A DNA stretch of 64,000 nucleotides from Eledone cirrhosa (taxonomy: Eukaryota), in assembly GCA_964016885.1 (NCBI GenBank), contig OZ024746.1:60822001-60886000 (forward strand), written 5' to 3'. The notes under the pieces are model-generated. The model was given only the letters and a program-made list of their open reading frames with translations. It did not search any database and was not told where the DNA came from. Numbering within the stretch: the stretch's first letter is position 1; each line of letters starts with the position of its first letter. Shown here one piece after another: positions 1 through 64,000 of this stretch. A program made the translations under genes and the position numbers.

Positions 1-1648
1 TAACTTCCAATCATTGCTATCATATGTTATGAAAGCTGGAACCCCCTGCCAGTTGACCCCCAACATCATTTAAAAGATTATACTGCAGGATGCTGAATGA
101 AGCCAACTACTACTACTACTACTCAATGGAGTGTGAACTGTTTGCATTGCAGCACTTGCTGTTTAATATTGAGGGAGAAAGCAAGGCTTGAACTGGTCTT
201 GCCAATACTGTCACAATGCTAGTCAGGATCCAATTGCTCCCACTGTCATTTTGTTAGGACACTTTTTATAAATTGATTTAGTTGTCACATGTATTTAATT
301 TAATGTCAATGCTTTCTAAAGAAAAGAGAAAATGACTTGGCAGCGCCTCTTAAAATTTGAACTAAGAAACTATATGAAAGCAAGAGAAAATGTATTAGAA
401 AAACACAATACTTGGAAACAAAATATTTTCCTTGGAATTTAAAAAGAGAAAAAAATATTGCAAATGTAATATCTAATGTTCTGTTATTGCATTGCATAAC
501 TTAGTTCTTGTGGTACTTATATTATTCCTGTATAATTACAATTATATGTGGAGGCACATCTACTTCTCTTTTCTGTATATGGTTCCCATACTGCATTTTT
601 TTTACACTCTGTATTCTTTTTATTTGACATCTATGCCAATTTATCTATATTACTATTACTAATTATTACCACAACTACTAGTGCTACTACTGCTATTTAA
701 AAAAAAAATTTGTTTACTATTCTTAGTTTAGTAAATGTGCGCGCTTTTAAGTTCTTGTTATGTTGTCAATCTGTAAGCTATTTTGTGTCTAAATAAGAAA
801 ACTTAAGAACGAAGTATGTGGAACATACATGCTAAAAACATTTTCTACTAATTTAAAGCTTAGAATTATTAGTAATACATATTTTTCTTTTTTACCCCCT
901 TCCTTTTTTCTGTCTGTCTCTTGAGTCAGTATAAAATAAATGCAGCAATACCATCCTGGCTACATTGTGCAGTATATCTACATTGACAAAGGATTGTTTA
1001 ACTGCTTAGGGATAGATAAGATTCTTTATTGTTTTTTTTTTATTTATTAAGTTCAAATCACAGCAACACTATTTATTGAATGTATGCAACTTCCAGTTAC
1101 AAATGATGCAAATTTTCCACTATTTTGAATAATTTTTTGATTTTTATTTGGTTAAAGCAGGGTAGATGGCTAGAACAGCATAGTGCCAGGTTGGATGCTT
1201 TAGTGTAATCAGTTTGGTACCTCACTGTTGTTCTAACTTTAAAATCCCTATTGGACTCAATTTTTTTTTCTTCATCCTTCAAGACCTTATCAATATACTG
1301 AGGTTAGTTAACTTTCTCCCTACAAAAAATTTGCCTGAATCCTGAATGATCTGATTCCATGATAGTTAACTTCCATGATAGACAATTGTAAGAGTTAATA
1401 AATTTTAATTTTAGTTATTTCAGTTTTGTTGGAGAATGAATACATATATATATTATATTAGTACTGAAATATTTCAACTTCTATATATAATTTCACCTGG
1501 CAAGCACTGTAATTAGTTTAACCTACGAAAACAAATTTGGTGGCAGGGGTGGGGCACTAAACTGTAACTATCACTTGATTTTCATGAGTCTATATGTAAT
1601 ATATGTTGACAAAAATAAATATCTAATGTCTATTATTCACTGTTTAAG

Positions 1649-1690
1649 GGTTAGTCCATCTCATGGTCCCAGCGGACTGAATGGAATATG
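1649..1690 (+). promoter_or_regulatory. Candidate poison/micro-exon in OGT intron (tandem acceptors at 1648 and 1654)
   Basis: CTAAT 1623-1627, AG-free run to AAG|GGTTAG|, donor ATG|GTAAGG at 1691; starts a GC-richer island. Confidence 0.5.
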
Positions 1691-2705
1691 GTAAGGGAGA
1701 CGTACTGGAACACTTGCGGGTAGCCAACTGCGCCTTGAGAACAGTAAATAGGGATGTGGTCCAGGGGCCAAGAATGCTAGAAGTCTCCAGTGTCATAGGT
1801 GTGACAACAAACCTATCAAGAGACGCTGATATTTTGACAGTTTGCCCTCTTTGGTCTGACGACCACTGAAGCCAAGCACACTAGGTTGTCGCTGGAAAAG
1901 GTGTTGCGACTTGTAGCATTCCAGATGAGGGTCTTACTGACATGGAATGGGAGGGTTCTCATGTCTGGGCTGCTAGCTGAAATTGAGGAGGGAAGCCCAT
2001 GGCATCCAGACCATGGTTTATGATCTTGTTAAGAGCTGCACTGTAATTAGTAGTTAGTTTACATTACACGTTTAATGCAATTTTTTTAAGAGTCTTTTTT
2101 CTTGCATATTAATTCAACAGTTGCTTTTTTTGCATTGGCAAGGCTTCATTGTCCAATACAGATTATAACCAGGTCTAGAATATATCCCCATCTCAAAGTG
2201 CAGGTGTGCAGCTAAATGGTCATAACTCCATCTAGTTTCACAACTGTTTTCTAAATTTATTATATTGAATGATTTTCATTTGATTTATATCTTAGGAGTT
2301 AATCAAACCTATATATGCAATTAGGTTTTTTCTTAAAGGTGAGAGCAGTATATAGTAAGGCTAGCTGCTTGCTTATGGGGTAAAGCATGTGGATGATTAC
2401 TTGGTAATGTAAATATGCCAGTATTCTACATATATTAGTATGGTTAAGTTATAATGAAGTCTTTACTAACAGAGGGATTCATAAAAGGCATTACTTATAT
2501 TTGTCCCTATAAAAAATTTGACAAATTTTATTGCTAATATGTAATTTTAAACTGGATGTTATCCATTGAATAAAATTTCTGTGAGTTGATTTTAATCAAT
2601 TTTCATATTTTTAAAAACTTGACTGCTGATTATTCACTGTTGTCAACATTCTGTACCACTGAACACTAATGATCGTCTTTTTTGATTTCTACACAAGCAA
2701 TGCAG

Positions 2706-2951
2706 GTGTGCTCACTGCTATCAAATAGTGTGCCCGCCTGGTCAGTCGGTCACTCGTGTCTCCTGGGTCAGTCACTAGCTGTGGGTCGGTCAGCGGTTGG
2801 TCTCATCTTCTACCTACTCCCGGCCCAGCCTGGCCAGGGCAGGCTGCTGCAGCAGCACCAGGACCAAAGGACAGACTCCTCCTAGTTGACTACTACTACT
2901 ACTACTACAGAGCTATGAATGAATACATTGGTATTAGTAGACATCTCTGAG
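2706..2951 (+). promoter_or_regulatory. Candidate poison/decoy exon in OGT intron
   Basis: CACTAAT 2664-2670, T-tract, AAG(2697) and CAG(2705) acceptors, in-frame TAG 2883-2885, cluster of weak donors 2931-2982. Confidence 0.55.
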
Positions 2952-3550
2952 GTGTGAGCTGAAGGTATTGTATACTTAAATGTGAGTCAATTTCAGTTGT
3001 AGTCCCTGGCTATTTCTCTCCTATTTCTGCAGTGTAATGACATCTCTTTTACTGATTCATGATGGTCAAGTGTGATTTGGGGCAGTTTGGATTGCAAATT
3101 TTTCACCACCTAATGATATATGTATATTTTCCTTTGGTTATAGTTTCTGCTGCTGGCTTCAAAATTATTTACTCTTCATTGTCATAAAGGACACAGCTTA
3201 TTTTGACTCAACCTTCAAAGTTGTTGATGGAAGTAATATTTGTTTTAATTTCAGTTATTTTAGATGATGAGAGCATTTAGTTCATATAACTCTTTAACAT
3301 TCTCTCGACTAATAAGCGATCTTATTCAATTAAAAAGAAATGTTAATTTAAGAACTGACAAGATTAATTAGTTTATCCTCCCCTCTCACTTTTACAAATG
3401 CTGGTGCTTGTCTGTTAAAAATAAACCCATTGCAAGATGTTAGAATTATAACAAAATCCAAAATATTGTGTATATGTGTGTAGTAAATATACATTTTTTA
3501 TTGCAAATATCAGGCATCTTTAGTTGGAACTATCTACTTGGCATTATTAT

Positions 3551-3922
3551 TGGCAGTGGATTGGCAGTATCGGTAGAGTCGGACCCCATGCTATGCAATG
3601 TAGAGTTACGGCCTTTTACGGTCTGAGTTCAAATTCTGCCGAGGTTAACTTTGCCGTTCATTCTTACGGGGTCGATAAAATAAAGTACCAGTAATACACT
3701 GGGATAATTGCTGGCTTTGTGCCAAAAGTAGAAACAATTATTATTGGCAGTATCGGTAGAGGGTCGGACGCCAAGCTTTGACGCATAGTTACGGCCCTTG
3801 CCATTCTGAGTTCAAATCCCACCGAGGTTAACTTTGCCTTTCATCCTTACGGGGTCGATAAAATAAAGTACCAGTAATGCACTGGGTAATTGCTGGCCTT
3901 GTGCCAAAAGTAGAAACAATTA
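3551..3922 (+). mobile_element. Tandem pair of tRNA-derived SINEs (Meta-domain-like)
   Basis: A box TGGCAGTATCGG, B box GAGTTCAAATCC, core GCCTTTCATCCTTACGGGGTCGATAAAATAAAGTACCAG; other copies near 13365, 24870, 34053, 35100, 40078(-), 44078, 48215, 55105, 55460(-), 61408(-), 61560. Confidence 0.85.
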
Positions 3923-6900
3923 TTGTAGCTGCATGTGCAGTTTCACTTCTTAGTATTGACATTTGAATGTTTTGATATTTGTTCAAAAACTTTGTTGGCA
4001 AAAGAATGTTTTTTTTATTATCACAAATGTTTCTTTGGCACACTCCAGTTTATTTGTTGACTCTGATAATCTTAATTTTAAAGAATGTATTTTGTCATGA
4101 GGTTAAGTGTAATTAATATATAATTATGCTCTGACCTCCCAAAATACATTGCAAATTTTGTAAAAATTATTTACTTAATTCTTAAATTATTTTAATGGAT
4201 TCTTTGTATTTTTTGTAATTTATTATTTTTTTTGTTTCTATGGAAAGTGTAAATTTTGTAACCTGAAAATCTAATTGATGTAGTTTGGAATTCTTTGATT
4301 ACAAATGGCTTTATTGGCAAGTACAGTTAACTAAAAATACATATTGAATTTAGTTCAACACTTTTCAGTTTGTGTTTTGATTTATATCTTTTTTTTTTAA
4401 TATTACTTGTGCTTTATGGAAGAAAAACTTTAAAATGCAATTTAGCACCTTAATATGATATATTAAAATGTTATTTTCTTGGTATATAATTATATTTTTC
4501 AGAAAGAATATATAATTTTTCTTTATGCATTTACTAACATAAGAACGGGATTAAGAATCTTCAAATGAAATTACATGGGCAAGAGAATTAGAACAATACT
4601 TCACTTTAGTTGAATGGATATTTATAATCCTTATTTCAATTTAGTGAATACTTACTATTATTTAAACATTCTCTATTCTGTCCGCTGAGGCTGCGAGGCA
4701 GTCAGTACGTGGGCCCCCATTTGCTCATAGTAGTGAGAAATAGGGAGAGCGGGAGGGATGGAGGCAGTGACAGTGGGAGTTTGGTTCCTTTGTGTTCAGA
4801 CTTATATTTTACACACATAATCTTGTTATTAAAGACAAGGTTAACAGTTTAATGGTTCTAGGTATTCAGGTGTTAAATTTTCAGTATAATTGTACATATT
4901 CTTTTTTGAGCTATAAAAAAGGGGAGCAACTATTCTCGTAGATTGCCTGAAGGAAAAATTGTTTTAAGAATGCAATACCTAGAGTAAAGTTTGAGTCTAA
5001 TTTAGGATACCTGCATCTTGAAGGCAGCCACCACTCCTTTAGTTAATTATGGTAAACTTAGAAACTATATATTTGCAACCATTATGTTTTTCTATTTTAT
5101 ATGTACATCTAAATTAATGCAGGAAACTGCAAAAAAATGAGAAGATAGTTTCAGTAGAAATGGTTCACATCTTGTGAACCATTGAATATTTTACATTCTG
5201 TTGTTTGTTTTCCATTGAATTCCTAGAACAGTTCACCATCCTCCTTGTTTATATCAGTAAACTGTGATGGACCATAGAAAGTTATTTATAATGCTAGTAA
5301 TGGCAAATAGACGTTTGAAAAGTCTTAGTTTGTTTTATTCAATTGTAAAATGTTCCTTGAACTTAAAAAAAAAGAAAATTATTACAAGTATGACAAGATA
5401 TTATACTATTTGTTTAGAATACTTAATTTCAAATTATTTTAAAACACCCATTCTATTGCTATAGAATTTTGATAATCTTTTGATTTAATATGAAATTGTT
5501 TTTCCAGTTTTTGGGGTTGCTCTGCAATATTGGTATTATGTTATGAGTGTTTGCTCAGGGAAATATTGAAAAATATTCAGTTCTATTAAAATAAAGCTCT
5601 TGTAAATTTGAAAATATGCTGTGTTGTATGGAATACACTTTCTTTATAAGATTTTGCTACACAAGTTAGATAATGAAATTTCTATATTCAAGTTTCTCAT
5701 GTCTTAAGTACACAATGGTTGTTTTATAAATTAATTGTTTTCTTTCCATTTTCATATTACAAAATTATACAGGAATATATAGTAAATTTTGTTGGTTTAA
5801 CGTCAAAGTGGTAATTTATAATTATATTTATTATATCTCTTTTTGCTGATAATATTGTTAGGTATTTCTGGTTGATTTCTTTAAATGGTGGTTTTGTTTT
5901 ATTTTCCCTCCTTCTGTTTCTTTCCATCCTGCTGTCCCATGTAACAGCTTTACCTCTTTATGCCATTATACTGCAGTTGAAAGGATATTGATATGCCCTA
6001 AAATACAAGAAAAATAGAAAACAAAAACACCAGCATCAAATAACTTAATTTGTATTATTAAAAGTGACTACTATAATACTGATTTTTTAAGGTTCTTTTC
6101 ATATTTTTTCATACAAGCTTTTTTTTATAAAGTCATTTTTCATAACATCACTAATTTCTACAAAATTATTGCTAATTTTTCAGAATAATTGTTTTTCTAT
6201 CTTTTTCATTTTTCTTCTATTAGATTTTTTTTTTACATTTTATTTCGTTTCTTTACAATTTTTTCTTTGTCGATTTCATTTTTATATTTCTATATCAATA
6301 TTTTTGTGTGTATGTATTTTATGCAGTTACTTTTTTATTCCCTTAGCGCGCGAAGCATTGCGCGGACGCACTTGGTCGCAGGCGAATAGAAACTTTTTTT
6401 TAGATGTCAGGTTTCTTCTCCTGTATTTTAAAGTTGCCTCATCAGGTCATGGATGACATGTTAAATCACTTGTGTGTCTTCGATTTATCCAATATTTCTC
6501 GGATGATAAATTTTAGCAGTATGAAATAGATAATTCACTTTGGACATATAGATGACACATTTAAAGTGTTGCATTTTAGAAAACTTTAAATAGTAGTTGT
6601 TGATGAAAGGACTGTTAATTTTCAACAATAAGACTAATATCTTGTTTTAGTTGAGAAAGGACTGTTCTTGAGCTAAAGTAAATACACTACTATAAAAAAG
6701 AGAACTTATCATTGGAATTTTAACTAGAAAAATTTGAAAATTTATAATTAGTCATGTGTGGTTACCAATGGGTTGAGGCAGCTTGTTGGAAGAAAAGTGA
6801 AACCTAATTATTTTATTTCACCAAGCAGAACAGCTTTCCTCTTCTATTATTACAGGAGAAGAGAAATGGCATCTTTTTGTTTTCCTTTTATATACATATA

Positions 6901-7438
6901 TATTTAATTCTATATATGTATGTATATAAAATGTGTGAATGTGTGTATGCATATATATATATATGTGTGTGTGTATGTATGCATATATATATATATATGA
7001 TTTTTGTTTTACTTTGGTGTTATCAGCACAAGTCATCACTAATGTATGGTTTATAGAATCAAAGTTTCTTTTTAGCAGCTAACATTTCAAATATATAACT
7101 TAAAAAGTTTTAGATTCATCTAAATTTGTATTTATCAATATTTAAATATTGCTTTTTTTTTAAATTCTTTTTTTTTCTCCAGCTAAATCTCAAAAATTAT
7201 ACTTTGGTTCAGATAAAATTGTTAGGTTGCCTAAGAAAACCTGGTTCTAAACTCCTATATGCATGGTTAGTGCTTAACACAGTATATTGCGCGCGTTTAG
7301 TTCATAGTGCAAAACTTCTACTGGAGCGCAGGCGACTTGAGCGCTTTGCTTTTGGATGTTCTTTTTTGACTTACTTTGTCATTTGCAAAAACTAATGCAT
7401 TTATTTTGTATATAACTGTAAATTTGCCTACACTTTAG

Positions 7439-28984
<21,546 letters not shown>

Positions 28985-29214
28985 AGCTAGATTTGTTTTG
29001 TTTGAATTTTTGTTTTAACATTTTTTTCCTCTCTCTCATCATCAACCACCAAAAGAGATGGTGGCAAAAGCAGATCAATAGACCTGGCTATATACAAATA
29101 TATTATATATATACATATATATGTATGTATATAATATATATATGTATGTATATAATATATATATGTATGTATATATATGTATATATATACAAATATATAT
29201 GTATATATATATAT

Positions 29215-29256
<42 letters not shown>

Positions 29257-30028
29257 CTGAAATCACTGTAAGGTAGTTGTGGCTGCTGCAGCAGCAGCAA
29301 CTATCTCCATCAATCATTCACTTCATCACCATAAATTTTGTCAACCTTTTTAACGACATTGGAATCTTATCACTAGATTACACACACACACGCACACAGA
29401 GGCATGTGTGCACATACACAAATAAAAAAAAGCTTACTGTCTGACTCAAATGTTAAGATTGTTAGATTGTATTGTAAAAAAAAAAATTATTTCTCCCAAA
29501 CAACCAGGATCTTTGAGTATGTTTGTAAATATATATGTATGTATGTTTATGTATGCAAATGTATGAAAATATCTACATAGCTGGTCCTTTCATCATTTGA
29601 GAGCACAGCTTAAGACAAAAATCAGAAAACCAGCAGCTGCAAATCCTGTTGCCTTTTTTAAACTTATAAAAAAAAAACCTAAACAAATCTGAAACTGGTT
29701 GCAAAGTAACGGGTCAGGTCAATAGTGACCAGTTATTTTTTTTTATTTTTTTTTTTACTTGACCTTTCACAAAGTTTTGCCTTTTGACTTTTAGATCTGA
29801 AAAGTAAAATGAGAAAACCTAGTGTTAGACACCAATCTAAACCATTAGTGGATGAAATGCTTTCTCAATAAAGATAGCTGTGCAATTAAAATAAAGTTAT
29901 TTATATATATGTATATATAAAACAGCTATTCCTCTTTCAATCACTTTTTAAAAATTTCTTCTCAACATTCATTTTTCAACTGTTATTGGTAGTACTTTTT
30001 GATTTTTAAATTTAAATATGTGTGTGTG

Positions 30029-30072
<44 letters not shown>

Positions 30073-31752
30073 GATTGTGTATATATATATAAATATATAT
30101 ATATACACACACAAACCCACACTGTGGACAAGTAAGTGTCTTCTATGTTGTCATTCTGACAAAAATCTTGTGAGATGAAACTGGTAGCTTATACTGTGCA
30201 GAAACTTGTCCTCTGTGTGTGTGTGTTCACACATATATTTGTGTGTGTTTGTGACTGTTTACACCAGTTTATGTGTCTGTCACGTAACATAACAGTTCTA
30301 CAAAATAGATCAATGCACTGGTGTTGATACAATAACAAATCCTTTGAAGATGGTGCTCCAGCACAGTTTCTGTCTAATGAGTGAAACTAGTAAAAGTATA
30401 TATCTATATATATATAAATTTTTGAAGTGATTGAATGAGGCTTAGGGCTTACTGGAAATTGTTTCAGGGTATTGAATTTTGACATAAACCATGATCCACA
30501 CATTTTGTGAATGGTCATTTTTGTATGTGTATGTATGTTTGTATATATGAGGACATACATATGTACGTGTGTATATAATGGATATGTATGTTAGATATTT
30601 TGATGACTTTTGCAAGAGATGAACAAAAAAGGTATACTGCTGTCAAGTGTCTAATTTTGTTTGTTTGCTTTGATAGTTTTATCTGCAGCACAGTAGTAAT
30701 GATGATGATAATAATAATGATGGTTATCAAGCTAGCAGTTAACCATGTAGTGCTTGATACCTCCAGCTGTTGCTGCTGCTTCTCAGAACTTCTCCAAAGT
30801 GATAATGGATTAAAAATATATTTTATATCCTCATTGAAATGATTATTCTAACAAAGAAATTTGCAATGCAATTTGTTAGCTTGAACCTCATTTTATGTTT
30901 TTATTTTCCTGGTTTATCTTCTGTTCTCCTACACACTTCAGCACACATTTTCAAAATTAAGGACGGGTTGTTTCCTTCCTTGATTTAAAAAAAAAAATTT
31001 TTCAGGTTTAAAATGATTGCAATTTTTTTTCTCTTCCATCGTCCTCATCCTCATTACTATTATTATTATTATTATTATTATTGTTATAAAGAATATTGGG
31101 GCTATGAAATATATTCTAATATTCTAAGTGAAAACTTGTGGGTTTTTTTTCTTCCCTTTAACAAACAAAAAAGATATCAGCCTGAAGAAAATGCCAAGAA
31201 TGAGACTAGTTGTTCTGGTTTCAATTTTCTATTTCTTGGTGAAAGTTCTTTGTGTACAGAAGTATCTGTGGTGCTTGTATTTTCAGTGCAAACCTAAGAT
31301 AGGACCACTGCAAAACACTAGTTTCACAATGTAAAATAAAAATGAAAGGGGTGGACGAGAGAGTATTGTTTAAAGAATTAAATAAAAGGTAGTGTTGGTG
31401 AGAATGTCTCATCATAATCAACTACTCCCATGAAACATTTTACAAAGCAACACTATTCTATAATGACATTTCTATAAACAAATCTGAAAATGGTTTTTGC
31501 TCCATTGATATTTTGGAGATGAGAATCAAACTGATTTGTTTTTGCTTTCACACCAGTAAAAACATTTAGATTATACCAACTTATTACTTTTTATTTGTTG
31601 AAGATGATGATATTCTGGAAGTTCGGGAGTAAGAAAAAAGTTGTACAGAATGAATGTAAAGCAGAAACAAAATCTACTCTTCAAACACATAGACAGACAA
31701 ATTTACAAACAAAAAAAAAACAATAGAATTCTGAGTAATTTCTTATTGTTGG

Positions 31753-31783
<31 letters not shown>

Positions 31784-33739
31784 ATATATTTTATTATTCT
31801 TTGTGCATACTTTGTATTTGCGTACTTAGACTGCATATTGATTTGTTTGGTTCATTTTTGTTAATCCTTAATATTTTCAGTAACCTGCTTAAATGGTTAT
31901 AAGAAATAATTTTTTTTAAAAATTAACCCTCCCTTCTTCTTTTCCACCCATCTCTTAATGATAAAGAAATAAATTAGGTATTTATTGCTCTTCATCTTTT
32001 GTGTCTTTTATGTTTTTTATTTTCAATATATATAACATTATTTTTCTCTTTTGGACACGCGCGCGCACACACACTTTTGAAAGGAAAGAATTTGGAGGAA
32101 TTTAGTAAAATAACCTCAAGTTGGTGTTTGGAATATAATGAGGGTGTTGTCTCCCAATGTCCAGAGCAGCTCGAAGCATTCTTGTATAGGTTCTGTCAGT
32201 TTTTTTTTTCTTTTTCAAGACACTTTGTTAGTCCATGTTGTACATCCATATAATGGAACTTAACTACACAACCACAGAACACGATTTGGTGAACATAGCT
32301 GGAGAGCAAAGGATGAGATCATCAGCGACGTTCTTCTTTGGGAACCATAGTTTGGATACGCAAATGTTGCTAGACCGCATTGAACCTACATAAAGCAACT
32401 GTGTGAAAATTCTGATAGCACCTGAGAAGACCTACCATGAGCAATGGTAGGCTGGAGAGAATGAGTCTTGATGATCTGTGCAATAAGCACGCCTGGATGA
32501 TGATTATGATTTTTGTAGAACCAAGTGCAGTCTCAGGCAATTTGGTATCAAAAGGGGCATACAGACATATTCAATATTTTCTTTGTTTTATATTTCATTA
32601 AAATAGTTTTTGTAATAGACAAGGTAGTGGAGAATTTAAAACTATATTGCCAACTAAAATGTATTGTTTCTATTGTTTTATTTCTCTACGTTGTAAATTC
32701 AAATTCTGCTGGGCGGGCTCAATGTTGTTTTTCCTCTCTCTTGTATTGAGCCACATTGCTGTCATTTCAATCAACTATATATTCCTTTTTGGACTGTTCC
32801 ACATTAGTGTGTGGAGTTAGCAGGATTGGAAAGATAGTGTACTCTGTATTGTGTTTAATATAGTCTTTACAGGTGGAGCTTAAATCTTGTTGGGATTAAC
32901 ATTACTTCGTGCTTCAATCAAAAATATTAGTGTGTTAATTCAATTAAACTTTCACGATACTAATATTTTTCTTGTCAGGAAATTGTAGCATTGATTCAAA
33001 TGACATTAATACTCTGCAGCTTAAGTATATGGTTTTATTCTAGCTCATAGCTGTACTACTACAAATATTACAACTATGCACAGATCCTATAGAAAAGACT
33101 GCCAGTTGTATGTATGTGTGAATTTATTATACGTAATGGTGCAGATAGTCTAATGTTTAAGACATTTACTTTACAAACATTTACTTTATCACACGGTGCA
33201 GCATCTTGACCAAATATTTTCTGTCTCACATCCTTGGGTTCACCTAAGACGTGTGAATGAACTTGAGGAGACGGAAACGGTGTGTAAACCTATCGGACGG
33301 ACTATACATGTAATTGAAACGGCTCGCCGTATCACGCACAAAACACGGACTATACAATACAAAATGTTCGTTGACGAAATCAGAGTATATATATATATAT
33401 ATATATATATCTTTCAGAATTAAGTACGGTGTACCTAAGTATGAATTGAGAAACAGATTCGACACCTTTAGGATATTCACTTATTTTATGTCATTTGTAT
33501 TTACAAATACATTAAATCTCGGAAGCATGCATATGCTCAAATAGAATATTTATTTTCAAGTATATAATTTTCAATAACTCTAGAAAACACGAGTAGCCTC
33601 CCCTAGGGGAATGGCATTTGTATGGAAAATTATATTGAGTTTTGTGGATGTACTGCTTGAGCATATCTGAGAACGTCATGAACTTCATATATTGATATAT
33701 AAGCCTTGTTACTGGTATACATCCTATTTGGCCTGTGTC

Positions 33740-34045
33740 TTGTAGAAATCATTGGCATGTCTACAAAGTCAGAAAACAGCACAGCTCCATGACTTTCGGA
33801 AACATTTTTTCACGCTCAGTTGTTGAAGCATGGAACAAACTACCTGCATCGGTTGTTAGCTCCCGGGACACTACACCTGATATTCTCTCTCCATACAGAC
33901 GCACGCATGTATGTGTGTACATCATGACTCATACACTGTCCACTTTTCTAACATTTGTACATTATTCTATGTACTAAACATGCACCTTTGATGAATTGTA
34001 TTGTACCTCAGCACTATACACAATCATTTTCATTATTTATTATTG
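33740..34045 (+). mobile_element. CR1/L2-like 3' end fragment
   Basis: FSRSVVEAWNKLPASVV plus tail also seen at 42660-42880 and 11240-11370(-). Confidence 0.6.
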
Positions 34046-34052
34046 TGCTGTG

Positions 34053-34232
34053 GATTGGCAGTATCGGTAGAGGGTCGGAGGCCACGCTTTCCAGCATAGT
34101 TACGTCCCTTTACGATCTGAGTTCAAATCCCGCCGAGGTTGACTTTGCCTTTCATCCTTACGGGGTCGATAAAATAACGTACCAGTAATGCACTGGATAA
34201 TTGCTGGCCTTGTGCCTAAAGTAGAAACAATT
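34053..34232 (+). mobile_element. tRNA-derived SINE (Meta-domain-like)
   Basis: Same family as 3551-3922. Confidence 0.85.
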
Positions 34233-36539
34233 ATTTATTATTGTGCTGAGCGTTACTTACATTTGTGCTGTAGAACGATATCTTGAGCCATCTAACCGTA
34301 GATCTAATTATTAAGCTTTGTATAATCAATAAAATTCCAGTTGCCATAGGAATTTAGACTGCTGTTTTCCCTCGCCAAATCGGGATGAGGCTATCAGGTC
34401 TGATGAGGGACCCTTCTGATTCAGTGGATATCATTGCTTATTCTCCGAGGCAATTCTTTGTCTGCGAGGCGAGATATACCTCCAAGCCACCCGAGTAGTT
34501 TGCCCCTCTCAAGTTCTCTCCCTTTATTTTCCTTTTATCATTATGATAGTGTAAATGTAATTTGAAAATTGAAATGAATAAATATAGCCACATCAATGAA
34601 ACGACAGATGCCGAGAAATGGCATTCTTCATTCTGTTTTAAAAGTATTTATAGCAGTGTCAGATTATCTGATATTTTGTTTATAGTTTGTTTAACTCCGG
34701 CTGTTTCACTCAGATATAAATAAAAATAGCTACTCAATCCAATGCGCTTCTACGTGGTCGATTTACTCACTAGATATAGCAATCATATCTCCCCCATAAA
34801 ATAAAGGACACAGTGGATAAAAGATATACTACTTGAAAGACAAGATCGACTATTTTCACGCTAAGAATACCTTTGATAAAAGGGGGCTGTTTATTTAGGG
34901 TTACAGAATAGCAGTACTAACAACAAATAGTTATCGTGAAACCTTCATAGTCCATTGTTTTAAGCTACTATAGTGCTTTCTGAAATTGTACCAACTACAA
35001 TGGTAAATCCGGTGTTGTCTCCCCTAATTACTGAAATAATTATAACTACTTGGTTTCGTAGAATTTCCACGGGGTCAGCTAGACACAATAATTACTCTGT
35101 GGCAGTATTTGTAGAGTGTTTGACACCTTGCTTCGCAGCATAGTCACGGCCCTTTACGTTCTGAGTTCAAATCCTGCCGAAGTTAACTTTGCCCTTCATC
35201 TTTACGGGGTCGATAAAATAAAGTACCAGTAACGCATCGGGGTAGATTTAATCGATTTTCCCCTCTCTCCCAAATTGTTGGACTTGTGCCTAAAGTAGAA
35301 ATCATTATTTCATCATTGCATCATTTGAATCATTCAATATGCCATTAAATACACAGGTCTACAGAAAAAAAATTGAAATAGTGCATGGGATGTTTTGACT
35401 GATTTTAAAGTTTTTCAGGCCGCTGAATCCAAAAATCATACTCAGTTTCTTCGTTAGCTTTAGAGGGGGTACCGGGGATGCACGGAGCAGTTTGTACACC
35501 CCTGGCAAGGTGGTATATCTCAGCTGCACCATACAAACAAGATGGTGGAAGTATTATCGAAGAGAATAACCAACAACACACGCAGCATCAACCACTCCAC
35601 ACCACGGAACACTTTCCTCAGGCAGGATGCACTCCTTCCGATTTTGCGGAGGAAATCGTTAACTCAAACAGTCACAACTGACTAGAGTTACTGCTACACA
35701 TTTGGTTCTTGCATCTTATACAGAACTTCACTGATGTGGACATAGTTGCAGGTGGTCAATGGTAGGTGGTCAGTCAGTGGTGTAAGGTGGAGTGTTCAGT
35801 AATGGAGAGATCGTGTGTTTCCCCACAGACAAGTATGACAGAATGTTGATAGACAGCCAGCCAAACTACATCCAGGGAATGCAACCCCACATAATCAACA
35901 CGAGAGAAACAACACCGGAAGCGCACGAGGGAAAGGGAGAGAGAGAAAGAAGATTCTCAACGCTCACATGATGATATCGTCTAACATTCTCGGACCAAGG
36001 AAGTGCAAAGCCAAACATTTTCCAAGCCTCAAATAAAGACATCCCAACGCTGATAAAATAACCACCGATCCTTTGGGAGGACCACCAACAAGACCTGCTG
36101 TTTGCGGAGAAAACATCCCCAGCAACTACAGGATCTCCTATTTCCTCTCTATGACCAAGATGTCCCTGGACGTGTGTGGCATCATGGAGGAAGGACCTCC
36201 TCAGCAGAATCAACAGATGTAACCGCACCCACGACCTGACAAACTATAATAGGCAGCATGAATGTAGTATCCTTATATTCATCCATCGACGCTGATTTTG
36301 CTGTGGAGATGATCAGCGAGAACGACGTGGAGTTCGAGGAGTTGGCACTAAGGTACTGGACCTCCTCCTTTGCCTGAGACAAAGAATATCCATGATAGAT
36401 CAATACAACCGTAGCTCTTTCTACCCCAGTAGAGCAGTAAGAGGCAGACCTACCATCACCTCGATGTATCACTATGCTGTTTGCCTAGTCTCGCATATTT
36501 CTGACTTATAATACATTTGTGTTTATGTTTTTGTTTAAT

Positions 36540-37111
36540 AATATAGTCTCCCATTTTTAAACAACAATGGAATGGTTGCTGTGCAGTATCGCATCGCTCT
36601 AGGCTGGGCAATTTCTACAAGAACAAGAAAGTACTAACATCAAAATGAGTTTCCTATCATTTGAAGGCTAAGATCTTTGATACTTACATCCTACCAGTTG
36701 TGTTATATGGTCTTGACTGTGTTAATTGGACGACAAGGTCACTTCTGAAGCTCTCTACATTCCAGAACCACATCATGAGACTTATAACTGGCAAGAGGCT
36801 CAGTGACCGTATCTGAGTCAGTGAGCTGCTCAACATTACCAGACTTAGATCAATTACATCAATTGTCAAGTCAAGAGTACTCAAACTTATACGATCATAT
36901 AAAAAGATCAACACGTGGTGTGAGTAGGTTATGGCTGGAAGGAAAGTTGGCTGGTAAGAGAAGCAGAGGCCGGCAGCTAAAACGATGGCTTGATAATGTC
37001 AACCTATGTACTGGACTTGATCTTTGCTCTTTAAATTCTGCTGTTGGTGATCGAACTTTGTGGAGAAAAATATCTCATGTTGATGCGCAGTCTGCAACTG
37101 GCGGAGTCTAG
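36540..37111 (+). mobile_element. RTE-like LINE 3' fragment, decayed
   Basis: LEGKLAGKRSRGRQLKRWLDNV...DRTLWR. Confidence 0.7.
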
Positions 37112-38324
37112 CATCAAAGTAGTATCATCTATAATTTTTAGACTGACTATATAGTCTTGGAATCTCTAGTATTTGTGCCACAATGAAATGCATCCAGTCA
37201 TCATAATATTACAAATAAAAAGAAAAATTTAAGAAAAGGGAAAGGAAAAAAACACACACACATACACACACACAACAGGTAATGCTCACATCTAGGACCA
37301 CATACAACAAAAAGCAGGCGAAAGGGGTGGACAAACGAACCGCTGCCAACAAAACCAAACTCTAACTGATCGCTATTAGACTCGTTCTCTCTAAAGCAAT
37401 CCAAGGTGTTTATTTCTTAATGATTCACCGAAGTGTTTCAATACTTAATGATATGTTACTGATAATATACAGTGAAAGAAATCTATCTCGGATATTCTCT
37501 TCAATTAGAACAGTAAATAGTATATCTATATTTTAGTTCATTAGGAAATATCTCATTGATGATAAAACAACGATGAAAAACAATAGAAAAGGGTAATATT
37601 AGAATAGCATTGCAAATATGTTTTAAATATATACATAAATAACATTACAAATGCGTAAATAACATTATAAATTGCTCGCATGTTTATAGATTTTCTCAAT
37701 AATTTGATACAAAACTGTTTTTAAGATTAAGCATGATTTTATTGTTTACAAAAAACAAACAAAAAAAAAACAGAAAAACAAACAAAAAATTGAATTAAAT
37801 ATCGGTAAAATATCACAAAATATACATATTGATCAAAATGTATAAAAATAATGAAGTTAATTTTCTCCGTATGATCTGTATGCGTGTGTATATGTGTGTG
37901 TGTGTGGGCGCGCGTATGTGTGTGAGTGTGTGAAAATAAATATTTTTTAAATTAAATTTTGTTTTTTATTCAGACACATGGTCATAAATTTATAAGGTAA
38001 GGGGTGAATATAACCGAAGAGAAAACTGAATCCGGCCCTTCCAGTGTTCAACTAACTCCGAGTTTTTACCTTTTTTTTCTGCAGTGCTTTATTACACCGG
38101 CGAGAATAAATATTACACATGTCCCATAGACAAACAAAACCACACCAACAACAGCGACAATAACAAGACAAACGGATATAAATCTATTTATGATAAAGGT
38201 ATATTTAAGAACGTTTTAATAACAAACTTGTATGTACAATAACCCCAAAACAGCCTCATAGTAAACTTCGTCTTTATCTAGCGTGGTCTTAAACGCAGTG
38301 GTATTAAATCAGGCGATGATTTAA

Positions 38325-38535
38325 CCCCTTAGCATTTACATTACTCTATATATGCTATTGTATTTTCATGGTAAAGGCTTTATCTTACACAATTATCTCA
38401 CATAATATCGAATCTATGAAATTTTGATGTTATTTATTTTGAAAACAATACCTTAACATCAGTATGAGAGGCCAGTTTGAAAATAAAGAGGTGAAAAAAC
38501 TCTGGCTGGATACGGCCGGTTTAAATGCCAAAGGG
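38325..38535. mobile_element. piggyBac-type MITE (same family, opposite orientation)
   Basis: TTAA TSD, CCCTTAGCATTT / AAATGCCAAAGGG. Confidence 0.8.
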
Positions 38536-38958
38536 TTAAACCTGTCGTCTAAATACAGACATACTGCTTCTACAATGTCCGTCTATTGAATTTCACTTAC
38601 AAGGCTTTAATCGAGTATGTTCAAAGACATTTGCCAACGATCGAAGCCACATTGTTGTAAAGTGATTTCTTTTCTTTTAACGAAGAGCCATACCTGCATC
38701 TGGCCAGTCATCCTATATTAGTGTACAATACATTAAACCACGAATATAACGGACGTGCATCAGATATTTAGTAATTTCAGCCTTAAGTTATGGTGTAATA
38801 CTTGCTCAACGATTCGGCTTTGATTTTATACAGTAAGTAAAAGTTGCCGAGCTCTAAAGGAAACCTGTTCAATTTGATAGTTTTTTTGCAAACTTATTTC
38901 AATAAAATTCATTTCACACACATATATAATCTATGCATGGATGTAACTACACGGTTAT

Positions 38959-39001
<43 letters not shown>

Positions 39002-39005
39002 CATA

Positions 39006-39195
39006 CAGGGTGTCCCCCAAAATGTATATACACTTTGATTACCTGTACAGGCAATATTTATTAGAATGCACAGCCTTTCCCAAAAATAAAAGGATCTACA
39101 GACATAATTCAATTGTATGTAAACACCCCAAAGTGTTTACATAATTTAAATAACGCATTTTTTTTGCTGTTGAAGTGTGTATACATTTTTTGGGA

Positions 39196-39202
<7 letters not shown>
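39006..39202. mobile_element. Tc1/mariner MITE
   Basis: TA|CAGGGTGTCCCCCAAAATGTATATACACTT ... AAGTGTGTATACATTTTTTGGGACCCCC; similar terminus at 62436-62466. Confidence 0.6.
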
Positions 39203-39249
<47 letters not shown>

Positions 39250-39619
39250 CACACAAAACAGGACAGGTAGTAAAGAATTTGACTCTACACCACGAATCTG
39301 TGGTTCTATTGGATACCAATAAATAATATGTGAAGCCAAGCTCAGTTTCTACTGATAGCTTTGCCACAATTTTTCATTACTCAACCAAAACAAATTGAGT
39401 TTAGAAGTAACAGGTAACCTAAGGCTCCCAGAATGATAGGCGTTGGTTTTCGGTGTCATTCTATTGCCTGGATTTATTAATATCTCCACCTTTGGGATGG
39501 AGTGTTTGAGTAACAGATTAAAAATACATTTGACTGTATTTAGATTCACACACGCTGTGTTCTGAGTTTAAATATGTATGAGGTTTAACTTTCTTTTTAA
39601 TAATTTTATTTTCTTCTTT

Positions 39620-39802
39620 TCTCTGTCACGCCCTGTCTTTCTCCGTGTCATCTCTCACTTTCTCCGTGTCCCCCTCTCACTTTCTCTGCGTTCCCCCGTC
39701 CCTTTCTCCATATCCCCCTCTCACGTTCTCTGCGTTCCCCTCTCACTTCTCCGTGCCTCCTCTCTCTTTCTCCGTGTCCCCCTCTCATTTTCTCTGTGTC
39801 AC
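39620..39802. repeat. Pyrimidine-rich minisatellite (~22-bp TTTCTCCGTGTCCCCTCTCAC units)
   Basis: Visible tandem units. Confidence 0.75.
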
Positions 39803-40077
39803 AAACATTCTCACTCAGTCTTTTCACAGTGACAATTATGAATGGTTTATATTTTAGATGGGTGACGTCACAAATTTATATTGGGAGCAAAAGGAAACTG
39901 TGTAAAAATTAATTTTTTTTTTATCGAGCATTTGTGGCATGAAATAAATGATATGAAGTGAATTGATTTGAACCGGGAGCAGGAATCGAAACCGTATTGC
40001 AGATACGATTCGATAGGTGTTATAAATAATAAATGTTGTATGTAAATAATATGGAAGGTTGGATTGTAATGTAATAA

Positions 40078-40255
40078 TTTTCTACTTTTGGCACAAGGCC
40101 AGCAAATACCCAGTGCATTACTGGTACTTTATTTTATCGACCCCATAAGGATGAAAGGCAAAGTTAACCTCGGCGGGATTCGAACTCAGAATGGCAAGGG
40201 CCGTAACTCTATGCGTCAAAGCATGGCGTCCGACTCTCTACCGATACTGCCAATC
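40078..40255 (-). mobile_element. tRNA-derived SINE (Meta-domain-like)
   Basis: Reverse complement of the same family. Confidence 0.85.
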
Positions 40256-40608
40256 CACGTAATAATGTCATACATGTCATCACTGTTTTACATCCGTTCT
40301 TCCACGCTAGCATGGGTTAGACGGGTTGTCCTGTTGTAGGCAGTGTCTCATTTACAGTGAGTGCTGGGTGCTTTTTTTTCCGTGGCGCCTCCACGTCCAC
40401 TTTGCAGTGTGGGCTGGGTGCTTTTTTGCCGTGGCACCTACACGACCACTTTGCAGTGGAATGAGAGGGACCCCAGTCCCTATCATCTCATTTTTACAGC
40501 TGAGTAAACTGGAACAATGTGAAATAAAGTGTCTTGCTCAAGGAAACAACACATCACCTGGTCCGAGAATTGAACTCACAACCTTTCGATTGCAAGCCCA
40601 ATGCTCTA

Positions 40609-40718
<110 letters not shown>

Positions 40719-40775
40719 AATATGTATGTATATATATGTATATGTCTATATATGTATATATGTATTATATATATG

Positions 40776-40815
<40 letters not shown>

Positions 40816-41073
40816 CAGTAAGGAGAGAAATACAGATAGATATTAAATATATGTGTTTGATTATAAGGGATATAAACCACTATTCATCACCCTGGAGGTT
40901 TTATATCCCTTATAATCGAACACATATATTTATGTGTATTTATCTCCTTTCTGTTTTATAAAGAACAGATTAAAGTTTAGTTTAAGCAAAGAATCGCTGC
41001 TTTCACCCTTAACAGGATATTTATCCTTATCGAGCCCTTTCTGGATTTTAGTCTTCACATTTATTATTATTAT

Positions 41074-41182
<109 letters not shown>

Positions 41183-41354
41183 AAAAAAGAAAAAATGACT
41201 TCATTTGTAGTTGCTGTTCTAAACTATTTAATTTCATAATATTACAATTGTAATCTTATAAAATTAAATTGTTAAGAACTCCAACTAAAAGTGAAGTCAT
41301 TTTTTTTTTCTTTTTTGCAAATATACCTAACTGTACCAAGGATTTCACACATTT

Positions 41355-41417
<63 letters not shown>

Positions 41418-41447
41418 GTGAATGTGTTTTTTGTGTAAGCTAGTGAT

Positions 41448-60236
<18,789 letters not shown>

Positions 60237-60463
60237 CTAGCAATGAAGAAAAAGGAGAATATTTTGAATATTGACAAAAGAGAAGTAAACCATTTAAGAA
60301 GGTAGAACAAAGACACAAGTAAATAATATATTAAACAAAGGAAATACAACGATGGAGGGCAAGATACACTGAGAACAAAACTATAAACAAGATGAAACGT
60401 GAATAAAACAATATTGACGGCCATCTAACTACATATAATTCTCTCTCAACTCACACATACACG

Positions 60464-60532
<69 letters not shown>

Positions 60533-61140
60533 GTCTGTATATATATATAGTTTTAATATAGATAAGATTCTACACGACTAGAACTGTTTCATTCTTTAGT
60601 CCTGTAGAATCTCATCTATATTAAAACTTTTATACTCTGCTATGTATTGAGTACCTTACTTACTGTGGTTAGCCCCGATTCAACCCGGAATAACTTATAT
60701 ATATATATATAGGATAAACTTACATTAAATAGCTTTAGTTGTGATGTGTAAACCCTTCAAACATCATTTATACATCAAATACCTTAAATTGTGATGTTTA
60801 AACCCTCCACCCCTTCATATGATTTATTTACTGTCAACAGTTCAAGTTATCATTATTAAACAGAAGACCGAGCTGAGGATCCACATAAGGTGAAACATTT
60901 GTTCTCGGTCTGGTGAACTAACTGTTGTAGAACTACTTCTATATATATATGAAGGATTCGGGACCCCGACCGGATGAGCTCTCGCCGTTTCAGCAGCTAG
61001 ATACGAACTCTAGATCTAGCTGTTGAAACAGCAGGAGCTCAGCCGTCGGGGGTCCCGAATCCTTCATATTACCCACTCTACTACCTCAAGTATCGAGTAC
61101 TCTGGTGAGTAATGGTCTAACTGGTTTTTACTGCATCCAT

Positions 61141-61274
<134 letters not shown>

Positions 61275-61730
61275 GGTAATTCCGAAGGAAAAGCAAAGAG
61301 AAAAAAAGAGTGCTCTATGTATAGAACAGAGCTATTATATTAGAAAGTGAACAACACAAAATATAACTACTCCATTACCAAAGGTTTCTGGATCAGAGAC
61401 AATAATAATTGTTTCTACTTTTGGCACAAGGCCAGCAATTACCCAGTACATTACTGGTACTTTATTTTATCGACCCGGTAAGGATGAAAGGCAAAGTTAA
61501 CCTCGGCCGGATTTGAACTCAGTCCGTAAAGGGACGTAACTGTGCTGCAAATTATAATTTGGATTGGCAGTATCGGTAGAGGGTCGGACGCCATGCTTAG
61601 AGTTATGGCCCTTTACGGTCTGAGTTCAAATCCCTTCGAGGTTAACTTTACCTTTCATCCTTACCTTTCATCCTTGGTGGTCTTGTGACAAAAGTAGAAA
61701 CAATTATAATTAAGGCTAAAAAGTGGGTCA

Positions 61731-61814
61731 TGTTACTCTAGAGTTTCGCCTGTTTATCACAGGGTCATCTTGACCGATGACCCTGGGATAAACAGGCGAA
61801 ACTCCAGAGTAACA
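61731..61814. repeat. Palindromic Penelope-like remnant with degenerate hammerhead
   Basis: TGTTACTCTAGAGTTTCGCCTG...CAGGCGAAACTCCAGAGTAACA; CCGATGA instead of CTGATGA. Confidence 0.6.
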
Positions 61815-61843
61815 AGATTAACTTTTTACACTTAATAATAAGG

Positions 61844-61892
<49 letters not shown>

Positions 61893-62463
61893 GGATGTGT
61901 GTATGTGTTTACAAAATGTATATGAGGACAGATTTTCCTTTAGATTTGTGTTTTTAAGGATATACAACATTTAGATTTCAACTTTTTATCATTTTTTTGC
62001 AATTTTCCTTATGAATGATTTACAGTTCGTCGGGAACAACAAAGTTCATAAATCCATAATCAACGTTTCTAGACCTTCACAGTCTCACCATCAGGAGGTG
62101 GAATGTTGTTGGCTTTGTTACTGTCTCATTTATTGTAGGTAAATGTACCACACGAAATTTTCATCGCCATCATTTGTGTTGGCTTTATTACAGGAATTTG
62201 AAATTTTATGTTTGCCTGTTAGACATATACATCAACTCTCATGTGTTTATGCGGCCTTTACGCTGTCTGTGTTTATCTTAGCATTGCATTGCAATATAAG
62301 TACTGCTTCCATAAATAATGGTACATTTTTGTTGGGAACTCTGCATAATATGGATGTATTGTCCATTTGTATTTTTCTTTGGGCTTTATCTTGTGTCGTG
62401 TGGTGTAGTGGAATCTTGGGCTTGTACAGGTAATTAAAGTGTGTATACATTTTTTGAGACACA

Positions 62464-62498
<35 letters not shown>

Positions 62499-62664
62499 TG
62501 AGATGGAGGGTTTGTGGTGGACCATAACGTACCAGAGTACTCGATACTTAGGGTAGTAGAGTGGGTAATAGGAAAAGAGTCAGGACCCCGACGGCTGAGC
62601 TCCGGCCGTTCGGATCTAGTTGTTGAAACGGCCGGAGCTCACCCGTCGGGGTCCTGACTCTTTT

Positions 62665-62726
<62 letters not shown>

Positions 62727-63474
62727 TTTGTATATATAAAAGAAAGAAGTAGGAGAGAAAATAAAAATTAGTATTTGACATGTGAGCAAAATAAGAATGG
62801 GAAGAAAACAACAAAGCGAAAGAAATACGAATAAAAACGGGGAGAGAAGAATAACGAGACGGTAAATGAGAGTAATTGTGAAAGAGTGTGAAAAAGTGGA
62901 TAATTAAATAAGAAAATATAAAAAGGAGAAGTTATAAAGTCACTTCTTTATATAACTTGATGTGAAAACAGATTTTATTTGTTTCTATTCTATTGTATTG
63001 GCTTACAGCGTAGTTCTGTCTCTTTGTTGCTTTCATTTATAGTTAATTATTGCTGTTCAAAAGATAGTGCAATAATGAATGGCTAGAACAATACACTAAA
63101 CCAGAGGTTTTCAAGGGGTGGGTGCTGTTACCCCCCCCCCCCCCCCCCGGGAGGACGTTGAGAAGGTCCAGGGGGCGTTGTGGCCTAAGGAGGTACTGGG
63201 GGAGCGGTACAGATGATATAATATCATATCAAATATCTAAAAAGTCTAAAGTCTGTCTTAAGCCAGAAGACTCATTTGGCCGGTGCTTATCCCGGTTTCA
63301 TGGCGTGAAGCGACTGAGAGTACAAGACTCCCCCCTGGACAGGACGCCAGTCCATCGCAGGGTTAACCCGACTCCCCAGCTATTGTGGTACTCATTTTCA
63401 GCTGAGTGTACTGGAGTAATGTGAAATGAAGTGTTTTGCTCAAGAACACAATACGCAACCAAGGAATCGAACCC

Positions 63475-63950
63475 ACCACCACCAATACCACCACCACCAC
63501 CACCACCATCATCATCATCTTCATCATAATGATGATCATGATGATCTCTCTTCTCCACATACTTCTCGTTATCATCATCATCCACCATCATCACCATTAC
63601 CACCATCATAATCATCAACATCGCCACCACCACCATCATCATCATCAATCTCATTATCATCACCATCATCATCATCATCATCATCATCACCTCTATCATT
63701 ACCATCACCACCACCATCATCATCATTATCAAAGCCATCACCATCATCATCATCAATCTCATTATCACCACCACCATCATCATCATTATCACCATCATCA
63801 TCACCACCATCACCACCACCACCATCATCATTATCACCATCATCACCCCCCCCCCTACCAACCACCACCACCACCACCACCACCATCACCATATTCATCA
63901 ACACCCCCTCCCCACTACCACCACCACCACCATATTCATCACCTCTAACC
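63475..63950. repeat. (CAT/CAC)n compound trinucleotide repeat
   Basis: Direct inspection; explains the poly-His/Met/Asp ORFs. Confidence 0.9.
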
Positions 63951-64000
63951 TCACCCCTACATCAGCTAGCTTCACCACTACCGTACCACGACACTTAGCT

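Follow-up and report, generated by a model that had tools for sequence, protein, structure and literature searches.

Does the long intron of octopus OGT, at the point where vertebrate OGT is regulated by splicing, harbor a comparable switch? In the portions available of PMC5588854, PMC6097662, PMC7261177, PMC7373989 and PMC12017769, vertebrate OGT intron 4 is described as a detained intron with an intronic splicing silencer and a decoy, or poison, exon of 143-153 nt. The window, a stretch of 64,000 nt of Eledone cirrhosa DNA, begins within an intron whose 3' end adjoins an exon identified as OGT, while an exon further upstream (L009:5238-5480) was 100% identical to P0008, the OGT of Octopus sinensis.

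1-7438, + strand: last 7,438 nt of the OGT intron that separates K163 from A164, in the position of human OGT intron 4
7439-7555, + strand: OGT coding exon of 117 nt, residues 164-202; counterpart of human exon 5

Upstream, the intron extends beyond the window to L009:7054, directly after the 69-nt exon 4 (L009:6985-7053), for a full length of 10,385 nt. It is the longest of the 18 mapped introns of the gene, a ranking from which two unresolved introns are absent, and the other mapped introns measure 219-2,776 nt. The initial annotation had placed this intron at the position of vertebrate OGT intron 4, which was borne out: human exon 4 start, exon 5 end and the junction between them, located via primers NC1864, NC1860 and NC1773 from the supplement of PMC5588854, fall at the same codons. 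The acceptor at 7438 had also been considered weak. Its pyrimidine fraction of 0.65 lies within the range of 0.55-0.95 across 18 OGT acceptors, 7 of which are at or below 0.65, and it is therefore not distinctively weak. A branch-point-like motif is located about 44 nt upstream of it.

Six non-repeat islands had been described in the intron, two with full splice signals and in-frame stops, several of which were proposed to act as decoys. The islands at 2698-2990, about 1-360 and 7200-7438 are single-copy in the octopus genome, as judged by a search that passes over very common words and whose single-copy result is no proof of rarity; the region 5900-6500 matches elsewhere in the genome only through a T-rich stretch. 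The islands at 1649-2042 and 4680-4800 are dispersed repeats and were ruled out as decoys on that ground. Hence one of the two islands with full splice signals and stops (2698-2990) stands and the other is a repeat, and evidence for a decoy was obtained for 2698-2981 only. It was observed separately that neither repeat has an aligned piece in the relatives' contigs, which by itself proves nothing. The SINE pair noted previously was confirmed as a SINE-like tandem pair.

1649-2042, no strand assigned: dispersed repeat fragment outside the system, with at least 42 genome matches (40 of 1,084 candidates scored)
3560-3924, no strand assigned: tandem pair of a high-copy SINE-like repeat
4669-4801, no strand assigned: dispersed repeat fragment outside the system, with at least 41 genome matches (40 of 2,462 candidates scored)
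2698-2981, + strand: poison/decoy exon of 284 nt, from the exon 4-2698 junction in X17, contigs of X19 and X4, and Sepia gene models

The interval 2698-2981 is a conserved, stop-bearing internal exon used in splicing. A branch-point-like motif is present, the acceptors are at 2697 and 2705, and donor-like GT sites are found at 2931, 2952, 2965 and 2982. Two AG and four donor-like GT sites may thus compete, use being observed only for the ends 2698 and 2981. An in-frame stop occurs at 2776, or at 2883 when reading from the second acceptor. In an X17 contig, the loose end before 2695 corresponds to L009:7021-7050, the end of exon 4, which establishes an exon 4-2698 junction, and the same contig continues unspliced to 3374. 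An X19 contig branches at 2695. An X4 contig stops at 2981, immediately before the 2982 donor, and carries 30 further unplaced letters, implying use of this end. Moreover, both ends of the exon are used in the Sepia gene models CAE1308339.1 and CAE1308337.1, which match octopus 2698-2742 (15/15 aa) and 2964-2981 (6/6 aa). A stop-bearing cassette spliced to exon 4 is therefore observed directly, with its 2981 end used in the Sepia models and implied by X4.

Retention of the intron was likewise observed in otherwise spliced transcripts. In X19 contig 14, positions 7219-7438 run into exon 5, which is followed by further exons in spliced form, so that the 3' end of the intron is retained, and X17 contig 6 also keeps the intron; these demonstrate presence rather than level, since the RNA evidence consists of assembled contigs, the depth of which gives no retention level. 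The library type of X4, X17, X18 and X19 is a guess, and the contig comparison covered 6 of the 23 runs (X4, X11 and X17-X20). It should be noted that X4 has contigs over the next intron as well (7527-8148 and 9047-9744), and part of the intron coverage is therefore background.

Comparison with relatives' contigs, the copy-number search and helix prediction delineated the following blocks.

1-357, + strand: conserved single-copy block; 14 substitutions in 357 nt in X11
2600-3116, + strand: ultraconserved single-copy core around the decoy exon
3008-3092, + strand: 5' arm of predicted long-range helix H1, pairing with 5926-5997 and starting 26 nt after the decoy donor
5919-6457, + strand: conserved block, with X18 differing by 12 substitutions over 539 nt; includes the H1 3' arm, the 5' arm of a second predicted helix, H2, and a CpG/GCGC patch at 6345-6390
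6774-6874, + strand: conserved single-copy block with the H2 3' arm (6851-6874)
7219-7438, + strand: conserved intron 3' end with a GCGC patch (7287-7350), joined to exon 5 in X19 mRNA

Within the core, 2 (at most 3) substitutions were counted in 517 nt, together with three small deletions in relatives, against 22 substitutions in 491 nt of coding sequence (2/517 versus 22/491, Fisher p 1e-5, with the limits of the core picked after the data had been seen). Intronic conservation thus exceeds the coding level. Both ends of the decoy also match cuttlefish, and the exon is, in its sequence, conserved from octopus to cuttlefish. Furthermore, the predicted helices H1 and H2 (5' arm of the latter 6402-6425) link conserved blocks. 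The predicted energy of H1, -57.4 kcal/mol, is the best of 1,189 windows, the next best being -53.7; its shuffle z of -8.3 overstates its strength, the margin against real windows being about 3 kcal/mol. When 22 other introns were scanned for helices, each against 8 random controls, no consistent excess emerged.

Taken with the vertebrate precedent, these features suggest, with somewhat better than even confidence, that the decoy exon, spliced to exon 4 in the RNA of a relative, makes excision of the intron slower the higher the cellular O-GlcNAc, in the manner of human intron 4. Splicing factors on the two decoy acceptors and four donor-like sites would compete with the intron's own ends. Intron-containing transcripts would then be held in the nucleus, or the decoy exon would be included and lead to nonsense-mediated decay; at low O-GlcNAc, splicing of exon 4 to exon 5 would be favored and more enzyme produced. 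The predicted helices H1 and H2 may tune that choice by looping out some 3.2 kb of the stretch that runs from the decoy donor to exon 5.

Non-exonic sequence at the 163/164 site was found in 23 of 34 informative transcript-like contigs of other animals, which group with gastropods, a nemertean, chelicerates, crustaceans and hexapods. Seven of the 23 cannot be genomic DNA, as five carry frameshifting inserts and two are intermediates in which exon 4 is joined to an acceptor inside the intron; the remaining 16 hold a full or 5'-cut intron and could include DNA of intron-poor genes. The occurrence of retention or poison-exon forms at this OGT site across protostome lineages is accordingly supported. 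In 10 of 11 multi-intron genomic contigs, the intron at 163/164 is the longest seen; it is absent from L019 and L078, two long genomic contigs that group with chelicerates. In 27 of 35 introns, CpG is raised toward the 3' end, and GCGCG and CGCGC displayed no consistent per-intron enrichment (12/16 and 16/16). A cnidarian origin of contig L042 is unsupported, its closest named relative being XP_067948699.1 at 77%, which we take to be bryozoan, and all statements of breadth are therefore bilaterian. Since transcript-like contigs of numerous invertebrates retain or mis-splice exactly this intron, the sugar-sensing splicing switch of OGT probably predates vertebrates.

Outside cephalopods, no homologous sequence was detected. 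Between the octopus blocks and the introns of other animals, none was found by blastn, local alignment or shared 11/12-mers; octopus and 34 non-cephalopod invertebrate introns share 12 11-mers, against 10.6 expected, which is no excess over chance. In local alignment, the highest z, 5.3, came from a gappy match at the CpG patch, and the donor cluster gave a snail contig a z of 1.9; any likeness between donor clusters in snail and octopus is therefore no more than suggestive. One primer in the human intron shares 10 nt with window positions 7219-7228, a match that a rough estimate places within chance. For want of such homology, the decoys may share a common descent or may have originated repeatedly.

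The octopus intron resembles vertebrate OGT intron 4 in the junction and phase of exons 4 and 5, in an internal exon that carries a stop codon and at least two acceptors and donors (candidate sites, in octopus), in an ultraconserved intronic core, and in retained and poison-included forms, among them an exon 4-poison exon product. It differs in intron length (10.4 kb versus 3.3 kb), in decoy length (284 nt versus 143-153 nt) and in its predicted long-range helices, which the portions available for the vertebrate intron do not mention; there, conservation of the vertebrate element is reported to reach only jawless fish. The ultraconserved poison exons of SR-protein genes and the decoy exons of SF3B1, ARGLU1 and DDX39B (PMC6097662 and PMC7261177, in part) are similarly conserved stop-bearing cassettes in long retained introns of homeostatic genes. 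Unlike those genes, the octopus host encodes a glycosyltransferase, and feedback would therefore have to pass through a modified splicing factor instead of an RNA-binding protein made by the gene itself. In BRD2 and BRD3, paired conserved complementary regions that control poison exons form long-range intronic helices flanking a poison exon, in the excerpted text of PMC10789245, as the octopus helices are only predicted to do, and their independent evolution is a warning for any claim of OGT ancestry. Drosophila sxc/Ogt, with long-intron splicing cited in PMC5588854 and PMC11623933 and intron retention in PMC11765297, is another invertebrate OGT with suspected splicing control, for which the accessible parts of the former two give neither a decoy exon nor an intron position. 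The literature searched contained no invertebrate OGT decoy exon.

That regulated unproductive splicing is real but follows a different cue, such as tissue, temperature or splicing-factor level, or serves as a fixed damper of OGT output, is a rather unlikely reading. Every observation here displays unproductive isoforms and none the signal; against this, the sole control known at this intron is O-GlcNAc (PMC5588854 and PMC7261177, as far as their available text extends), and in flies a drop in OGT activity is followed by a rise in OGT protein, according to the consulted part of PMC11623933. Considerably less probable is an in-frame cassette, in which exons of 43 nt (2698-2740) and 17 nt (2965-2981) would together insert 20 residues, including four cysteines, at a boundary between TPR exons and yield a variant protein instead of a poison. 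Exactly this insert is present in two Sepia models, a good donor begins at 2741, and a 13-residue in-frame insert occurs at the same site in two Steinernema species. However, the internal acceptor at 2964 is without a pyrimidine tract, contigs of X17, X18 and X19 are unbroken across 2741-2964, the whole 517 nt is conserved, and the insert occurs in 0/11 octopus models and 0/5 cuttlefish-cluster Logan proteins (4 of the 16 sequences begin beyond the site). Gene predictors, moreover, often invent an intron to dodge stops. Marginally less probable still, the conserved blocks could be enhancers, an internal promoter or non-coding RNA, with intron coverage from nascent RNA or DNA; the X4 coverage of the neighboring intron, several database OGT models that start inside this intron and the raised CpG near 3' ends fit this, but the exon 4-2698 junction, the Sepia exon ends and the seven contigs with non-genomic inserts would be left unexplained, and Rfam returned only two microsatellite matches, both below the gathering score.

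Regarding history, the feedback may instead have arisen separately in each lineage, an old, long and slowly spliced intron having repeatedly gained cryptic exons that were then selected. This account, which shares its mechanism with the O-GlcNAc feedback favored here and differs only in history, is somewhat unlikely, though it deserves the most weight of the alternatives. Poison inserts range from 74 to 284 nt, and no shared sequence is detectable between phyla; yet the events fall at one of about 20 introns in every sampled lineage, for which a single ancestral role is simpler, and short elements would be unalignable over such times anyway. On the favored reading, the regulatory role of the intron is probably ancestral to bilaterians, the decoy sequence having turned over or diverged beyond recognition. 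In the portion of PMC5588854 available, Drosophila OGT is stated to be without an ISS-like element, which counts against the favored O-GlcNAc feedback. We put forward only tentatively, at rather less than even confidence, that one OGT intron has been an O-GlcNAc rheostat since the bilaterian ancestor, detained or poisoned in octopus, snails, ribbon worms, mites, crustaceans, insects and vertebrates alike, with a decoy sequence that turns over within a lasting grammar made up of splice-site clusters, long-range RNA helices and, ahead of the branch point, a CpG/GCGC patch.

If true, a rheostat with such a shared grammar would constitute a natural mutagenesis panel for the mechanism by which splicing senses O-GlcNAc. 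The finding also accounts for unusual OGT models in databases, which begin at this intron or carry extra residues there. A functional equivalent in molluscs and arthropods would date a metabolite-sensing splicing loop before the protostome-deuterostome split, would be a candidate cause of the rise in fly OGT protein upon loss of activity, and would open the mechanism to invertebrate genetics.

The window, positions 60,822,001-60,886,000 of sequence C6 in a host genome of 3.0 Gb, holds most of one OGT gene. The OGT protein of Octopus sinensis (P0008) was placed exon by exon from L009, the contig carrying the upstream stretch of the gene, to window position 28,981, with 100% identity at the upstream exon L009:5238-5480. 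The intron between K163 and A164 (hereafter 163/164) extends from the donor at L009:7054 to the acceptor at window position 7438, a length of 10,385 nt of which the window has the 3′ part; the 17 remaining introns that were mapped measure 219-2,776 nt. The initial annotation had located it at the position of vertebrate OGT intron 4, and this is borne out by primers for the human gene listed in the supplement to PMC5588854: exon 4 begins, exon 5 ends and the spliced junction falls at the same codons as in octopus, so that the positional claim is based on a source. The supposedly weak pyrimidine tract at 7438 was not recovered, its pyrimidine content being ordinary among the mapped acceptors of octopus OGT.

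Within this positional counterpart of intron 4 there is a real, conserved poison (decoy) exon at window 2698-2981. Its junction with exon 4 is observed directly in a contig of sequencing run X17, aligned from 2695 and preceded by 391 non-matching letters, the last 30 of which are the end of exon 4 (L009:7021-7050); three letters common to both sides complete the junction at acceptor 2697/2698. Beyond it the contig is unspliced past the decoy donors, reaching 3374. At the same place a contig of run X19 breaks with a 30-letter overlap, as branching at the exon 4-2698 junction would give. The second decoy junction is observed indirectly, in a contig of the window's own species (run X4) that ends at 2981, immediately 5′ of a consensus donor, and has a further 30 letters, not displayed, that were not placed. 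When the exon is read through, all eight pairings of acceptor and donor contain a stop, located at 2776 or, with the second acceptor, at 2883. Independently of these contigs, exons 4 and 5 are separated by an insert of 20 residues in two OGT models of the cuttlefish Sepia pharaonis, residues 1-15 matching translated window 2698-2742 and residues 15-20 matching translated 2964-2981; therefore both ends of the decoy exon are conserved between octopus and cuttlefish, which diverged about 270 million years ago. Such an insert raises the rival, kept here, of an in-frame isoform instead of a poison exon. Against it, the internal acceptor that it requires is without a pyrimidine tract and the contigs of relatives cross the cut unbroken, for which reasons the internal cut of the Sepia models is read as a probable annotation device.

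Six GC-rich islands of the intron had been described as non-repeat, which holds for four located in single-copy sequence, while two proved to be dispersed repeats. The repeats, and the blocks aligning to contigs of relatives (organisms coded C, D and E and one invertebrate metatranscriptome; 6 of the 23 listed runs), are as follows.

Window 1649-2042: dispersed repeat (genome copy search)
Window 4669-4801: dispersed repeat (genome copy search)
Window 1-357: block aligning to relatives
Window 530-1111: block aligning to relatives, poorly
Window 2475-3374: block aligning to relatives
Window 5919-6457: block aligning to relatives
Window 6774-6933: block aligning to relatives
Window 7219-7553: block aligning to relatives

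The core around the decoy exon (2600-3116) differs from relatives by substitutions at 2748 and 3016 only, together with three small deletions; the aligned piece of the DNA run has 22 differences, of which 21 are listed, so that the core holds at most one further difference. Over three OGT coding exons, 22 of 491 nt differ (X19), and the comparison of core with coding substitutions gives p = 1e-5, an optimistic value because the core limits were chosen after inspection of the data. The single-copy block at 1-357, which continues upstream in L009, differs at 14 of 357 nt in a relative; no junction was seen in it, and it is possibly a second regulatory element. A 63-nt part of the decoy exon (2740-2802) has 6 copies of GGTC, against 20 in 7,438 nt, and similar repeats are located at the 3′ end of the 163/164 intron in contigs L087 and L088. 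Elsewhere, a near-perfect inverted repeat at 41785-42193 (arms of 183 nt, 99% complementary) is probably a small DNA transposon.

Retained forms of the octopus intron are present. In contig 14 of X19 (3,895 nt), window 7219-7438 runs on into exon 5, after which the downstream exons are spliced, and contigs of X4 and X18 pass from the intron into exon 5 and end at 7466, the overlap expected where spliced and retained forms meet. X4 contigs additionally cover parts of the next intron. Since contig depth is no measure of retention level, the library types are guessed and X4 covers the next intron, retention is claimed as presence and is not established as high. Two RNA helices are predicted between conserved blocks. 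In one, the stretch just 3′ of the decoy donor (3008-3092) pairs best with the start of the 5919 block (5926-5997), reciprocally among about 1,000 windows each, with a modest margin; the substituted position 3016 lies in an unpaired loop. The other (6402-6425 with 6851-6874) is the strongest ungapped helix of the intron, with a score of 39, the highest of 6 controls being 35.5. Acceptor- and donor-like sites (6403-6416, 5947 and 6856), among them a 7-nt AG...GT stretch (6404-6410), lie within the predicted arms, with no use seen.

The same junction was sought in metagenome contigs, where 639 stretches matched in 60 of 64 parts scanned and 559 were confirmed. Among the best 80 of these, there are 39 in which the frame stays open from A164 for 170 residues or more. 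Three long contigs of genomic DNA (L019, L055, L078) were left out, as were two (L043, L062) with at most 4 nt upstream; of the remaining 34, 11 are spliced at 163/164 and 23 are not. Near-duplicates (L042/L046, L029/L030) mean that the 23 are not independent events. Seven of the 23 contain a whole GT-AG intron and nine start inside it. The 11 spliced contigs have no interruption elsewhere. In L029 and L036, as in X17, exon 4 is joined to an internal acceptor with the remaining intron kept, and L028, L033, L040, L048 and L063 carry a frameshifting non-intron insert of 74-230 nt; for these seven a genomic origin is excluded. The L063 insert ends in a match to the genomic intron of a relative, just before a GT, and L015 and L054 encode identical downstream protein, the intron being absent in the former and present in the latter. 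By tree and best hit, L036 comes out as the sister of Elysia (support 1.0), L028 falls with Tubulanus (0.95), L063 and L074 fall with chelicerates and L077 with hemipterans, L054 and L071 lie close to Daphnia (92% and 90%), and L050 branches as the sister of vertebrates (0.99). Parallel events at 163/164 occur across bilaterians. The octopus conserved blocks show no resemblance beyond chance to non-cephalopod 163/164 introns.

Among 11 genomic contigs with both ends of this intron and another intron, it is the longest in 10. In 27 of 35 introns CpG is higher over the final 300 nt, and near the 3′ end of the intron L074, L081 and L083 contain a 13-bp long-range helix with both arms conserved; in L055 a comparable place is taken by a different complementary pair. 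These contigs are chelicerate-like, and the L074 arms are at intron positions 862-874/1217-1229. Among the 35 non-redundant introns, without a control set, 12 have AAG as their last letters, and in many a branch-point-like motif lies 60-100 nt upstream. Steinernema models P0172, P0264 and P0262 have insertions at 163/164 that keep the frame, of 13 and 75 residues. Ten further short OGT models, about 830-850 aa long and from insects where a name is given (P0161, P0164, P0167, P0173, P0174, P0176, P0192, P0193, P0196, P0210), share a similar alternative N-terminus without the exon-5 region, which suggests a conserved internal first exon.

In the accessible literature, outside subscription papers, no description of a decoy exon in an invertebrate OGT gene was found, and searches on cephalopods and Daphnia gave no paper. 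Passages of PMC5588854 describe the element as conserved only among vertebrates and jawless fish, with Drosophila lacking it; those of PMC11765297 report intron retention in fly sxc without naming the intron, and term searches of PMC7719714 and PMC12864184 gave nothing further. By analogy with passages on the human system (PMC5588854, PMC6097662, PMC7373989, PMC7261177, PMC12017769, PMC12894984), decoy splice sites would compete with the intron's own ends, high O-GlcNAc would lead to nuclear retention or NMD, and low O-GlcNAc would favor productive OGT splicing. With its position, exon, conservation and retained forms, the octopus intron resembles the vertebrate intron 4 system in every feature testable from sequence and contigs; the O-GlcNAc response, nuclear detention and homology with the vertebrate element are candidate features. 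O-GlcNAc feedback through this intron is moderately likely. The intron at 163/164 is not universal, because L019 and L078, long genomic contigs of the chelicerate clade, encode an OGT that has lost it, and these would represent natural knock-outs of the proposed switch.

Follow-up and report, generated by a model that had tools for sequence, protein, structure and literature searches.

The human OGT gene contains an intron with a decoy or poison exon that bears a premature termination codon and is served by two 3′ and two 5′ splice sites; this exon is reported to be stabilised by cycloheximide or by loss of UPF1 (PMC7261177, PMC12017769, PMC6097662). Deleting or blocking the decoy is described as abolishing retention of the intron, and its inclusion as rising with OGA inhibition (PMC5588854, PMC6097662, PMC7373989, PMC7261177, PMC12017769, PMC12894984). 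The available text of Park 2017 gives the OGT ISS as conserved down to jawless fish and Drosophila OGT as being without an ISS-like element (PMC5588854), and that of a fly study mentions only possible control of OGT splicing (PMC11623933). A literature search, judged from listings and the openings of abstracts and covering few subscription papers, returned no poison exon in an invertebrate OGT gene. How O-GlcNAc is sensed at the OGT intron is described in the literature as unresolved.

The window, as we call the whole 64-kb stretch of octopus DNA analysed here, carries the 3′ part of an OGT gene in its first 29 kb. One of its exons matches OGT of Octopus sinensis at 99% and cuttlefish OGT at 96%. 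Using tblastn, residues 164-1035 of the OGT protein P0003 map to exons spanning 7439-28981, whereas no match in the window exists for residues 1-163; the upstream exon lies outside it. Position 7439, where residue 164 begins, is the start of the equivalent of exon 5 (7439-7555, ACYLKAIET...HHFDK). It is followed by the remaining coding exons for residues 203-1035 (10332-28981), whose homologues carry Pfam PF13844 and TPR families. Upstream of it, positions 1-7438 of the + strand form the 3′ part of a phase 0 intron that interrupts RLDEAK/ACYLK; its 5′ end lies before the window start and its length exceeds 7.4 kb. The vertebrate-type OGT P0081 reads RLEEAK/ACYLK at the same place. As judged from the RL[DE]EAK/ACYLK shared by P0003 and P0081, the intron position is orthologous to that of the vertebrate detained intron 4. 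We take RLDEAK/ACYLK to be the human exon 4/5 boundary, and our exon numbers are those of the human gene. Elsewhere in the gene, an alternative donor 9 nt downstream at 12433-12442 would add VRK, and the Octopus and cuttlefish records include isoforms three residues apart.

Within this intron lies a frameshifting, stop-carrying cassette of 284 nt (2698-2981, + strand) that is conserved in cephalopods. Our reading, to which we give a probability of roughly 0.7, is that it is a poison or decoy exon diverting OGT pre-mRNA from productive splicing and probably, by analogy with the human gene, responding to O-GlcNAc. We have little doubt that the cassette is a real spliced exon, strongly favour a regulatory poison or decoy role, and lean with more caution, on the human analogy, towards O-GlcNAc control; all these gradings are judgements and not computed values.

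The limits of the exon are given by protein tails, contig ends and splice motifs, all on the + strand. Upstream lies the predicted branch point CACTAATGATC (2664-2674), with the putative branch A at 2669. According to the first-pass annotation, the human OGT intron-4 decoy would also be preceded by ACTAATGATC. Downstream of the putative branch A, the nearest AG is 2696-2697, which closes a pyrimidine tract with an AAG acceptor (2675-2697) supported by the tails of proteins P0137 and P0006 and by contig ends in two runs, X1 and X7. A tandem CAG acceptor follows at 2703-2705. Entry at 2698 meets the stop TAG at 2776-2778, where P0137 also ends, and entry at 2706 gives 59 codons before TAG at 2883-2885. 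The supported donor AAT/GTGAGT (2979-2987; last exon base 2981) is backed by P0006 and by contig record 14 of run X24. Minor donor-like sites lie at 2930, 2951, 2953 and 2964 (2928-2970), and the AG before 2965 serves as an acceptor in the cuttlefish model P0006. An (ACT)n run (2889-2909; repeat families D3 and D11) lies within the exon. The motifs listed in the first-pass annotation, namely CACTAATGATC, the AAG at 2695-2697, the CAG, both TAGs with their reading frames and five GT donors, had all been located correctly. A stop generally triggers NMD when it precedes a later junction by more than 50-55 nt; the two premature stops, 203 nt (2776-2778) and 96 nt (2883-2885) upstream of the 2981 donor, both lie beyond that distance.

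When scored with matrices derived from 16 introns of the same gene, the splice motifs do not by themselves exceed chance expectation. The acceptors at 2698 and 2706 rank 61 and 26 among 379 AG sites, and the donors starting at 2931, 2952, 2954, 2965 and 2982 rank 166, 7, 191, 41 and 15 of 429 GT sites. HCTAAY occurs 17 times in 1-7438. The proposed cluster of weak donors is not statistically unusual: the maximum in any 60-nt window is 2 sites matching U1 at 6/9 positions or better, and 2930-2990 stays below it. What lies beyond chance is conservation together with splice evidence.

The strongest donor in the element, CTG/GTCAGT at 2740 (rank 3 of 429), was absent from the first-pass annotation; the cuttlefish model P0006 cuts at this site. 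Together with seven donor-like copies of GTC[AG][GC] it occupies 2738-2793 (+ strand). The seven copies, at 2741-2793, make up the densest 60 nt on the + strand of the 64 kb, and their density was reached in 1 of 2000 dinucleotide shuffles, the motif having been picked post hoc after viewing the sequence. We regard the array as a candidate U1 decoy array. The region 2640-3020 shows no unusual fold (z = 0.57). A search of Rfam with 1-12500 gave 4 matches, all below the gathering score and 3 of them on a TA/TG microsatellite. Positions 1-7600 contain 205 inverted repeats; the 25 longest place no arm within the exon, though one arm (2586-2625) falls upstream of it.

Cephalopod proteins place the cassette between coding exons and show its splicing into transcripts. 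Among short proteins, the best hit for the exon region is P0137, the 189-aa product of an ORF on 2 Logan contigs. Its residues 1-163 are identical to cuttlefish P0005 (163/163) and nearly so to Octopus (153/163), and its tail is identical over 26/26 residues to the 2698 frame of the window, ending at the same stop. The tails of P0137 and P0006 both begin with QCRC in that frame. Because ORF calling on such contigs does not allow for introns, the unbroken run of P0137 across exon 4 and the cassette points to a spliced transcript, and splicing of exon 4 to 2698 is thus shown in a cuttlefish-type transcript. P0133, the downstream ORF that begins in exon 5, equals P0137 both in its number of contigs (2) and in the length of the longest (3871 nt). 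The two proteins fit a single, fully spliced, exon-including mRNA; if they share their contigs, as seems probable, 3871 nt leave no room for a multi-kb intron. From the other side, the models P0006 and P0278 of the cuttlefish Acanthosepion pharaonis carry 20 extra residues at the junction, equal to window 2698-2740 plus 2965-2981, and P0006 reads GIVYLN/ACYLK, which supports splicing of the 2981 donor to exon 5. The OGT proteins of octopus and cuttlefish are identical at 956/1026 residues, and the octopodiform and decapodiform lines are reported to have diverged about 285-340 My ago (PMC10925132).

Further evidence on the junctions comes from contigs of four sequencing runs (X1, X7, X11 and X24) aligned on 1-12500, in which junctions are read from contig ends and not from junction letters. 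The RNA status of the runs is a guess based on exon-joined contigs and breaks at exon edges, and is marked as questionable for X24; among the listed runs that contain the stretch none is recorded as RNA, which speaks neither for nor against it. At a word length of 31 letters, joining 2698 to an exon that ends in AAG predicts a contig end at 2724 and a restart at 2695 (2723 and 2694 if the base before AAG is C). Joining to 2706 predicts 2733 and 2704, and joining to exon 5 predicts 7466 and 7437. The latter served as a positive control: ends at 7466 were seen in X1, X11 and X24, and starts at 7437 in X1 and X11. At the cassette, a contig end at 2724 and a restart at 2695 are seen in both X1 and X7, which come from different organisms (A and B) and different studies (P1 and P4). 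A contig of 2069 letters from X24 (record 14) matches 943-2981 perfectly and has 30 letters to spare, the exact number predicted for 2981 joined to 7439, although these letters themselves are unread. X24 comes from organism D, whose runs also contain the stretch best. Predicted ends are therefore matched exactly in three of the four runs, two at the acceptor and one at the donor. We strongly infer that the junction of exon 4 to 2698 also exists in two octopod relatives and that 2981 is spliced to exon 5 in the window's own species.

A break at 2704, the sign of entry at 2706, is absent from the listed pieces in 4/4 runs, though contigs drop rare forms, and none of the listed contigs breaks at the minor donors 2930, 2951, 2953 or 2964. 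At 2695 X24 is unbroken, as is X11 throughout 2475-3374, and at 2981 a break is missing from X1, X7 and X11; each junction is seen in only 1-2 of the 4 runs. The tandem acceptors of the first-pass annotation thus hold for 2698, with no evidence of use at 2706, and its donor list holds for 2981/2982, none of 2931-2965 being shown as used. Its proposal of a poison exon in OGT intron 4 gains conservation in cephalopods and independent support for both outer junctions, with the boundaries corrected to 2698-2981. Regarding retention, record 27 of X7 carries the last 220 nt of the intron (7219-7438) on a contig with spliced downstream exons, which fits intron retention and may also be a mosaic contig. 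Contigs of X24 cover most of the >7.4-kb intron; contigs give no level of retention and may be mosaics. The gaps in X24 cover, at 3016 and across bin 10426-10842, carry no weight as evidence.

Conservation was assessed from the difference rows between relatives' contigs and the window. A conserved block with approximate limits of 2600 and 3115 (+ strand) surrounds the exon. Among the 40 of 277 difference rows listed, 15 differences fall in 2509-2599, 1 in 2600-3015, 1 at 3016 and 10 in 3117-3201, so that 2600-3015 is a substitution desert compared with 10-17% in the flanks. Record 3 of X1 has 19 differences in 2475-2724, which leaves at most 4 for 2600-2724. The sole exon substitution in the listed rows, 2748 G>A, is silent in the 2698 frame (n=1). 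The cross-species conservation that the first-pass annotation had asked about is present in cephalopods, with 26/26 and 20/20 residues shared with cuttlefish. At the nucleotide level it exceeds that of the flanking intron, seen directly in octopods and via translation only in cuttlefish.

Other parts of the intron also stand out. A second conserved block at 1-357 (core 67-194) is ~96% alike in relatives, with no difference listed in 67-194. It contains a strong acceptor at 89 (rank 5 of 379), a stop at the fourth codon and, at 104-126, a run similar to the (ACT)n run of the exon. We consider it a candidate second poison exon; the listed contigs are unbroken at 87. GC-rich patches lie near the 3′ end of the intron (7219-7438 and 6340-6385), and three relatives align over 7219-7466. 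The heptamer GCAGGCG is present twice, at 6378 and at 7328. GGTCGCAGGCG (6374) is also found ~140-150 nt before exon 5 in 7/66 other introns, all from one related group and hence one independent group, and does not occur in the 160 kb downstream. The patch at 1650-2040 is GC-richer than the rest of the intron, has little cover in the relatives' contigs (bin 1669-2085) and is possibly a lineage-specific insertion. Finally, a dispersed, SINE-like repeat occupies 3544-3924 as two head-to-tail copies with a period of 183; it is very abundant in the runs, where it fills the listed contig joints.

A mechanism can be proposed along the following lines. Binding of U2 at 2669, the branch point, would lead to selection of the first AG (2697), while U1 would be spread across weak sites, those of the 2740 array and of 2951-2981. 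The weak, competing donors would slow commitment and splicing would often stall, leaving one or both half-introns retained. Completed inclusion would place a stop 203 nt before the next junction and send the mRNA to NMD, and direct splicing of exon 4 to exon 5, skipping the cassette, would yield the full enzyme. NMD, decoy activity and O-GlcNAc control are carried over here from human work and would apply to the octopus gene by analogy.

The same junction was also followed in other animals. Among 120 listed of 313 short OGT proteins, 69 have tails starting with V, 32 have other tails, 7 are spliced, 3 end at the junction and 9 were unparsed. The 69 V-starting tails were set aside, as they fit read-through of a retained intron or genomic DNA. 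The 32 others continue past exon 4 with a tail incompatible with the GT start of the intron. Two pairs in an oyster cluster resemble P0137/P0133, namely P0323/P0322 (longest contig 3735) and P0326/P0325 (4445), and other tailed proteins cluster with Culex and a land snail. The NCBI model P0186 (source name beginning 'Dr') also ends in a tail that is not an intron start. Tails from the genome models P0139, P0181, P0202 and P0219 may be predictor artefacts. Separately, the OGT fragments P0140, P0155 and P0232 have MLRLS, MLRSG and MLRLY tails after exon 4, suggesting a shared cassette in another lineage.

The comparison also took in 80 metagenome loci, 23 of which are intron-free, and hence transcript-like, downstream of exon 5. 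Eight of these 23 run through the junction, including L005 and L006, which were pattern-labelled as interrupted and are one continuous match. The other 15 are interrupted at or next to the junction, and none has a second break; 3 of the 15, with at most 23 nt upstream, are of little informative value, and some may be genomic DNA from genes with few introns. In L042 and L015, from another animal, splicing to exon 5 starts at an internal GT donor and the sequence upstream is retained, a form that would also describe the X24 contig. The inserts at the junction in oyster-type, arthropod and other invertebrate sequences are unrelated to the octopus element. Five window blocks were compared by BLAST with 66 upstream or intron sequences of other animals, and none gave a match below E 0.05 (best 0.053). 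An 11-mer shared at the 2964 site by the gastropod-like L030 insert was rejected, as its alignment was equalled by 89/500 and 412/1000 shuffles. CTAATGAT occurs in 5/66 introns from 3 independent groups, L046 being closest at the branch-point and tract region in a raw comparison. A further group (L035, L041, L060, L062, L066, L068 and L072) has a conserved intronic block ~630-780 nt before exon 5 with a branch-point-like motif, T tract and tandem AGs followed by a GC-rich core, likely a decoy exon in another animal group. Overall, homology outside cephalopods is positional only.

This result bears on whether the element is a real, conserved poison exon that responds to tissue, development or stress and not to O-GlcNAc, having arisen independently of the vertebrate decoy. 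The lack of likeness to the 66 other loci and, by eye, to the human donor region would fit such an origin, as would the length of 284 nt against 143-153 nt in human and the statement of Park et al., in the text available, that Drosophila OGT is without an ISS-like element (PMC5588854). However, the intron position, the tandem acceptors and the several donors are as in human, and a single origin accounts better than several for the inserts that oyster-type and arthropod sequences carry at this junction. We consider this reading unlikely.

The conserved tail could instead serve a protein. The 189-aa product, a TPR-only OGT with a Cys-rich tail, would escape NMD and compete with the full enzyme for partners. 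That octopus and cuttlefish share 26/26 residues and that the one listed exon substitution is silent (n=1) agrees with this. Yet conservation spans the branch point, the tract and ~240 nt past the stop, and is therefore at the nucleotide level; the tails of other animals vary in length and sequence, and the stop lies 203 nt ahead of a junction. We regard a functional short protein as quite improbable.

The cuttlefish models suggest another arrangement, in which an inner intron (2741-2964) is removed and micro-exons of 43 and 17 nt lengthen the TPR region in full-length OGT by 20 residues without shifting the frame (QCRCAHCYQIVCPPGIVYLN). P0006 and P0278 show exactly this, the 2740 donor ranks 3 of 429 and the pieces sum to 60 nt. 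Both models, however, come from one contig and one annotation, and an insert search among proteins of 575-1831 aa gave P0006 only (1/24 candidates). The 2965 acceptor is without a pyrimidine tract and ranks 133 of 379, the listed contigs are unbroken at 2740 and 2965 in 4/4 runs, and a predictor bound to keep the frame would be expected to invent such an intron. We hold the micro-exons to be very improbable, and the cuttlefish OGT models with the 20-residue insert are likely an annotation error. Least credible is functionless, cryptic splicing at chance motifs of a long AT-rich intron, which would suit motif scores no better than many others in the intron and junction signs in some runs only, but is already largely refuted by 26/26 and 20/20 translated identity to cuttlefish over ~300 My and by the octopod substitution desert.

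A poison or decoy exon diverting OGT pre-mRNA thus remains our preferred reading, and the OGT feedback switch is likely much older than vertebrates. A broader proposal, which we regard as evenly balanced, is an ancestral bilaterian O-GlcNAc rheostat. Its intron position and poison/decoy architecture would predate the protostome/deuterostome split, and its exon sequence would have been replaced in each lineage and then frozen (cephalopods, oysters, dipterans and vertebrates), the cephalopod version having its own U1 decoy array. The mollusc version of the element predicts that OGT homeostasis in invertebrates, hinted at in flies, acts via the OGT exon 4/5 junction.

Compared with known systems, the octopus element is most like the decoy/ISS of vertebrate OGT intron 4, in the same gene and at the same intron position (Park 2017, PMC5588854; Parra 2018, PMC6097662; Parra 2020, PMC7373989). 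As in the vertebrate decoy described in the accessible text of Tan 2020 (PMC7261177) and Govindan and Conrad 2025 (PMC12017769), it is an unannotated cassette with a premature stop. Both have two close acceptors, several weak donors, conservation far above the flanking intron and partly spliced forms that keep one half-intron. The multiple splice sites typical of a decoy are present in octopus, with one acceptor and one donor showing use. Differences concern size, as the exon has 284 nt and the intron >7.4 kb versus 143-153 nt and 3.3 kb in human, and content, as the GTC[AG][GC] array and the (ACT)n run go unmentioned for the human decoy in the available text. The human sequence compared was the 26-nt 5′ splice-site morpholino only; it contains two donors spaced by 7 nt and, when compared by eye, did not resemble the octopus element. 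O-GlcNAc regulation, SFSWAP dependence, nuclear detention and NMD are features described in vertebrates, whereas the octopus element is known from sequence and contigs. The exon resembles the human OGT decoy in anatomy and corresponds to it in intron position.

The decoy exons of other retained introns (SF3B1 i4, ARGLU1, DDX39B and SNRNP70; Parra 2018) are likewise described as cryptic, non-coding cassettes whose splice sites compete within large introns (>1 kb); those of the SF3B1 i4 type are defined by retention-promoting activity, whereas the octopus element is likened to them by anatomy. Among invertebrates, Drosophila sxc/Ogt is reportedly regulated via splicing of a long intron and is described as being without an ISS-like element, with no poison exon mentioned in the available text (PMC5588854, PMC11623933). 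The mollusc version appears unrelated in sequence to the vertebrate OGT decoy but is equally frozen, which makes the two a natural comparison: features that survive in both, such as spacing, tandem acceptors, weak donors and trans factors in common, would be expected to form the core of the switch.
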